Shown here piece by piece: positions 1 through 64,000 of a stretch of 64,000 bases of DNA (position 1 is the stretch's first letter; every line of letters begins with the position of its first letter). Both the position numbers and the translations under genes were made by a program. The notes under the pieces are model-generated. The model searched no databases, was not told the origin of the DNA, and worked only from the letters and a program-made list of their open reading frames with translations. This DNA is from Acetobacteraceae bacterium (lineage in GTDB: Bacteria; Pseudomonadota; Alphaproteobacteria; Acetobacterales; Acetobacteraceae), in contig JAIEOP010000050.1 of assembly GCA_019750465.1 (NCBI GenBank), positions 2,529 through 66,528 of the forward strand. The letters are read 5' to 3'.

Positions 1-46
1 CGGACCACGAGGTGCTGCGGCCGATTGACCAACAAAGCCGATAAAT

Positions 47-82
47 GCCGGCCAGGATTGTGCCGGCACATTCTTGGCCGGC
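47..82. other. 36-nt near-perfect palindrome GCCGGCCAGGATTGTGCC|GGCACATTCTTGGCCGGC
   Basis: Read directly: 16 of 18 arm positions are complementary. One of the two mismatches would be a G-U pair in RNA. It lies just after a possible stop codon (frame 3, TAA at 42-44) of a gene entering from the left. Function is unknown (terminator-like hairpin or protein-binding site). Confidence 0.6.
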
Positions 83-271
83 AGGAAAACCAGGGGTTTC
101 CGAGGATTATCGCGGAGCGCTGAGCCGCCGGGATTCTCAGTGCGATAATTTAATGACCTGCATTCTGCAGCGGCGCTGGACTCAACCCGGAGTTGGAACA
201 TAAAAGGAACAGGTGCCTTAACCGTTCACGTCATCAACCGAGGCTTGCCGCGATGCCGGTGTCCCTGACCT

Positions 272-649
272 ATGCCCACCACCCGCAGACTGGCGTCCCG
301 GATCGGCTCACGGCCGAGGCCGTCTGGGCTGGCCGGCCCGAACGGTCGGGAGAAGTCACGCGGTGCTCCGCCGAAATTCGATTGGGAAGGCTGCTGGTGC
401 GAGATCGCGAAGACCATCTACGACCCGGGCCCACCGGCGACGCAGGCTGAATGGCTGCGGATGATCCAGGACTGGTTTGCCGATCAGCTGGGACCCGACA
501 ATGTGCCCTGCGACAGCTCGATCAAGGCGCGTCTGAGCCGGATTTGGCCGACCGTGAAGCCGAATGTCGGACGACCGTCGGCACTGACGGCCGTGCATGG
601 TGCGGCGCCGAGCCGGCCGGCTGAGAAGGTGCGGGTGGCCAGGCGGTAG
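272..649 (+). CDS. hypothetical protein (125-aa ORF, true start uncertain)
   Basis: ORF track 272..649. The C-terminal two-thirds ('KFDWEGCWCEIAKTIYDPGPPATQAEWLRMIQDWFADQLG') has protein-like composition. I recognise no motif. Confidence 0.4.
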   Translation: MPTTRRLASRIGSRPRPSGLAGPNGREKSRGAPPKFDWEGCWCEIAKTIYDPGPPATQAEWLRMIQDWFADQLGPDNVPCDSSIKARLSRIWPTVKPNVGRPSALTAVHGAAPSRPAEKVRVARR

Positions 650-681
650 AGAATAGGCAGGACAATGCGTGCTGGATCCCG

Positions 682-894
682 ATGCCCCTGCCGAACCCGA
701 TCAATGGCCACCTCCCGCCGCACCTGCGTGAGGTGTGCACCATCCTTGCCGCGGGGTTGGTGCGGCTGCGCAGCCGCGCTGCCGAGGATCATGCGCGGGA
801 TGCCGAGATAGCTCGGGGGGCGGGAGACAGTCGCCTTCACTCCACTGGCAGGCAGCGCCTGCATGCGAACCCCAACAGGAAGGGACTCGCATGA
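682..894 (+). CDS. small conserved ORF (70 aa) leading the recombinase module
   Basis: Its stop overlaps the DUF2924 start (ATGA at 891-894). A homologous ORF sits in the same position in the second module (62793..63050). The two copies differ by many third-position changes that are silent in this frame (P, L, R, V, L, A, G codons). Confidence 0.45.
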   Translation: MPLPNPINGHLPPHLREVCTILAAGLVRLRSRAAEDHARDAEIARGAGDSRLHSTGRQRLHANPNRKGLA

Positions 895-1388
895 CCAGAC
901 GATCCACCGCCGCGCCCACGCCGGCGCCCACCATCCGGAGGATCCCGCCGACGCAGGTGCTGAGTCGCCTCGCCGCACTGCAGGCGGCGCCGACTACCAC
1001 GCTGAAGGACCAGTGGCGGGAGCTTTTCGGCAAGGAGCCGCCGCCCTGGAACCGGGCCTACATCCAGAGCCGGCTGGCCTATCGCATCCAGGAGCTCGCG
1101 TATGGCGGGCTGAAGCCCGAAACCGTCGACCGGCTCGTGGCGCTGGGCGAGCAATTGGATGGCGGCAACGTCGTCCTGCGCCGTATTCGCGCCGACAGCC
1201 GCCCTCTGGCCGGCACGCGCCTGATCCGCGAATGGCAGGGCGTGCAGCACGTGGTCACCGTGCGCGTCAACGACTTCGAATTCGAGGGGCGGCCCTATCA
1301 GTCGCTGTCCGCCATCGCTCGCCACATCACCGGCACGCGGTGGAACGGCTGGACGTTCTTCGGGCTGCGCGCGCGAGGTGACGCATGA
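891..1388 (+). CDS. DUF2924-family protein (recombinase accessory candidate)
   Basis: ATG at residue 53 of ORF 735..1388. The sequence 'WRELFGKEPPPWNRAYIQSRLAYRIQELAYGGL...GRPYQSLSAIARHITGTRWNGWTFFGL' is typical of DUF2924 proteins found upstream of serine recombinases. Its stop overlaps the recombinase start (ATGA). Confidence 0.85.
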   Translation: MTRRSTAAPTPAPTIRRIPPTQVLSRLAALQAAPTTTLKDQWRELFGKEPPPWNRAYIQSRLAYRIQELAYGGLKPETVDRLVALGEQLDGGNVVLRRIRADSRPLAGTRLIREWQGVQHVVTVRVNDFEFEGRPYQSLSAIARHITGTRWNGWTFFGLRARGDA

Positions 1389-2737
1389 CCCGGCGCGCAC
1401 GCATCGAGCCGGCCATGCCGGCCACCACGAAGAAGTTGCGCTGCGCCGTCTACACCCGGAAGTCCACGGACGAGGGCCTCGAGAAGGAATTCAACACCCT
1501 CGACGCACAGCGCGACGCCTGCGAAGCGTACATCACCAGCCAGCGTGCCGAAGGGTGGATGCTGGTGCGCGACCGCTACGACGATGGCGGGTTCTCCGGC
1601 GGCACGCTGGAGCGGCCGGCGTTGCAACGCCTGCTGCGTGACATCCAGGCCGACCTGGTCGACGTGATCGTGGTCTACAAGATCGATCGGCTCAGCCGCT
1701 CGCTGATGGACTTCGCCAAGCTGGTGGAGGTGATGGACGCGCACGGCGTGACGTTCGTGTCCGTGACGCAGAGCTTCAACACGACCACCAGCATGGGTCG
1801 GCTGACGCTGAACATCCTGCTCAGCTTCGCGCAGTTCGAGCGCGAGGTCATTGGGGAGCGAATCCGGGACAAATTCGCAGCCTCCCGGGCGCGGGGGATG
1901 TGGATGGGGGGCAAAGTGCCGCTCGGCTACGACGTCGTGGCCAGGAAGCTGGTGGTGAATGAGGACGAAGCACCGCGGGTGCGCCGCGTCTTCGAGATCT
2001 TCGCCGAGACTGGGTCGGGCATCGAGACGGTGGCCCGTCTCCGGGCGGAGGGCCTCACCAGCAAGGCGGGCCGGCCGCTGGATAAAGGCGATGTCTACAA
2101 GCTACTGAACAACCGCACCTATGTCGGCGAGGCCGCGCACAAAGGGCAGGTCTATCCTGGCGAGCACCAGGGCATCGTGCCGTGGGAACTGTGGGATCGG
2201 GCGCATGCCGTGCTGCAGATCAGCCCTCGGGTCCGCGCCAACCAGAATCGGGCGCAGACGCCGGCGCTGCTGAAGGGGCTGATCTTTGGGGTGGACGGCC
2301 GGGCGCTGTCGCCGACCCACGCCAGGAAGAATGGCCGCCTCTACCGATACTACGTGGCGCAGCGCGTGCTGAAGGGCGACGCCGCGGGGGACGCCAGCAT
2401 CGTGCGCCGGGTGTCGGCGGCGGAGATCGAGGCTGCGGTGGTGGATCAGGTGCGGGCGCTGCTGCGGCAGCCAGAGATCGTGGTCGGCACCTGGCGTGCG
2501 GCGCGCGTGGAGGCGCCGGACCTGACCGAGGCCGAGACCCACGACGCGCTGTATCGGCTCGACCCACTGTGGGAGCAGTTGTTCCCGGCGGAGCAGGCGC
2601 GGATTGTCCGGTCCCTGGTAGAGCGGGTGGTAGTAGGGCCTGCCGGCGCCGACATTCGGCTGCGGCTGGATGGGCTCGGCGGCCTCGTCCGCGATCTCAC
2701 CGCCATCGCGCCGTCTGCCCTGAGGGCCGCGGCATGA
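1385..2737 (+). CDS. large serine recombinase (resolvase-type catalytic domain plus recombinase domain)
   Basis: 450 aa. The N-terminus 'LRCAVYTRKSTDEGLEKEFNTLDAQRDACEAYI' carries the catalytic-serine context. 'VIVVYKIDRLSRSLMDFAKLVE' and 'GRLTLNILLSFAQFEREVIGERIRDK' are canonical resolvase-domain motifs. The alternative start 'MPATTKK' is at 1415. Confidence 0.9.
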   Translation: MTRRARIEPAMPATTKKLRCAVYTRKSTDEGLEKEFNTLDAQRDACEAYITSQRAEGWMLVRDRYDDGGFSGGTLERPALQRLLRDIQADLVDVIVVYKIDRLSRSLMDFAKLVEVMDAHGVTFVSVTQSFNTTTSMGRLTLNILLSFAQFEREVIGERIRDKFAASRARGMWMGGKVPLGYDVVARKLVVNEDEAPRVRRVFEIFAETGSGIETVARLRAEGLTSKAGRPLDKGDVYKLLNNRTYVGEAAHKGQVYPGEHQGIVPWELWDRAHAVLQISPRVRANQNRAQTPALLKGLIFGVDGRALSPTHARKNGRLYRYYVAQRVLKGDAAGDASIVRRVSAAEIEAAVVDQVRALLRQPEIVVGTWRAARVEAPDLTEAETHDALYRLDPLWEQLFPAEQARIVRSLVERVVVGPAGADIRLRLDGLGGLVRDLTAIAPSALRAAA

Positions 2738-3129
2738 CGACCGCCACCAGCATCACGGTCCGGGTGCCGTTGGCGATCCGGCACCGGCCAGGCAGGAAGA
2801 CTGTCGTGACACCGGTGGCCGATGGCGTGGCGCCGGTCACAACGCGGGCCGACCCCACGCTGGTCAAGGCGCTGGCTAGGGGGTTCCGCTACCAGCGGAT
2901 GCTGGACGAGGGGCGCTACGCCTCGATCACCGAGATGGCTGCGGCGGAGCGAATCGAGCGCGGGTACCTGGGCAGCCTGCTGCGCCTGACCCTCCTGGCG
3001 CCCGACCTCGTAACCAACGCCCTCGACGGTCGGCACAGTCGGTCGGTCACCCTGGCCGCCTTGCTGGAGCCATTCCCCCTATGCTGGCGCAGCCAGGGCG
3101 AATTGTTCGGTAGCGACGGGTCGGGATAG
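2734..3129 (+). CDS. recombinase-associated small protein (131 aa)
   Basis: ATG at 2734 overlaps the recombinase stop (ATGA). I recognise 'ALARGFRYQRMLDEGRYASITEMAAAERIERGYLGSLLRLTLLAPDLVTNALDGR' as a conserved partner often encoded next to this type of recombinase. It looks HTH-like. Confidence 0.65.
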   Translation: MTTATSITVRVPLAIRHRPGRKTVVTPVADGVAPVTTRADPTLVKALARGFRYQRMLDEGRYASITEMAAAERIERGYLGSLLRLTLLAPDLVTNALDGRHSRSVTLAALLEPFPLCWRSQGELFGSDGSG

Positions 3130-3154
3130 TAACGTCCCCGGCCAGATTGCCATT

Positions 3155-6100
3155 ATGCGAAGGCAAAGTCCGTGGCATCTTGGGAGCGTGACAGGCCCCG
3201 TAATCGACAACCCGATTCTCAACAGCCCCTTTGCCGAGCCCTCCCGCCATTGGGAGCTCGACGAGAGCGGCATCCCCACCGGCACCCCGGCCCCCGGCCG
3301 GCGGCGCAGCGAATTCATCGTCCCCGTCCCCCCGCCGAAGCACAAGGTGAAGGCCCAGGCCACCCTCGACCTGGAGGATGAGTACGGGAAGCGCCAGCCG
3401 AACGACTACATCAATGAAATCAGGACGAAAGTTGCCCAATGGCGGTCCCTTGGCGAACAGGGCCTGCGGCCCGTCACGCCCGTCACGGCCCGCCTGCTAC
3501 GCCACTGGCGGGAACAGGGCCGGGCCCGCCCGCTCTTCTTCTGCCAGGTTGAGGCGGTGGAGACCGCCATCTGGCTGACCGAAGTCGCCCCCCGCGCCGA
3601 GACGGAGCGCCTGCGGACCCTCAATTCGGAGGCCAACCCGGACCTCCTGCGCATCGCCTTCAAGCTGGCGACCGGCGCCGGCAAGACCACCGTTATGGGG
3701 ATGCTGATCGCCTGGCAGACCCTCAACGCCGCCCGAACGCGCAACTCGACCCGCTTCACCGACGCCTTCCTGATCGTGGCCCCCGGCCTGACGGTGAGGG
3801 ACCGCCTGCGCGTGCTCCACCCGTCCGACCCGTCCAACATCTACGCCGCCCTCGACATCGTGCCGCGGGAGCTGCGCGACGATCTCCAGCGCGCCCGGAT
3901 CGTCATCACCAACTTCCATGCCTTCAAGAAGCGCGAAACGCTCGAGGCGCCGAAGCTGGCGAAGGAGATCCTGGCTGGCCGCACCGGGAAGGTGGAGCGC
4001 CCCGAAACCGACGGCCAGATGGCGCAGCGCATCTGCAAGGACCTGCTCGGCCGCAAGCGCATCATCGTCATCAATGACGAAGCCCACCACTGCTATCGCC
4101 AGAAGGTCGGCGCAGCGGATGACGCGAGCGCGAAGCTCGACGCTGAAGGCAAGGCGGAGGCCAAGAAGAACAACGCCGCCGCTCGCCTCTGGATCAGCGG
4201 CATCGAGGCTCTGCAACGCGTCGTCGGCCAGCCTGTCCTGGTCTACGACCTCTCCGCCACGCCCTTCTTCCTGCGCGGCTCGGGCTACCCCGAGGGCACG
4301 CTCTTCCCCTGGGTCGTCTCCGATTTCTCCCTGATCGACGCCATCGAATGCGGCATCGTGAAGGTGCCGCGCGTCCCGGTGCAGGACCTGCCAGGCGCCG
4401 ACGAACCGGTCTACCGCCACGTCTATCGCTACATCCAGGAACATTCGGATGTGAAGCTGCCCAAGGTTGGCCGGGCCAAGCAGGGCAAGCCGCTCACGCC
4501 CGACCAGCTTCCCTCCCAGCTCACCGGCGCGCTCCAGGCGCTCTACGGCCACTACCGCCAGGTGTTCGAGAACTGGGCCAGCCGCGGCGGCAGCACGCCG
4601 CCCGTCTTTATCGTGGTCTGCAACAACACCGCCACCTCCAAGCTCGTGCATGACTGGATCGCCGGCTACGAGCGCATCGAGACTGACGCCGAGGGCGCGG
4701 AGCGCCGCGTCATCGTGCCCGGCAACCTGCCGCTCCTCTCCAACGTCACCCAGGCCGGCATCGGCCAGAGCAGTATGGTCGAGCGCCCCGTCACCATCCT
4801 GATCGACAGCGAGGAACTCGAATCCGGCGAGGCCCTGTCGGACAACTTCCGCAAGCTGGCTGGACCCGAGATCGACGCCTTCAAGCGCGAACTCCGCGCC
4901 CGCGGCCGCCATGCGGAGGCCGAGACCGTCACCGACAGCGACCTGCTGCGTGAGGTGATGAACACCGTCGGCCAGCCCGGCCGGCTGGGCGAGCCGATCC
5001 GATGTGTGGTCTCCGTCTCCATGCTGACCGAGGGGTGGGATGCGCGCACGGTCACCCATGTGCTGGGTGTGCGCGCCTTCGGCACGCAATTGCTGTGCGA
5101 GCAGGTGATCGGCCGTGCGCTGCGCCGCGTCTCCTACGACCCGGTCGGCGTGGATGACGCTGGCAACGCCATGTTCGCGCCGGAGTATGCCGAGGTGCTG
5201 GGCATCCCCTTCAGCTTCGTGCCGGCCAATTCCAAGGCCGACTACACCCCGCCGAAGAAGACCACCCAGATTCATGCTGTGCTGCCGGAGCGTGCGGCGC
5301 TGGAAATCCGCTTCCCCCGCGTCATCGGCTATCGCACCGTGCTCCCGCCCGGTCGCATCACCGCTACCTTCACCAATGAAAGCCGCCTTGAGATCGATCC
5401 GACGGATGCGCCGCCCGAAGCCGTCAGCGCTGCCATCATCGGCGCCGAGCACACGCTAACGCTGAACGACCTCCGCCACCAGCGCGACACCACCATCGCC
5501 TTTCACCTGGCGGGCCACACGCTGCGCACCTGGTTCCGCGACAGCGAGGACCACCTGAAGCCATGGCTGTTCCCGCCGCTGCTCACCATCACGCGGCGCT
5601 GGATGGCGCAATGCCTGACCTGCCTGGGTGGCACCTTCCCGGCCTACCTGCTGTGGCGCGACATCGGCGACAAGGCGGCGGAGCGCATCTTCCGCGCCTG
5701 CACGCCCGAGGTCGCTGGCCCCGGCACACTGCGGCCCATCCTGGACCCCTACAACGAGGCCGGCAGCAGCCGCCATATGAGCTTCGCCACCACCAAGACC
5801 AACTTCTGGACCCCCGACGCGCAGAAATGCCAGGTCAACCTGATCGTCTGCGACGAGAATTGGGAGGCCGCGGCGGCGCAGGCGCTGGACGGCATGCCGG
5901 AGGTGCTGCGCTACGTGAAGAACGACCGGCTGGGCTTCGAAGTGCCCTATGTCGACGGCAGCACCGAGCGGCACTACCGGCCCGACTTCATCGTGGTGGT
6001 GGAGGACGGACGCGGCCCGGATGATCCGTTGCACCTCGTGCTGGAGGTGAAGGGCCGCCAGACCGCACAGGACGACGCAAAGCACGACACCATGCGCAAA

Positions 6101-6232
6101 CTCTGGGTGCCGGCGGTGAACGCGCTGGGGCGCTTCGGCCGCTGGGATTTTTGCCGGGTGGATGGACCCTATGGCGTGGATGAGATCATCCGGCGGCGGC
6201 TGAACGCCGACGCTCTCTCACGCGCCGCCTGA
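3155..6232 (+). CDS. res: Type III restriction-modification Res-like subunit (SF2 DEAH helicase plus C-terminal PD-(D/E)xK nuclease)
   Basis: 1025 aa. Walker A 'LATGAGKTTVMGMLIA' and motif II 'VINDEAHHCY' are present. The C-terminal 'YRPDFIVVVEDG...LHLVLEVKGRQ' fits PD...(D/E)xK. The N-terminal 'VIDNPILNSPF' is typical of this family, so GTG at 3188 is an alternative start. Confidence 0.85.
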   Translation: MRRQSPWHLGSVTGPVIDNPILNSPFAEPSRHWELDESGIPTGTPAPGRRRSEFIVPVPPPKHKVKAQATLDLEDEYGKRQPNDYINEIRTKVAQWRSLGEQGLRPVTPVTARLLRHWREQGRARPLFFCQVEAVETAIWLTEVAPRAETERLRTLNSEANPDLLRIAFKLATGAGKTTVMGMLIAWQTLNAARTRNSTRFTDAFLIVAPGLTVRDRLRVLHPSDPSNIYAALDIVPRELRDDLQRARIVITNFHAFKKRETLEAPKLAKEILAGRTGKVERPETDGQMAQRICKDLLGRKRIIVINDEAHHCYRQKVGAADDASAKLDAEGKAEAKKNNAAARLWISGIEALQRVVGQPVLVYDLSATPFFLRGSGYPEGTLFPWVVSDFSLIDAIECGIVKVPRVPVQDLPGADEPVYRHVYRYIQEHSDVKLPKVGRAKQGKPLTPDQLPSQLTGALQALYGHYRQVFENWASRGGSTPPVFIVVCNNTATSKLVHDWIAGYERIETDAEGAERRVIVPGNLPLLSNVTQAGIGQSSMVERPVTILIDSEELESGEALSDNFRKLAGPEIDAFKRELRARGRHAEAETVTDSDLLREVMNTVGQPGRLGEPIRCVVSVSMLTEGWDARTVTHVLGVRAFGTQLLCEQVIGRALRRVSYDPVGVDDAGNAMFAPEYAEVLGIPFSFVPANSKADYTPPKKTTQIHAVLPERAALEIRFPRVIGYRTVLPPGRITATFTNESRLEIDPTDAPPEAVSAAIIGAEHTLTLNDLRHQRDTTIAFHLAGHTLRTWFRDSEDHLKPWLFPPLLTITRRWMAQCLTCLGGTFPAYLLWRDIGDKAAERIFRACTPEVAGPGTLRPILDPYNEAGSSRHMSFATTKTNFWTPDAQKCQVNLIVCDENWEAAAAQALDGMPEVLRYVKNDRLGFEVPYVDGSTERHYRPDFIVVVEDGRGPDDPLHLVLEVKGRQTAQDDAKHDTMRKLWVPAVNALGRFGRWDFCRVDGPYGVDEIIRRRLNADALSRAA

Positions 6233-6251
6233 ATCCGGAAGACAGCGCAGC

Positions 6252-9110
6252 ATGGCCCGCCCGAAGAAGCTCAAGCCCGACGCACCCGCCACCGAGGTGG
6301 AGACGCTCGTCCACCCCGCCGATATCGCGCGCAAGAACATCCCAACCGCGGAGACCGCGGCGCTGATGGCGGAGGAGGAAGCGCGGGCTGAACCCAAACT
6401 CTATCCCCGCAACCCGGACCTGGACCCGCAACTGGTCTGGCGTGGGAAGGACGAGCAGGACAGCGCGCCGCTGGGGGTCGAGACGGTCCCCATCTACATC
6501 CAGGAGAAGCTGTATCCGGAGGCGCTGATCCGCGATCTGCAACGCGTGTCGGCGAAGGAAGCGGCACCGCAGGCCGATCTGTTCGGCAGCTTCGACCGCA
6601 TCACGGATGAGGCGGCGCGGCTCGAGTTCTACCAGCACGCCGAGAACTGGTCGAACCGGATGATCCTGGGCGACTCCCTGCTGGTGATGAACAGCCTGGC
6701 GGAGAAGGAAGGCCTTCGAGGCCAGGTGCAGATGATTTTCCTCGATCCACCCTACGGAATCAAATTCAGCAGTAACTGGCAGCCGAGCACGCGCACGCGC
6801 GATGTGAAGGAGGGCAAGGCCGAAGGGCTGTCGCGCGAGCCAGAGCAGATCAAGGCCTTCCGGGACACCTGGAAGGATGGCATCCACAGCTATCTGGCAT
6901 ATCTCCGAGATCGGCTGGCTGTAGCGCGGGAGCTATTGGCCGAAAGCGGTAGCATCTTCGTTCAGATCGGCGACGAGAATGTCCATGTTGTGCGTAGCCT
7001 TCTCGACGAAGTTTTCGGGCCAGCCAACTTCATCGGACAGATCGCTTATCAAAAGACCACCGGTGCGACCTCTGATTTTCTCGGCGGCACGCTCGACTAC
7101 CTGCTGTGGTTTGGAAAGAACCGTCAGCAAGCGAAATTTCGCGCCATGTACAATCTGAAAACAGCCGGCGAAGAGGGTGCGACCAAGTATCGCAAGTTGA
7201 TCCATCTCGATGGAGCGCGGAGACCTGCCGCAGAGGGCGAAGTCTCGGGTGCGACGGCGCTCCCAGATGGCTGGAAGTTGTACACCGACGACAACCTCAC
7301 CAGCCAAAGCGCCGGCCGCGAAAAAGGAGAAGGCGCAGCGTCCTGGTTTGAAGTAAAACATGACGGCCGAAGCTTTCTTCCGACGATGCAATCCCGTTGG
7401 AAAACCAACGAAGCTGGGATGGGCCGTCTCCAGGCCGCTGGGAGGCTTGAGCCTGCGCGGAACATACTGCGCTACGTGCGGAAGCTGGATGATTTTGCCG
7501 CAGTCGAGATCAACGATCTCTGGCGGGATATCGGCGGCATCCAAAGCCGAAGCGATCCGAAGGTGTACGTGGTCCAGACGTCCACTACGGCAATTGAGCG
7601 CTGCATGCTCATGACCACCGATCCTGGTGACCTCGTCTTCGATCCGACCTGCGGTTCCGGCACCACCGCCTTCGTCGCCGAGCAATGGGGCCGCCGCTGG
7701 ATCACCACCGACACCTCCCGCGTCGCCCTGGCGCTGGCACGCACGCGCCTCATGGCCGGGCGCTTCCCCGCCTACCTGCTGCGCGACAGCCGTGAGGGCG
7801 CAGCGAAGGAGGGCGAGATCACAGGCCGTCCACCCGAGGAAGGCCCCTTCCGCCACGACATCCGCCAGGGCCTCGTGCTGGAGCGTGTGCCGCACGTCAC
7901 GCTGAAATCCATCGCCAACAACGCTGAGATCGATGTCATCGACGCCAATTGGGCGCCGAAGATCGAAGCCGCGCTCGCTACCCTCAACGCCGCTCTCGGG
8001 ACAAAGCATGCGGAGTGGCAGGTTCCCCGCAACCTGCCCGGAGACGCGAAACCGGTGGTGCAGGAGGCGCATGCGGCATTCTGGGCCACCCGCCGCGCTC
8101 GGCAGGCGGAGATGGACGCCTCCATCGCCCGGAACGCCGATACGGAATTCCTGCATGACCGGCCCTACACGAAGAAGAACGCGGTCCGCGTCACCGGCCC
8201 CTTCACGGTGGAGAGCCTCTCGCCCCACCGCGTCCTGCCCGCGGATGAGGAAGACCAGGCCGTGATGGAGGCGCTGGCCCAGGAAGCGGGCGAGCCCGTG
8301 CCCGAGCGCCGCCCGCTCCGCACCCGGCCGGACGCTGGCGATGACTTCGTGACCGCCGTGCTGGACAACCTGCAGAAGGCCGGCGTGCAGAACATGAAGA
8401 AGGATGAGCGCCTGACCTTCGCCACGCTGCGCCCCTGGCCTGGCGGCAGCCGCGTCTCGGCCGAGGGCGAGTACGAAGAAGCCGGCGTGAAGAAGCGTGC
8501 CGCCATCGTCATCGGTCCCGAATACGGCACGGTCGGCCCCGACCTGGTGCGCGAGGCCGCGCGCGAATGCCGCGACTGGGCTGACAGCATGGTGGTCTGC
8601 GGCTTCGCCTTCGACCCGCAGGTGGGCGACAGCACGATGAACCTCGGCCGCCTGGTGGTGCTGAAGGCGCGCATGAGCCAGGAGCTGCGCGCCGCCGAAG
8701 CCTACAAGGCCGGCGGGGGCAACCTGTTCGTGGTGTTTGGCGAGCCGGATATCGCGCTCGACCAGGCCGACGGTGAATGCGTCGTGCGCCTGAAGGGCGT
8801 GGACATCTTCGACCCCACCACGGGTGAGGTCCGTTCCTCCGGCCGCGTCGAGGATGATGTTGCCTGCTGGTTTGTCGACACCGACTATGACGGCGACAGC
8901 TTTTTCGTCCGCCATGCCTACTTCCTCGGCGGCAAGGACCCCTTCGAGAAGCTCAAGACCGCGCTGAAGGCCGAAGTGGACGAGGACGCCTGGGCGAGCC
9001 TCTACCGCACCGAAAGCCGCCCCTTCGCGAAGCCGAAATCAGGCCGGATCGCCGTGAAGGTGATCAACCACTATGGGGACGAGGCGATGCGGGTGTTTCG
9101 CGTGCCGTGA
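6252..9110 (+). CDS. mod: beta-class N6-adenine/N4-cytosine DNA methyltransferase, Type III Mod-like, 952 aa
   Basis: The catalytic motif IV 'IFLDPPYGIKF' precedes the AdoMet motif I 'VFDPTCGSGTTAFVAEQ' (beta-class order). About 450 aa lie C-terminal to motif I, a tail much longer than in textbook Mod subunits. It sits 19 nt downstream of res. Confidence 0.85.
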   Translation: MARPKKLKPDAPATEVETLVHPADIARKNIPTAETAALMAEEEARAEPKLYPRNPDLDPQLVWRGKDEQDSAPLGVETVPIYIQEKLYPEALIRDLQRVSAKEAAPQADLFGSFDRITDEAARLEFYQHAENWSNRMILGDSLLVMNSLAEKEGLRGQVQMIFLDPPYGIKFSSNWQPSTRTRDVKEGKAEGLSREPEQIKAFRDTWKDGIHSYLAYLRDRLAVARELLAESGSIFVQIGDENVHVVRSLLDEVFGPANFIGQIAYQKTTGATSDFLGGTLDYLLWFGKNRQQAKFRAMYNLKTAGEEGATKYRKLIHLDGARRPAAEGEVSGATALPDGWKLYTDDNLTSQSAGREKGEGAASWFEVKHDGRSFLPTMQSRWKTNEAGMGRLQAAGRLEPARNILRYVRKLDDFAAVEINDLWRDIGGIQSRSDPKVYVVQTSTTAIERCMLMTTDPGDLVFDPTCGSGTTAFVAEQWGRRWITTDTSRVALALARTRLMAGRFPAYLLRDSREGAAKEGEITGRPPEEGPFRHDIRQGLVLERVPHVTLKSIANNAEIDVIDANWAPKIEAALATLNAALGTKHAEWQVPRNLPGDAKPVVQEAHAAFWATRRARQAEMDASIARNADTEFLHDRPYTKKNAVRVTGPFTVESLSPHRVLPADEEDQAVMEALAQEAGEPVPERRPLRTRPDAGDDFVTAVLDNLQKAGVQNMKKDERLTFATLRPWPGGSRVSAEGEYEEAGVKKRAAIVIGPEYGTVGPDLVREAARECRDWADSMVVCGFAFDPQVGDSTMNLGRLVVLKARMSQELRAAEAYKAGGGNLFVVFGEPDIALDQADGECVVRLKGVDIFDPTTGEVRSSGRVEDDVACWFVDTDYDGDSFFVRHAYFLGGKDPFEKLKTALKAEVDEDAWASLYRTESRPFAKPKSGRIAVKVINHYGDEAMRVFRVP

Positions 9111-10790
9111 GGATCACCTATGCCCGGATCCGCGGATGGCGTTCCATAAAGGATATCCAGCTTCGACCTGGCCGGGTAACGGCCTTGGTCGGCTCGAACA
9201 ACGCTGGCAAGACGAGCATCCTGAGCGCGCTCAACTTCCTCCTTGGCGACCGCTACCCCCAGGCGCAGGCTCTGGAGGACAAAGACTTCTTTGGAAAGCG
9301 GCGGGACGAGGGCGTGGAAATCGCTGTCGAGTTCGAGCCCGGCCATGACCTCCGATCGTTAACGTTCAACTCTTCAGCGACCTACCCGGCCCGGGACCTC
9401 ACGGCGCGCTGGCGGAACGGTGGGAGTTCCGGGATCACCAACGATAGCCGACGCGCGGCGGGTCTAGTCTACCTCGACGCAGCGCGCAGTTTCGACGGCC
9501 AATTCGGCGCTTCGCGTTGGAGCCTATTCGGGCAGATCGTTCGGCAGCTTAACGAGAACTTCCGCCAGACCGTGCCCGAGCAGACACTGGTCGAGATTCA
9601 GGGTCACCTGGAGCGAGCACAGGAGCTACTCAAGACAGATCTCTACAAGGCGTTCGTTGCTGCCGTCTCGGCCGCCTTCCAGGAACAGGTTAGGCTCGCG
9701 GGACACGCGGTTGAGTTCGATTTCCGCACTTTCGACCCGCTCAACTTCTACCGGGCAATGTACCCGACGCTGGTGGAGGACGGAGAGGGCAAGAACCCCT
9801 CAGAGGCCGGCTCAGGCATGCGGAACCTGATCGTCATGGCGCTCTTCCGAGCCTACGCCAAGACGTTCAGGAGCGACTCCATCATCGCCATCGAGGAGCC
9901 CGAACTTTACCTCCACCCCCATGGCCAGCGCAGCTTGGCGGCGCTGTTCACGGAGCTCGCCGCAGCCGGTTCTCAGAATCTTCTATTCGACCCATAGCGC
10001 ATCCTTCGTGTGGGCGGAGCGCTTCGACGAGATCGTCCTCGTGGAGCGGAGGCCAGACGACGACGGCGATGTTGCGACGCAGGTGCGGTGGCTGTCCGAG
10101 GACGATATGGTCGCGCGCAGGCGATCGCTTCATCCCGGCGTAGCACTCACAGGCGCCAGCGTCCGAGACCGGCTGGCTTTCGCCTGCGGCGTCGAGCAGG
10201 CCGAGGCGTTCTTCTCCAAGGCAGTGGTGTTAGTCGAGGGCGACACCGAGGCGGCCGCCCTTCCTGTCTTCGGTGAAGCACTCGGTTTTCCCCTCGACGC
10301 GCATGGCGTGTCCGTCGTCGAGGCGTCGGGCAAGTCCGGCCTGGACACGCTGCACGATCTCTACGGGGGCTTCGGCACCCCGATCTTCATCATCTTCGAC
10401 AACGACGAGGGGACTCGCGACCGCGGTTTGCTCGACGCAAACCGCACGCTGACGCGCCTCCTTGGGCTACTCGAAACAGAGATGCCAGCGGCCGCTGTTG
10501 GCGAGCGCTACGCAATACTGGCCCCCGACTTCGAGAAGACGCTGCGGCGCGAGCTAGACGCGTTCGAAGCGGGCCTCTACGACCGGCTAGAGGCCGAAGC
10601 TCGGCGAGCCTACGGCGGTGCGCGAAAGCCATCTATCGCACGGCATCTGGCCAAGCGGCTTGTCGAAGAGGGCCGCATCGCTCCAACGATCGTGCGAATT
10701 ATTTCGGCAGTCGCGAAAATGTCGGGCGTAGAGGCGAAAGAACCTAATCGCGCCGTGGCGCCCGAAATTTCAGATGAGATACCATTCTAA
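9107..10790 (+). pseudogene. OLD-family ATP-dependent nuclease (ABC-type ATPase plus Toprim), split by a 1-nt frameshift near 9977
   Basis: ORF 9107..9997 carries Walker A 'GSNNAGKTSIL' and the Walker B/D-loop region 'IIAIEEPELYLHPHGQRSL'. ORF 9921..10790, in the +1 frame, continues with 'IFYSTHSASFV' and Toprim motifs 'VVLVEGDTEAAALP' and 'IFIIFDNDEG'. Removing base 9977 joins '...AAAGSQ' to 'IFYSTHS...' into one protein of about 560 aa. The GTG start at 9107 overlaps the mod stop (GTGA). Confidence 0.75.
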
Positions 10791-10950
10791 GCTTTGGTCT
10801 CATCGATTCCGGGGCGCCAATTCCTCGGCAATGATGATGTCGGGGGTCACAGGAGATTCTCCCTTCTCCGGTACCCTTTGCCGAGCGGTAGATTTGCTGA
10901 AAAGCCCCAAGCTTGGTGCCGACCATACGGTGGAAAAACAAAAGGATACA

Positions 10951-10981
10951 GCTTGGGGGTCAAATCACGCCACCCCCAAGC
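10951..10981. other. perfect 10-bp stem hairpin GCTTGGGGGT-(11 nt)-ACCCCCAAGC in the island junction
   Basis: Read directly. On the minus strand a TTTTGTTTTT tract lies 8 nt after the stem, which is non-canonical spacing for a terminator. A third CCCCAAGCTT copy is nearby, within the palindrome CCAAGCTTGG around 10906-10918. Confidence 0.5.
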
Positions 10982-11332
10982 TTCGGAGACTTTAGGGCGC
11001 TCGGAGAGCGATTTCCGGGCTCGTTGCGTTCTCCACCCCTCAAGCCGTGACGGAAAATCCCCAGGAAACCTGCGGTTCAGGGCTCAACCCGGGAAAGGAA
11101 GTGTGAGGTTGGAAGACCGACTGGAGCAGCGGTGGGAACCGGGGTCCAACCTTCTCTGGGCCGCAAGCCGGCGCGGCTGTTTTGGTGCTCGGCGAAGCCT
11201 CGTAGGCGAAAGCGCAGGTCTGTTCCCCGGTAGTGAAGAGCTGGTATCAATCCGGGCATCTCGACGCCTTTTCGGTACAAAGCGAAGCCGCGGGGAGATC
11301 GGTTGGAGGCGCCGTACGCCAGGGAGGGCTTC

Positions 11333-12283
11333 ATGCCGCTTCATACCGTTGTCGAGGCGATGCTGACGCAACTTCGTCAGCTCGGGCGCCCACCAATTTC
11401 GGCCGGTACGGCGGACGAAGGGCGCGCCTTGATGGCGGCCGCGCGTGCCGCTTACGGCGCGGGGCCGGAGATCGGCCGCGTGCAGCAGCTTTGCATCCCG
11501 ACCCGCGCAGGAAGCCTGCCGGTACGGCTCCTGCAGCCGACGTCGCCACCGATCGGGCTGGTCGTCTATCTCCATGGCGGTGGATGGGCGCTCGGTGCGC
11601 TCGACGATTTCGATCACGTGGCGCGTGCCTTGGTCGCGCGCAGCGGATGCGCCGTGCTGATGCCTGACTACCGGCTCGCGCCCGAGCACCCGTTTCCGGC
11701 CGGGCTCGAGGATGCGGAGGATGCGACGCGCTGGGCAGCAACCGCCACGGCGGAACTCGGCAGCGCGTCGCTGCCGCTGGTGCTGGCCGGCGACAGCGCG
11801 GGGGCGAACCTGGCGGCCGTGACGGCGCGGACGTTGCGGGGCGAGGTGCGCCCGGTGCTGCAAGCGCTCATCTATCCTGTCGCGGACTGCGACTTTGGAA
11901 GTGCGTCCTACGCCGCCTATGGCGAGGGCCTGATCCTGCTGAAGCGTGACATGCAGTGGTTCTTCGATCTTTACGCGCCGGCCGCCCTGCATGCCGATCC
12001 GCGCATCTCGCCGCTGCGCGCGGCCGACCTGTCCGGCCTGCCGCCGGCCCATGTCGTCACGGCTGAATACGACGTGCTGCGGGACGAGGGCGAAGCCTAT
12101 GCCCAGCGGCTGCGGGAGGCCGGCGTGCCGACCGAACTTCGGCGGATCGCCGGCCTGCCGCATGGCTTCGCGCGCATGATCAACCTGGTGGACACGGCGG
12201 ATGCCGCCCTGACGGAGGTCGCTGACGCCATCGCCGCGGCATGCCGGTCCGCGGCGGCTCAGCGCATGTCGAACCCCGAATAG
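11333..12283 (+). CDS. alpha/beta-hydrolase esterase/lipase, HSL-like (family IV)
   Basis: Oxyanion motif 'YLHGGGWALG' and nucleophile motif 'GDSAGANLAA'. ATG at residue 11 of ORF 11303..12283. Confidence 0.8.
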   Translation: MPLHTVVEAMLTQLRQLGRPPISAGTADEGRALMAAARAAYGAGPEIGRVQQLCIPTRAGSLPVRLLQPTSPPIGLVVYLHGGGWALGALDDFDHVARALVARSGCAVLMPDYRLAPEHPFPAGLEDAEDATRWAATATAELGSASLPLVLAGDSAGANLAAVTARTLRGEVRPVLQALIYPVADCDFGSASYAAYGEGLILLKRDMQWFFDLYAPAALHADPRISPLRAADLSGLPPAHVVTAEYDVLRDEGEAYAQRLREAGVPTELRRIAGLPHGFARMINLVDTADAALTEVADAIAAACRSAAAQRMSNPE

Positions 12284-13884
12284 CCGGCGCGGACGATCTC
12301 GTCGCAAATCCCGGTGTATTTGGCGAAGCCGCCGACATAGGGCAGGAAGACGCGCGGCTTGCCCGGGATATTGGCGCCCATGTACCAGGAATTCGCGCGC
12401 GGGAAGAGCGTGCCGGCCGCGACCTCCGCGACCTCCGCCACCCAGCCGGCCTCCGCCTCCGCCGTCGGCTCGATCCGGGACAGGCCCTTCTCCGCCATGT
12501 GAGCCAGGCAGTTGGCGATCCACTCGACGTGGTGCTCGATGGAGACGACGACATTCGTCAGGATCGAGGGGCTGCCGGGCCCCGTGATGGTGAAGAGGTT
12601 GGGGAAGCCCGCCACCATCAGACCGAGATAGCTGGTCGGCCCGTGAGCCCACTGGTCCTGGATACGGATGCTGTCGCGCCCGACGAGATCGATGCGCATC
12701 AGCGCGCCGGTCACCGCGTCGTAGCCGGTCGCAAAGACGATGCTGTCAAGCGCGTAGTCCCGCGCGCGCGTGCGGATGCCCGTGGGGGTGACCGCCTCGA
12801 TCGGCTCCTCCCGCACATCGACCAGCGACACGTTCGGACGGTTGAAGGTGACGTAGTAGTTCGTGTCGACGCAGATGCGCTTGGTGCCGATCGGGTGATC
12901 GGTCGGCATCAGCTTCGCCGCGACGGCGGGGTCGCGCACCAGGGCGCGGATCCTGTTGCGCACGAACTCCGCCGCCTGGTCGTTCGACTCGATGTTGACG
13001 AAGAGGTCGTTGAAGGCATGTGTGAAGTTGGCGCCGCCGCGTGCCCAGCGGCGCTCGAACTCCGCCTGGCGCTCGGCCTCGTCGACCTCGAGGGCGCCAC
13101 GCGTGCTGTATTCGTAGAGGATGCCAGACCGCGTGGCGCGCGCCTTTGCCCGCATCTCGGCGTAGCGCTCCTTCCAGCCGCGCTGCTGGTCGGGATCGAG
13201 CGGGCGGTTCCAGGCGGGGATCGTGAAGTTCGGCGTGCGCTGGAAGACCACCACCTCCGCCGCCTCCTCGGCCACGGCCGGGATGGTCTGGATGCCCGAT
13301 GAGCCGGTGCCGATCACGCCGACGCGCTGGCCGGTGAAGTCCACCTTCTCATGCGGCCAGGCGCCGGTGTGGTACCAGCGGCCGCGGAAGCTCTCGAGCC
13401 CCGCGATCTCCGGTTTCCGCGCGGCGGAGAGCGCACCGGTCGCCATGATGAGGAAGCGCGCCGACACGCGGTCGCCACGATCCGTCTCGACGAGCCATCG
13501 TCCGGCCGCGTCCTCCCAGCGCGCGGCGGTGACGCGCGTGTCGAGGGCGATGTCGCGCATCAGGTCGAAGCGGTGCGCGACGTGCTCGAGGTAGCGCAGG
13601 ATCTCCGCCTGGGACGGGTAGCGTTCGCTCCATTCCCATTCCTGCTGCAGCGCCTCATCGAAGGAGAAGGAGTACTGCAGGCTCTCGACGTCGCATCGCG
13701 CGCCGGGATAGCGGTTCCAGTACCATGTCCCGCCGACACCGCTGCCCGCCTCGAAGCCCTGTGCCGAGAGGCCGAGGCCACGCAGGCGATGGAGCATGTA
13801 GAGGCCGGCGAAGCCCGCCCCCACGACCACCGCATCGACATCCCGTGCGTCGCCCGTCCGCGATCGCTGCGCCATTTCGCTCAA
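12259..13884 (-). CDS. Baeyer-Villiger monooxygenase (class B flavoprotein monooxygenase)
   Basis: FAD site 'VVVGAGFAGL', then 'GGTWYWNRYPGARCD', the BVMO fingerprint 'FRGRWYHTGAWP' and the NADP site 'GVIGTGSSG'. Its 3' end overlaps the convergent esterase gene by 25 nt. Confidence 0.85.
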   Translation of the reverse strand: MSEMAQRSRTGDARDVDAVVVGAGFAGLYMLHRLRGLGLSAQGFEAGSGVGGTWYWNRYPGARCDVESLQYSFSFDEALQQEWEWSERYPSQAEILRYLEHVAHRFDLMRDIALDTRVTAARWEDAAGRWLVETDRGDRVSARFLIMATGALSAARKPEIAGLESFRGRWYHTGAWPHEKVDFTGQRVGVIGTGSSGIQTIPAVAEEAAEVVVFQRTPNFTIPAWNRPLDPDQQRGWKERYAEMRAKARATRSGILYEYSTRGALEVDEAERQAEFERRWARGGANFTHAFNDLFVNIESNDQAAEFVRNRIRALVRDPAVAAKLMPTDHPIGTKRICVDTNYYVTFNRPNVSLVDVREEPIEAVTPTGIRTRARDYALDSIVFATGYDAVTGALMRIDLVGRDSIRIQDQWAHGPTSYLGLMVAGFPNLFTITGPGSPSILTNVVVSIEHHVEWIANCLAHMAEKGLSRIEPTAEAEAGWVAEVAEVAAGTLFPRANSWYMGANIPGKPRVFLPYVGGFAKYTGICDEIVRAGYSGFDMR

Positions 13885-13942
13885 AGTTCCTCCCGAGGCC
13901 GCATCGCCTGATTGGCCGGGCTGTCGTGCAACCCGAAGCCGC

Positions 13943-13980
13943 TTGACCTGCCGAACAGGACTGCATCATACTGGTGGGTA
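13943..13980 (+). promoter_or_regulatory. candidate promoter (TTGACC -35, CATACT -10) with box TACTGGTGGGTA (13969-13980)
   Basis: Lies in the divergent BVMO / ABC-permease intergenic region. One of six copies of the TACTnnTG(G/A)GTA-type box found at promoters of the island. Confidence 0.45.
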
Positions 13981-14100
13981 TCACCGCTTGTCCATCAGCT
14001 TCTGGCTGCTGGCGGCCAACATCGCTTCAGGTCAGCGTCGCTCCAGGGAGGAACAGGACGTGTCGCAGCGGTCCGCCGGACATCGCCCGAAGGACATCCT

Positions 14101-14970
14101 GTGTTCGATCTGATCATCGCGCAGGCCGCAAACGGGCTTGTTCTCGGCTTCGTGTTCGTGTTGATCGCCGTCGGCCTGTCCGTCATCTTCGGCCTGCTCG
14201 GCATCGTCAACTTCGCGCATGGTGCCTTCTTCGCGCTCGGCGCCTACTTCGCGGTGACACTGCATGCGCAGTTCGGCTGGCCTGCCGTGGTCCTGGCGCC
14301 GATCGGCGTCGGCCTGGTAGGTGCCCTGGTCGAGGTGACGTTGATCCGCCGCCTCTATGGGCGGGAACCGCTGACGGTCATCGTCCTCACCTTCGCCCTC
14401 GCGCTGTTCATCGAGGCGGTCATACGACTGGTCTGGGGCAGCGGCAGCCATCCCTTCGCGGTGCCTCCCTTCCTGCGCGGCATCGTGGAGTTCGGCCCGG
14501 TGCTGATCACGCAGTACCGCGCCGCCGTGGTGGTGGTGACGGTCGCGCTGCTGGTGTTGCTCGGGATGTTCCTGGGCTTCACGCCCTATGGGCGCATCCT
14601 GCGCGCCGGCTCGCGTGACCCGGAGATGGTCGGGCTGCTCGGCATCAACTTCCCCCGCGTGCTGACCTGGGCGTTCGGACTAGGCTGCCTGCTGGCGGGG
14701 ACGGCGGGCGTGCTGGCGGCGCCGCTCTGGAGCGTGACGCCTTCCATGGCGGCGGGTGCGATCATGCCGGCCTTCGTCGTTGTCACCATCGGTGGCCTCG
14801 GCTCCTATCCCGGCGCGATCGTGGCGGGGCTGCTGGTCGGCGTCGTGACCGGTCTTGCCGCGCAGTTCTGGCCGGAAGCCTCCTCGGCGGCGATGTACAT
14901 GCTGATGGTGCTGGTGCTGCTGCTGCGTCCACGCGGCCTGCTCGGCGAGCGGTGGGAGCGCTTCGAGTGA
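14101..14970 (+). CDS. branched-chain amino acid (HAAT family) ABC transporter permease, LivH-like
   Basis: GTG at 14101 gives 'VFDLIIAQAANGLVLGFVFVLIAVGLSVIFG', the usual LivH-type N-terminus. The protein is polytopic and hydrophobic. Confidence 0.85.
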   Translation: MFDLIIAQAANGLVLGFVFVLIAVGLSVIFGLLGIVNFAHGAFFALGAYFAVTLHAQFGWPAVVLAPIGVGLVGALVEVTLIRRLYGREPLTVIVLTFALALFIEAVIRLVWGSGSHPFAVPPFLRGIVEFGPVLITQYRAAVVVVTVALLVLLGMFLGFTPYGRILRAGSRDPEMVGLLGINFPRVLTWAFGLGCLLAGTAGVLAAPLWSVTPSMAAGAIMPAFVVVTIGGLGSYPGAIVAGLLVGVVTGLAAQFWPEASSAAMYMLMVLVLLLRPRGLLGERWERFE

Positions 14971-17486
14971 GGCGCGCCATCCGAAGTCCCGTCCTCTGGA
15001 CCGCGATCGTGTTCGCGGCGATGACCACCGCCGCCCTTGTCCTTGGTGCGCCGGTGGGGCGCATCACGCAAATCGCCATCTACGTGCTCTACGGCGCGGG
15101 CGTGAACCTGCTGATCGCCTATACGGGCCTGGTCCCCTTCGGCGCATCGGTCTTCTTCGGCTGCGGCACCTATGCCGCCGCGTTGTTCATGCTCCATGTC
15201 GCAGGCAACGAGCTTGCGGGGCTTGTCTTCGCGCTGGTCTGGTCGGTGGTCAGCGGCGCGCTGCTCGGGCTCGTCGTGCTGCGGCGGCGTGGCCTCTACT
15301 TCTCGCTCCTCACGCTCGCCGCCTCGCAGATCGCCTTCGAGGTCGTGTTCCGCTGGACATCCTTCACCGGCGGCGAGAACGGGCTGCAGAATGTGCCCCG
15401 GCCGCTGTTCCCGACTGCGATCTCCTTCCATCTTTTCACGCTCGCCGTGCTGCTGGCGTCGCTCTGGGCGATCTGGCGGATGGTCCATTCGCCCTACGGC
15501 CGCGCGCTGCAGGCGATCCGGGACAACGAGCAGCGCATGTCGAGCCTCGGCTACGACACATGGCGCCTGAAGCTCGGCGCCTTCACGCTCTCGGGCGCCT
15601 TCGTCGGCGTGGCGGGCGGGCTGCTCGCGCAGCTTCTGCAGGGCGCCTACGCGAACAACCTGAGCTGGCAGCATGCCGGCGACGCGCTGCTGATGGTAGT
15701 CCTGGGCGGCGTGCACCATTCGCTCGGCGCGTTGTGGGGCGCATCGGTCTTCATCCTGCTCGAGGATTTCCTGAGCGCGCGACTGGAGAACTGGTGGCTG
15801 GTCTTCGCACCGGCCATCATCGTCTTCGCACTGGTCGCGCCGGAGGGGCTGCACGGCCTGTTCCGCCGCGGCTTCGGCCGCTCCGGCTGGACGCTGGTGC
15901 GCCGGGACATTCCCGCACGTCCCGCCGCGATCCGCCCCTTTGCCGCCGGCGACGGGCAGGGGCTCGGCGAGGACCCGGTGCTGACGGTGCGCGGCCTGAG
16001 CAAGGCGTTCGGATCGCTCAGCGTGGCGCAGCAGCTCGATTTCGAGGTTGCTCCGCGCCGCCTGCACAGCATCATCGGGCCGAACGGCGCGGGGAAGACG
16101 ACGCTGTTCAACATGCTGACCGGCATCCTGCAGCCGGATGCCGGCGAGATCCGCTTCTTGGGCATGGACATCACGCGGATGCCGGTGCATCGGCGCGTCC
16201 AGCTCGGCCTCGGCCGGTCCTTCCAGATCGTCAGCGTCTTCCCGAACCTCTCCGTCTTCGAGAATGTCCGCATCGCCGTCCAGGCGCGAAACCCGCAGCG
16301 CCACGCGATCTGGCGCGATGCGCACGGGATCCCGGCGGTGAATGAGCGGACCTGGTCGCTGCTGGCGGCGGTCGGCCTCGACCACCGCGCCGAAGCGGGC
16401 TGCGCGAACCTGGCGCATGGCGAGCGCCGCCTGCTCGACATCGCGGTCACGCTGGCGACCGACGCGCAGCTGCTCCTTCTTGACGAACCTCTGGCAGGCC
16501 TCGGGGAGGCCGATCGCATCACCGTCTCGCGGCTGATCCGCAAGCTGGCGGACAGCCATGCCGTGCTGCTGATCGAGCACGATCTGGACCGCGTCGTCGC
16601 GCTGTCCGACCGGATCACCGTGCTGCACCAGGGACGCCTGATCGCCGATGGCGAGCCGGCGGAGATCGTGCGGGAACCGGCCGTCGTCGCCGCTTATCTC
16701 GGCACGGCGGGCACGTCCATGCCGGCACCCGCGCCAAGGCCGCTTGCCGCGCCGGCGATCGCCGCCGCTTCCGGGCCGCTGCTGCGCGTCGAGGGGCTCG
16801 TCGCCGGGTATGGCGGCAGCAAGGTGCTCGACTCCGTGGACCTGACGGTCGAGCCGGGCGAGGCGGTCGCCGTGCTCGGGCGCAACGGCGTGGGCAAGAC
16901 GACCCTGCTGCGCTCCCTGACGGGCACGATCCCGGTCACGGCCGGCGACGTCGTCTTCGACGGCGCGTCGATCGCGGGCCAGCGGCCGTTCGTGATCAAC
17001 CGTCGCGGCGTCGCCTTGGTGCCGGAGGGACGGCGGCTGTTTCCCAACCTCACCGTCGTCGAGAACCTGCGCATCGCCGCGCGCCCGGGCGGCGCGACGC
17101 TCGACGAGGTCTACGACCTGTTTCCGCGGCTGAAGGAGCGCGCGCGCCAGCGAGCCGAGAGCCTCTCGGGCGGCGAGCGGCAGATGTGCGCGGTGGCGCG
17201 CGCCCTCATGGCGCCGAGCCGGCTCGTGCTGCTCGACGAGCCGTTCGAGGGCCTGGCCCCGGCGGTGGTCGCGGAGCTCTCGGCGGCCGTGGCGCGCCTG
17301 CGTGGGGAGCGCGCGGTTGTGCTCGTCGAGCACCAGGCGGAAAAGCTTCTGCCCCTCGTGGATCGGGCCTACGTCCTGGTCAATGGCCGCGTCGCCTTCG
17401 CCGGCAGCAGCGCATCGCTTGCGGCCGACCACGCGCTGCAGGCTCGCCTGCTCGGGATGGTGGAAGCGGACGCCGCGCCGGCCTGA
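14967..17486 (+). CDS. triple-fusion ABC protein: LivM-like permease plus LivG-like ATPase plus LivF-like ATPase
   Basis: One uninterrupted ORF. The first 330 aa or so are hydrophobic. Two full ATPase cassettes follow, with Walker A 'GPNGAGKTTLFNMLTG' and 'GRNGVGKTTLLRSLTG' and signatures 'LAHGERRLLDIA' and 'LSGGERQMCAVA'. GTG at 14967 overlaps the upstream stop. Confidence 0.8.
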   Translation: MRRAIRSPVLWTAIVFAAMTTAALVLGAPVGRITQIAIYVLYGAGVNLLIAYTGLVPFGASVFFGCGTYAAALFMLHVAGNELAGLVFALVWSVVSGALLGLVVLRRRGLYFSLLTLAASQIAFEVVFRWTSFTGGENGLQNVPRPLFPTAISFHLFTLAVLLASLWAIWRMVHSPYGRALQAIRDNEQRMSSLGYDTWRLKLGAFTLSGAFVGVAGGLLAQLLQGAYANNLSWQHAGDALLMVVLGGVHHSLGALWGASVFILLEDFLSARLENWWLVFAPAIIVFALVAPEGLHGLFRRGFGRSGWTLVRRDIPARPAAIRPFAAGDGQGLGEDPVLTVRGLSKAFGSLSVAQQLDFEVAPRRLHSIIGPNGAGKTTLFNMLTGILQPDAGEIRFLGMDITRMPVHRRVQLGLGRSFQIVSVFPNLSVFENVRIAVQARNPQRHAIWRDAHGIPAVNERTWSLLAAVGLDHRAEAGCANLAHGERRLLDIAVTLATDAQLLLLDEPLAGLGEADRITVSRLIRKLADSHAVLLIEHDLDRVVALSDRITVLHQGRLIADGEPAEIVREPAVVAAYLGTAGTSMPAPAPRPLAAPAIAAASGPLLRVEGLVAGYGGSKVLDSVDLTVEPGEAVAVLGRNGVGKTTLLRSLTGTIPVTAGDVVFDGASIAGQRPFVINRRGVALVPEGRRLFPNLTVVENLRIAARPGGATLDEVYDLFPRLKERARQRAESLSGGERQMCAVARALMAPSRLVLLDEPFEGLAPAVVAELSAAVARLRGERAVVLVEHQAEKLLPLVDRAYVLVNGRVAFAGSSASLAADHALQARLLGMVEADAAPA

Positions 17487-17518
17487 TGCAACACGCAACG
17501 AGACAAGGAGGAACCCAG

Positions 17519-18763
17519 ATGCACACCAACCACATATCGGTCAGCCACACTGCGCGCACCACGCGGCGCGGCCTGCTGCTCGCCTCGGGCTTCACGGCAG
17601 CCGGGCTCGCGCTGCCGGCGCTTGCGCAATCGGGGGAGCCGATCAAGCTCGGCATCGTCTTCCCGAAGCAGGGCACCTTCGCCCAACTCGGCGAGGGCGC
17701 GGCCAATGCGGCGGTGCTGACGCTGGAGATGGCCGGCGGCCGCATCCTCGGGCGGCCGGCGCAGACGACCTGGCTCGACGAGCCGAACCCGCAAACCGCG
17801 CAGCAGAACATGCAGAAGCTGGTGGACGAGGAGAAGGTCGCGGCCGTGCTCGGCGGGGCGAGCGGCGCCACCGCACTCGCGCTCTCGGCCCTCGCGCGCC
17901 GGACGAAGACGCCGCTAATCACGATCAGCGGTGCCGCGGTGCTGACCGGCAAGGACTGCAACCGCTACACCTTCCGCTCCAATGCGCCCGCGCCCGTGGC
18001 GGTCAGCGCGATCACGCCGGCGATGCTGGAGCGCGGCAAGCGCTGGTACTTCCTCATCACCGACTATGCGTATGGCCACGACGTCTACAATGCCTTCAAG
18101 GCGGCACTGGACGCGGCGGGCGGCACGCAGGTGGGCTACGACCGGATGCCCCTGGGCACGACCGATTTCAGCGCCTTCATCTTGAAGATCCGCCAGGCGC
18201 GTCCGGATGTGGTCGCCACCGCGCTGTCGGGCAACGAACTGCCGACCTTCCTGAAGCAGTATGCCGAGTTCGGCATGCGCAACGGCGCACCGGTCGTCAG
18301 CCCGATCATCACGGACACCGACAACGTCGCCGCCGGCCCGCAGGCGTCGGGCCTCTACGGCAAGGTCTGGCATCATTCCGATCCGAACAACTCGCCGGAG
18401 GACCGCGCCTTCACCGAGGCGTATCGCCGCAAGCACGGCGTGCCGCCGCATTCGAATGCGCTGCTCGCCGCCGTCTCCATGCGGCTGCTGCTGGCGGCGA
18501 TCCAGCAGGCGGGCTCCACCAGCCCGGAGGCTATCGTGCGCGGGCTGGAGACGGTGCGGCTGCAGGACGGCGCCTTTCCGCTCTACTTCCGCGAATGGGA
18601 CCACCAGCTCATGCGGCGGATCCTGGTCCTGCGCGTGCGCAACCAGGTCACCGATCTCTGGGATGCGCTTGAGATCGTCAAGCAGGTGCCCGAGACACCG
18701 GCGGGGCTTGATGCGCTCTATGGCACGCAGGCGCAGAGCGAGTGCCGCCTAGGCGAGGTCTGA
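17519..18763 (+). CDS. ABC transporter substrate-binding protein (LivK-like, type I periplasmic binding fold)
   Basis: ATG at 17519 is preceded by AAGGAGG. The signal region is 'RRGLLLASGFTAAGLALPALAQ', and the mature start 'PIKLGIVFPKQG' is typical. Confidence 0.85.
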   Translation: MHTNHISVSHTARTTRRGLLLASGFTAAGLALPALAQSGEPIKLGIVFPKQGTFAQLGEGAANAAVLTLEMAGGRILGRPAQTTWLDEPNPQTAQQNMQKLVDEEKVAAVLGGASGATALALSALARRTKTPLITISGAAVLTGKDCNRYTFRSNAPAPVAVSAITPAMLERGKRWYFLITDYAYGHDVYNAFKAALDAAGGTQVGYDRMPLGTTDFSAFILKIRQARPDVVATALSGNELPTFLKQYAEFGMRNGAPVVSPIITDTDNVAAGPQASGLYGKVWHHSDPNNSPEDRAFTEAYRRKHGVPPHSNALLAAVSMRLLLAAIQQAGSTSPEAIVRGLETVRLQDGAFPLYFREWDHQLMRRILVLRVRNQVTDLWDALEIVKQVPETPAGLDALYGTQAQSECRLGEV

Positions 18764-18780
18764 GCGGCAGCGCGACAGGG

Positions 18781-19560
18781 ATGATGCCGATGTACGACCT
18801 GGATGGCCGCACCGCGCTGGTCACCGGGGGCGGCGCGGGAATCGGCCGCGCGATCGCCTTGCGGCTGGCGGCGGAAGGTTGCGACATCGGCATCCTCGAC
18901 CTCGACCTTGCCGGCGCGGAGGCCACAGCGGCGGAGGCGCGGGCGCTCGGGCGGGCCGCGCATGCCGCGTCGGGCAACGTCGGAGAGCGGGCCTCGGCGG
19001 AAGCCGCCGTCGCGGCGCTCTCGGCGGCGCTCGGGCGCGTGGACATCCTGGTCAACAATGCCGGGATCCTGCGCACCTCGCCCTTCCTCGAGACGACGGA
19101 TGCGGAGTGGCGCGGCACCTTTGCCGTGAACCTCGACGGCGCCTTCCATTGCTGCCAGGCCGTGCTGCCGGGAATGGTGGCGCGGCGGGCCGGCGCGGTC
19201 GTCAACGTGGCGTCCTGGACCGGCAAGAAGGGCGTGCCGAACCACGCGGCCTACAGCGCCAGCAAGTTCGCGCTGATCGGCCTGACGCAGGCGATCGCAG
19301 GCGAGATGGCGGCACACGGCATCCGCGTGAACGCCGTCTGCCCCGGCATCATCGTCGAGACGCGGATGCGGGAGGAGGCGGAGGAGCGCAACCGCGCCCA
19401 GGGCTTGCCCGATGTCGCGACGCGCCTGGCGTCCATCCCGCTCCGGCGCGCCGGCTACCCCGAGGATGTCGCGAACCTCGTGGCCTTCCTGGCCTCGGAC
19501 CAGGCGGCTTACATGACCGGGCAAGCGGTCAACGTGACGGGTGGGCTCTGGATGGGCTGA
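18781..19560 (+). CDS. SDR-family oxidoreductase (FabG-like)
   Basis: 'ALVTGGGAGIGRA', 'NNAG' and the catalytic 'YSASKFAL' motif. Confidence 0.85.
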   Translation: MMPMYDLDGRTALVTGGGAGIGRAIALRLAAEGCDIGILDLDLAGAEATAAEARALGRAAHAASGNVGERASAEAAVAALSAALGRVDILVNNAGILRTSPFLETTDAEWRGTFAVNLDGAFHCCQAVLPGMVARRAGAVVNVASWTGKKGVPNHAAYSASKFALIGLTQAIAGEMAAHGIRVNAVCPGIIVETRMREEAEERNRAQGLPDVATRLASIPLRRAGYPEDVANLVAFLASDQAAYMTGQAVNVTGGLWMG

Positions 19561-19567
19561 CGGCGGC

Positions 19568-19604
19568 TTGCATTCTGACGGGACGTAAGTGATACTTGTG
19601 AGTA
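19568..19604 (+). promoter_or_regulatory. candidate promoter (TTGCAT, 17 nt, GATACT) with box TACTTGTGAGTA (19593-19604)
   Basis: Lies upstream of the first Bug/TctC gene. Box copy 2 of 6. Confidence 0.45.
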
Positions 19605-19643
19605 AGGCTGCGGCACGGACCCGCAGCCATCCGGAGGATCGCC

Positions 19644-20639
19644 ATGAATGCCAAGCTGAGCCGGCGCGTCGCGCTGGGCGTTGCGCTGCTCCCCCTGCTG
19701 GCGCGGCCCGGGCTTGCGCAAGGTGCCGCCTGGCGGCCCAACCGCCCGGTCCGCATGGTGGTGCCAACCGCCGCGGCCGGCGCGAACGACGTGATGGCGC
19801 GCATCGCCGCGCAGCACCTCGCATCCCGTCTCGGCCAGCCCGTCGTGGTGGACAACAAGGCTGGTGCCGGCGGCACGATCGGCACGATGGACGTGGTGCG
19901 CTCGCCGCCCGATGGCCACACGCTGCTGATGGGCAACATCGGCGCGCAGAGCATCGCCTATTCGCTGGCGCGCAACATGCCCTATGGGCCGGAAGACCTG
20001 CTGCCGGTCACCAACATGTTCACCACGCCGCATGTGCTGGTGGTGCATCCCGCGGTCCCGGCGACGACCGTGCCGGAATTCGTCGCGCTGCTGCGTGCCA
20101 ACCCCGAAAAGTACAGCAACGGCACGCCGGGGATCGGCCAGTCGCCGCATCTTGCCGCCGTGTGGTTCAACCAGATCGCGCAGACGAAGACCGTGGCGGT
20201 GCACTACCGCGGCACCGCGCCGGCGAACACGGACCTGATGGCGGGCAACGTCCAATTCGTCTTCGACCTGATCGCCAACCACGTGGAGGCCATCCGTGTC
20301 GGCCGCGTACGCGCGCTTGCGGTGACCGGCGAGGAGCGCAGCCCCCTGATGCCGGAGCTGCCGACGATGCGCGAGGCGATGCCGGAGTTCGCCAACTTCT
20401 CCACGGGCAGCTGGATCGGCCTGTTGGTACCCAAGGGCACGCCGGAGGAGGTGATCCGCACCCTGAACGCGGAGATGAAGGATCTGCTAACCTCGCCCGA
20501 GACCGCGCAGCGCTTTCTCGCCCTCGGCGGCAAGCCGGACTACGGGACGCCCGACCAGTTCGGCGCCTTCCTGCGCCGCGAGATCGCGAAATGGGCCGAG
20601 GTGATACAGCGCGAGGGGCTGCAGGTAGACCTCACCTGA
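19644..20639 (+). CDS. Bug/TctC-family tripartite tricarboxylate transporter substrate-binding protein
   Basis: Signal peptide, then 'RPVRMVVPTAAAGANDVMARI' and 'VVDNKAGAGGTIG', which are typical Bug-family motifs. Confidence 0.85.
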   Translation: MNAKLSRRVALGVALLPLLARPGLAQGAAWRPNRPVRMVVPTAAAGANDVMARIAAQHLASRLGQPVVVDNKAGAGGTIGTMDVVRSPPDGHTLLMGNIGAQSIAYSLARNMPYGPEDLLPVTNMFTTPHVLVVHPAVPATTVPEFVALLRANPEKYSNGTPGIGQSPHLAAVWFNQIAQTKTVAVHYRGTAPANTDLMAGNVQFVFDLIANHVEAIRVGRVRALAVTGEERSPLMPELPTMREAMPEFANFSTGSWIGLLVPKGTPEEVIRTLNAEMKDLLTSPETAQRFLALGGKPDYGTPDQFGAFLRREIAKWAEVIQREGLQVDLT

Positions 20640-21807
20640 TCCGCCGCAGCCATCCCGGACCGAGTTCCGCGAGGCGCTGGACGCCCAGCATCGCCATGTC
20701 GCGGTCCACCTCCTGCCGCAGCAGCAGCGCGGCATGCGCCACGCCGGCCTCGCCGCCAAGCGCCGCGGCATACAGGAAGGGGCGTCCGACGAAGACGCCG
20801 TGCGCGCCGAGGCAGAGCGCCTTCAGCACGTCGCTTCCGCGCCGGATGCCGCCATCCAGCATCAACGTCATGCCGCCTGCCTCCGCCGCCACTTCGGGCA
20901 GGGCCCGCAACGCGGACGGCACGCCGTCGAGCTGGCGGCCGCCATGGTTCGAGAGGATCACGCCATCCACCCCGTTCTCCCGCGCGATCCGCGCATCGGC
21001 GGCCTCCATCAGACCCTTCACGACCAGGCGGCCGGACCAGAGGCGCCGCACCATCGCGAGATGCTGCCAGGACAGATGATCGCGCTGCAGGAACTGCGCC
21101 GCGACGTTGCGCGCGATCAGAGGAAGGCCGCGGGCCGGGCCATAATTCTCGAAGTGCGGCATGCCGTGACGCCAGAGCGTCCGCAGCAGGGTGAAGAGGC
21201 TCCAGCGTGGCCTGGCGAGCCCGTCGAGCGCGAGACGCAGGCTCGGGCGCAGCGGAGTGACGAAGCCGGCGCGCAGATTGTTCTCGCGATTGGCGGCGAC
21301 CGGCACGTCCACGGTCACGACCAGCGTGCCGAAGCCGCAATCGGCCGCGCGGCGCACCAGCGCGGCCATCCGCTCGGGATCGCCGAGCAGGTAGGCCTGG
21401 AACCAGGCAGCGGGATTGGCCCGGATCAGCTCCTCCATGCGGATCAGCGAGGCGCCGCTCACCATCATGGGGATCCCCATCCGCGCCGCGGCGCGAGCAA
21501 GGACGAGGTCGCCGCGAAAGGCGACGAGCGAGGAGAAGCCCATCGGCGCGATGCCGAACGGCGCAGTGAAGCGCTGGCCGAACAGCGCAGTCTCCTGGCT
21601 GCGGCCCGAGACGTCCACCAGCACGCGTGGCCGGAAGCCCCACTCGGCGAAGGCGTCGCGATTGTCGCGGCGAGACCAGTCCGTCTCCGCGCCGCCGGCG
21701 ACATAGCCGAAAATGGGCCGCGGCAAGTGGCGCCGCGCGGCGGGTTCCATGTCTTCCAGCGACAGGATACGGCGCATGCGGCGCGGGACGGAAGGCTCAG
21801 TGGACAT
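20632..21807 (-). CDS. FMN-dependent alpha-hydroxy acid dehydrogenase/oxidase (LldD / glycolate oxidase family)
   Basis: 'SLEDMEPAARRHLPRPIFGYVAGGAE' and the active-site region 'GVILSNHGGRQLDG'. The start is uncertain (21846, 21807 or 21777). Confidence 0.85.
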   Translation of the reverse strand: MSTEPSVPRRMRRILSLEDMEPAARRHLPRPIFGYVAGGAETDWSRRDNRDAFAEWGFRPRVLVDVSGRSQETALFGQRFTAPFGIAPMGFSSLVAFRGDLVLARAAARMGIPMMVSGASLIRMEELIRANPAAWFQAYLLGDPERMAALVRRAADCGFGTLVVTVDVPVAANRENNLRAGFVTPLRPSLRLALDGLARPRWSLFTLLRTLWRHGMPHFENYGPARGLPLIARNVAAQFLQRDHLSWQHLAMVRRLWSGRLVVKGLMEAADARIARENGVDGVILSNHGGRQLDGVPSALRALPEVAAEAGGMTLMLDGGIRRGSDVLKALCLGAHGVFVGRPFLYAAALGGEAGVAHAALLLRQEVDRDMAMLGVQRLAELGPGWLRRIR

Positions 21808-21838
21808 GGCTGACGGCAAGGACCGGGGAGAGCGCGCG

Positions 21839-22882
21839 ATGTGCATCGCGATCGTCGGGGCCGGTGCGGTCGGCGGCTATATCGGCGCGCATCTGGCGCG
21901 CGCCGGCCGCGACGTCGTGCTGATCGATGGCTGGCCGGAGCATGTCGAGGCGATGCGCCGCGACGGGCTGCGGATCACGGCGATGGAGCCCGATGGCTGC
22001 TTCACCGTCCGCGTGCGCGCGCTGCACCTCTCCGACGTGCCGCAACTCGCCTGGGAGAGGCCGTTCGACACCGCCTTCATCGCCGTGAAGACCTACGACA
22101 CGGCCTGGGCGACGGCGCTGATCCTGCCCTACCTGGCGCCGACGGGCTTTCTCGTCTCCGCGCAGAACAGCATCAACGAGGATCGCATCGCGGCACTGGC
22201 GGGCTGGACGCGCGTGCTCGGCTGCTCGGTCGGCCTGCACTCGGCCGAGCTGGTCGGGCCGGCGCATGTCGAGCGCAACTCGCTGCGGGGCGATCCGGTG
22301 CGCATCGGCATGAAAGTCGGCGAGCCGCACGGCCGCGTCACGCGGCGGGCCGAGGCGGTGGCGGCGATGCTGTCGCTCGGCGACAGCGCGGTGGTGACCA
22401 CGAACCTCTGGGGTGACCGCTGGTCGAAGCTGGTCATCAACGCCATGCGCAACGCGACATGCGCGATGACGGGCCTCTCGAGCAAGGAACGCGACCGGGA
22501 CGAGCCGGTCCGCCGGCAGTCCATCCGGCTCGGCAGCCAGGCGGTACGGGTCGGTCGCGCCCTCGGCCTCGCACTGGAACCGATGAGCGGCCTCGACCTC
22601 GACCTGCTGGCCGGCGCCGAGCACGACGCGGCGGCGATGGCAGCGCTGGAGGCGCAGATCCTGGCGGTGAACGCGACGCGCAGCGATGCCGCGCGGCCCT
22701 CGATGGGGCAGGACATCCGCAAGGGCCGGCGCACGGAGACGGAGGCGATCAACGGTCTCGTTGCGCGGCGCGGGGAGGAGGTGGGCGTGGATGCAGGCCT
22801 GCACGCCCGGGTGGATGCGCTGATGCGCCGCATCGAGGCGGGCGAGATTCGGCCCGCGCGCGAGCACGCGCTGGGGCTGTAG
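21839..22882 (+). CDS. ketopantoate reductase (PanE/ApbA) family oxidoreductase
   Basis: The Rossmann N-terminus 'MCIAIVGAGAVGGYIGAHLARAGRDVVLI'. The alternative start is at 21806. Confidence 0.75.
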   Translation: MCIAIVGAGAVGGYIGAHLARAGRDVVLIDGWPEHVEAMRRDGLRITAMEPDGCFTVRVRALHLSDVPQLAWERPFDTAFIAVKTYDTAWATALILPYLAPTGFLVSAQNSINEDRIAALAGWTRVLGCSVGLHSAELVGPAHVERNSLRGDPVRIGMKVGEPHGRVTRRAEAVAAMLSLGDSAVVTTNLWGDRWSKLVINAMRNATCAMTGLSSKERDRDEPVRRQSIRLGSQAVRVGRALGLALEPMSGLDLDLLAGAEHDAAAMAALEAQILAVNATRSDAARPSMGQDIRKGRRTETEAINGLVARRGEEVGVDAGLHARVDALMRRIEAGEIRPAREHALGL

Positions 22883-22887
22883 CGCCC

Positions 22888-23295
22888 TCACGGCTGGCCC
22901 AGGATCTTCCAGATGCCGCTGGCGGAGAGGATGGCCTTGCCGTCCGCGGTCAGCTCGCCACGCAGGAAAACGACGGAGCGGGTCCGCCGCACCACCGCGG
23001 CGCGGGCCTCGATGAACTGGCCCGGCCGTCCGGCCGCGACGTAGTGCAGGTCGAGCTGGATCGTCGCGACCCGGCCGCCTGCGGCCAGGCGCGCGACCCG
23101 GCCGATCGTGTGGTCCATGTAGGTCGCGAGGATGCCGCCATGGACCATGCCGTGGCCGTTCGCCTGTGCCTCCGACGTCTCGAAGCCGTAGGCGAAGCCC
23201 TCGCTCTCCGGCTTGAGCCAGTGGGCCAGCATGACCTTCGGCAAGGCGGGGTCGTCGAAACGCTGCCAGCCCTGGGATTCGGGATCGAAGCTCAT
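22888..23295 (-). CDS. PaaI-family hotdog-fold thioesterase
   Basis: 135 aa with 'MVHGGILATYMDHTIG', typical of PaaI-type thioesterases. Overlaps the upstream gene by 4 nt. Confidence 0.75.
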   Translation of the reverse strand: MSFDPESQGWQRFDDPALPKVMLAHWLKPESEGFAYGFETSEAQANGHGMVHGGILATYMDHTIGRVARLAAGGRVATIQLDLHYVAAGRPGQFIEARAAVVRRTRSVVFLRGELTADGKAILSASGIWKILGQP

Positions 23296-24950
23296 GACGG
23301 GCGCGCCTTCGCGTAAGCGCCATAGGCCGGCACCGGGCCGATCGCACGCATGTCCACCTCGACCAGAGTGGGACCGGGCGTTGCGAGCGCGCGCGCGACG
23401 GTCTCGCCGAAAGCCTCGGCGCGGTCCACGCGCCAGGCGGGCATGCCGGCCAGCGCGGCGAGGCCCAACAGGTCGGGGTGGCGCAATTCGCCGAAGTAGC
23501 GACGGCCGTCCTGGAAGGCGTCCTGGATATGGCCGATGGCGGCGTAGATGCCGTCGTTCATGACAATGACGCAGATCTCGGCGCGTTCCTGCGCCGCGGT
23601 CCAGAGCTCCGTCATGTTCATGGCGAAGCCGCCATCGCCGGCGAGCATGACCGTCTTGCGGCCCTGCGGCCCGGCAGCCAGCGCGGCGCCGATGCCGAAG
23701 GGAAGCCCCGGGCCGATCGCGGCGCCGACGGGATGGATGGAGTCGCGTGGTCCGTAGACCGGCATCAGGCGATGCGCCCAGGTGGCCCCGGCCACCGTCG
23801 CGTCGCGCACCCAGAGGGCATCGCGCGGCATGGCGCGGCGGAGCTGTGCCGGAAAGTCGGCGTAGGGGCCGAGGCTGACGCGGTAGGCCTCCGCCGCCTC
23901 CGCCCGCGTGCGGGCGAGGTCCGCGCCGAAGCCGGGATCCACCGCGATGCGCCCGCGCAGCCGCTGCGCCAGTCCGCCGAGCACCACCGCGGCGTCGCCT
24001 GCGAGAAACTGCGCCGAGGGATAGGTGCGGCCGCTCGCGCGCGGATCGACGTCGACCTGCAGCAGGGTGCGCGGCAGCTTCAGCGCGCCATCCAATGTCT
24101 CGTGCCCGCGCAGGCGGGAGCCGACGATGAGCATCGCATCCACGGTCCCGTAGAACGCCTCAATTGCCGGCGAGCCATTGCCGTGCAGAGCGCCGAAGCT
24201 CCGCGGATGGTCCTCCGGCACCGTGCCGCGCCCGTTCCAGGAACTGACGGCGCCGAAGCCGAGATCGAGCAGCGTGAGCGCCTCGGCGCCCGCTGCCTTG
24301 GCGCCGTTGCCGAGCCAGAGCATCGGGCGCTTCGCGCCCGCCAGCGTCTCCGCCGCGGCGTCCAGTTCCGCCCCGGCGGGCGGGGATGCCGGGCGGATCG
24401 GCAGTACCAGCCGGTCCAGCGCGGCGGGGCGCGCCACCGCGGCGCGCTGCAGGTCGGTGGGGATCTCGATGGTGACGGGGCCGGTGGGCGCGGAGAGCGC
24501 ATCGGATGCCGCGGCGAGCAGCGCACCGAACGCCTCTTCGGCGACGCGGATGCGATGGACGGATTTGCAGACGGAAGCGAGCATCTCGCCCTGGGTCGGC
24601 ACGTCATGCACGGCACCGGTGTCGCGGCCGAGGAAGCGGGTCGCCGTCTGCCCGGTGATGTGCAGCATCGGGCTGCCGGCGAAGCGGGCTTCCAGCAGCG
24701 CGGAGACGGCGTTGGCCGCGCCCGGCCCGGTGCTGGTGACCAGCACGCCGAGCCCGCCCGAGGCGCGCGCATAGGCATCCGCCATGTGGCCGCCGCCCAT
24801 CTCGCCGCGTGCAGGGATGAAGCGGATCGCGTTGCGGCGCCCGATCGCATCCAGGATCGGGATGTTGTGGATCGAGACGATGCCGAAGGCGGTGGTGACG
24901 CCTGCGGCGTCCAGAAACTCCGCGACCAGATCGCCCACGGTGTAGGACAT
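23292..24950 (-). CDS. thiamine-diphosphate-dependent enzyme (acetolactate synthase large-subunit-like)
   Basis: ATG at 24950 ('MSYTVGDLVAEFL'). Motifs 'LVTSTGPGAANA' and the ThDP-binding 'GDGGFAMNMTEL...VIVMNDG'. Confidence 0.85.
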   Translation of the reverse strand: MSYTVGDLVAEFLDAAGVTTAFGIVSIHNIPILDAIGRRNAIRFIPARGEMGGGHMADAYARASGGLGVLVTSTGPGAANAVSALLEARFAGSPMLHITGQTATRFLGRDTGAVHDVPTQGEMLASVCKSVHRIRVAEEAFGALLAAASDALSAPTGPVTIEIPTDLQRAAVARPAALDRLVLPIRPASPPAGAELDAAAETLAGAKRPMLWLGNGAKAAGAEALTLLDLGFGAVSSWNGRGTVPEDHPRSFGALHGNGSPAIEAFYGTVDAMLIVGSRLRGHETLDGALKLPRTLLQVDVDPRASGRTYPSAQFLAGDAAVVLGGLAQRLRGRIAVDPGFGADLARTRAEAAEAYRVSLGPYADFPAQLRRAMPRDALWVRDATVAGATWAHRLMPVYGPRDSIHPVGAAIGPGLPFGIGAALAAGPQGRKTVMLAGDGGFAMNMTELWTAAQERAEICVIVMNDGIYAAIGHIQDAFQDGRRYFGELRHPDLLGLAALAGMPAWRVDRAEAFGETVARALATPGPTLVEVDMRAIGPVPAYGAYAKARPS

Positions 24951-24992
24951 GCGTTTCCTCCGTCGCGCGTCGGATTCCTGCTCGCCTAGGAA

Positions 24993-25006
24993 CCTACTAA
25001 TGGGTA
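24993..25006 (+). promoter_or_regulatory. box TACTAATGGGTA (24995-25006) with -10-like CCTACT
   Basis: Lies in the divergent ThDP-enzyme / TctC intergenic region. Box copy 3 of 6. I saw no convincing -35 element. Confidence 0.35.
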
Positions 25007-25061
25007 TGCTCCGCTCCGAAGCGGTGTGCAAGCGGCAGCTCCGCAATGGGAAGGAAACGAC

Positions 25062-26042
25062 ATGATGGACAGACGAGGTCTGCTGGCCGCCGGCCTTGCC
25101 GCGGGGCTGGCGCTTCCACGGGTGGGCGCGGCCCAGACGGCCTGGCCCGCGCGGCCGGTGCGGATCATCAACCCCTTCGCGCCCGGCGCCTCGCACGACG
25201 TCCTGGTGCGCATCCTGGGCGAGCAGATGCAGCAGCGGCTCGGCCAGCCCTTCGTGTCCGAGAACCGCACCGGCGCGGGCGGCAGCATCGGCACGGAGGT
25301 CGCGGCGCGCGCGCCGGCGGATGGCTACAGCATCTACGCCGCGACGATCGGCACGCTGACCATCAACCAGCATCTCTATGCCCGGCTGCCCTACGACCCC
25401 GAGCGCGACTTCGTTCCGGCGACGCTGATCTGGGAGGGCGCGAACTGCTTGTTCGTCTCCGCCGAGAAGAACCCGGCGCGCACGCTGCGCGAGTTCATCG
25501 ATTGGGCGAAGGCGCAGCGGCGGGAGCTGACCTTCAGCTCCGCCGGCGCAGGCACCACGCCGCATCTGGCGGGCGAGATGTTCAAGGCGCGGATCGGCGT
25601 CACGGCGCAGCACGTGCCGTACCGCGAGGGCTCGCAGCGCGTGCTGGACCTGGTGAGCGGCGCGCTGGATTTCTCCGTGGACAACGTCGCGACCTACACC
25701 GCCCTGCACCGGGAGGGAAAGCTGCGCGCGATCGCCGTCGCCTCCGCCGAGCGATGGCCGACGCTGCCGGAGGTGCCGACCATGGAGGAGGCGGGGCTCG
25801 CCGATTTCGTCGTGCCGAGCTGGGGCGCCTTCGCCTTCCCGACCGGGACGCCGGCGCCGATCGTCGCGAAGCTGGCGGAGGAGGTGCGGGACATCAACGC
25901 CGACCCGGCGGTGCAGCGGCGGTTCCTCGCGGCGGGCGGCCGGGCCGTGAGCTCCACGCCCGAGGAGACGGCGCGCTTCGTCGCGGCGGAGCGCCGGCGC
26001 TGGGGCGAGGTGGTGCGCTCCGCCGGTATCCGGATCGAGTGA
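25062..26042 (+). CDS. Bug/TctC-family substrate-binding protein
   Basis: 'RRGLLAAGLAAGLALPRVGAAQ' signal, then 'RPVRIINPFAPGASHDV' and 'ENRTGAGGSIG'. Confidence 0.85.
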   Translation: MMDRRGLLAAGLAAGLALPRVGAAQTAWPARPVRIINPFAPGASHDVLVRILGEQMQQRLGQPFVSENRTGAGGSIGTEVAARAPADGYSIYAATIGTLTINQHLYARLPYDPERDFVPATLIWEGANCLFVSAEKNPARTLREFIDWAKAQRRELTFSSAGAGTTPHLAGEMFKARIGVTAQHVPYREGSQRVLDLVSGALDFSVDNVATYTALHREGKLRAIAVASAERWPTLPEVPTMEEAGLADFVVPSWGAFAFPTGTPAPIVAKLAEEVRDINADPAVQRRFLAAGGRAVSSTPEETARFVAAERRRWGEVVRSAGIRIE

Positions 26043-26045
26043 CGG

Positions 26046-26810
26046 TCAGGCGCCCGTCCAGCGCGCCGGGCGCCGCTCGGCGAAGGCGGCCGCGCCTTCC
26101 TTCGCGTCGGCGGAGGCGAGCACCGGGCCGGTGATCGCCTGCTGGCGCGCGAACATCTCCTCGAGCGGCCAGTCCCGGCTCTCGACCATCACGCGCTTGC
26201 TGGCGGCGATGGACAGCGGCGCGTTGGCGACGATGCGGCGCGCCAGGCGGATGGCGGCGTCCAGCGCCTGGCCCGGTTCGACCAGCTCGTTCACCAGGCC
26301 GAAGCGCTCGAGGCGCCCGGCGGTGACCATGTCGCCGGTCAGCGCGAGCTCCATCGCGATGCGGGGCGGGATCAGGCGCGGCAGGCGCAGCAGGCCACCG
26401 GCGGCCGCGGCCAGGCCGCGCTTGGCTTCCGGCAGCCCGAACTTCGCGTCGCGCGCGGCGACCAGCAGATCGCAGGCCAGCACGGCCTCGAACCCGCCGG
26501 CGAGCGCATAGCCTTCGACAGCCGCGATCAGCGGCTTGCGGGGCGGGGTCATGGCGATGCCAAGGATGCCGCGGCCCTCCACCCGCGTGACCTCGCCGCG
26601 CAGGAAGGCCTTGAGGTCCATGCCCGCGCAGAAATTGCCGCCGGCACCGGTCAGGATGCCGACCTGCAGGTCGTCGCGCGCGTCCATCTCGTCCACCGCG
26701 GCGCAGACGCCGTAGGAGACAGCGCGGTTGACGGCGTTGCGCTGGTCCGGGCGGTTGATCGTGATGATCTGGATGCCGTCTTCCTGACGGACCAGCACCT
26801 CCCCGGTCAT
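26046..26810 (-). CDS. enoyl-CoA hydratase/isomerase (crotonase) family protein
   Basis: 254 aa with 'ITINRPDQRNAV' and 'GAGGNFCAGMDLK'. Overlaps the upstream gene by 4 nt. Confidence 0.85.
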   Translation of the reverse strand: MTGEVLVRQEDGIQIITINRPDQRNAVNRAVSYGVCAAVDEMDARDDLQVGILTGAGGNFCAGMDLKAFLRGEVTRVEGRGILGIAMTPPRKPLIAAVEGYALAGGFEAVLACDLLVAARDAKFGLPEAKRGLAAAAGGLLRLPRLIPPRIAMELALTGDMVTAGRLERFGLVNELVEPGQALDAAIRLARRIVANAPLSIAASKRVMVESRDWPLEEMFARQQAITGPVLASADAKEGAAAFAERRPARWTGA

Positions 26811-27928
26811 TCGGCCTCCGCGATCGTCATCATGCGTTCCATCGCGACGAGGTATTCGGTCTGCAGGCGCAGCATCACCTCGCGCACCGAGGTCTCCTCG
26901 TTGACCGAGGTGACGGACTGGCCGACCGGGAAGGAGTAGAGGTCGCGACGCTGCGCGCGTACCACGCGGGCGTGCATCTCGTTGTAGAGGATGCCCTGCA
27001 GGGGCGTGGGGAGGTAGGGCGGCGCGCCGGGCTGCTCCCACGCCTCGGAAAGCTTGCTCCGGATCATGCGGACGGTCTTGCCGGTGCGGGCCTTCCGGCG
27101 CACAGCGTCCTCCGCGCGGGCGGCGAAGACGGCATCCTTCTCGAAGGGGGTCAGCTCGCTCTCGCGCGTGCCGAGCCAGATCGTGCCGGTCCAGACGCCT
27201 TCGGCGCCGAGCGCCAGCGCGGCCGCGATCTGGCTGCCGCGGCTGATGCCGCCGGCGGCGAGGACGGGGATGTCGGGACAGGCCTCGACGACCTGGGGCA
27301 CCAGCACCAGCGTCGCGATGTCGCCGGTATGGCCGCCGGCCTCGGTGCCCTGGGCAATGATCAGCTCCACGCCGGCCGCCTTCTGCCGCAGCGCATGCGC
27401 TGCCTTGCCGCAGAGCGCGCCGATCATCACGGTGCGTGCCTTCAGGCGCTCCACCACGTCCGGCGGCGGCGCGCCGAGCGCGCTGACGACGAGCGTCACC
27501 AGCGGATGGGTCAGCGTGACGTCGAGGAGGCGCCTGGCCCCGTCGGGCGTCATCGCGCCGCGTCCCGTGACGATCTCCTTGTGGACGCGCTCCCGCTCGT
27601 CGGGCGGCAGCTCCGGCACGCCTTCCTTCGCGAGGATGCCCTGCATGAAGTCGCGGTGCTGAGCGGGGATCAGCTTCTCCGGCGCCTCCTGCGTCTCCGC
27701 CTCGCGGTCGTAGGTCGTCGGGATGATGATGTCCACGCCATAGGGCCGGCCGCCGACATGGTCGTCGATCCAGCGCAGCTCCTGTTCGAGATGTTCCGGC
27801 GGGAAGGTGGACGCGCCGAGCACGCCGAAGCCGCCGGCCTTCGTCACCTCCACCACCACGTCGCGACAGTGGGAGAAGGCGAAGATCGGCACGTCGCAGC
27901 CCAGCCGCCTTGCGATCGGTGTGCGCAT
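26807..27928 (-). CDS. nitronate monooxygenase (NMO) family flavin oxidoreductase
   Basis: 'CDVPIFAFSHCRDVVVEVTKAGGFGVLGA' and 'IIAQGTEAGGHTGDI', typical of NMO-type FMN enzymes. Confidence 0.8.
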   Translation of the reverse strand: MRTPIARRLGCDVPIFAFSHCRDVVVEVTKAGGFGVLGASTFPPEHLEQELRWIDDHVGGRPYGVDIIIPTTYDREAETQEAPEKLIPAQHRDFMQGILAKEGVPELPPDERERVHKEIVTGRGAMTPDGARRLLDVTLTHPLVTLVVSALGAPPPDVVERLKARTVMIGALCGKAAHALRQKAAGVELIIAQGTEAGGHTGDIATLVLVPQVVEACPDIPVLAAGGISRGSQIAAALALGAEGVWTGTIWLGTRESELTPFEKDAVFAARAEDAVRRKARTGKTVRMIRSKLSEAWEQPGAPPYLPTPLQGILYNEMHARVVRAQRRDLYSFPVGQSVTSVNEETSVREVMLRLQTEYLVAMERMMTIAEAE

Positions 27929-27931
27929 CGC

Positions 27932-28351
27932 TCAACCCTCTGGCGTGAATACGGGCAGGGCGAAGCCGCCGCCGCCCTGCACGAAGCCGACGCGGACGGG
28001 CAGGCCGAGCCGCAGACCATTGCCGGACGGCTCCGCGAAGCGCCCGAGCGCGCGCACGCCTTCCTCGAGGTCGACGACCACCAGGGCGTAGGGCAGTTCG
28101 CCGGCGAATCCGGGATGGAAGGCGTGATGCGCCACGGTCCAGCTGTGGACCGTGCCGCGCCCGGTGCTGTCCTTCCAGACCGTGTCGAAGGAATGGCAGG
28201 CGTCACAGATGTAGCGCGGATAATGTCTCGGCTTCCCGCAGGCGGCACAATGCTGGATGCGGAGCACGCCCTGCGCCGTGCCGTCCCAATAGGGCTGCGT
28301 CAGCGGGGAGGGATGCGGCGCCGGCTTGCTGGTCTCGGCCATGATCCTCAC
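27932..28351 (-). CDS. DUF35 zinc-ribbon/OB-fold protein (acyl-CoA-associated)
   Basis: The zinc ribbon 'CAACGKPRHYPRYICDAC' is followed by an OB-fold region. Overlaps the upstream thiolase-fold gene by 4 nt. Confidence 0.8.
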   Translation of the reverse strand: MRIMAETSKPAPHPSPLTQPYWDGTAQGVLRIQHCAACGKPRHYPRYICDACHSFDTVWKDSTGRGTVHSWTVAHHAFHPGFAGELPYALVVVDLEEGVRALGRFAEPSGNGLRLGLPVRVGFVQGGGGFALPVFTPEG

Positions 28352-29499
28352 CCCCGCCGCATGATCGCGATGGCGCCGTCGCCGAGGTCGCCGTAGCCGG
28401 TCGCGAGGCCGAGCTGCACGCCCTGTACCTGGCGCCGATCGGCCTGGTGTCGGAGCTGGCGCACCAGCTCCACGACATGGTTCAGCCCGAGCATGTGTGC
28501 CTGGGAGAGCAGGCCGCCATGCGTGTTGACCGGCAGCGCACCGCCGAGCCGCAGCCGGCCGCCCTGCACGAAGGCGCCGCCCTCACCCTTGCCGCAGAAC
28601 CCCATGTCCTCGAGCTGGCAGAGCACCACCCAGGTGAAGCAGTCGTAGATCTCCGCGACCTGGATATCGGCGGGCGTGACGCCGGCCATGGCGAAGGCGC
28701 GTGGTGCGCCCTTGGCGATGCCGAGCCGCGTCATGTCGGGCCGCTGCGTGATGGCGCTCGGGCTGTCCGGGTGCCCTTCCGCGATGCCGGAGACGAGCAC
28801 GCGCGGCTGCGGCATGTCGAGCGCCTGATCCGCTGCGCTGATCACGAAGGCGGCGCCGCCGTCGCTCTCCAGGCTGCAATCGAGCAGGCGGAAGGGATCG
28901 GCGATCATGCGGCTGCCCTGGTGGTCAGCCAGCGTAATCGGCTTTTTCATAAGCGCGTTGTCGTTCAGCAGCGCATGTCCGCGCACGGTCACGGCGATCT
29001 CGCCGAGCTGCTCCGACGTGGTGCCGAAAAGCTCCATATGTCGCCGCGCCATCGGTGCATAGAGCTGCGCAGGCGCGATGGCGCCGAGCGGCAGTTCGAA
29101 CTCGGTCACCAGGTGGAACTGCGGCATCTGGTGGATGCGCACGCCGGCCCGCGCGCCGGAGGTGACGTTGCGCCCGGCGGCGATCAGCACGTGGTTGCAG
29201 AGGCCGGCGCTGATCGCGGCCGCCGCGGTCTGGATGGCGGCGATCGAGCTCGCGCCGCCCATTGGCGTGAGTGCGGAATAGCGCAGCTCCGCGACGCCGA
29301 GATTGGTGGCGAGCTCCTCGGCCGGTGCGCCGGTGATGCCGATCGGGATGATCCCGTCGATCTCCCTTGGCGCCAGCCCGGCATCCGCGATGGCGAGCAA
29401 CGCGGCTTCCAGCTGCAACTCGGTGGAACTTCGCGTCGCGCCGCGCCGGTAGGCGGTCTCCCCGATGCCGGTGACGGCAACCTTGTCCCGCAGTGACAT
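28348..29499 (-). CDS. thiolase-fold protein, lipid-transfer (SCP-x/Ltp)-like, apparently lacking the nucleophilic Cys
   Basis: 'KVAVTGIGETAY' and the C-terminal 'VNTHGGLLSQAHMLGLNHVVELVRQLR'. The position of the usual 'C(A/G)SG' nucleophile reads 'PMGGASS'. Confidence 0.8.
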   Translation of the reverse strand: MSLRDKVAVTGIGETAYRRGATRSSTELQLEAALLAIADAGLAPREIDGIIPIGITGAPAEELATNLGVAELRYSALTPMGGASSIAAIQTAAAAISAGLCNHVLIAAGRNVTSGARAGVRIHQMPQFHLVTEFELPLGAIAPAQLYAPMARRHMELFGTTSEQLGEIAVTVRGHALLNDNALMKKPITLADHQGSRMIADPFRLLDCSLESDGGAAFVISAADQALDMPQPRVLVSGIAEGHPDSPSAITQRPDMTRLGIAKGAPRAFAMAGVTPADIQVAEIYDCFTWVVLCQLEDMGFCGKGEGGAFVQGGRLRLGGALPVNTHGGLLSQAHMLGLNHVVELVRQLRHQADRRQVQGVQLGLATGYGDLGDGAIAIMRRG

Positions 29500-29501
29500 G
29501 A

Positions 29502-31604
29502 TCAGGTTCCTTCACCGTCCCAGATGCAGAGCGCGTCCAGGGCCTCGACGCGGTTGCCGTGGACCCAGAGCGGGTTGACCTCGAGGGTTGCAAGCGTCGG
29601 GCCGAAGGCGAGCGCGGCCTGCCCGATACGCGTCACGGCCTGCGCGACCGCATCCAGGTCGGCCGCGGGGATGCCGCGGCTGCCGCGCAGCAGCGTCGCG
29701 CCGCGGAGGCCCGTCAGCGCGCGCTTCACCTCCGCCTCGTCGAGCGGCAGCAGGCGCAGCGCGACGTCGCCCATCGCCTCGACCCAGACGCCGCCGAGCC
29801 CGAGCGCCATGACCGGGCCCCATTGCGGATCGCGCGAGATGCCGACGATGAGCTCCAGGCCGCGCGGGCGCATCGGGGCGACCAGGACGCCTTCGATCGT
29901 GGCGTCCGGCGCGTGGCGTCGCGCGGCGTCGGTGACGCTGCGGACGGCTTCGCGCAAGGCGGGCTCGCCTTCCACGTTCAGCACGACGGCGCCGATGTCG
30001 GTCTTGTGGGCGATGTCGGGGGAGGCGATCTTGACCACCTGGCGGCCACCGATGCGGCGCGTGGCAGCGACCGCGGCGTCCTCGTCGGCGGCGAGCGCCA
30101 TGGGCACGACGGGGACGCCCGCTTCGGCCAGGCAGCGCAGGACGGCGTGTTCGGAGCGCGGGCGATCGGTTATCGGGGCCGGCGCGGGCGGTGGCGCGTC
30201 AGAGGCGGCGCGGAGCCGCGCCGACCAGGCCATCGTGCCGGCGATGCCGGATACGGCGCGGTCCAGGCCGCAGGCGAGATAAGGCAGGCCGGTCTCCGCC
30301 ACGATCCGGCGGGACAGCGGGGCCTGGTGGGTGGCCGTGTAGCTGACGACGAAGCCCGGCACCGGCGCCGCGTTCAGCCCGCGCGCGAGCGCCGCGTGCA
30401 GGGTGGAGAGGCGGTCGTTCACGTCCTCCGGGATGGTTGGCACCTCGTAGTATGGGCAGAGCAGGGCGGCGAGGCCGGGCTGGGCGGCGACGATGTCGAT
30501 CACGCGGCCGCATTGCTCCGGCGTGATGGCGCCGGTGAGGTCGAGCGGGTTGTGCGGCGTGGCGAAGCCCGGGATCGTCTCGCGCAGCGCCGCGGCCGCG
30601 TCCTCCGTCAGCGGAGGCAGGGCGATGCCGCGCGCCTCCGCGGTGTCCGCGGCGATCTCGCAGATGCCGCCCGAGTTGGAGACGATGCCGAGCCCGCCCT
30701 GCCGCAGCACGCCGGTGCGGCCGGCGATGTCGGCGGTGGCGAGCAGCTCCTCGATCGAGCGCGTGCGGATGACGCCGTATTGCCGGCATGCGCCGTCGAA
30801 GACGCGGTCGTCGCCGACGAGCGCGCCGGTGTGCGCGAGCGCCGCCTTCGCGGTCACCTCGCTGGCGCCGACCTTCAGGACGACGACGGGTTTGCGTGCG
30901 CGCATCGCCGCCTGCGCGAGGGCGACGAAGCCGGCCGGATCGCGCACCGTCTCCATGAACAGCGCGAGTGAGCGGACCTGCGGGTCCTCCAGCAGGGCAT
31001 GGCCGAAGGCCGCGAGGTCGAGATCGGCCTCGTTGCCGGTCGCGACGACATAGGCCAGGCCGACATCCTGCTGCGCGGCGAGGGTCGAGAGGAAATAGGC
31101 CGTCGCGCCGCTCTGCGAGACGATGGCGACGCCCTCGCGCCGGCTCGGCGTGCGGACCGGGGTGGTCCAGACATGCGCGCCGTCAACGAAGTTGATGAAG
31201 CCGAGGCTGTTCGGCCCGAGCAGGCGGACCCCGAGCTCACGCGCCAGGGCAACGAGGTCCCGCTGGGCGGCCGCGCCGGCCTCGCCCGCCTCCGCGAAGC
31301 CGGAACTCAGGATCGCGGCGTGCCGCGCGCCGGAGGCCGCGAGGTCACGCAGCGCGTCGGCGATGGCCGGGCCGGGCACGAGCAGCACGCCCAGGTCCAC
31401 GGGCGTGCCGAGCGCCGCGCAGCTCGTCGCGGCGGGCCGGCCATGCGCCTGCCCGCCGCGCGGGTTCACCGCATGCACCACGCCGGTGAAGCCGGCCGCC
31501 TCAAGGTTGGCAAAGACGGCCTGCGACCAGCGCGACCGGTCGGAGGCGCCGAGCACTGCGATGGAGCGGGGCCGCAGGAGTGCGAGGGGTGCCGCGGTGT
31601 CCAT
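29502..31604 (-). CDS. ADP-forming acyl-CoA synthetase (acetate--CoA ligase family: CoA-binding, ligase and ATP-grasp domains)
   Basis: 700 aa. 'PRSIAVLGASDRSRWSQAVFANL' marks the CoA-binding domain. 'VVVLKVG' and a C-terminal ATP-grasp-like half follow. Confidence 0.8.
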   Translation of the reverse strand: MDTAAPLALLRPRSIAVLGASDRSRWSQAVFANLEAAGFTGVVHAVNPRGGQAHGRPAATSCAALGTPVDLGVLLVPGPAIADALRDLAASGARHAAILSSGFAEAGEAGAAAQRDLVALARELGVRLLGPNSLGFINFVDGAHVWTTPVRTPSRREGVAIVSQSGATAYFLSTLAAQQDVGLAYVVATGNEADLDLAAFGHALLEDPQVRSLALFMETVRDPAGFVALAQAAMRARKPVVVLKVGASEVTAKAALAHTGALVGDDRVFDGACRQYGVIRTRSIEELLATADIAGRTGVLRQGGLGIVSNSGGICEIAADTAEARGIALPPLTEDAAAALRETIPGFATPHNPLDLTGAITPEQCGRVIDIVAAQPGLAALLCPYYEVPTIPEDVNDRLSTLHAALARGLNAAPVPGFVVSYTATHQAPLSRRIVAETGLPYLACGLDRAVSGIAGTMAWSARLRAASDAPPPAPAPITDRPRSEHAVLRCLAEAGVPVVPMALAADEDAAVAATRRIGGRQVVKIASPDIAHKTDIGAVVLNVEGEPALREAVRSVTDAARRHAPDATIEGVLVAPMRPRGLELIVGISRDPQWGPVMALGLGGVWVEAMGDVALRLLPLDEAEVKRALTGLRGATLLRGSRGIPAADLDAVAQAVTRIGQAALAFGPTLATLEVNPLWVHGNRVEALDALCIWDGEGT

Positions 31605-31607
31605 CCG

Positions 31608-32579
31608 CTACAGCGCGATGCCGAGGCGCCGGACCACCGGTGTCCAGCGCGCGACCTCGGAGTCGACGAAGGCCTTGGCCTGGTCAGGGTTCGAGGAGCT
31701 GATGCCCGCGATGCCGAGCGCGGAGAGCTGGGCCTGGAGCGCCGGCCGCGCCATCACGCGGCCTATCGCGCCGGAGACGTGGTCCATCACCTCGCGCGGC
31801 GCGCCGTTCGGCGCCGCGAGCAGGTTGTAGGTGCCGGCCGAGACGTCGTAGCCCTGCTCCTTCGCGGTCGGGATCTCCGGCGCGATCTCCGTGCGGGTCT
31901 CGGCCAGCGTCGCGACGATGCGCAGCGCGCCGCCGCGGTGATGCGGCAGCAGCGTGCCGTAGGTCTCGATGTTGTAGGCGACGGTGCCGTTGATGGCATC
32001 GGTGATGGCGGGGCCGCTGCCCTGGTAGGGCACGTGCTGCACCTCGATCCCCGCAGCGTCGTTCAGCGCCTCCGCTGCCAGGTGCACCGTCGTGCCAATG
32101 CCGGCGCTGCTGTAGGAAAGCCGGCCGCTCTGTGCCTTCGCGTAGGCGACGAACTCCTTGAGGTCCTGCGCGGGGATGCGGGGGTTGATGGCCACCGCGA
32201 AGGGCGCGATGGACAGCAGCGCGATCCAGGCAAAGTCATTCGGGGTGTAGGGCGGGTTGCGGCGGGAGATCGGCCCTGCGACGGCGGAGGACCCGGTGTG
32301 CATCATGAGCACGGAGCCGTCGGCAGGTTGGCGGAGGAAATACTCCACCGCCGTCACGCCGCCAGCGCCCGGGCGGTTCTCCACGATGACGGGGCGGCCG
32401 AGCTCCTCGCGCAGCGGATCCACGAGGAAGCGTGCGAAGAGGTCGCCGGAGCCGCCGGGCGGGAAGCCGACGACCAGGCGCACCGGCCCGCTGCGCCCCT
32501 GGGCGAGGGCTGGGCGTGCAAGCGGCGCGGCGAACAATACCGTGCCGCCGATCAGGATGCCGCGACGGGCGATGGTCAT
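31608..32579 (-). CDS. Bug/TctC-family substrate-binding protein
   Basis: ATG at 32579 ('MTIARRGILIGGTVLFAAPLARPALAQ'), then 'PVRLVVGFPPGGSGDLFAR' and 'ENRPGAGGVTA'. Confidence 0.85.
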   Translation of the reverse strand: MTIARRGILIGGTVLFAAPLARPALAQGRSGPVRLVVGFPPGGSGDLFARFLVDPLREELGRPVIVENRPGAGGVTAVEYFLRQPADGSVLMMHTGSSAVAGPISRRNPPYTPNDFAWIALLSIAPFAVAINPRIPAQDLKEFVAYAKAQSGRLSYSSAGIGTTVHLAAEALNDAAGIEVQHVPYQGSGPAITDAINGTVAYNIETYGTLLPHHRGGALRIVATLAETRTEIAPEIPTAKEQGYDVSAGTYNLLAAPNGAPREVMDHVSGAIGRVMARPALQAQLSALGIAGISSSNPDQAKAFVDSEVARWTPVVRRLGIAL

Positions 32580-32620
32580 GCTGTTTCCTCCCTCGTGATG
32601 CTGGCGTCCGGCCGCAAGGT

Positions 32621-33568
32621 TCACCAATGCCAGTGCACCGGTGCCACACCGGCCGCCGGCGCGCGGAAGGTCGCGAGGCTGTCGCCCGCCAGACTTCCGA
32701 GATAGGCCGTGCGGCGGTCGTCGCCGCCGAAGGCGATGCTGCTGAGGTTGCGCAGGATGCGGCTGCGGGCCTCGTGGATCATCGGGCGGGTCAGCCTCCG
32801 GGCGTGCAGCGCCGTCTCCAGCGCGTCCAGGTGCGCGGGGTCGCTGTCCTCGATCACCACCTGGCGGGTGCCGTCGGGCGCGATGCGGGTCAGCCGGTTG
32901 CTGGCGACGCTGACGACCCAGACGGCGCCGGCCTCGTCCAGGGCGAGGCCGTCGGGGTAGTCGCCGTGCCCGAACGTGGCGATCGTCGTGCGGTTCGAGA
33001 GACTGCCGTCTGGCGCCATGTCGAAGCGCGTCAGGCGGCGGCCGAAGGTCTCGTTGACATGCAGGTGGCCGCGCGCCTCGTCGGGCCAGCACTCGTTCGT
33101 CCAGACCAGGTCCGTGGCGACGACACGGACGCCGTGCTCATCCTTCAGCGCGACGAACCCGTCCGCGACGTCGGTGCGGTACTGGTCGTCGCCCTTGCGC
33201 ACGGTGCTCACGCAGATCCAAAGCCGCCCCCGGCTGTCGGTCCGGACGAAGTTGACGCTGCCGAGCCGGCGACCGGCGATCTCCGTCACCTCCGGTTCGA
33301 TGCGGCCGTCCGGATGCAGGCGCCACACGCCGCCATCATCCGACAGGTTCGCGATGGCGAAGCTCCCGTCCCGCAGCAGGGCGATGCCGTTCGGCACCAG
33401 GCTGCTGCCGCCCATCAGCTCCTGCGTGCCATCGGGCGCGATCCGGGTGACGCCGCCGCGTCTGTCCGAGACGTAGAGGTCGCCGCGGCGCGTCGCCAGG
33501 ACGCATTCGGGGCGGTCCAGGTCGTGGCCGACGAAGCCGATCGCGTCGAGGCCGGTCTGCGTGCCCAC
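32621..33568 (-). CDS. SMP-30/gluconolactonase/LRE-family protein (candidate lactonase)
   Basis: 315 aa with repeated beta-propeller-type segments ('PECVLATRRGDLYVSD', 'PNGIALLRDGSFAIAN', 'YPDGLALDEAGAVWV'). Confidence 0.7.
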   Translation of the reverse strand: MGTQTGLDAIGFVGHDLDRPECVLATRRGDLYVSDRRGGVTRIAPDGTQELMGGSSLVPNGIALLRDGSFAIANLSDDGGVWRLHPDGRIEPEVTEIAGRRLGSVNFVRTDSRGRLWICVSTVRKGDDQYRTDVADGFVALKDEHGVRVVATDLVWTNECWPDEARGHLHVNETFGRRLTRFDMAPDGSLSNRTTIATFGHGDYPDGLALDEAGAVWVVSVASNRLTRIAPDGTRQVVIEDSDPAHLDALETALHARRLTRPMIHEARSRILRNLSSIAFGGDDRRTAYLGSLAGDSLATFRAPAAGVAPVHWHW

Positions 33569-33571
33569 CGC

Positions 33572-34567
33572 TCAATCCAGCCTGATCTCGACGCGGTCGG
33601 TCACTGTCTTCCAGCGCGCCAGGTCCGCGGCGATGACGGCGCCGAGCGCCTCGGGCGTGCCGGGGGCCGGGATGAAGCCGCGCTGGACCATGGACGCGCG
33701 CGTGGCCGCATCGCCGATCACCCGGTTCAGGTCGGCGTTGAGACGCCGCACGATGGGATCCAGCGTGCCGGCGGGCGCGAGCAGCGCGTACCAGAGATCG
33801 ACCTCGTAGCCGGGGTAGCCGCTCTCGGCCATGGTCGGGATCTCCGGCAACCCCTCGTAGCGGGAGGCGCCGAGCACCGCCAGGACGCGGAGCTGCCCAT
33901 CGCGCACGAATCCCTCGATGGAGTTCAGCGGCCCGAAGGACACGCCCACCTCGTTGGCCACATGCGCCGTCACCGCCGGCCCGGAGCCACGATAGGGCAC
34001 GTGTTCCATGCGCGTGCCGGCGACGATGTTGAACAGCTCGCCGGCGAGGTGGGGCGCCGTCGCCGTCCCCGCGCTGCCGTGGTTGAGCTTGCCAGGAGTG
34101 GCACGGTCATAGGCGACGAGATCCGCGACGCTGTGGATCGGCAGGCTGGCGTGGACCGAGAGCACGAGCGGGGAGGTGGCGATCATGCCGACGGGCGCGA
34201 GGTCGCGCTGCACGTCGAAGCCGCTGTTCCGCTGCACGTGCTGCGTGATGGTCTGGGAATTCGGCATCAGTAGAATTGTGTAACCATCGGCGGGGGAGCG
34301 GGCGACATGCGTGGCGCCGAGGACGCCGGAGCCGCCGCTGCGGTTCTCCACCACCATTCCCGCACGCCAGCTCTCGCCGAATTTCTGTGCGATGAGTCGG
34401 CCCAGGATATCGGTGCCGCCGCCGGGCGCGAAGCCGGAGACGAGCCGGACCGGCCGCGCCGGGAAGTCCTGCTGCGCCGCCGCCGGCAGGCCACCCGAGG
34501 CCGCGCCGAGCGCGCCGAGCGCGGCCCTAATGAACTCCGATCGCTTCACCTTGTCCTCCCCCTGCAT
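33572..34567 (-). CDS. Bug/TctC-family substrate-binding protein
   Basis: 'RPVRLVSGFAPGGGTDILGR' and 'ENRSGGSGVLG'. Confidence 0.85.
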   Translation of the reverse strand: MQGEDKVKRSEFIRAALGALGAASGGLPAAAQQDFPARPVRLVSGFAPGGGTDILGRLIAQKFGESWRAGMVVENRSGGSGVLGATHVARSPADGYTILLMPNSQTITQHVQRNSGFDVQRDLAPVGMIATSPLVLSVHASLPIHSVADLVAYDRATPGKLNHGSAGTATAPHLAGELFNIVAGTRMEHVPYRGSGPAVTAHVANEVGVSFGPLNSIEGFVRDGQLRVLAVLGASRYEGLPEIPTMAESGYPGYEVDLWYALLAPAGTLDPIVRRLNADLNRVIGDAATRASMVQRGFIPAPGTPEALGAVIAADLARWKTVTDRVEIRLD

Positions 34568-34606
34568 CGTTGGAGCGGGCGGCCCCGCGGGGCCGCCCGT
34601 GTGGCG

Positions 34607-35080
34607 TCAGGACGCCGCCGGCTCGAACCAGAAGTCGAGCACGTCGCCGGTGCGCTTCTCGGCGAAGCGCGTCACCACGCGCGTGCCGATGGCCAGGCGC
34701 TTCGACGCTTCCTCGCCGTTGGCCAGCTCCACACCCTTGAAGAAGCCGCCGAGCGCAGTGTCGGCGCCGTCCAGCATGACGTAGCCGAAGGCGTAGGGCG
34801 GGTCGGGCAGGTTGTTGAACTTGTCATAGACGATGGTGAAGGCCTCGATCACGCCGCCGGGGCCGACCTCCACCCAATCCGTCGTCGGCTCCAGCGTCTG
34901 GTCGGAGAACGCGCGTGGCGGAACGAGGACGCGGCCGGATCTGGCGTCGCGCTTGCCATAGATCTTCGCGTGGTCGCGGATCTGCACGTAGAACCAGCTC
35001 GCGGTCTCACCCAGCGCATGGGTGTAGGTGATCTTCCAGTCTTCCTGGCGCTTCAGAAGTTCCATGTCCGTCATCCTCAT
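34607..35080 (-). CDS. DUF35-like OB-fold protein (no obvious zinc ribbon)
   Basis: 157 aa. 'GRVLVPPRAFSDQTLEPTTDWVEVGPGGVIEAFTIV' and 'YAFGYVMLDGADTALGGFFKG' resemble DUF35 OB-fold partners of thiolase-fold proteins. Abuts the upstream gene. Confidence 0.65.
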   Translation of the reverse strand: MRMTDMELLKRQEDWKITYTHALGETASWFYVQIRDHAKIYGKRDARSGRVLVPPRAFSDQTLEPTTDWVEVGPGGVIEAFTIVYDKFNNLPDPPYAFGYVMLDGADTALGGFFKGVELANGEEASKRLAIGTRVVTRFAEKRTGDVLDFWFEPAAS

Positions 35081-36261
35081 CAGGCTTCCACGACCATCGT
35101 TCCGAAGAACTGATGGTCACCACCGTTGCCGCTCGCGATGCCGACGCGTGCGCCCTTCACCTGCCGCTCGCCCGCGCGCCCCCAGACCTGCAGCGCCGCT
35201 TCCGCGATGCGCACCATCGCCGTGACGGCGATGGCATTCGTGCAGAGCACGCCGCCCGAGGGATTCACCACCGCGCCGGCATTGGTGCCGAGTGCGAAGG
35301 CGCCCTCTCGCAGCATCGCCGGCGAGGTTCCGATGTCGGCCAGCCCCGCCGCCTCGATCGAGTGGAACTCGGTGTTGCTGAAGGGCGCGTAGAGCTCCGC
35401 CACATGCACCTCCTTCCGCGCATCCTTGATTCCCGACATCCGGAATGACTTGCGGAAGGACGCGCCGAGTGCATGCGCGTCCGCATGATCGGCCGTGAAG
35501 CCGCGGCCCATGCGGTCGCCGAGGTAGTAGGTCTCGGAGGAGTGGGCGAGCCCGGTGATCCAGACCGCCTCCAGCCCGCGCTGCTTGATGTAGCGCTCCG
35601 AGGCCAGCACCATGGCGCAGCCGCCGGAGGATTGCGGGCAGCAGTCGAACAGCTTGACCGGCCATGACACCATGCGGGAGGCCATCACCTCCTCGATGGT
35701 CGTCTCCTTGCGCAGATGCGCATGCGGGTTCTTCGAGGCGTGGCGGCGGTTCTTCGCCACGACCCGCGCCATGTCCTCCTGCGTCATGCCGTATTTGTGG
35801 GCGTAGCGCACGGCGGACATCGCCAGCATGTTGATAGTGCCGAGCGGCAGGCTGCGCTCGTAGATCGGATCCCAGATCTTGTTCAGGACGGTCTGGCTGT
35901 CGCCGCACTCGCCCACCTTGTCGGCGCCTGCCGTCAGCACGACGTCGCAGGCGCCGGAGGCGACGTGGGTCCAGGCCGTGATGACGGAGGAGATGCCCGT
36001 GGCACCGCCCGTGTTGATGCGGAGGAAGCGCTTGTTCCTGCCGCCCACCGCATCCACGCCCAGCCGCTCGGCATTGCCGATGCCCACCATGGCGTCGGGC
36101 GAGAGTGAGTAGACCACCGCCTGGATGTCGTCGAAGTCGAGCCCGGCGTCGCGCATGGCGATCACGACCGCCTCGCGCACCAGGTCCGGATAGCTGGCGT
36201 CGTTGCGCCGCGGCTGGAAGTTGGACTGGCCGATGCCGATGATGCCGACGCGCCCGGTCAT
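35080..36261 (-). CDS. thiolase-fold protein (SCP-x-like), apparently Cys-less
   Basis: ATG at 36261 ('MTGRVGIIGIGQSNF'). The nucleophile position reads 'NTGGATGISS'. The C-terminal region is 'NPSGGVLCTNAIAVTAM'. Confidence 0.8.
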   Translation of the reverse strand: MTGRVGIIGIGQSNFQPRRNDASYPDLVREAVVIAMRDAGLDFDDIQAVVYSLSPDAMVGIGNAERLGVDAVGGRNKRFLRINTGGATGISSVITAWTHVASGACDVVLTAGADKVGECGDSQTVLNKIWDPIYERSLPLGTINMLAMSAVRYAHKYGMTQEDMARVVAKNRRHASKNPHAHLRKETTIEEVMASRMVSWPVKLFDCCPQSSGGCAMVLASERYIKQRGLEAVWITGLAHSSETYYLGDRMGRGFTADHADAHALGASFRKSFRMSGIKDARKEVHVAELYAPFSNTEFHSIEAAGLADIGTSPAMLREGAFALGTNAGAVVNPSGGVLCTNAIAVTAMVRIAEAALQVWGRAGERQVKGARVGIASGNGGDHQFFGTMVVEA

Positions 36262-37409
36262 GCTGCTGCCCTCCTCTCGCCGGCCTCGAGCACGATGACC
36301 GTCTGGTACTGCATGGCGGGCCCGCTGGCGGCATGCGCCAGGCCGCGCCGCGCGCCCTGCTTCTGGTGCCCCTCGGCGCGGCCGCGCAGCTGGTTCGCCA
36401 CCTCGGCGATGCGGATCAGCCCGGTGCAGTAGACCGGGTTGAGCGAGGCAACGCCGCCCGACAGGTTCACCGGCATCCGACCCTCCGGTCCGAACTCGCC
36501 GAGCCGCGCAGGCCAGTCGGCACGCGCCGCCAGGCCCAGGCCTTCGAGCGCGAGCAGGGCCTGGTACGGGGTGACGTCGGTGATCTCGGCGACGTCGAAG
36601 GCCGTGCCGGCATCGATCACGCCCGCTTCGCCATAGGCCTGGCTGGCGGCGGCGGCGAGCGCGGGTGCGGTGGCGAGGTCGCGGTCGCCGAGGAAGGCCG
36701 GCTCCGTCGCCCACCCCATGCCGGAGATCCAGGCGACCGGACTAATCCCGCGTTCCGCAATGAACTCCTCCGAGGCGAGCATCAGCGCCACGACGCCGGT
36801 GACCGGCGGCGGGACCATGTCGGCGCGCAGGGGCCAGCGCGTGGGCCTGCCGCGCGCGACGTCCGCCTGGACAAGACTGGGGAAGGCGCGCGCACCGTTC
36901 CCGCGCATCGTCGCCAGCACCCGCTCGGCGAGCGCGGCGCAGCCTGGCGCCGCATGCTCCATCGCATTGGCCTGCAGCGCCGCCGCCGCGAGCTCGTCGA
37001 GCGGCAGACGGCGATGGAACAGAGGGTCGTTCGCCAGGCGCTGCGCTTCGGGGATCGACGATGCCTCGGTCGGGCTCCAGGCCGCGACGAGCTGCGTCCT
37101 GAACTGGCCCGATGCGATGCGCAGCGCGCCGAGGACGAAGGCATGCTCGCCGGCCGAAGGCGTGGAGAGGATGTCGCGGTCCACGCCGCCGAGTGGGCCG
37201 GAGGCCATCATGACGGTGATGGCGCGGCCGTCATACTGGTCGTTCGCGCCGACGACGATGCCTTCGAGGTCGTCGGTAGCGAGCCCGGCATCGGCGAGCG
37301 TCGCATGCATGACGAGGTGCAGATGCTCCTCGAGCGAATGGCGCCCGTCATCGGGGATGCAGGGCCGGATGGCCACTCCCACGATGCCGACCTTTGGTCT
37401 GTCTGCCAT
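36258..37409 (-). CDS. second thiolase-fold protein of the trio
   Basis: ATG at 37409 ('MADRPKVGIVGVAI'). The C-terminal 'NLSGGVASLNPVYCTGLIRIAEVANQLRG' is thiolase-like. Overlaps the downstream gene by 4 nt. Confidence 0.7.
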   Translation of the reverse strand: MADRPKVGIVGVAIRPCIPDDGRHSLEEHLHLVMHATLADAGLATDDLEGIVVGANDQYDGRAITVMMASGPLGGVDRDILSTPSAGEHAFVLGALRIASGQFRTQLVAAWSPTEASSIPEAQRLANDPLFHRRLPLDELAAAALQANAMEHAAPGCAALAERVLATMRGNGARAFPSLVQADVARGRPTRWPLRADMVPPPVTGVVALMLASEEFIAERGISPVAWISGMGWATEPAFLGDRDLATAPALAAAASQAYGEAGVIDAGTAFDVAEITDVTPYQALLALEGLGLAARADWPARLGEFGPEGRMPVNLSGGVASLNPVYCTGLIRIAEVANQLRGRAEGHQKQGARRGLAHAASGPAMQYQTVIVLEAGERRAAA

Positions 37410-37428
37410 GTCTTCCTCTCGTCCTCGT

Positions 37429-38571
37429 TCAACCCGGGCCGCCGAGGGGCGGCACGCTCGTCTCCGCCGTCGCCTCGCGCATCGGTGCGCGCGGCGCCGG
37501 CGGCACGCCGTCCACCCAGGCCGGGAACAGCGTCTGCAGTGCGCCATCCGCGGCGCGCCGAACCAGCCGCCGCGCCTCATGATGCCGCGAGGCCACGGCC
37601 TCGCCGAGATCGAGCACGGCGCTGAAGCAGCAATCCGCGGTACCGAAGCGCGCGATGGCCTCGTCGCGCGTAAGGCGGGCGAGCAGGTCCCGCACCTCGG
37701 CCATCAGCGCGGTCTGCGGCAGGGGATCGGATTGGCGGGAGATCCAGTCCGGGCGCGCTGCCGCGGTGCAGAAGGCACGCCAGAATTTCGGCTCGATCGC
37801 GCCGAGCGTGACGTGCCGGCCGTCGGCACATCGGTAGGTGTGGTAGAAGGCGGCACCGCCGTTCAGGTAGGTTTCGCCGGGCTGCGGCACATGGCCTGTC
37901 GCCCCGTGGCCCGCCACCTGGAACAGCTGCAGCGGCATCGGCGCATCGGCCAGCCCGAGATCGATGTGGCAGCCAGCGCCGTCCCGGTCACGCGCGTGCA
38001 ACGCGCCAAGGATGGCCAGCGCGGCGAAAAGCGCGCCCGTACCGTCAGCGACGGGGGGATCCAGGAAAGCCGGCATGCCATCCCCGTTGCGGTGCATGAC
38101 GCCGGCCGTGGCCAGGTAGTTGTTGTCGTGACCCGCTGCCTGCGACAGCGGCCCGGCGGCGCCATAGCCGCTGATCGAGCAGTAGACCAGGCGCGGATTG
38201 ACCGCCTGCAGCGTCGGCCAGTCGGCGCCGAGCCGCGCCATCACGCCGGGCCGGAAACCCTCGATCAGCACGTCGGCCCCGCGCACGAGATCGAGGAAGG
38301 CGGCGTGGTCCTCGGGCCGCTTGAGGTCCAGGCGCAGCACGGTCTTCCCGGCATTCACCGCGGCGTGGAAGACCGCATGGCCCGCCGCGTCGCGCGGCCC
38401 GAGTTCGCGCATCGGGTCGCCCGAGGGCGGCTCGATCTTCAGCACCTCCGCGCCCATGTCGGCCAGCAGCAGGCTCGCCAACGGACCGGGCAGGAACCAG
38501 GACAGGTCGAGCACCCGCACGCCGTGCACGAACCGGCCGAGACGCGACGTGGAGTGCCCGCTGTCCGGCAT
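37429..38571 (-). CDS. family III CoA-transferase (CaiB/BaiF family)
   Basis: ATG at 38571. 'GVRVLDLSWFLPGPLASLLLADMGAEVLKIEPP' is the hallmark N-terminus, and 'VLIEGFRPGVMARLG' follows. Confidence 0.8.
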   Translation of the reverse strand: MPDSGHSTSRLGRFVHGVRVLDLSWFLPGPLASLLLADMGAEVLKIEPPSGDPMRELGPRDAAGHAVFHAAVNAGKTVLRLDLKRPEDHAAFLDLVRGADVLIEGFRPGVMARLGADWPTLQAVNPRLVYCSISGYGAAGPLSQAAGHDNNYLATAGVMHRNGDGMPAFLDPPVADGTGALFAALAILGALHARDRDGAGCHIDLGLADAPMPLQLFQVAGHGATGHVPQPGETYLNGGAAFYHTYRCADGRHVTLGAIEPKFWRAFCTAAARPDWISRQSDPLPQTALMAEVRDLLARLTRDEAIARFGTADCCFSAVLDLGEAVASRHHEARRLVRRAADGALQTLFPAWVDGVPPAPRAPMREATAETSVPPLGGPG

Positions 38572-38573
38572 GC

Positions 38574-39833
38574 CTACCGCCTCGGCCAGTTCGGCTGCGC
38601 CATGGCGGATTCGGTCGGGAAGATCGTGACCGGCACGCCGTTCTGCCACTGCGCGATGACCAGCGGCGCACCCACCCGGCGGCCGCGCTCGTCGAACTTC
38701 ACGCGGCGGCCGGGATAGGCATTGGCGGCCGGGCCCTCGGTGAGGTCGAGCGCACGGATCGTGTCGTTGACCTTCTCGCGGTCGGTCGTGCCGGCGCGTT
38801 CCACCGCCTCGCGCAGGATCATCATGTGGCCGTAGTTCGAGATGCTGTCCTGTGTCATCCACGGCTCGCCGGTCTTCTCGCGGAAACGGGCGATCAGCTC
38901 CTCCTGGCCCTTCAGGCCCCAGGTCGCGGTGATGAACATCGCGCCTTCCAGCAGGTTGGGGCCGAGGAGGCGCAGCAGGTCCGGCGATCCCATCGGGCCG
39001 CCATTGTTGATGATCGGCAGGCGCCCGCGGCCGAGCCCGATCTCATTGATCTTCTCGAGCGTCAGCTTGATGTCCGGGATGGCGGTGGGCAGCAGGAGCA
39101 GGATGTCGGGTCGCGCCGCGCGGACGCGCTGCATCACGGGGCCGGCGTCGGAGAGCGGCGGGGTGAAGGTCTCGTCCACCACGATGCGGATGCCAAGCCG
39201 CTCGGCGCCGCCGGCGCGCAGGCCGCGGGTGAAGGACACCGGCGAGGCGGTGTTGTCCATCACGATGCCCATGGTCTGCGGCGCACGGCCTGTCGCCGCC
39301 CTCGCCAGTTCGATGATGGTGGGCAGCGCGCCCGCCGCCTGCTCGTCGGCCGTCGGCGAGGTCTGGTAGACGTAGCGGAAGCCACGGTTGGTGATGAGGT
39401 CGGAGTAGGAGAGCGTCAGCCAGGGCACGCGCGCGCGCTCCGTCACCTCGGTCACGGCAAGCGTGAAGGAGGAGACATAGGCGCCGGCGCCGCCGACGAG
39501 CTGGGGTTCCTGCGAGAGCAATCGCTCCGCCGCGGTCTTCGCCTTCTCCGGGCTGTCGCCGACGTCCACCGTGGCCAGCCGCACCTGCGCGCCGCCAAGC
39601 GTGCGGATGCCGCCGGTGTTGTTGATCTCGTCGACGGCGAAGCGCGCGCCGAGCACAGAGAGCTCACCGAGCCGCGCCCAGGGTCCGCTCAGCGGCGAGG
39701 CCATGGCGAAGACGACCTCACGCGTCTGCGCGCGCAGCGCCGGCGCCGCGAGGCCTAGTCCCGCCGCGGCGGTGAGAGTGCCGAGGTGCCTGCGTGAGAT
39801 GGTCATTGCCGTCTTCCTCCTGTTGTCGTTCAC
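38574..39833 (-). CDS. ABC transporter substrate-binding protein (LivK-like)
   Basis: The Tat-like signal 'SRRHLGTLTAAAGLGLAAPALRAQ', then 'GARFAVDEINNTGGI'. Confidence 0.85.
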   Translation of the reverse strand: MNDNRRKTAMTISRRHLGTLTAAAGLGLAAPALRAQTREVVFAMASPLSGPWARLGELSVLGARFAVDEINNTGGIRTLGGAQVRLATVDVGDSPEKAKTAAERLLSQEPQLVGGAGAYVSSFTLAVTEVTERARVPWLTLSYSDLITNRGFRYVYQTSPTADEQAAGALPTIIELARAATGRAPQTMGIVMDNTASPVSFTRGLRAGGAERLGIRIVVDETFTPPLSDAGPVMQRVRAARPDILLLLPTAIPDIKLTLEKINEIGLGRGRLPIINNGGPMGSPDLLRLLGPNLLEGAMFITATWGLKGQEELIARFREKTGEPWMTQDSISNYGHMMILREAVERAGTTDREKVNDTIRALDLTEGPAANAYPGRRVKFDERGRRVGAPLVIAQWQNGVPVTIFPTESAMAQPNWPRR

Positions 39834-40534
39834 ATGCCGAGATAGGCTTGGCGCAGACGGTCCGTGGACAGCTCGCTCACGGGGCCGTCGAGTACGATGC
39901 GGCCGGTTTCGAGCACGTAGCCGCGGCTGCAGGCATCGAGCGCCTCCGCGACCCGCTGCTCAACCAGAAGGATGGTCAGCCCGTCCGCGTGGTGCAGCTC
40001 ACGGATCGCGTCGAAGATCGTGTCCGCCATCACGGGCGACAGGCCCATCGAGGGCTCGTCGAGCATGAGGAGCCGAGGGCGGGAGGCCAGGGCGCGCCCG
40101 ATCGCCAGCATTTGCTGTTGCCCGCCGGAAAGCGTGCCGGCGAACTGCGCCCGCCGCTCCGACAGAATGGGGAACAGGGCGTAGATCCGGTCCAGCGTCT
40201 CGGCGAAGACCTTGCGGCCGGCTTCCGGCCACGCGCCCATCTCGAGGTTCTCCAGCACGCTCAGCGAGGCGAAGACGCGCCGGCCCTCGGGCACATGCGC
40301 GATGCCGAGATGTGCGCGATTGGCCGCCGGGCGCGTAAGCAGGTCCTGGCCTTCGAACAGGATGCGGCCGCCGCGGACCGGGACAGTGCCGGAGATCGCC
40401 TTGAACAGCGTCGTCTTGCCGGCGCCGTTCGGGCCGACGACGGCGATGAACTCACCCTGGCGCACCGCGAGCGAGACCTCGCGCAGCGCGGCGAGGCCGC
40501 CATAGGCGACGGAGAGGTTCTCAACCTCCAGCAT
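39830..40534 (-). CDS. ABC transporter ATP-binding protein, LivF-like
   Basis: Walker A 'GPNGAGKTTLFKAISG', signature 'LSGGQQQMLAIG' and Walker B 'LLMLDEPS'. Confidence 0.85.
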   Translation of the reverse strand: MLEVENLSVAYGGLAALREVSLAVRQGEFIAVVGPNGAGKTTLFKAISGTVPVRGGRILFEGQDLLTRPAANRAHLGIAHVPEGRRVFASLSVLENLEMGAWPEAGRKVFAETLDRIYALFPILSERRAQFAGTLSGGQQQMLAIGRALASRPRLLMLDEPSMGLSPVMADTIFDAIRELHHADGLTILLVEQRVAEALDACSRGYVLETGRIVLDGPVSELSTDRLRQAYLGM

Positions 40535-42284
40535 GCGACAACGCCCATTTGCGGCCGAGATAGGCCTCGATGACCTCCGGCTTGCGGGTGACCTCGGCCG
40601 GCGTGCCTTCGGCCAGCAGCCTGCCCTGGTCGAGCACGACGAAGCGGTCCACCAAACCGACCATCGCCTGCATCGTGTGCTCGATGATCACCACCGTGAT
40701 CCCCGCTTCCGGCAGGCGGCGGACGACCGCGATCAGCTCATCGGTCTCGCCGGCGCCGAGGCCCGCCAGCGGCTCGTCCAGCAGCACGAGGCGCGGGCCG
40801 CCGGCGAGGGCGCGGGCGAGCTCCATCAGGCGGAGATCGCGCATGGTGAGGTCACCGGAGATGGCCGTGGCCCTGTCCACGAGCCCGACCTGCGCCAGGG
40901 CGCGGCGCGCGGCCCCGCGCGCATCGGCGTCGGTGCGGTGCGAGACGAAGGCGCCGACGAGGACGTTCTCCAGGATGGTCATGCGCTCGAACGCGCGGGC
41001 CACCTGGAAGGTGCGGCCGATGCCCAGGCGGCAGATCGCGTTCGGACGAAGCCCGGCGAGGCTGCGACCTTCGAAGCGCAACTCGCCGGCGCTGGGCGGC
41101 ACGATGCCGTTCAGCATGTTGAACAGCGTCGTCTTCCCGGCGCCGTTCGGCCCGATGATGCCGAGAATCTCGCCATGCGGCACGGTGAAGGAGACGTCCT
41201 GCACGGCGGCGACGCCACCGAAGTTCTTGCCGAGGCCGCTCACCTCCAGCAGGGCGCCGTGGGGCGCGGGCTGCCGAGACGCGGCTGCGGGCATCAGTGC
41301 GGTCACGGTCGGCGTTGCTGCCGGCGCCGCCTTGCGGGGCGTGCGCATGTCCCGGATCTTCCAGTAGAGCCCCTCCGGCGCCAGCAGGATCACCAGGATG
41401 ATCGCGAGGCCGTAGAGGACGCCGTGGATGCCGGGTAGGAACTGGCCGAACTCGGCGCGCAATGTCTCCGCAAGCGGGACGAGGATCACCGCGCCGATCA
41501 CCGGGCCCCAGAGCGTCCCGGCGCCGCCGAACATCGGCAGGATGACCGCCTCCGCAGACACCACCAGGCCGAAGACGGAGCCGGGTGTCACGACCAGAAG
41601 CACCATGGCGTAGAGACCGCCGGCCGCGGCCGCTATGGCGCCGCTCAGCGCGATGGCGCGCAGCTTCCAGGCGCGCGTGTCCACGCCCGCCGCCTCGGCC
41701 GCCAATTCGTTCTGCTTGATGGCCAGCAGCGACATGCCGAAGCGGGAGTTCTCGACGGCTGCGCAGACCACGAGCGAAAGGGCGAGCAGGCCGAGCGCGA
41801 TGGCGAGGTAGGCGCGCGGATCCTGGAACTGCATGAACCAGGCGGCATGCTCGCGCTGCAGCGGGATGGAGACCTCCTGCAGTCCCATCCAGTCGAAGAG
41901 GTAGGTGAGCATCAGCGGGTAGGCGAGCATGGCAAGCGCGAAGTAGATGCCGCGCAGCCGAAAGGTCGGCCCGCCGATCGCAAGGCCTGCGACGGCGCCG
42001 AGCAGCGCGGCGAGCGGGATGCCGAACCAGGGCGTCAGGCCGAACTTCACCAGCATCAGCGTGACGGCGTAGGCGCCGAGGCCGAAGAAGGCGGCGTGCC
42101 CGAAGGAGACCAGCCCGCTGTAGCCGCTGAACAGGTTCCACGAGACACCGAGCACCGCCCAGATCGGCACCAAGGTCAGCAGCAGCTGGTAGTAGCGGTT
42201 CGGCACGATGAAGCCGAGCGCGAGCCAGGCTAGGCAGAAGCCGAGGATCAGCGCGAGGGTGCGGGGCGGCAGCAGGCGCGCCAT
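40521..42284 (-). CDS. fused LivM-like permease / LivG-like ATPase
   Basis: 587 aa. The N-terminal half is hydrophobic. The ATPase half carries 'GPNGAGKTTLFNMLNG' and 'LVLLDEPLAGL'. Confidence 0.85.
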   Translation of the reverse strand: MARLLPPRTLALILGFCLAWLALGFIVPNRYYQLLLTLVPIWAVLGVSWNLFSGYSGLVSFGHAAFFGLGAYAVTLMLVKFGLTPWFGIPLAALLGAVAGLAIGGPTFRLRGIYFALAMLAYPLMLTYLFDWMGLQEVSIPLQREHAAWFMQFQDPRAYLAIALGLLALSLVVCAAVENSRFGMSLLAIKQNELAAEAAGVDTRAWKLRAIALSGAIAAAAGGLYAMVLLVVTPGSVFGLVVSAEAVILPMFGGAGTLWGPVIGAVILVPLAETLRAEFGQFLPGIHGVLYGLAIILVILLAPEGLYWKIRDMRTPRKAAPAATPTVTALMPAAASRQPAPHGALLEVSGLGKNFGGVAAVQDVSFTVPHGEILGIIGPNGAGKTTLFNMLNGIVPPSAGELRFEGRSLAGLRPNAICRLGIGRTFQVARAFERMTILENVLVGAFVSHRTDADARGAARRALAQVGLVDRATAISGDLTMRDLRLMELARALAGGPRLVLLDEPLAGLGAGETDELIAVVRRLPEAGITVVIIEHTMQAMVGLVDRFVVLDQGRLLAEGTPAEVTRKPEVIEAYLGRKWALSHAGG

Positions 42285-42285
42285 C

Positions 42286-43242
42286 TCACGCGCGCTCCAC
42301 GTTGCGGCCGAACAGGCCCTGTGGCCGGAACAGCAGGATCAGCACGAAGGCGGCGAAGATGGCGGCGTTCTGCAGCTGCAGCGGCATGACAAGGGTGGAG
42401 AGCTGCTGCACCAGCCCGATCACCATCCCGCCCCAGAAGGCACCGCTGATGCTGCCCATGCCGCCCAGCACTACGCCGGCATACATGATGATGATGAAAT
42501 CCACGCCGACGAAGGGCTGCACCGGGTAGTAGGCGACAATGATCCCGCCTGCGAGCCCCGCCACCGCCGTGCCGATCGCGAACGCGATGCGGTGCGCGCG
42601 GTCCACGTCTATGCCCATGTAGGTCGCGGCTTCCGGATTATCGGCGGCGGCACGCAGCGATTTGCCGAGGCGCGTGCGGGCGACGAGGAGGAACAAGCCG
42701 AAGGCGACGCCGACCGACAGCACCGCTGCGATGGCACGCGCCTGGTTGATGAAGACCGCGCTGAAATCGTCGTAGAGAAGCGGAAGCTCCCAGGCGGAGG
42801 AGGAGAGCGTCGTCAGCACCGTATGGGGCGAGGTGCCGAGCAGGATCAGCGCGCCGTTCTGCAGCACGAGCGCGATGCCGAGCGTCAGGATCAGCTGTGC
42901 CTGGTGCCCCTCGGCCGAAAGGCCGACGCCGCGCAGCCCGGTGGTGCGCGCGATCAGCAGCCGATGGAGCCCGCCGCCGACGATGAACAGAACCGGGACG
43001 GTCAGCGCCGCCGCGACGAAGGGCGTTGCGTCGCCGAGCAGCGTGGTGCCGAGCACATGCGTTGCCAGATAGAAGGCCAGGTACATCCCGACCATCATGA
43101 AGTCGCCCTGCGCGAAGTTGATGACGCGCATGATCCCAAAGATGAAGGCGAGCCCGACGCAGAGCAGGCCGTAGACGCAGCCCACCATGATGCCGGCGGT
43201 CAGCGCCTGTGCCGCCTGCTCAACGAATGCGGCCGCGTTCAT
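42286..43242 (-). CDS. ABC transporter permease, LivH-like
   Basis: 'GIMVGCVYGLLCVGLAFIFGIMRVINFAQGDFMMVG' is the canonical LivH-type N-terminal region. Confidence 0.85.
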   Translation of the reverse strand: MNAAAFVEQAAQALTAGIMVGCVYGLLCVGLAFIFGIMRVINFAQGDFMMVGMYLAFYLATHVLGTTLLGDATPFVAAALTVPVLFIVGGGLHRLLIARTTGLRGVGLSAEGHQAQLILTLGIALVLQNGALILLGTSPHTVLTTLSSSAWELPLLYDDFSAVFINQARAIAAVLSVGVAFGLFLLVARTRLGKSLRAAADNPEAATYMGIDVDRAHRIAFAIGTAVAGLAGGIIVAYYPVQPFVGVDFIIIMYAGVVLGGMGSISGAFWGGMVIGLVQQLSTLVMPLQLQNAAIFAAFVLILLFRPQGLFGRNVERA

Positions 43243-44285
43243 GCGGCGGGCCTCAGCGTCACGCGGCCGAGCGCGCGGCCGGCCTCGACCAGCCCATGCG
43301 CTTCCGCCGCGGCGGAGAGCGGGAGCGCGCGGTCCAGCACCGCGCGGATCGCGCCGCGCGCCAGCAGCGCCAGCACCTGGCGGAGCTCGGCCCGTGTGGT
43401 GCTCGTCGCGCTCAGCAGCGAGACGCCGCGGAGGAAGATCTGGGCCGGGTTGAAGGGGACGAAGTCGCCGGTGAGCTGGCCGACCAGCACCCAGCGGCCG
43501 GCCTTCGCGACGCTGCGGCGCGTGGGCTGGAACAGCGGCGTCCCGACATTGTCGATCACCACGTCGACACCGTCCCCGCCGGTGAGGTCCTTCACCGCAC
43601 CGGAGAAGTCCTCGCCGCGGGCATGCAGCACGACATCATGGGCGCCGGCGGCGTGCAGTGCCCCGACCTTGGAGAGGGAGGTGGTCTGGGCGAGCACGCG
43701 CCCCCCGGCGAGGCGTGCGAGCTGCACGCCATGCATGCCGAGTCCGCCGCCCGCGCCTGTGACGAGCACGGTGTCGCCGGGCGCGACGCGGCCAACCTCC
43801 CGCACCGCATGGAACATGGTGCCGATGGCGCAGGCGGCGATCGCGGCGGCATCCGGGCCGACGCCGTCCGGCACCGGCACGACCATGCCGGCGTCGAGGG
43901 TCACATACTCCGCATAGCCGCCATTGAGGCCGGCATCGCCGAGGAAGACGGCTTCGGCGCAGAGCGGTTCGCGCCCACCCGTGCAGTGGCGACAGGTGCC
44001 GCAGACATGGGCGCGCTGCGTCGTTGCGACGCGCTGCCCGACAACCACGCCCCCCGTGTCGCGCCCCAGCGCGACGACGGTGCCGCAGATCTCGTGCCCG
44101 GGGATGAAGGGTGGCACGATGCCGGCCTTCAGCGTGCCGTTGCGGGTCACGACGTCGTGGAAACAGACGCCGCAGGCCTCGACCTCCAGCACCAGCTGGC
44201 CGGGCCCGGGGGAGGGATCTGGCAGCGTCTCCAGCTGCAGCGCCGTCGTTGCGGCGCCTGGCGTGCGGACCACGACCGCCTTCAC
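43239..44285 (-). CDS. zinc-dependent alcohol dehydrogenase / MDR-family oxidoreductase
   Basis: GTG at 44285 ('VKAVVVRTPG'). Motifs 'CGVCFHD', 'GHEICGTVVALG' and 'VLVTGAGGGLG'. GTGA overlap with the upstream gene. Confidence 0.8.
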   Translation of the reverse strand: MKAVVVRTPGAATTALQLETLPDPSPGPGQLVLEVEACGVCFHDVVTRNGTLKAGIVPPFIPGHEICGTVVALGRDTGGVVVGQRVATTQRAHVCGTCRHCTGGREPLCAEAVFLGDAGLNGGYAEYVTLDAGMVVPVPDGVGPDAAAIAACAIGTMFHAVREVGRVAPGDTVLVTGAGGGLGMHGVQLARLAGGRVLAQTTSLSKVGALHAAGAHDVVLHARGEDFSGAVKDLTGGDGVDVVIDNVGTPLFQPTRRSVAKAGRWVLVGQLTGDFVPFNPAQIFLRGVSLLSATSTTRAELRQVLALLARGAIRAVLDRALPLSAAAEAHGLVEAGRALGRVTLRPAA

Positions 44286-45157
44286 AGCACGGCCACCGGG
44301 GTGAGCGGACTGCCGGTCGCGCCCGTCAGCGGCAGCGCCGCGGCCATGAAGAGGAACGCTGTCGCTCCGGCCTCGGCCAGCGGCTTGAGCTGCATGCCTT
44401 CGAGCAGGGGCATGCCATGGTCGCGCAGCAGGCGCTGGTGCACCGGAAAGACCTGGCCGGCCGGGAAGGGGAGGACCTCGATGGCGAAGTTGTCTGCGCC
44501 CACGAGAGCGACGTCGGCCTCGGCCAGCCACAGCGCGCCGTCCTCGTCGAGGCCGGGCTCCGTGTCGAAGGAGATCAGGCGGTTCGGCTTCCCCTGCTGC
44601 GCCTCCAGCCAGCCCGTGCGCAGCAGCACCGCGTCGCCGCTCTCCGGCGTGACACCCGCGCGGGCAGCGGCCGATTGGAGTGCCGCGCGGCCGATCGGCG
44701 TGCCGTCCGGCAGCGGCCCGTCCACCGCAAGGTCGAGCAGGATGCCGCGGGTGACCAGTGGGGGCAGCTTCTCCACGCCAAGCCGCTGCGCGCCTGTGGT
44801 GCTGCGCAGCGTGCTGCCGGGAAAGCCGTTGTAGAGCTGGTCGTCGCACCAGGCGTGGCAGAGCGCGTCCACATGCGTGCCGAGATGCAGCGGCAGCACG
44901 ACCGTGTCCTCGGCGAACTGGAAGCCGCCGGGCCGCTTCGCCCCAGCCGCGTAGTCGCCGCCATCGCGGCCCATGAAGTGCATCATCGGTGCGCGGTGAT
45001 GCGGGATCGGTGTCGTCGCGTGCAGAGGCTGGGCGAGCGGGATCACGCGGCCGCTGCGCACCAGCCCGGCCGCGCGCCGCACCTGCTCGGGACCGGCGAG
45101 GTTCGGCGCGCCGACCTCGTCCTGCTCGCCCCAGCGTCCCCAGCCCTCGCGCGCCAT
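44282..45157 (-). CDS. cyclase-family protein (kynurenine formamidase-like metal hydrolase)
   Basis: ATG at 45157. The 'LHLGTHVDALCHAW' motif (HxGTHxDxxxH) is present. Confidence 0.75.
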   Translation of the reverse strand: MAREGWGRWGEQDEVGAPNLAGPEQVRRAAGLVRSGRVIPLAQPLHATTPIPHHRAPMMHFMGRDGGDYAAGAKRPGGFQFAEDTVVLPLHLGTHVDALCHAWCDDQLYNGFPGSTLRSTTGAQRLGVEKLPPLVTRGILLDLAVDGPLPDGTPIGRAALQSAAARAGVTPESGDAVLLRTGWLEAQQGKPNRLISFDTEPGLDEDGALWLAEADVALVGADNFAIEVLPFPAGQVFPVHQRLLRDHGMPLLEGMQLKPLAEAGATAFLFMAAALPLTGATGSPLTPVAVL

Positions 45158-45161
45158 CCGC

Positions 45162-46880
45162 TCAGCCCTTCGCGGACGGCAACGCGGCCGCCTCGTCCTT
45201 GAGCGAGCGACGCAGCAGCTTGCCGGTGACGGTGGTTGGAAGCGCCTCCCGGATTTCGATCCGGTCCGGCACCTTGTAGGCCGAGGCGATGCTGCGGCAA
45301 TGCGCAACCAGGTCCTGCGCCACGAGCTTCGCATCCGGCTTCGGCACGACGAAGGCGACGATGAGTTCGCCCTTCTCCCTGTCGGGCACGCCGACGACGG
45401 CGACCTGGGACACGGCGGGGTGCTGCAGCAGCGCATCCTCCACCTCGGCGGGCGAGACGTTGATGCCCGAACGCTTGATCATCTCGCCGCTGCGCCCGAG
45501 GAACTGCACGTAGCCTTCCGCGTCGAGCTGGCCGATGTCGCCGGTGCGGAACCAGCCATCCGGCGTGAAGACCGCCGCGTTGTGCTCGGCGCTCGCGCCG
45601 CCGTAGCCGCGCATGAGGTAGCCGGTCACCTCGATCAGCCCGGGCTGGCCGTGCCCGAGCTGCTGCCCGCTCTCCGGGTCGATGATCCGCAGCTGCACGC
45701 CGGGCAGCGGCGGACCCTGGCAGGTGCTGCGCAGCTCGAGCGGCCAATCATGCGGTGTGACGCAGCAATTCCCGTAGGTCTCGCTCGACCCGTAGATGTT
45801 GCTGATCTGCGCGGCCCCGAGCCCTTCCGCCGCGCTTGCCACGTCCTGCGGCGAGCCAATGGTCAGCCCCTTCCTCAGGCTCCGCGTGCGCTCGGGCCGG
45901 AACTCCGGGTGGCGGATCAGCGCGGCCGTCATCGCCGGCAGCGTGTAGATCGCGGTGCAGCGGTGGCGCTCGATCAGGTCGAGCGCTTCGCCCGCTTCGA
46001 ACCGGGACTGCAGCACCAGCGCCGCGCCATGGCCGAAGGTGGCCGGCAGCGCATTGACGGCGCCATAGGCCCAGAAGAGCGGGATGGCGGCGAGCACGCG
46101 ATCATCCGGCAGCAGTCCCTGGCGCTCGCCGATGTTGAAGCCGTTCTCGACGATGCCGTGCTGTACGAGCCGCACGGCCTTGGGCTTGCTGGTGGAGCCC
46201 GAGGTGTAGAGCACGATCCCGTCGTCGCCCGCGCCCGCGGCCTCGCCGGGCGGCAGTGCCGGCATGTCCGGCTCATCGGCGAGCAGCGCTTCGTAGTCGC
46301 GCCAGCCGGCCGGAGCGGGGCCGCCGACCATGACCAACTCCCGCAACGCGGGAAAGCGGGTGGACTGCCAGGTCCCGTCGTGCGTTGCTTCCGGCACCAG
46401 CGCGGCGAGGCTGGCGCAAAAATCCTCCTTCCCGAAGGCGGGCACGGCGAACAGGGTACGGACGCCAGAATCGGCCAGCAGGAAGTCCAGCTCCTGGCGC
46501 GTCGACCAGGTGCTGAAGGGGATGACGGTCGCGCCCGCAGCCGAGGCGCCGAACAGCGCTTCGAGGAACTCCGTCCGGTTGCCCATCAGGATGCCGACGC
46601 GCTCGCCGTGCCGCAGGCCGCCGGCGCGCAACGCCGCGGCGACCGCGCGGGCGCGGCGTGCGAGCCCCGCGTAGGTCACCGACCGGCCGGCGCATAGGAC
46701 AGCGAGCGCATCCGGGCGGAGGGCCGCCTGCTCCTCCAGCAGGTCGTGCAGCGTGCGGGCGAAGGGCGCGCGCATGGATCTCAGCCTGTCCTGCCGGACT
46801 GCCGCGATGCGCCGTTCCAAGTCGTGCTTCGCATCGTTTCCTTCCCTCACCGCCGTTCCGCGAGATCGGCGGAAGCTCAT
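45162..46880 (-). CDS. AMP-forming acyl-CoA synthetase / class I adenylate-forming enzyme
   Basis: 'LYTSGSTSKPKAV', 'YGSSETYG' and 'FRTGDIG'. The likely real start is ATG at 46775 ('MRAPFARTLHDLLEEQAA'). Confidence 0.85.
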   Translation of the reverse strand: MSFRRSRGTAVREGNDAKHDLERRIAAVRQDRLRSMRAPFARTLHDLLEEQAALRPDALAVLCAGRSVTYAGLARRARAVAAALRAGGLRHGERVGILMGNRTEFLEALFGASAAGATVIPFSTWSTRQELDFLLADSGVRTLFAVPAFGKEDFCASLAALVPEATHDGTWQSTRFPALRELVMVGGPAPAGWRDYEALLADEPDMPALPPGEAAGAGDDGIVLYTSGSTSKPKAVRLVQHGIVENGFNIGERQGLLPDDRVLAAIPLFWAYGAVNALPATFGHGAALVLQSRFEAGEALDLIERHRCTAIYTLPAMTAALIRHPEFRPERTRSLRKGLTIGSPQDVASAAEGLGAAQISNIYGSSETYGNCCVTPHDWPLELRSTCQGPPLPGVQLRIIDPESGQQLGHGQPGLIEVTGYLMRGYGGASAEHNAAVFTPDGWFRTGDIGQLDAEGYVQFLGRSGEMIKRSGINVSPAEVEDALLQHPAVSQVAVVGVPDREKGELIVAFVVPKPDAKLVAQDLVAHCRSIASAYKVPDRIEIREALPTTVTGKLLRRSLKDEAAALPSAKG

Positions 46881-46893
46881 GCGTTCTTGAACC

Positions 46894-46929
46894 TACTGAA
46901 CAGTAGCTTCCATTCCCCACCGGTGGCAA
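46894..46929 (-). promoter_or_regulatory. candidate promoter (minus strand TTGCCA, 16 nt, GCTACT) with palindromic box variant CTACTG-TT-CAGTAG (46893-46906)
   Basis: Lies upstream of the 19-gene minus-strand run. Box copy 4 of 6 (a TAC-N6-GTA core variant). Confidence 0.4.
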
Positions 46930-46965
46930 GCGCTAAAACGCCACATCCCGATGGCGTGTGCGGCG

Positions 46966-48129
46966 CTAGCTGCGCTCGCCCGCAGCGCCGACGCCGAATT
47001 CCCGCAGCACCTCCTCCGTGTGCTCGCCGAGGCGCGGGGGCAGGCGGCGGATGGAGGGGGGCGTCGAACGCAGACCGAGTGGGCTCGCCGGCAGCCGGAG
47101 CATCCCTTCCGTCGCGTGGCGGTGCATCTCCCAGAACCCGGTCGCGACCAGATGCGGGTCATCGAGCAGATCCTCGAGATCCTGCACGGCGGCAACGGGG
47201 ATGTCGGCGGCAAGCAGGATTGCGCTCCAATCCGCCGTGGCGCGGACCAGCAGCAGCGACGCGACCGTCGCCCAGACCTCGTCGAGATGCGACTGCCGCC
47301 CGGCGAGCGTCGCCCAGGCAGGATCCGCGGCGAGGTCGCCGCGCCCGGCGATCTCGAGGAAGCGCTTCCAGTGCGCATCGGTGTAGGGCAGCAGGCAGAT
47401 CCAGCCATCTGCCGTGCGGAAGGGCCGCCGCAGGCCCTTGCGGATCGGCGTGTACCCCATTTCGCCGGCGGGCGGCTCGAAGATGCAGCCGCCCAGGTGC
47501 TCGGCCGCGGTGAAGGCGACCAGCGTCTCCAGCATCGGGACCTTCACGAGCTGGCCGAGGCCGCTCCGCTCGCGGTGGAACAGGGCGACGGTGATGGCCA
47601 GCGCGGCATGCACTGCGGCGACCTTGTCGCCGATGATGGACGGGACGTACCGCGGCTCGCCGGCGGCCACCTTCTGCAGCATCGCCAGGCCAGAGAGCGC
47701 CTGTACAATGTCGTCATAGGCCGGCCGGCCGCCATAGGGGCCTTCCTCGGCGAAGCCTGTCGCGTGGCATAGCACAAGCCGCGGGTTCACCGCCGAAAGC
47801 CGGTCCCAGGAAAGCCCCAGCCGGTCGGCGGCCGGCGTGCGGATCGAGTGCAGCAGCACGTCGCTGAGCGCCGCCATCCCGAGCAGCGTCGCCCGGCTGT
47901 CGGCGTCCTTCAGGTCGAGGACGACGCTGCGCTTGTTCCGGTTGTTGGCCATGAACAGCGCGCCCATGCCCTCGTGCCGGCGCGGCCCGATGGAGCGCGT
48001 GATGTCGCCTTCCGGCGCCTCGACCTTGATGACGTCGGCACCCAGATCCCCGAGGTACTGTGCCGTCATCGGCCCGAGGATGACGGAGGAGAGGTCGAGG
48101 ACGCGGATGCCGTCCAGGGCGCCGGTCAT
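46966..48129 (-). CDS. family III CoA-transferase (CaiB/BaiF family)
   Basis: 'GIRVLDLSSVILGPMTAQYLGDLGADVIKVEAPEGD'. Confidence 0.85.
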   Translation of the reverse strand: MTGALDGIRVLDLSSVILGPMTAQYLGDLGADVIKVEAPEGDITRSIGPRRHEGMGALFMANNRNKRSVVLDLKDADSRATLLGMAALSDVLLHSIRTPAADRLGLSWDRLSAVNPRLVLCHATGFAEEGPYGGRPAYDDIVQALSGLAMLQKVAAGEPRYVPSIIGDKVAAVHAALAITVALFHRERSGLGQLVKVPMLETLVAFTAAEHLGGCIFEPPAGEMGYTPIRKGLRRPFRTADGWICLLPYTDAHWKRFLEIAGRGDLAADPAWATLAGRQSHLDEVWATVASLLLVRATADWSAILLAADIPVAAVQDLEDLLDDPHLVATGFWEMHRHATEGMLRLPASPLGLRSTPPSIRRLPPRLGEHTEEVLREFGVGAAGERS

Positions 48130-48289
48130 GGTGCCCGCCCCAGGACGGGGGCGGGTGCCCGGGTTGCGAAGCCTAGCCAGCGATCGTCCTGAGCGTGCTC
48201 GCCGCAGGCGGGCATATGAAGGACGTGAATCGCCGGGCCAAGGATGGCTGCACGCGGATGGGCCTGACGACCGTCAGGGCAATCCGGGT

Positions 48290-48979
48290 TTAGCTGCGCC
48301 GGGCCGGCCGCTTCGCGGCGACCGCCCGGGTCCGCGCGGGACGCGGCGCCGGCACGGCGGCTGCCTGCGCCTGCACCATCGTCAGCAACAGGCGCGACAT
48401 CTCCTCGGCGAGATCCGGGAGAGCGAGGCGTCCGTTCGGGCGGTACCAGACATAGGCCCAGCTCACCATGCCGCCGATCGCCAGCGCCGCCAGGCGCGCA
48501 TCGGCGATCCGGAACTCGCCGGATCTCACGCCCTCCTCGAGCAGGGCGGACAGCTTGTGGTCGAAGTCCCGTCGCATGTCGCTGATTCGCTTGAAGTCCT
48601 GCGGCAGTAGGTTCTTCTCCTCGCGTGCAAAGATCGCAATGTGCTTCTGGCTCTCCAGCACCGCGGTGACGAACCGGCGGCCGAGCTCGGCCAGCTTGCC
48701 CGTCGGCGGGCGATCGAGCGCCAGCACGCCGTTCATCGCCTGCAGCGCCGAGGCTATGCCGCGTGAGCAGATCTCGGCCAGCAGCTCGCTCTTGGAGGTG
48801 AAATGGGCGTAGATGAAGGGCTTGGTGACGCCGAGCCGCTCCGCGACCGAATCGAGCGTCGTGTTCTCGTAGCCGCGATCGTAGAAGAGCTCGACCGCTG
48901 CGGCGATCGTCCGCTCGCGTTTCAGGGTCGCAACTTCGTCCCGGATACCCAGCATGGGGGCGCTCATGATCGTCGCCAT
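48290..48979 (-). CDS. TetR/AcrR-family transcriptional regulator
   Basis: The N-terminal HTH region 'ERTIAAAVELFYDRGYENTTLDSVAERLGVTKPFIYAHFTSKSELL'. Confidence 0.85.
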   Translation of the reverse strand: MATIMSAPMLGIRDEVATLKRERTIAAAVELFYDRGYENTTLDSVAERLGVTKPFIYAHFTSKSELLAEICSRGIASALQAMNGVLALDRPPTGKLAELGRRFVTAVLESQKHIAIFAREEKNLLPQDFKRISDMRRDFDHKLSALLEEGVRSGEFRIADARLAALAIGGMVSWAYVWYRPNGRLALPDLAEEMSRLLLTMVQAQAAAVPAPRPARTRAVAAKRPARRS

Positions 48980-49084
48980 CTTCGGTTGTCTTGGCCTTTA
49001 TGCTGCGAGGTAGAATCGCATACCGAGTAGCACGGTCTGCGACCGGACTCCACCCAGAAGCGTCAAGAGGTCTGTCCCTTCCCG

Positions 49085-50251
49085 TCACGGCGCTGGTCGC
49101 CGTGCATTACCGGGCAGCATGTCGCGCGAGATGATCTCCTTCATCACCTCCACGCTGCCGCCACCGATCCGGCCGAGCCTGGCGTCCACGAAGGCCCGGG
49201 CGATCGGGAACTCCCACATGTAGCCCCAGCCGCCGAAGAGCTGCAGGCACTGGTCCATGACGCGCCCCTGCAGCTCCGTCGTCGTGAGCTTCAGCATCGC
49301 CGCGTCCACGGCAGTGAGCTGCCGTTCGAGGTGAAGCTCGATGCAGCGGTCTAGGAAGACGCGCTGCGCCAGCGTGTCGGCCCGCATCTCCGCCAGCTTG
49401 AAACGGGTGTTCTGGAAATCGGCGAGCGTCTGACCGAACATCTTCCGCTGCACGGCGTAGTCCAGCGTCCACTCCAGCGCCGCTTCCGCCGAGGCGACCG
49501 CGCGGATCCCCTGCACCAGCCGTTCCTGCGGCAATTCCTGCATGAGCTGGTAGAAGCCGCGCCCCTCCTGCCCGAGCAGGTTCGAGACAGGGACACGCAT
49601 GTCCTGGAAGAACAGCTCGGACGTGTCCTGCGCCTTGCAGCCGATCTTCTCGAGCTTGCGGCCGCGCGTGAAGCCGGGCCGGTCGGTCTCGACCAGCAGC
49701 AGGCTGACGCCCTTCGCGCCCGCCTTCGGGTCGGTCTTGCAGGCCAGCACTAGCAGATCGGCGTTGTGGCCGGAGGTGATGAAGACCTTCTGGCCGTTCA
49801 CCACATACTCGTCCCCGTCACGGATCGCGGTGGTCTTGATCGCGGCCAGGTCGCTGCCGCCGGACGGCTCGCTCATGCCGAGCGCTGTGATGACCTCGCC
49901 GCGTGCCATCGCCGGCAGCCAGCGCTGCTTCTGCGCCTCCGTCCCGTAATGGACGAGATAGGGCGAGATGATCTCGGAATGCAGATAGAAGGTCGGGCCC
50001 GTGGCGCCGGCGCGCGCCATCTCCTCGACCATGATCGCGCCGAACAGGAAGTCGCCGCCGGCGCCGCCATACTCCTCCGGCACGCCCGTGCAGAGAAAGC
50101 CGGCGGCTCCGGCCTTGAGCCAGAGATCCCGCGGGACGATGCCGGCCTTCTCCCATTCGCCGTGGAGCGGCGTGATCTCCTCCGCGATGAAGCGCCGGAT
50201 GGAGTCGCGGAAGATCTCGTGCTCGGGGTGGAAGAGCGTGCGGGGGATCAC
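49085..50251 (-). CDS. acyl-CoA dehydrogenase
   Basis: GTG at 50251. Motifs 'GVPEEYGGAG', 'LGMSEPSGGSDLA' and the C-terminal 'FGGWGYMWEFPIARAFVDAR'. Confidence 0.85.
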   Translation of the reverse strand: MIPRTLFHPEHEIFRDSIRRFIAEEITPLHGEWEKAGIVPRDLWLKAGAAGFLCTGVPEEYGGAGGDFLFGAIMVEEMARAGATGPTFYLHSEIISPYLVHYGTEAQKQRWLPAMARGEVITALGMSEPSGGSDLAAIKTTAIRDGDEYVVNGQKVFITSGHNADLLVLACKTDPKAGAKGVSLLLVETDRPGFTRGRKLEKIGCKAQDTSELFFQDMRVPVSNLLGQEGRGFYQLMQELPQERLVQGIRAVASAEAALEWTLDYAVQRKMFGQTLADFQNTRFKLAEMRADTLAQRVFLDRCIELHLERQLTAVDAAMLKLTTTELQGRVMDQCLQLFGGWGYMWEFPIARAFVDARLGRIGGGSVEVMKEIISRDMLPGNARRPAP

Positions 50252-50295
50252 GGGGCCTGGCGTTCCTCGTCTGGCTGCCAAATGGCATCGCAAGT

Positions 50296-50332
50296 TACCC
50301 ACAAGTAAACATTCAGTCGCGCGGGAATGCAA
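50296..50332 (-). promoter_or_regulatory. candidate promoter (minus strand TTGCAT, 17 nt, TTTACT) with box TACTTGTGGGTA (50296-50307)
   Basis: Lies 45 nt upstream of the acyl-CoA dehydrogenase start. Box copy 5 of 6. Confidence 0.45.
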
Positions 50333-50368
50333 GTCCGCTGAGCGCCCCTTCGCGGACAGTTGGCGGGA

Positions 50369-51154
50369 CTAGGCGAATCCGGGCCTCCGCCGTGCGCGGA
50401 AGGCGGCCAGCCCTTCCGTCGCATCGGGGCCGAGCAGAAGCGGCAGCGCCTCGGCCGCCTCCTGCCGCAGCCCTTCGTCGAGCGGCATGGCAAGGCTGAC
50501 TCGTGCCAGGCGTTTCATCGCGGCGAGCCCCGCGGCACTGCGCGTGGCGAGGTCAGCGCAGCACGCCGCCGCCACCGCGTCCAATGCGTCCGGCTCGACC
50601 ACGCGGGATACGAGGCCCCAGGAGGCCGCCTCCTCCGCCCCGATCCAGCGGCCGGTCAGCATCAGGTCGAGGGCGCGGCGCAGTCCGGCCAGCCGCGGCA
50701 GGCGTTGGCTGCCACCCCAGGCCGGCACTAGGCCGAAGCGGGCGTGCTGGTCGCCAAAGCGCGCCTCGCGCGACGCGATCACGATGTCGCAGCCCATTAC
50801 GAGTTCGAGCCCGCCGGCCAGGCAGAGGCCGCGCACCGCGGCGACGACCGGCAGCGCGCTCGCTTCCAGCGCGGCAAGCAGCTCGTGTCCTTCCGCCAGG
50901 AACGCGGCGAGAGCCTTCGGGTCCTGCCGCAGCGCCGCAAAGGCGTCGAGGTCGACGCCGGTGCAGAATGCGTCGCCCTGCGCGCGGATGAGCACCGAGC
51001 GCAGCGCAGGGTCGGCTTCGAAGCGACGGAGCCCGGCGCGCAGCGCGGCGCGATCGGCCGGCCGCAGCGCGTTCTGGCGGGACGGCCGGGCGAGCTCCAT
51101 CACGCCCGTCGCACCTTCGGTCCGAACGACAATGCCGGGATCGTCCGATGTCAT
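50369..51154 (-). CDS. enoyl-CoA hydratase/isomerase family protein
   Basis: ATG at 51154 ('MTSDDPGIVVRTEG'), then 'GDAFCTGVDLD' and 'GLCLAGGLELVMGCD'. Confidence 0.8.
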   Translation of the reverse strand: MTSDDPGIVVRTEGATGVMELARPSRQNALRPADRAALRAGLRRFEADPALRSVLIRAQGDAFCTGVDLDAFAALRQDPKALAAFLAEGHELLAALEASALPVVAAVRGLCLAGGLELVMGCDIVIASREARFGDQHARFGLVPAWGGSQRLPRLAGLRRALDLMLTGRWIGAEEAASWGLVSRVVEPDALDAVAAACCADLATRSAAGLAAMKRLARVSLAMPLDEGLRQEAAEALPLLLGPDATEGLAAFRARRRPGFA

Positions 51155-51275
51155 TGCATTTTGGCTCCATCGAGGCTCGTGCCACCCATGGCTGCGGACC
51201 GCGTCGCTTGCGGCCTTTCGGAGGCTTCGCGTAGGTTGCGCTCGGCACGGCAACAAGCGGGAGTGACGGCAACGC

Positions 51276-52451
51276 ATGCCGGGGCCCATCAGCGGCAAGG
51301 TTTCGATCGTCGGCATCGGCCAGAGCGAGTTCGGCCGCTTTCTGCCAGACAGCCAGCTCGGCCTCGGCGCGAAGGCGCTGCGGGCAGCGCTTGCCGATGC
51401 GGGGCTCGAGCGGTCGGATATCGACGGGTTGTCGCTCCACATGGGCTGGCCGCTCGGCGCGGATTACGACCGCATCGCGGAGGTCTATGGGCTCGAGGTG
51501 GATTACGTCCACCAGGCCTGGACACATGGCCGCTTCGTGACCAGCACCCTGCAGCACGCCGCCATGGCGATTGCCACTGGCATGGCGCAGGTCGTGGCCT
51601 GCATCACCGCGATCTGCTTCACGCGCGAACGCCAGATCCTCGGCGGTCCCGGCGACCACGAGGGCATGCGCGAGCAAGGCGCCACGCATGGCGAGAACCC
51701 GGTCTTCGGACTGACCTCTCCGGCGGCCGGCGCGGCCTTCGCGATGCAGCGCTACATGGCGGATTACGGTGTCACCAGCGCCGAGCTCGCCGCGGTGCCG
51801 GTCGCGCTGCGGCGGCACGCGCTGCTGAACCCGCATGCCCTGATGAAGACGCCGCTGACGCTCGAGGCCCACCAGGCCTCCCGGATGATCGTCGATCCGC
51901 TGCGGTTGTTCGACTGCTCGCTCGTGACCGATGGCGCGGTGGTCGTGCTGCTGGCCAGCGCGGACCGCGCCCGCGACCTGCGCCAGCGCCCGGTGCAGAT
52001 CGCAGGCATGCAGGGCATCCGTTCCGGGCGAAGCGAGTTCATCTTCGCGCCGCCCAACCTCGGCATCAACCAGCAGCCCGTGGCGCGGGTGACCCCGCGG
52101 GAGCGGGACATGGCAGTCTACCGCATGGCAGGGATCGACCGCGCCGCGATCCAGGGCTTCTACACCTACGACGCCTTCTCCCCGCTGGTGCTGTTCGCGC
52201 TGGAACGCTTCGGCTTCTGCGGCCCCGGCGAGGCCGCGCGGTGGGTGCAGGACGGCCGCATCGGCCCCGGCGGCGACCTGCCGGTAAACACCTCGGGCGG
52301 GCTGCTGTCGGAAGCGCATGTCTGCGGATGGAACTCGATCGCCGAGATGGTCCGGCAGCTTCGCGGCGAGGCCGGGTCCCGGCAGATACCCAGCGCGTCC
52401 TGCCTGCAATGGGGGACGTGCTGGGGCGATTCGGTCATCCTTCGATGCTGA
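51276..52451 (+). CDS. thiolase-fold protein, lipid-transfer (Ltp)-like, apparently Cys-less
   Basis: 'KVSIVGIGQSEFGR' and the C-terminal 'NTSGGLLSEAHVCGWNSIAEMVRQLRGEAG'. I see no C(A/G)SG nucleophile motif. Confidence 0.8.
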   Translation: MPGPISGKVSIVGIGQSEFGRFLPDSQLGLGAKALRAALADAGLERSDIDGLSLHMGWPLGADYDRIAEVYGLEVDYVHQAWTHGRFVTSTLQHAAMAIATGMAQVVACITAICFTRERQILGGPGDHEGMREQGATHGENPVFGLTSPAAGAAFAMQRYMADYGVTSAELAAVPVALRRHALLNPHALMKTPLTLEAHQASRMIVDPLRLFDCSLVTDGAVVVLLASADRARDLRQRPVQIAGMQGIRSGRSEFIFAPPNLGINQQPVARVTPRERDMAVYRMAGIDRAAIQGFYTYDAFSPLVLFALERFGFCGPGEAARWVQDGRIGPGGDLPVNTSGGLLSEAHVCGWNSIAEMVRQLRGEAGSRQIPSASCLQWGTCWGDSVILRC

Positions 52452-52461
52452 GCACGCCGCA

Positions 52462-52893
52462 ATGATGGACCCGAGCCACCCGACCGCGAAGCCGCTGCCA
52501 CGGATCACGTCCGACAACGGCCCCTTCTGGGAGGCCTGTCGCCGGCACGAGTTGCTGCTTCCCTGGTGCGATGCCTGCGAGCGTTCGCATTGGCCACCGG
52601 GCCCGGTCTGCCCCTTCTGCTTCGGCGTGCGCACCGCATGGCGAAGTGCGTCCGGGCGGGGGCGGATCTCGTCCTGGGTGGTCGTCCACAAGGAGTGGCT
52701 TCCCGCCTTCCGAGACGACCTGCCCTACAACGCGGTCCAGGTCGAGTTGGAGGAGGGCGTGCGGCTGACCGGCAACGTCGTCGGCGTTCCGAACGAGGCG
52801 CTGCGCGTCGGCCTCCCGGTCGAAGTGGTGTTCGACGACGTGACCGAGACCGCGACACTTCCTCGCTTCCGACCGACCGACGCAGCCGTCTAA
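52462..52893 (+). CDS. DUF35 zinc-ribbon/OB-fold protein
   Basis: ATG at 52462. The zinc ribbon 'CDACERSHWPPGPVCPFC' is followed by an OB-fold region. Confidence 0.8.
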   Translation: MMDPSHPTAKPLPRITSDNGPFWEACRRHELLLPWCDACERSHWPPGPVCPFCFGVRTAWRSASGRGRISSWVVVHKEWLPAFRDDLPYNAVQVELEEGVRLTGNVVGVPNEALRVGLPVEVVFDDVTETATLPRFRPTDAAV

Positions 52894-53001
52894 TCCCGGC
52901 GCCGCAGGCCAGAGGTTCCTCGCCTCGGCCTTTGCTGCCTGCCCGGTCCGATCGGTTCCGTCCCGTCAGCTGCACGGCATTGTCACGCTCTCGGGAGAGC
53001 C

Positions 53002-53036
53002 TTGACGAGCTGTCTGCCGATATATACTGATGGGTA
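53002..53036 (+). promoter_or_regulatory. candidate promoter (TTGACG, 15 nt, TATACT) with box TACTGATGGGTA (53025-53036)
   Basis: An AT-rich patch stands out in GC-rich DNA, 116 nt upstream of the FMO start. Box copy 6 of 6. Confidence 0.45.
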
Positions 53037-53151
53037 AAGTTACATGCCGATGAGTTGCGCCTCTGCCATGCATGGCGCTTCGGCACGCCGGCCCTGTCGT
53101 GGGCGAGACCCGGCGGCGGCTCAGGCGGTTGGGGAGGGAGCGAGGCGACCG

Positions 53152-54489
53152 ATGACGAGGAAGCATTTCGCCGTGATCGGCGCCGGCGCGGGCGGGCTCT
53201 GCGCTGCCAAGAACCTGCTCGCCCGCAATGTCGAGGTCACGATCTTCGAAGTTGGCTCGCACATCGGCGGGCTCTGGGTCTACCGCAACGACAGCGGGCT
53301 GAGCCCCGCCTATCGTTCGCTGCACATCAATTCTGAAGCGCGGGTCAGTTCCTTCATCGATTTCCCTTTCGAGGCCGGCACACCGCTCTATCCAAACGCG
53401 GCGCGCATGGAGCGCTACTTCCGCGACTATGCCGAGCATTTCCGGCTGACCTCGCGCATCCGGTTCAACATGCGCGTCAAGGCCGTGGTGCCCGAGGGCG
53501 AAGGGTATCGCATCGAGACGGAGGCGGGGGCGACGGAGCACTTCGACGGCGTGGTGGTGGCGACCGGACATCAGAGCGTTCCGCGCCATCCGCCGCAGGT
53601 GGAGGGATTCGGCGGCCGTTACCTGCACGCACATGCCTATCGTGAGCCCGAGCCTTTCGCGGGCGAGCGCGTCCTGGTCATCGGTCCCGGCAACAGCGGC
53701 GTGGACATCGCGGCCGATGTCTGTTCGGTGACGAGCATGACCTACCTGTCGGCCCGGTCGCCCGTGCTGATCATGCCGCGCCTGATGTTCGGGGTGCCGC
53801 AGTCGCGGATCCTGGGCAAGCTCGAGCGGCCCTTCCTGCCCTGGAGCATCCGCGTGTGGATCCGCACGAAGCTGACGCGGATGTTCCACGGCCCGATGGA
53901 GCAGTGGGGCTTCCGCACGCCGAAGGGCCGCACGCATCCGATCAGCCATCCGACGCTGATCTCGATGCTCGCCTGGGACCGTGTCAGGGCAAAGCCGGGC
54001 ATTACGCGCGTGGAGGGCAAGACCGTGCATTTCGCAGACGGCACGGCGGAGGAGATCGACACGATCATCGCCGCCACCGGCTACGTCACGGCCCTGCCGT
54101 TCCTGCCCGAGGGGACCTCGCCGGTGCGGGACAGCTATCTCGATGTCTACAACAGGGTCTACAGCCCGAAGCTGCCGAACCTCTACTTCATCGGCTTCTT
54201 CGACGTTACCGGCGGCAGTAACATCCGCATGATGGACGACCAGGCAGAGTACATCGCGGCGATCGCCGCCGGCGAGATCAAGCTGCCCAGCCCGCCGGAG
54301 ATCGCACAGGCCATCCGCGCCGACAAGGCGTTCCAGGAGAGCATGTTCCCAGGCACGCCGCGTTATGCGCTGGAACTCGATCCCGTGCGCTACCGCAAGC
54401 TGCTTGCGAAGGATTATGCCCGCAGCGGCGTGCGGCACAGGCGGCCCGAACCGGTCGAGCGTGCGCTGCTCACGGAGTCTGCTGCGTGA
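53152..54489 (+). CDS. class B flavin-containing monooxygenase (FMO-type)
   Basis: 'FAVIGAGAGGLCAA', 'GGLWVY', the FMO-identifying motif 'FGGRYLHAHAYR' and the NADP site 'VIGPGNSGVDIA'. Confidence 0.85.
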   Translation: MTRKHFAVIGAGAGGLCAAKNLLARNVEVTIFEVGSHIGGLWVYRNDSGLSPAYRSLHINSEARVSSFIDFPFEAGTPLYPNAARMERYFRDYAEHFRLTSRIRFNMRVKAVVPEGEGYRIETEAGATEHFDGVVVATGHQSVPRHPPQVEGFGGRYLHAHAYREPEPFAGERVLVIGPGNSGVDIAADVCSVTSMTYLSARSPVLIMPRLMFGVPQSRILGKLERPFLPWSIRVWIRTKLTRMFHGPMEQWGFRTPKGRTHPISHPTLISMLAWDRVRAKPGITRVEGKTVHFADGTAEEIDTIIAATGYVTALPFLPEGTSPVRDSYLDVYNRVYSPKLPNLYFIGFFDVTGGSNIRMMDDQAEYIAAIAAGEIKLPSPPEIAQAIRADKAFQESMFPGTPRYALELDPVRYRKLLAKDYARSGVRHRRPEPVERALLTESAA

Positions 54490-54704
54490 CGACATGACCA
54501 GCGTCCGCGGCCGCTCGGCTCGGGGTCACCGACACAGCGGCCTGACATGCCGCTGACCGAAGATGGTGAGGACGAGGTATATGTCCGTCACGGTGATCAT
54601 GACGCGCGCAGGGCCGAACCGCAGCGCGGGGATGACCTCTGCGCCAGGCGTCACGCGAGCAGCGCTGCCGAGGCCTGGCTCGGCCCACGGCAGTGCGCGT
54701 TGCC

Positions 54705-54908
54705 TCAACCCTCAAGAACGAAGGTGACCTCCAGCGTCACGCGAAACTCCGAGATCCTGCCCTGGCTCACACTTGCTTTCTGCTCGAGCACATGGAGCCC
54801 GGTGATCCCGCGCAACGTCTTGCTGGCGCGCTCAAGGCCCTCGCGAACCGCGGCGTCGAAGCTTTCTGACGAGGCCGCGGTGATCTTCGACACGCTGGCG
54901 ACTGCCAT
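54705..54908 (-). CDS. dodecin-family (small flavin-binding) protein
   Basis: 67 aa. 'MAVASVSKITAASSESFDAAVREGLERASKTLRGITGLHVLEQKASV..GRISEFRVTLEVTFVL' matches the dodecin pattern as I remember it. Confidence 0.7.
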   Translation of the reverse strand: MAVASVSKITAASSESFDAAVREGLERASKTLRGITGLHVLEQKASVSQGRISEFRVTLEVTFVLEG

Positions 54909-55471
54909 CCTTGCCTCCCTCGTAAACGCCGGCGCGGAATGGCCCGGCCGGCATTGCAACCATAGCCGCCGATGGGCTGAAATGGTGAGCCGTGGCGCTG
55001 GGCTGCACGAACCCGTGTCCGCTTCGTTGTGCCTCAGTGCATCTGCGGCGGCCCCCGAGCGTCGAGCTGCGCGGATGGCAGGAGGAAGAATGCGGCCTAC
55101 GTCGCCGCCGAGCTGCCGCTTCGTAATCCGGTGCCTCTCCTCCTCCCGCTTCGACTTGGTGGGAAGCCGCGGCCACCGGCGGCGGGCCTGCCCGTTCGGC
55201 GCGGCTTCGATACGCGGGTCCTGGACGCCGCGGTGCGCTGGCAGCTCAGCGGCGAGATGCCCCTTGCCTGCGAGGCGACCGGGCCGAGTGCCAGGACCGG
55301 CGCGCAGATGAGGATCTCGTCCTTACCGTGCTTGGCGTTGCCGTCATCTGCATGCGCCAGGTCAGCCGCCATGGCGGACTTGGTGGAGAATGTTGGAACG
55401 TACTGCGCCGACACTCCCTCCAGGATTCGGGTTTGGGAACTCGTTCGAGCGACGCGCGGATGCGCGCGCAA

Positions 55472-56311
55472 TCAGGTCACGCGGTAGATCGTGAAGGAGC
55501 CGCGGGCGCCCTCGCGGTTGGGTCCGACCTGGCGGATCCGCTCCAGCACCTTCACCTCGATGCCCTGGCGCTTTTTCAGGCCCGCGAAGAAGCCGCGGAC
55601 CGTGTGCTGCTGCCAGCCTGTCGCCTCGCAGATCTGGGCGATGGTGGCGCCCTCCTCGCGGCGGAGCAGGGCGAGCACCTGCTCCTGCTTCGTGCCCTCG
55701 CGCGGCTTGCGCGGCGCGCCCGGCTCCCGCGTCGCGCGCGCCGGCTTCGCCAGCATCTGGCGCAGGGCGTCCATTGCGTCCGTCAGGTCGTAGCGCTGGT
55801 TCGCCTCGTCGTCCCAGGCGTCGAGCACCCGCTGCGCGGTATCGCGTAGGGTGGCGTGCAGCGCGGGCGTGGGCGCGGTCTGGGCCGCTTCCGGCGCCGG
55901 GACGTCCTCACCCTGCGGCGTCGGCTCCTCCGCGCCCGTGCGCGCCGTGTCGGCCACCGTCGCGGCGGTCTCCGCGGCGGCGCGGCGGTCGGCGTTGCGG
56001 CGGGCGATGGCCTCGGCGCTCTGTTCGTCTTCCTCACGCGCGTCGCCCGCGTTCGGGTCGATGCCGATGGCGCGGAGCCCCTCGTCGGTGATGCGCGCCA
56101 CGATCCAGGTCCCGTCCTCGTCCTGGCGCCAGCCGAGCCCGACATGCTCATGCGGCGCGTTGATCTCGGTGAGCAAGTTGTTCTTGATCAGGCTGCGAAA
56201 CACCGCGTTACGGGCCGCGGCGGGCAGGGTCTTCGGCGCACGGGCGAGGCCCATCTCGTGCTGCGCGGCCGCGCTCAGGATCGCGCGCTGGGTGTCGGAA
56301 AGCTTGGTCAT
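55472..56311 (-). CDS. DUF3489-domain protein
   Basis: The C-terminal 'TKQEQVLALLRREEGATIAQICEATGWQQHTVRGFFAGLKKRQGIEV' is the DUF3489 signature as I know it. The middle of the protein is low-complexity and acidic, rich in Ala and Pro. Confidence 0.75.
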   Translation of the reverse strand: MTKLSDTQRAILSAAAQHEMGLARAPKTLPAAARNAVFRSLIKNNLLTEINAPHEHVGLGWRQDEDGTWIVARITDEGLRAIGIDPNAGDAREEDEQSAEAIARRNADRRAAAETAATVADTARTGAEEPTPQGEDVPAPEAAQTAPTPALHATLRDTAQRVLDAWDDEANQRYDLTDAMDALRQMLAKPARATREPGAPRKPREGTKQEQVLALLRREEGATIAQICEATGWQQHTVRGFFAGLKKRQGIEVKVLERIRQVGPNREGARGSFTIYRVT

Positions 56312-56408
56312 TGCAGCAGTCTCCGGTGTCGGGCGCCGACCATCGGCCCCTACTGCCGGGAGCCCCGCCGGCTGTGCCGGTCGGGGCCGCGGCGGGGTGT
56401 GCCGCGCG

Positions 56409-56645
56409 CTACTCCGCGAATTCGCCGCGCTTGAAGTAGGAATCCGTCACGCTCGCGAGCCGGCTGTTCCAGTGTTCGAGCGTCGCGGCGTTGCCCCAGA
56501 GGACGTCCTCGGGATCCGCCTCGAAATGGTCCGCGCTCATCTGCTGCAGTTCGGCGACCATCGCGTCGAAGCGGGCCTTCTGCTTCAGGAAGGCTTCGAG
56601 GCTCTTCTGCTGGTTGCGCGAGGCGCGGGTGTCGAAATCGGTCAT
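56409..56645 (-). CDS. hypothetical protein (78 aa)
   Basis: ATG at 56645 ('MTDFDTRASRNQQKSLEAFLKQKARFDAMVAELQQM'). The composition is helical and the codon GC3 is good. I recognise no motif. Confidence 0.45.
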   Translation of the reverse strand: MTDFDTRASRNQQKSLEAFLKQKARFDAMVAELQQMSADHFEADPEDVLWGNAATLEHWNSRLASVTDSYFKRGEFAE

Positions 56646-56827
56646 TGTCGTGTCCGTCGTGGTGCAGGGCATCCCCTGCGTGTGACGGACCATTCGCGCT
56701 GTGCCGCGCACGAGCCAAGCAAGATGGAGCGTCACGGGATTGCTATTATTCGGCGGTCTGGATCACAAGACGATCGACGACGCCGCGCGCAGCGGCGAGG
56801 CTCAGCGGCATCGTGCATGTTCCGGTA

Positions 56828-56866
56828 GACTTCCCACGGCTGGGAAGTCGATGCGGCCCCCGCATC
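56828..56866 (-). terminator. two tandem GC hairpins at the 3' end of the HTH gene (no U-tract)
   Basis: GACTTCCCA-cggc-TGGGAAGTC (56828-56849) and GATGCGG-ccc-CCGCATC (56850-56866). The second overlaps the stop codon. Confidence 0.3.
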
Positions 56867-57431
56867 ACGCGCGCGCGTCTGGCCCGATCGAAGCATGCGG
56901 ATCCAGCCGATCAGCGACGTCCAGCAGTAGCGCGTTCATCTGCTCCTGCAGGATGGTCTGCACGAGATGCGGATCGCGGCCGATCTCGGCGGCGATCAGC
57001 CCCGACACGCGCGCCGGCCAGTTCAGCACCGCATCGCGCATGCCGGCGGCGCATTCATCGATACGATGGTTGGCGGCGGCGACGTCCATCAGGCGGCCCT
57101 TCGTTTCATCGATCGCCAGGCGTTGCGCCTCGACGCCGAGGGCAAGTCGCGCCAGCGTCAGCCGGCCCAGCGGCGTGTCATCACCTGGCATCGCCAGGGG
57201 CGACCGGCCCGGCACGGCCGATGCGGTCAGATCGCGGCGAACACGCTCAACATCCCAGGACCCATCCGTCTCGCGGCGGATGCGCCCAACCCGCTCGGCC
57301 TTCTGGATCGCGGTGTGGGACACCCCTAGCCGGCGGGCGAGGTCGCGGGCGGAAGTAATGCGTTCTGGCAACGGCACCTCCCGCCACGGGCGGTCGTGGC
57401 AACGTGCTGGCAACTGGTTCGCACCTGGCAA
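56865..57431 (-). CDS. HTH DNA-binding protein, possibly Nu1-type small-terminase-like
   Basis: The N-terminal HTH is 'ITSARDLARRLGVSHTAIQKAERVGRI'. The helical C-terminal half ('EAQRLAIDETKGRLMDVAAANHRIDECAAGMRDAVLNWPARV') resembles the layout of Nu1-like terminase small subunits. A more likely start is TTG at 57371, preceded by GGGAGG. Confidence 0.55.
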   Translation of the reverse strand: MPGANQLPARCHDRPWREVPLPERITSARDLARRLGVSHTAIQKAERVGRIRRETDGSWDVERVRRDLTASAVPGRSPLAMPGDDTPLGRLTLARLALGVEAQRLAIDETKGRLMDVAAANHRIDECAAGMRDAVLNWPARVSGLIAAEIGRDPHLVQTILQEQMNALLLDVADRLDPHASIGPDARA

Positions 57432-57488
57432 CCCATCAGATCCGAATCATCTGACTGGCTTGCCCGACGATCTTGGCAACCTGGCAAC
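57366..57488 (-). repeat. six copies of GTTGCCA (TGGCAAC on the plus strand)
   Basis: Copies at 57366, 57397, 57408, 57426, 57474 and 57482 (7 nt each). They span the 5' end and upstream region of the HTH gene. Confidence 0.7.
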
Positions 57489-57633
57489 CTCGATTTTTAC
57501 CAGACGCTAGCGATGTTGCGCGCTTCCGCCCCCCGCATACGATATCGCCCGGGAGGAACCATGGCCTCGACTTCGAGAGAGGCGCGACCTCTCGACGCGC
57601 CACGAATCTACACGCCGCAGATTCCGCGGCGCA

Positions 57634-57675
57634 ATGCACTCATGCGCAGGATCGCTGCCTTTCGCACGAGTGCAT
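57634..57675 (-). terminator. 13-bp inverted repeat (12/13 match) downstream of the 184-aa gene, no U-tract
   Basis: ATGCACTCATGCG (57634-57646) pairs with CGCACGAGTGCAT (57663-57675). It lies 15 nt past the stop at 57690. Confidence 0.3.
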
Positions 57676-57689
57676 CGCGCCGTTCTTCC

Positions 57690-58244
57690 TCAGGCCGCTA
57701 TGCGAGGCCGCGGCACCAGCCCGTAGTGCGTCGCCAGCACGGCAAGCCCAGCGGTGAACATGCCCTGCGCCTGGGCCGGCGCGATCGGGCGTCCCTGCCA
57801 GCCCTGCGCCATGGCCCACTCCCGGAGCGAGCACTCGAGCCCGAGCACGTGCCACACCGCCGAACCGCCCGGACTTCCTGGCCCGCCCAGCGCCTCAAGA
57901 GCGGCTGCGACCCTATCCCGTGCCGCAACCTGGCGCTCGGTCATTGTGTCGCCGCCGCCCTTCGGCATGCGGAGCAGTTGCGTCGTCCGCATGCCATCAA
58001 GCGCCGCGGATCGAAACTGCGTCCGGAACATGCAGCCGGCCTCGTGCATCTGCGAGGTGATGGTGCCGTTGGTCAGCATGGCGCCGAGCGTGTCGACCGC
58101 GCGGCGATGCTGAACGGGCGTTCCCGTCTCCGGGTCGGTCTCGCGCACTGCCTCGCCAACACCACCGTGCTGCAGACGCCAGGGCGAGGGCTTCGACAGG
58201 TCCTCGCGCTGAGTCGTTCTCGTGCGCTTGCGCTTACCGGCCAT
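57690..58244 (-). CDS. hypothetical protein (184 aa)
   Basis: ATG at 58244 ('MAGKRKRTRTTQRED'). The layout resembles small phage or mobile-element regulatory proteins, but I recognise no firm motif. Confidence 0.5.
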   Translation of the reverse strand: MAGKRKRTRTTQREDLSKPSPWRLQHGGVGEAVRETDPETGTPVQHRRAVDTLGAMLTNGTITSQMHEAGCMFRTQFRSAALDGMRTTQLLRMPKGGGDTMTERQVAARDRVAAALEALGGPGSPGGSAVWHVLGLECSLREWAMAQGWQGRPIAPAQAQGMFTAGLAVLATHYGLVPRPRIAA

Positions 58245-58497
58245 TGCTGGGCCCTCCCTGTCGTCGCCCCCACCGGCGTACCGCCTCGTTGATGACGGCC
58301 TGGCGCAGTACCGCGTCCCCGATCTCATCAAGGACGAGCGTCGCCACGCCCTGCTCGTGCCAAGCACGACGCCGCATCGCATCCAGCTCCGGGCCTGTGG
58401 TGGGGCTCGGTCCGCGATCGAGGCAACCGCGCGGCGGTCTGGGACCGCCGGGCAGCGCCATGCGCGACGCGGAGCTGCAGTCGCGCACCACCATCAC
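58234..58497 (-). CDS. hypothetical small protein (start uncertain)
   Basis: The ORF overlaps the stop and start of its neighbours (4 nt and 11 nt). Only the C-terminal half ('ELDAMRRRAWHEQGVATLVLDEIGDAVLRQAVINEAVRRWG') looks protein-like. Confidence 0.35.
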   Translation of the reverse strand: MMVVRDCSSASRMALPGGPRPPRGCLDRGPSPTTGPELDAMRRRAWHEQGVATLVLDEIGDAVLRQAVINEAVRRWGRRQGGPSNGR

Positions 58498-58994
58498 GAC
58501 GCCATCCTGCGTGCGGCGGCGGCCTTAAGCAGGCTCTCCGGCAAGGCCGGAGCGCCACCCGACGGCCAACGTGACTGCCGCTGCGGCTGCCACGGCCCGG
58601 GCGTGATGCCGAAGTGCTGCAGCACCAGCTCCAGGCGATTGGTCAGTGCGACAGCGGCATGCGCCCGCAGGAAGGGCATGACGTGCTGTGTGCGGAAGGG
58701 CAGCCAGTCCGCCGCCTCCGGGATCCAGACACCTTCGACGATGTCGCCTCCGGTGCAGAACTCAGCGTAGTGCCCGCCTTCGTCACGGATGACCCAGTAG
58801 AAGACCTCTGCGCCGTCGCACAGCGCGCGCTCCATACCTTCGCTGCCGCGGCTAGAGCGCAGGACCTTCGAGAGCGATTCGTGCCAGTCCAGCCCATCGG
58901 CAAGCCCGAGCTGATTGGCGCGGACGTACCAGTCGGGTTCCGGCAGTTCCACGATTTCGCCGTGCCGGTAGGTGGTGAGGGTGTCGGTGCTCAT
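58494..58994 (-). CDS. hypothetical protein (166 aa)
   Basis: ATG at 58994. The composition is balanced ('FYWVIRDEGGHYAEFCTGGDIVEGVWIPEAADWLPF'). No recognised motif. Confidence 0.5.
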   Translation of the reverse strand: MSTDTLTTYRHGEIVELPEPDWYVRANQLGLADGLDWHESLSKVLRSSRGSEGMERALCDGAEVFYWVIRDEGGHYAEFCTGGDIVEGVWIPEAADWLPFRTQHVMPFLRAHAAVALTNRLELVLQHFGITPGPWQPQRQSRWPSGGAPALPESLLKAAAARRMAS

Positions 58995-59092
58995 GATGCG
59001 CGTCCCTGATCGTGTTCTGGAGAAAGCCGGCGGTCACAGCAGCATGGTGGCGCACGGGCGCGATGCGGCACCTCGGGCGCATGCGAGCCAGC

Positions 59093-59404
59093 GGGTCCGG
59101 GTGGGTCCAGGTCTGGGTCCGGGTTGGGTCCGGGTCCGCGGCGCCGAAAAACGGCGGAAATCCGCCATGGGTCCGGGTGGTCCGGGTGGGGCCGGGTTTC
59201 CCCCCTACTCTTCCGTACACCCCGTATGCGCGTGTCATGCGCGATGTGCGTGACATGCGTGATGCACAAACCGGCTGCTACGAAAGAGAACACAACAGAC
59301 CCGGACCACCCGGACCCACCCGGACCCACCAAGGAATTCCGCGGCTTTCCGGCGACTGGCATACCCGGACCCTTACCCGGACCCACCGTCGCAGACCCGG
59401 ACCC
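59093..59404. repeat. iteron field: 7x GGGTCCGGGT-type repeats facing 6x ACCCGGACCC-type repeats around a central region of about 100 bp
   Basis: Left-arm copies start at 59093, 59103 (GGGTCCAGGT), 59115, 59126, 59169, 59179 (9 nt) and 59188 (GGGGCCGGGT). Right-arm copies start at 59299 (9 nt), 59308, 59318, 59363, 59375 and 59395. The centre holds CATGCGCGATG (59236) and CATGCGTGATG (59254). Confidence 0.85.
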
Positions 59405-59421
59405 ACTGGCCATGGCCGCGC

Positions 59422-61833
59422 TCATCGCGATGCCTCCTGGCTCGGCTGCCGGCGATATCGGCGTTCGCGTTTGGCGCCAGTGCCATGGCCGCCCTTGCGT
59501 GCGCGCGTTTGCTTGAAGCCCATGCTGATCAGGCTGCGGACGACGCGATTCTGATCGGCCTGCGTCCAGCGCCCCTTTTCGATGGCGAGCGCGTGCTGCA
59601 GCACCTCGGCCACCGAGACGTCCTGCAATGGCGAGGGCCGCGGGCGTCGGTAGGCGTGGCTCTCGCCGAGCCCGTTCTGCATCCACTCGGTGTCGTTCTC
59701 GAGATAGCTCTCGATCAGATCGTCCCAGGCATCGCCCTGATAGCGCTCGGCCTGCTCCTCCGCGGCCAGGCCATCGAGCGCCTGCGTCTCCAGCCACCAG
59801 GGCTCGTTGCCGCGAAACCGATCCCGTGCCTCGGCCCAGAGCTGATCCCGATCCTGCTCCAGCGCCGGCAAATCAATGCTGCCGCACACCACCGGCCAGA
59901 ACCGCCGACCGCCAGTCGGGTCTTTGAGATACCCGCCCTCCGGATTCACGCTCCCGGCAAAGATGCATTGCCGCGGCAGATCCACCAGCCGCTTGCCATA
60001 GGGCGGCCGAAAGCGATCCTGCGTGCGCGACATGAATGCCTTGATGGTGCTGACCTCGGCACGGCCCATCGTGTCGAGCTCGGCGATCTCGATGATCCAG
60101 ACGCCGCGTGTTTCCATCGCCGCGTCCTTGCTGCTGAGGTCAGAGAGGCGGTCGGCAAACCAGGGCTTGGCGATCGCCATCAGGGCGGAGGATTTCCGGA
60201 TGCCCTGCGGTCCTTCGAGGATCAGCGCACAATCCGCCTTGCAGCCGGGGATGTAGATCCGCGCGACGGCCGACATCATCCAGCGCGGCCCGATGGCGCG
60301 GTGATAGGGCGTGTCCTCCGCGCCGAGGTAGCGCACCAACCAGGCATCGAGGCGCGGCGTGCCGTCCCAGGCCAGTGCGTCCAAGTGGTCGCGCACCGGA
60401 TGAAACAGCCGGTCACGCGCCACGACCTCCACCGCCTGGCCGGCGATGGACATCGGCACCATGATCTCCTGGTGCTGCAGCCAATTCGCCACCAGCGCGT
60501 CATCGCGGTCGGCCCATGGCGTGTCAGCCCAACTGGCTGAACCGCTGATCCAGGGCGGTGGCTTGCGGGCGACCGTCGTGGTGGCGAAGGCATCGTGCCA
60601 GAGGACGCCGTCCCATTCCGGCGCGCCGCGCAGGGCGGTGATAGCGTTCGCCAGCACGGGCCGGGGCTCGCCGTCCTCGTTGAGCAGCAGATCCTTGCGC
60701 CATTCGTTGGAGAAGGCAGCTGCGGGTCGCGTTGCTGCGATCAGCATCCGCACCGCGTCCGCGCCGTCCGATTGCAGGACGTCGTTGAAGTCCATCGCCG
60801 GTGGCGGCTCGGCAACGCTCACGTCGTGCCCACGGGCTCGCAGCACGGTGACAGCCTGGCGAAGCTGCTGGTCGGCCTTGCTGTTCGGCTCGTCGCCGTC
60901 GCGCGCGATGATGACCGGCGCGCCGTCGGGCAGGGGCACACGGGCGATGTTGCTGATGCCGAGGCAGGCCCAGCATTCCTGGCCGGTGGCCTGCCAGACG
61001 GAGAGCGCTGTCTCGACGCCTTCGCAGAGCACCACCGGCGCGATGCCGGGAAAGCGCACGGCGGCGACATCGGCCCAGCCGTCGTGCGCCTTGTTGGTGC
61101 GCTTCTGGACCTTGAGCGGTGCCTTGCGCCCGTCCTCGGTGAGATAGATCAGTTGCAGGCCGTGAACCTGCCCCTCGGCGTCCATCGCCAGCGCGACCAG
61201 CGCGCCATAGTGGTTGAACGCGTTCGGCAAGAAGCGGATGGATGGCGGGAGCGGCGTGGCCGTGATGCCGCGACGGTGCAGGTAGGTCTCGACACGCGTG
61301 CCGGCCGCGTCCTCGCAGCCGGCGACGATCTCGGCGACCTTCGCGGCTCGCTTCGCGTCCTCCGCCGCTTTCTTCGTGGCGGACGATGAGGGGCGGTCCT
61401 GCCATGGTGGTGGTCCGGGCGCGTCGTCCGCGGTGGCGGCTGGCTCCGGCGAGGCCGGGTCGATCGATGGCAGCGTCACGTCGCCAATGTCAGATGGCGA
61501 CACCGGTGGTGGCGGTGATGGCTCAGCCGTCTTACGGCGTGGTCCCGCCGGCATCCCGAGCCATTGGCGGGACCAGTCAAGTGCTGCGCCGTTGGTGAGC
61601 CCGCGCCGATGCCGCAGCAGCTCCAGGCCGGCGCCGCCACTGCCATGCTCGTGGTCGAACCAGCGCCCGGCGTCGTCGCCCTCGAGCTCGACTGCGATGC
61701 TGCCATGCGTGCCGAAGCGCAGCTGCGTCGGCGTGGACAGCTCGCGGTTCGGCTCGCCCAGCAACTCGCGCGCGAGATCGCCGATGCGTGCGTTGAGTGC
61801 CTGCACCACGTCCTTTGCGCTCGCGCCGCTCAT
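59422..61833 (-). CDS. primase-helicase (N-terminal primase-like region, Toprim, VirE/D5-type P-loop NTPase)
   Basis: The Toprim region is 'VVLCEGVETALSVWQATG...VIIARDGDEPNSKADQ'. The VirE-type Walker A is 'LILEGPQGIRKSSA', followed by 'WIIEIAELD' and 'FRPPYGKRLVDLPRQCIFAGSVN'. The likely start is ATG at 61833 ('MSGASAKDVVQAL'). Confidence 0.85.
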   Translation of the reverse strand: MSGASAKDVVQALNARIGDLARELLGEPNRELSTPTQLRFGTHGSIAVELEGDDAGRWFDHEHGSGGAGLELLRHRRGLTNGAALDWSRQWLGMPAGPRRKTAEPSPPPPVSPSDIGDVTLPSIDPASPEPAATADDAPGPPPWQDRPSSSATKKAAEDAKRAAKVAEIVAGCEDAAGTRVETYLHRRGITATPLPPSIRFLPNAFNHYGALVALAMDAEGQVHGLQLIYLTEDGRKAPLKVQKRTNKAHDGWADVAAVRFPGIAPVVLCEGVETALSVWQATGQECWACLGISNIARVPLPDGAPVIIARDGDEPNSKADQQLRQAVTVLRARGHDVSVAEPPPAMDFNDVLQSDGADAVRMLIAATRPAAAFSNEWRKDLLLNEDGEPRPVLANAITALRGAPEWDGVLWHDAFATTTVARKPPPWISGSASWADTPWADRDDALVANWLQHQEIMVPMSIAGQAVEVVARDRLFHPVRDHLDALAWDGTPRLDAWLVRYLGAEDTPYHRAIGPRWMMSAVARIYIPGCKADCALILEGPQGIRKSSALMAIAKPWFADRLSDLSSKDAAMETRGVWIIEIAELDTMGRAEVSTIKAFMSRTQDRFRPPYGKRLVDLPRQCIFAGSVNPEGGYLKDPTGGRRFWPVVCGSIDLPALEQDRDQLWAEARDRFRGNEPWWLETQALDGLAAEEQAERYQGDAWDDLIESYLENDTEWMQNGLGESHAYRRPRPSPLQDVSVAEVLQHALAIEKGRWTQADQNRVVRSLISMGFKQTRARKGGHGTGAKRERRYRRQPSQEASR

Positions 61834-61992
61834 CGGGCGCCTCGAGCGAGTGGTGGGACTGGGTCGAGAATCGGCATCGGGCCTCCGCGGCGAAGACCCG
61901 AAAGAAGCCACACGACATGTGCCTGGTCCGCGTTGGAGCCGGTCCGGCCCCTAGCCGGGCGGAGGGTTCAACCCTTCAGCCGCGCTGCGACG

Positions 61993-62682
61993 CTATCCCC
62001 AACCGCGCTTCGCACCGCCGCGCTGCGAGGCGGGCAGTCGGATCAGCGTCGCCATCGCGTCGGCAAGGTTCTGCGAGACCGGCTCGCCGTCCACCGTCTG
62101 CTCGCGGAACCAGTCAGCCAGCAGCTCCTTCTTGCCTTGGCCGCGCGCGCTGATCCGGTTCTCTGCGATCGCCCGATCCAGGAGGTCCATGTACGGCGTG
62201 CGATACGGCTCCCCCGTTTCCGGATCCGCCGCGGGAGCTGGCTGCAGCGCCTCGACGACCGGCCAGATCGCCAGCACCATGAAGCGCGGCACGCGGATGT
62301 CGATGAACTGGCCGTCGGCCATGGTCAGCACGCCGCCCTGCACATCAGCGCGGCCGGCACGCCAGTGTTCGGGGGTGATGGTACTGTGGTGACCGGAGTG
62401 CAGGTCCCAGCCGTCCAGGGCATGCGTCCATGGGCGGGACTGCGTCGAGGACAGCCGTCCCTGCGCATGCAGATCTCCGTCCCGCAGCGCCACCTGGACC
62501 TCGCGGGCTGCCTGGCTGGGCGCGCCGCCCCGCGGGTTCTCGGTTTGCCGCCAAGGCGGGAGGGCGGGATCCGGCTGCGACGCGATGTCGCCGCGGGCGA
62601 CAGCCCGTTCGATCTGGGTTGCAACATGATCAATGGCTTGGCTGAGGCGCCACTGCGCCCGATCCAACTTTTCGATCAGCAT
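61993..62682 (-). CDS. hypothetical protein (229 aa)
   Basis: ORF track 61993..62682. The composition is protein-like in the C-terminal half ('PYRTPYMDLLDRAIAENRISARGQGKKELLADWFREQ'). No recognised motif. Confidence 0.45.
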   Translation of the reverse strand: MLIEKLDRAQWRLSQAIDHVATQIERAVARGDIASQPDPALPPWRQTENPRGGAPSQAAREVQVALRDGDLHAQGRLSSTQSRPWTHALDGWDLHSGHHSTITPEHWRAGRADVQGGVLTMADGQFIDIRVPRFMVLAIWPVVEALQPAPAADPETGEPYRTPYMDLLDRAIAENRISARGQGKKELLADWFREQTVDGEPVSQNLADAMATLIRLPASQRGGAKRGWG

Positions 62683-62792
62683 TCCAGCCCTCCGTCGCCT
62701 CGCAGAGGCAGGAACATATACCGAACATCAGCGGGGTTGAAGGGTTCACCCCCTCGCTCGCCGGCTGGCCAGACCGGCTCGCAGGTGGCGAC

Positions 62793-63050
62793 ATGGCGCC
62801 TTCGTGGGCTCGAGTGCCGCCCATGCCAGCCACCGCCGCCGCCCCAGGCCGTCCCCCGCCGAACCACCTCCCACCGCACCTCCGCGAGGTCTGCGCCATC
62901 CTGGCCGCCGGCCTGGTGCGGCTGCGCAGCCGGGTTGCCGAGGATGAAGCGCGCGATGCCGAGCTAGCTCGGGGGGCGGGAGAGGTTCGCCTACACTCCA
63001 CCGCCCACCAGCGCCTGCATGCGAACCCCAACAGGAAGGGACTCGCATGA
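62793..63050 (+). CDS. small conserved ORF, paralogue of 682..894
   Basis: 'LPPHLREVCAILAAGLVRLRSR...RLHANPNRKGLA' aligns with the copy at 682..894. ATGA overlap with the DUF2924 start. The true start is uncertain. Confidence 0.4.
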   Translation: MAPSWARVPPMPATAAAPGRPPPNHLPPHLREVCAILAAGLVRLRSRVAEDEARDAELARGAGEVRLHSTAHQRLHANPNRKGLA

Positions 63051-63544
63051 CCAGACGATCCACCGCCGCGCCCGCGCCGGCACCAACCATCCCGAAGATC
63101 CCGCCCACTCAGGTGCTGCCGCGGCTCGCCGCGCTGCAGACCGCGCCCACCGCCGACCTGAAGGAGCAATGGCGGGAGCTGTTCGGTAAGGAGCCTCCGC
63201 CCTGGAACCGCGCCTACATCCAGAGCCGACTGGCGTACCGGATCCAGGAACTCGCCTATGGCGGGCTGAAGCCCGAGACCGTCGATCGGCTGGTGGCGCT
63301 GGGCGAGCAGTTGGACGGCGGCAACGTGGTGCTGCGTCGCATCCGCGCCGATAGCCGGCCGCTCGCCGGCACGCGACTGATCCGGGAATGGCAGGGCGTG
63401 CAGCACGTGGTCACGGTGCGGGTCAATGACTTCGAATTCGAGGGGCGGCCCTACCAGTCCCTGTCCGCCATCGCTCGCCACATCACCGGCACCCGCTGGA
63501 ATGGCTGGACGTTCTTCGGACTGCGCGCGCGAGGTGACGCATGA
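63047..63544 (+). CDS. DUF2924-family protein (second copy)
   Basis: 165 aa. The C-terminal 124 aa are identical to the copy at 891..1388, despite about 35 silent nucleotide differences by hand count. Confidence 0.85.
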   Translation: MTRRSTAAPAPAPTIPKIPPTQVLPRLAALQTAPTADLKEQWRELFGKEPPPWNRAYIQSRLAYRIQELAYGGLKPETVDRLVALGEQLDGGNVVLRRIRADSRPLAGTRLIREWQGVQHVVTVRVNDFEFEGRPYQSLSAIARHITGTRWNGWTFFGLRARGDA

Positions 63545-64000
63545 CCCGCCGCGCTCGCATCGAGCCGGCCATGCCGGCGACCACGAAGAAGCTCCGCTGC
63601 GCCGTCTACACGCGGAAGTCGACGGATGAGGGGCTGGAGAAGGAATTCAACACCCTCGACGCGCAGCGCGATGCTTGTGAGGCGTATATTACGAGCCAGC
63701 GCGCCGAGGGATGGATGCTGGTGCGCGACCGCTACGACGATGGCGGCTTCTCGGGCGGCACGCTGGAGCGGCCGGCGCTGCAACGCCTGCTGCGCGACAT
63801 CCAGGCCGACCTGATTGACGTGATTGTGGTCTACAAGATCGACAGGCTCAGCCGCTCGCTGATGGATTTCGCCAAGCTGGTGGAGACGTTCGAGGCGCAC
63901 CGGGTGACTTTCGTCTCGGTGACGCAGAGCTTCAATACCACGACCAGCATGGGGCGGCTGACGCTGAACATCCTGCTGAGCTTCGCGCAGTTCGAGCGAG
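63541..64000 (+). CDS. large serine recombinase (second copy), 5' part only, continues beyond the window
   Basis: My own translation from ATG 63541 gives 'MTRRARIEPAMPATTKKLRCAVYTRKSTDEGLEKEF...VIVVYKIDRLSRSLMDFAKLVETFEAHRVTFVSVTQ'. It is nearly identical to 1385..2737, with a few substitutions. Confidence 0.85.
   Translation, partial: MTRRARIEPAMPATTKKLRCAVYTRKSTDEGLEKEFNTLDAQRDACEAYITSQRAEGWMLVRDRYDDGGFSGGTLERPALQRLLRDIQADLIDVIVVYKIDRLSRSLMDFAKLVETFEAHRVTFVSVTQSFNTTTSMGRLTLNILLSFAQFER

Follow-up and report, generated by a model that had tools for sequence, protein, structure and literature searches.

The replication origins that most closely resemble the locus described here are those of the SaPI and PICI elements, in which the iterons directly 3′ of rep are divided equally between the two flanks of an AT-rich centre and point in opposed directions (PMC9371898). 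Recognition of origins with this layout is performed by the C-terminal winged helix of Rep (PMC9371898; PMC6092414) and, in the case of EcCICFT073, autonomous replication from rep/ori was assayed by cloning and plasmid maintenance (PMC6092414). We have analyzed a 64-kb stretch of DNA (hereafter the window) carrying a field of short repeats next to a primase-helicase gene, which a preliminary description had put forward as a candidate replication origin. Our analysis supports this proposal, as both the position and the geometry of the field are conserved and its repeated word tracks the helicase/C-terminal half of the primase-helicase. It is very probably a new example of the known SaPI/PICI-type origin design, found in an Acetobacterales element.

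Several other replicons provide points of comparison. The P4 alpha protein combines a primase, a D5-type SF3 helicase and a C-terminal origin-binding winged helix, and type I iterons are found in ori and crr, the two cis regions, about 4.5 kb apart, that P4 replication requires. In the case of SV40 large T antigen and papillomavirus E1, two SF3 hexamers assemble at inverted short words located by a melting segment. Iteron plasmids (pPS10, R6K, F and RK2, with initiators such as RepA, pi and TrfA) and RSF1010 oriV carry initiator-binding repeats by an unwinding element near rep. Plasmid iterons are 17–22 bp long, mostly direct and placed on one side of the unwinding element, and the winged-helix Reps of plasmids, either dimeric or monomeric, recruit host DnaA, DnaB and DnaC.

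Anatomy of the Repeat Field

The field lies in a gap of 427 bp (58995–59421), bounded as originally described by a 166-aa ORF (p166) and the stop codon of an 829-aa ORF that encodes the primase-helicase (Pri-Rep, Table 1). When both strands of the 64-kb window were searched for GGTCCGGGT with at most one mismatch, 14 copies were found within 311 bp of the gap, 11 of them exact. The left arm (59094–59197) consists entirely of + strand copies and the right arm (59299–59403) entirely of − strand copies, the outermost of which lies 18 bp from the Rep stop codon. The six reverse-complement copies reported earlier on the right were all recovered, every one exact. On the left, where seven copies had been reported, the array is real, but eight copies (five exact) are obtained if both of the degenerate, mutually overlapping copies at 59104 and 59110 are counted. 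The outer clusters are thus unequal, with five distal and three rep-proximal copies. The window as a whole contains 40 matches to GGTCCGGGT, compared to 23.5 ± 4.6 in shuffled sequences, none of which (0/100) reached 40. Since the density elsewhere is only ~0.4 per kb, 14 copies in 311 bp are far beyond chance. Outside the gap, the remaining ~63.7 kb contain three exact copies, a number close to that expected by chance; they are scattered, and the 64-kb window contains no second cluster. Note also that GGTCCCAGT is an altered form of the iteron GGTCCGGGT, conceived as a point-mutated variant.

Table 1. Features of the candidate origin and its surroundings (window coordinates).
Feature	Coordinates	Strand	Description
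Host element	55472..64000	.	About 9.6 kb, cut by the window end; length judged from related locus L002
p166	58494..58994	-	Downstream 166-aa gene bounding the gap, outside the origin
Distal outer iteron cluster	59094..59135	+	5 copies: 59094, 59104, 59110, 59116, 59127
Distal spacer	59136..59169	.	Contains GCCG-AAAAA-CGGC and GGCGG-AAAT-CCGCC
Distal inner iteron cluster	59170..59197	+	GGTCCGGGT, GGTCCGGGT, GGGCCGGGT (59170, 59179, 59189)
Core	59198..59298	.	101 bp between the arms; probable unwinding element 59259–59298
Rep-proximal inner iteron cluster	59299..59326	-	3 exact copies (59299, 59308, 59318), spacing 9 and 10 bp
Proximal spacer	59327..59362	.	A/T tract-CCGCGG-A/T tract (GGAATTCCGCGGCTTTCC), mirror image of the distal spacer
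Rep-proximal outer iteron cluster	59363..59403	-	3 exact ACCCGGACC (= GGTCCGGGT on the − strand): 59363, 59375, 59395
Pri-Rep	59422..61911	-	Fused primase-helicase initiator, 829 aa; Pfam, PHROG and PDB match

Between the arms, GC content indeed falls to its local minimum within the roughly 100-bp core that had been noted previously as the least GC-rich part of the gap (0.55 when taken over 60-bp windows, and 0.47 for 59259–59298). The core is AT-rich only in relative terms, this minimum of 47% GC being found in a 69% GC genome. The 40-mer 59259–59298 is the least stable of the gap, with a nearest-neighbour dG of −56.8 as compared to a window mean of −66.2 ± 3.8, and only 0.8% of the 40-mers in the 64-kb window are less stable. 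The remainder of the core is an alternating purine-pyrimidine tract in which the direct repeat CATGCG(C/T)GATG is present, as had been observed, at 59236 and 59254. This repeat is lineage-specific among relatives, and the cores of distant relatives retain a CACGCGCG-type tract and an A/T-rich run. The two mini-hairpins previously reported for the distal spacer are present (59143–59166), but they are not conserved as hairpins in relatives; the conserved feature consists of two phased short A/T tracts around CCGCGG, mirror-imaged in both spacers.

An alternative reading is that the field acts via its structure instead of through double-stranded iterons: as a long imperfect palindrome, it could form a cruciform, serve as an ssi-type signal for primase loading, or fold at the RNA level into a hairpin (in the 3′UTR of the primase or the leader of the next gene). 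As a single strand, the 328-nt field can fold into one imperfect hairpin (dG −114.8, z −11.2), in which the proximal and distal spacers pair together. The 20-nt repeat I2 of the rep-proximal inner cluster is 100% complementary to 59168–59187. For 11 relatives, RNAalifold yields 111 pairs with 11 double-sided changes, including some in the spacers and core, and both arms alter together whenever the word differs between lineages. However, recognition of both arms by a single protein would lead one to expect such concerted change just as much, the covariation term is unfavourable (+4.5), and nearly all pairs involve iteron bases that do not vary. The indels do not affect the two arms alike: L006 and L018 lack one 10-nt iteron in a single arm, and L004 lacks 12 nt in one arm. 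The inner clusters are shifted by one unit relative to each other, as seen in repeat I2, and the outer clusters differ in copy number. Tandem copies of one word spaced 9–11 bp apart within each arm are not required for a hairpin but are expected for cooperative protein binding, and a cmscan search of 58400–60000 against Rfam (E ≤ 1) returned no match. We therefore regard a purely structural role as improbable.

Pri-Rep and Its Host Element

Pri-Rep shows Pfam matches to VapE-like (PF05272, 1.3e-77), DUF7146 (6.3e-16) and Toprim_3 (9.7e-15) domains and carries the PHROG annotations DNA helicase/primase, so that its initial designation as a primase-helicase was correct. Residues 396–738 match SaPI1 Rep1 (PDB 7PDS) with an E value of 1.8e-48; judging from sequence, the helicase domain is of the VapE-type SF3 class and a homologue of SaPI1 Rep. 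The C-terminal domain (about residues 760–829) may be winged-helix-like: an AlphaFold model of residues 700–829 (pLDDT 78.6) has a helix-helix-beta-hairpin topology, and the best Foldseek matches are 7PDS chains (E 0.06–0.5) and winged-helix proteins, all weak and none with E ≤ 1e-3. An exact-protein lookup of Pri-Rep returned no record, probably because the called start differs.

The host element is a small integrated mobile element, likely a phage satellite. Its + strand carries a large serine recombinase (PF00239), which serves as integrase and is paired with DUF2924, and the order on its − strand is p229, Pri-Rep, ori, p166, p86, DUF6456, a cos-like block, a TerS-like gene, p108 and DUF3489. 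Capsid, portal and TerL genes were not found in the element, nor was an AlpA or Stl homologue detected. The TerS-like gene is assigned to phrog_57, and the C-terminal half of its product is 34–40% identical to TerS of GpA-terminase prophages with the same Rep/ori type. Directly upstream of TerS, a ~70-nt block is conserved between prophages and satellites; in the window it corresponds to the cos-like block (57531–57558), located 1.5 kb from the iteron field and followed by GTTGCCAG repeats. The TerS likeness and the shared block hint, indirectly, that the element may rely on a helper phage for its induction, replication and packaging. As for p166, Pfam, PHROG and NCBIfam searches gave no match, and an exact lookup returned only contigs shorter than 2 kb. 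This gene is found only in satellite-type loci. It was rejected as iteron binder or TerS, being unrelated to phage TerS and missing from those prophages that carry the same field.

Conservation of the Field in Related Loci

Of the related genome loci, those with sequence available 3′ of the stop codon all (11/11) carry the identical word with its two arms in the same order; no variation is seen in the iteron columns, and the flanks and core vary. L010, with a Rep 65% identical, is one of these loci. The attachment of the field to the 3′ end of rep is strict. In all close homologues, from satellite-like elements and complete prophages alike, the same two-armed field comes after the stop codon. 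In distant homologues the 8–10-bp word is altered, whereas position and geometry are retained. Altogether, this position is kept in more than 40 related loci across several orders, often 0–30 bp from the stop codon or overlapping it. More than 500 metagenomic homologues (531) were reported by a search. At least five exact copies of one 8-mer were found by the stop codon (−80 to +450) in 33 of 65 evaluable metagenomic homologues, compared to 0/65 control windows taken from inside the gene; typically, several copies on one strand are succeeded by several on the opposite strand.

Among the observations that, according to the preliminary description, would speak against an origin are homologous elements devoid of a repeat array at this site and a conserved ORF accounting for the periodicity. 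The field is present in homologous loci. Five mechanical ORFs cross the gap, but no ORF can explain the field: the indels that separate relatives are 10, 12 and 20 nt long, and conservation follows iteron columns instead of codons. BLAST of the 328-bp field against GenBank phages and PLSDB plasmids gave no match, to which the low-complexity filter may have contributed, and BLAST of 58400–62000 returned only weak gene-internal matches. A scan of viral contigs produced 118 matches to GGTCCGGGTGGTCCGGGT, many with only two or three copies on one strand; the latter were discarded as origins, as they are probably coding Gly-Pro-Gly repeats. A literature search for the iteron word retrieved only unrelated GPGPG-linker and primer matches.

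The nature of the genes that follow the field bears on whether it is chiefly a transcriptional operator or promoter for p166, p86, DUF6456 and the TerS-like gene, bound by Rep or another regulator and devoid of origin function. The gap that holds the field is the only intergenic one of notable size among a series of genes running in the same direction, the p166 start lies ~100 bp downstream of the field, and plasmid iteron arrays often double as autoregulatory operators. Yet the identical field precedes unrelated genes, the p166 position being taken by Nu1-like TerS and GpA TerL in prophages L024 and L025, by ParB_N in L026 and by a 124-aa ORF and tail protein Z in L094. Moreover, the field tracks the C-terminal half of the upstream gene, and in many relatives the Rep stop codon is immediately adjacent to, or overlapped by, the first iterons. 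A sigma-70-like promoter was not found by a scan that is weak for this taxon, and the two 'terminator-like' matches of a terminator scan of the field are merely iteron pairs. An exclusively regulatory role is therefore, in our opinion, improbable.

The same comparison addresses two further readings. Iterons flank a core on both sides in the partition sites R1 parC and P1 parS, and a two-sided geometry together with the ParB_N gene after the field in L026 would fit a centromere of this type. Nevertheless, no ParA, ParM or ParB homologue was found in the window's element or in most relatives, and the field is tied to Rep, which makes partition very improbable. The long terminal inverted arms, built of repeated short words, are also reminiscent of an inserted MITE or of joined transposon ends with multiple transposase-binding repeats. 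This origin for the field can be considered extremely unlikely: it is present as a single copy in 64 kb, with no evident target-site duplication, and its position relative to the Rep stop codon is fixed in the loci surveyed, among which no empty site was seen.

Co-Variation of the Iteron Word with the Initiator

The iteron word differs between more distant loci, being GGCAACGGT in L026 (46% identity), GTGGTCCCAGT in L029, GTGTTCCAGT in L028 and GTGACGCA in L015–L020. It co-varies with the helicase/C-terminal half of Pri-Rep, and follows neither the downstream gene nor the terminase. A natural swap is provided by L025, which is 82–90% identical to L015, L016 and L020 in TerS, 93% in TerL and 56% in the primase half; its helicase/C-terminal half belongs to another family, and its iterons are different.

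This observation bears on the possibility that a small terminase binds the field for packaging, as a recognition site of the pac or cosB-like kind. In P1 pac, hexamer clusters flank the cut region on both sides; in prophages L024, L025, L015–L017 and L122 the replication gene is found on one side of the field and TerS/TerL on the other, and the host element itself encodes a TerS-like protein. However, prophages with near-identical terminases (82–93% for TerS and TerL) differ in their iterons in a manner that matches their different Rep C-halves, and no terminase is found near the field in L026, L028, L029 and L094. Packaging recognition is, furthermore, already accounted for, because a distinct conserved cos-like block lies directly upstream of the TerS-like gene, in phages and satellites alike. 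These findings contradict the packaging-site reading, to which we assign a very low probability.

A short C-terminal segment of the initiators, the putative wing motif, co-varies with the iteron word. All 26 GGTCCGG-type proteins compared (26/26) end in Q-x-R-A/P-R...RERRYRR, and CCCAG/TTCCAG-type proteins carry RE/QWRYR instead. P0096 (L027) is an exception to this wing rule, as it combines a W-type wing with GGTCCGGGT iterons. Sharing of iterons was predicted slightly better by C-terminal identity (AUC 0.96) than by helicase-core identity (0.94), or 0.92 versus 0.875 at matched divergence, these values being confounded by phylogeny.

The GGTCCGGGT field also follows P4/D5-type primase-helicases in other contigs (L069 and others), and the same word is found in complete prophages and in the TerS- and cos-mimicking satellite. 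The C-terminal domains of the VapE-type and P4/D5-type proteins are alike only in the short wing motif Q-x-R-A/P-R ... R-E, and their profile comparison was not significant (E 0.045, 21 columns). That both families have an iteron in common fits poorly with a simple model of iteron reading by the C-terminal domain. We tentatively consider, as a possibility on the doubtful side, that one origin cassette (the GGTCCGGGT word arranged as outer cluster, spacer, inner cluster and Pu-Py/AT core, followed by the mirror image) is used by both the VapE-type and the P4/D5-type families. If true, this would imply either a compact, transferable recognition code in the wing of the winged helix or origin capture between replicons, and would predict cross-firing between helper phage and satellite, or replication interference, via the common origin.

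Proposed Mechanism and Comparison with Known Origins

We consider it likely that the field acts as vegetative ori for an integrative, satellite-like element of ~9.6 kb, with the adjacent Pri-Rep as its initiator in cis. Following excision, the winged-helix-like C-terminal domain of Pri-Rep would recognize the 9–10-bp word (G)GGTCCGGGT. Each arm, with its three inner iterons spaced by one helical turn and, past an A-tract spacer of ~35 bp, its outer cluster, would nucleate one SF3 hexamer, so that two helicases would face each other across the 101-bp core. Melting may then occur at the least stable segment (59259–59298) and the adjoining alternating Pu-Py tract, the Toprim domain of Pri-Rep would prime, and the circle would be copied bidirectionally by the host replisome. 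We infer iteron binding by the C-terminal domain, double-hexamer loading, the melting site and autonomous replication.

The two-arm inverted geometry, which had not been recognized in the preliminary description, is in fact a published hallmark of SaPI/PICI origins (PMC9371898). It was already known, because these origins have been described with opposed iteron sets 3′ of rep. The origin reading stands, and its novelty is lower than first assumed. As in SaPI/PICI elements, the candidate origin is found immediately 3′ of rep, and its short iterons (6–12 or more there, with at least two per side, and 8 + 6 here) flank a less stable centre in two opposed sets. The initiator is again an SF3 helicase of the self-loading VapE type, with a fused primase like that of SaPI5 PriRep5, and the island is integrative, about 10 kb in size, with a TerS homologue and without capsid genes. 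PICIs are defined as elements of ~10–15 kb with an integrase, pri/rep/ori and often terS, and with no structural or lysis genes, which describes the ~9.6-kb element as well. It departs from the canonical PICI organization in that a serine recombinase and DUF2924 are found instead of a tyrosine integrase next to an Stl/Rpr or AlpA regulator. Differently from the penta- to octanucleotides of SaPI/PICI origins, the iteron is 9–10 bp long and GC-rich (GGGTCCGGGT), and the 14 copies form inner and outer clusters parted by A-tract spacers. The centre has 47% GC in a 69% GC genome, with an alternating Pu-Py tract, the primase domain is of the DUF7146-Toprim type, the host is an alphaproteobacterium of the Acetobacterales, and the same replicon also occurs in complete prophages.

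The likeness to P4 concerns the satellite lifestyle and the presence, in one polypeptide, of a primase, an SF3 helicase and a C-terminal domain that binds DNA in P4 and putatively does so here. The architectural class of P4 alpha is shared by the D5/P4-type proteins found beside the GGTCCGGGT field (L069 and others), whereas the window helicase is VapE-type and not of the D5/DUF5906 (Pox_D5) type that characterizes D5 initiators. In addition, the iteron word differs from that of P4, and a single compact dyad field is present, with no second, crr-like cluster in the 64-kb window.

With SV40 and E1, the locus shares inverted word sets by an easily melted segment and, as proposed here, a double hexamer of an SF3 helicase. 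The relationship is limited to the SF3 ATPase core: the fold and position of the origin-binding domain differ, and the viral systems have far fewer sites (four pentanucleotides in SV40) and no fused primase. Iteron plasmids likewise carry repeated words next to an unwinding element beside rep. Here, by contrast, both helicase and primase reside in the initiator itself, and no DnaA box was noted.

Biological Implications

No new replication principle is implied by these findings. What they offer is a candidate origin (59094–59403) and its cognate initiator for ~10-kb Acetobacterales elements that are currently without either, and that occur in Roseomonas, Falsiroseomonas, Roseococcus and Elioraea. 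The design 'rep, then two opposed iteron sets' is widespread beside VapE- and D5-type primase-helicases, in prophages as well as satellites, and extends over Alphaproteobacteria, Acidobacteria-like contigs and many viral contigs. The graded iteron words and the matching changes in the wing could yield a DNA-recognition code and allow the replicon compatibility of helpers and satellites to be predicted.

Architecture and conservation of the iteron field

The field of short repeats lies in the gap between the gene for the fused primase-helicase Pri-Rep and the ORF p166 (Table). The preliminary description had seen a dyad repeat field in this gap, and counting GGTCCGGGT with at most one mismatch over the whole 64-kb window bears this out, with opposed arms around a 101-bp core; the small direct repeat and two A-tract mini-hairpins it listed are likewise found in the window sequence. 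The remainder of the window holds three exact copies, close to chance level, and total copies within one mismatch number 40, versus 23.5 +/- 4.6 in shuffled sequence. Each arm consists of an inner triplet at 9-10 bp spacing and an outer cluster, with a 34-36-bp spacer between them. The local GC minimum falls within the core, and just 0.8% of window 40-mers (mean dG -66.2 +/- 3.8) are less stable than its least stable 40-mer.

Positions of the iteron field and other features in the window
Feature	Position	Strand	Remarks
Large serine recombinase	from 63538	+	cut by window end
Pri-Rep	59422-61911	-	829 aa
Gap with field	58995-59421		427 bp, bounded by Pri-Rep and p166
One arm	59094-59197	+	8 copies of GGTCCGGGT, 5 exact
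Other arm	59299-59403	-	6 copies of GGTCCGGGT, 6/6 exact
Least stable core 40-mer	59259-59298		GC 47%, dG -56.8
p166	58494-58994	-	166 aa
Gap upstream of TerS-like gene	57432-57689
cos-like block	57531-57558	-	TTCCTCCCGGGCGATATCGTATGCGGGG
GTTGCCA(G/A) cluster	57365-57488	-	five copies
TerS-like gene	56865-57431	-	phrog_57, 188 aa
Integrative element	55472-64000		~9.6 kb, running past window end
tRNA-Arg(gcg) call	32733-32825	+	ARAGORN, 93 nt
ORF around tRNA call	32621-33571	-	strongly coding, GC3 0.93

A repeat array also occupies this position in homologues. The same word and two-arm order recur in all 11 genome loci that reach beyond the Rep stop, and in the alignment of close relatives the iteron columns are invariant while changes fall in the ORF ends, the next gene's leader and part of the core; of the hairpins and spacers, relatives keep only phased A/T tracts around CCGCGG, mirrored in both spacers. 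One locus (L010, Rep 65% identical) keeps all iterons around a different core that is 20 bp shorter. A 10-nt iteron is absent from one arm of L006 and L018, and 12 nt are absent from L004; these indels therefore exclude a coding explanation of the field. Further away, the densest 8-mer repeat cluster lies at the Rep stop in every locus examined. Among 65 evaluable metagenomic homologues (34-92% identity), 33 have at least five exact copies of one 8-mer between -80 and +450 from the stop codon, versus 0/65 control windows inside the gene, and the copies usually form a run in one orientation and then a run in the other. In two loci the gene calls extend through the proximal iteron arm (protein P0112, L026 4740-4800; P0096, L027 about 4400-4570), their C-termini 'GNGGNG' and 'GPSGPS' being translated iterons; annotated Rep 3' ends and lengths are unreliable in this family.

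The arms could also be read as the two sides of a required hairpin structure. Single-strand folding turns the 328 nt into one imperfect hairpin (dG -114.8, z -11.2), across 11 relatives RNAalifold recovers 111 pairs, of which 11 show double-sided changes, and both arms, together with their spacers, clearly evolve in concert. However, the covariation term of the same RNAalifold analysis is unfavourable, indels between arms are asymmetric, the outer clusters hold five versus three copies, the inner triplets are shifted by one unit, and the word is tandemly repeated at one-turn spacing. We thus regard a required hairpin as very improbable; asymmetric indels, unequal clusters and one-turn spacing are better matched by two mirror-image protein assemblies.

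Iteron word and Rep type

While place and layout are kept, the word differs between loci: prophages L024 and L025, with Rep identities of 67% and 60%, repeat the word exactly or with one base changed and keep its geometry, L026 (Rep 46% identical) has GGCAACGGT / ACCGTTGCC iterons followed by a ParB_N gene, L029 has GTGGTCCCAGT, L028, a Bryobacterales locus whose Rep joins a DnaG-type primase to a VapE helicase, has GTGTTCCAGT, and L015-L017 and L020 have (G/A)TGACGCA. A natural swap is provided by L025 versus L015/L016/L020, in which TerS and TerL (small and large terminase subunits) are 82-90% and 93% identical and the Rep primase halves 56% identical, whereas the helicase and C-terminal half is VapE-type in L025 and D5/DUF5906-type in the others, and the iterons are GGGTCCGGGT versus GTGACGCA. 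The word thus tracks the helicase/C-terminal half of Rep, and neither the terminase nor the primase domain.

Pri-Rep comprises DUF7146, Toprim_3 and VapE-like domains (PHROG annotation, DNA primase and helicase), and its residues 396-738 match PDB 7PDS (E 1.8e-48), the SaPI1 Rep1-DNA complex (PMC9371898). A conserved segment of two helices and a basic beta-hairpin makes up its final ~70 residues. The AlphaFold model of residues 700-829 (pLDDT 78.6) hints, weakly, at a winged-helix-like domain: in Foldseek 7PDS chains come first (E 0.06-0.5), followed by assorted winged-helix proteins, none of the matches being significant. Separately, N-terminal residues 32-121 match the TraI relaxase/helicase model of NCBIfam in its C-terminal part, at positions 1554-1643 (E 9e-23, far under the family cut-off), probably through a small domain that is common to both and precedes Toprim primases.

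The terminal hairpin reads Q-x-R-A/P-R ... RERRYRR in 26/26 VapE-type proteins compared that have the GGTCCGG-type word, and RE/QWRYR takes its place in proteins with CCCAG- or TTCCAG-type words; the exception is P0096 (L027), with a W-type wing and GGTCCGGGT iterons. As a predictor of iteron sharing, C-terminal identity does slightly better than helicase-core identity, with an AUC of 0.96 versus 0.94 overall, and 0.92 versus 0.875 at matched divergence, phylogeny confounding both comparisons.

The word is also found beside a second helicase family. An IMG/VR scan for GGTCCGGGTGGTCCGGGT returned 118 loci, about 30 with two-arm clusters, 13 of which adjoin VapE-type Rep genes. On at least eight of these contigs (L046, L059, L069, L077, L082, L094, L116 and L122; 49-60% GC) a two-arm GGTCCGGGT field, with a clear CACATGCGCGCGCG tract and an A/T-rich run in its core, lies directly 3' of a P4/D5-type primase-helicase that is unrelated to the VapE type (Zn_ribbon_DnaG, Toprim, D5_N, DUF5906, and Pox_D5 with an RFX-like winged helix). 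Between the two types, the C-terminal domains have no significant similarity (hhalign E 0.045); the sole stretch that aligns is the wing, with Q-x-R-A/P-R ... R-E in both, a motif carried neither by VapE-type proteins that have a different word nor by the L015-L020 D5-type proteins. The common word may have arisen by convergence, through origin capture, or because a recognition motif was transferred.

Host element and possible packaging site

The field sits in an integrative element, and the genes after the element are metabolic ones of the chromosome (FMO, thiolase-like, enoyl-CoA hydratase). Its minus strand carries, in order, p229, Pri-Rep, the field, p166, p86, DUF6456, the TerS-like gene, p108 and DUF3489, and its plus strand the serine recombinase and DUF2924; it has no structural genes, capsid, portal and large terminase genes all being absent. 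This element recurs in genomes or MAGs of Roseomonas alba, Falsiroseomonas, Roseococcus and Elioraea and on a 7.5-kb IMG/VR contig (L073). It looks like a phage satellite, and candidate helpers are GpA-terminase prophages of the L024/L025 type with the same Rep/origin type. In L024 and L025 the order is tyrosine integrase, Rep, field, Nu1-like TerS, GpA TerL, portal and capsid, and the TerS downstream of their field is unrelated to p166. Elsewhere in the window, the tRNA-Arg(gcg) call within a coding ORF is probably a false positive.

Directly upstream of TerS, prophages L015-L017, L024 and L025 share a ~70-nt block, GGTTCCT..GGGC..AT..GTATG.GGGG...GCGC...CGC. The window has it too, as a cos-like block upstream of its TerS-like gene that differs from a 28-nt pattern at two positions (chance expectation 0 matches), and the block is conserved in other satellites as well. 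Satellites carry GTTGCCAG repeats after the block, and five of the seven window copies form the GTTGCCA(G/A) cluster, between block and TerS-like coding region. These may be cosB-like TerS binding sites. The cluster crosses the mechanical TTG start at 57431, and the true start is probably downstream. Residues 100-186 of the TerS-like protein are 34-40% identical to prophage Nu1-like TerS and the N-terminal HTH part differs, as would be expected of a satellite TerS that keeps its TerL contact and changes DNA specificity. Block and repeats together resemble a cos-type site whose TerS sites are specific to the satellites, and the shared block suggests that the satellite mimics its helper's packaging site. 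As this block is separate, and prophages with such similar terminases differ in iterons, a pac or cos role for the iteron field itself is removed.

Comparison with known origins

The comparative evidence, namely conservation of the field and co-variation of its word with Rep, supports the earlier proposal of a candidate replication origin, and we consider it likely that the field is one. SaPI/PICI origins have six to twelve iterons directly 3' of rep, half on each side of an AT-rich centre, with at least two per side in opposite directions, and are recognised by the winged helix of the Rep C-terminal domain (PMC9371898). The field has this published layout in every feature that sequence can test, and the C-terminal domain of Pri-Rep would be a candidate for the winged helix. 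Its geometry is thus an already known design, and we file the candidate origin with the SaPI/PICI Rep-origin kind. The element resembles PICIs in size and content; however, a serine recombinase paired with DUF2924 stands in place of the canonical integrase/regulator arrangement, and the element is therefore only PICI-like. Phage P4 has ori plus crr and a D5-type alpha protein. It is an analogue and not a family member, since its helicase type differs from that of Pri-Rep and the window field has no second cis region. The value of the finding rests on the breadth of the replicon family and on the series in which iteron word and wing motif co-vary; also of value is one origin word common to satellites, prophages and two helicase families.
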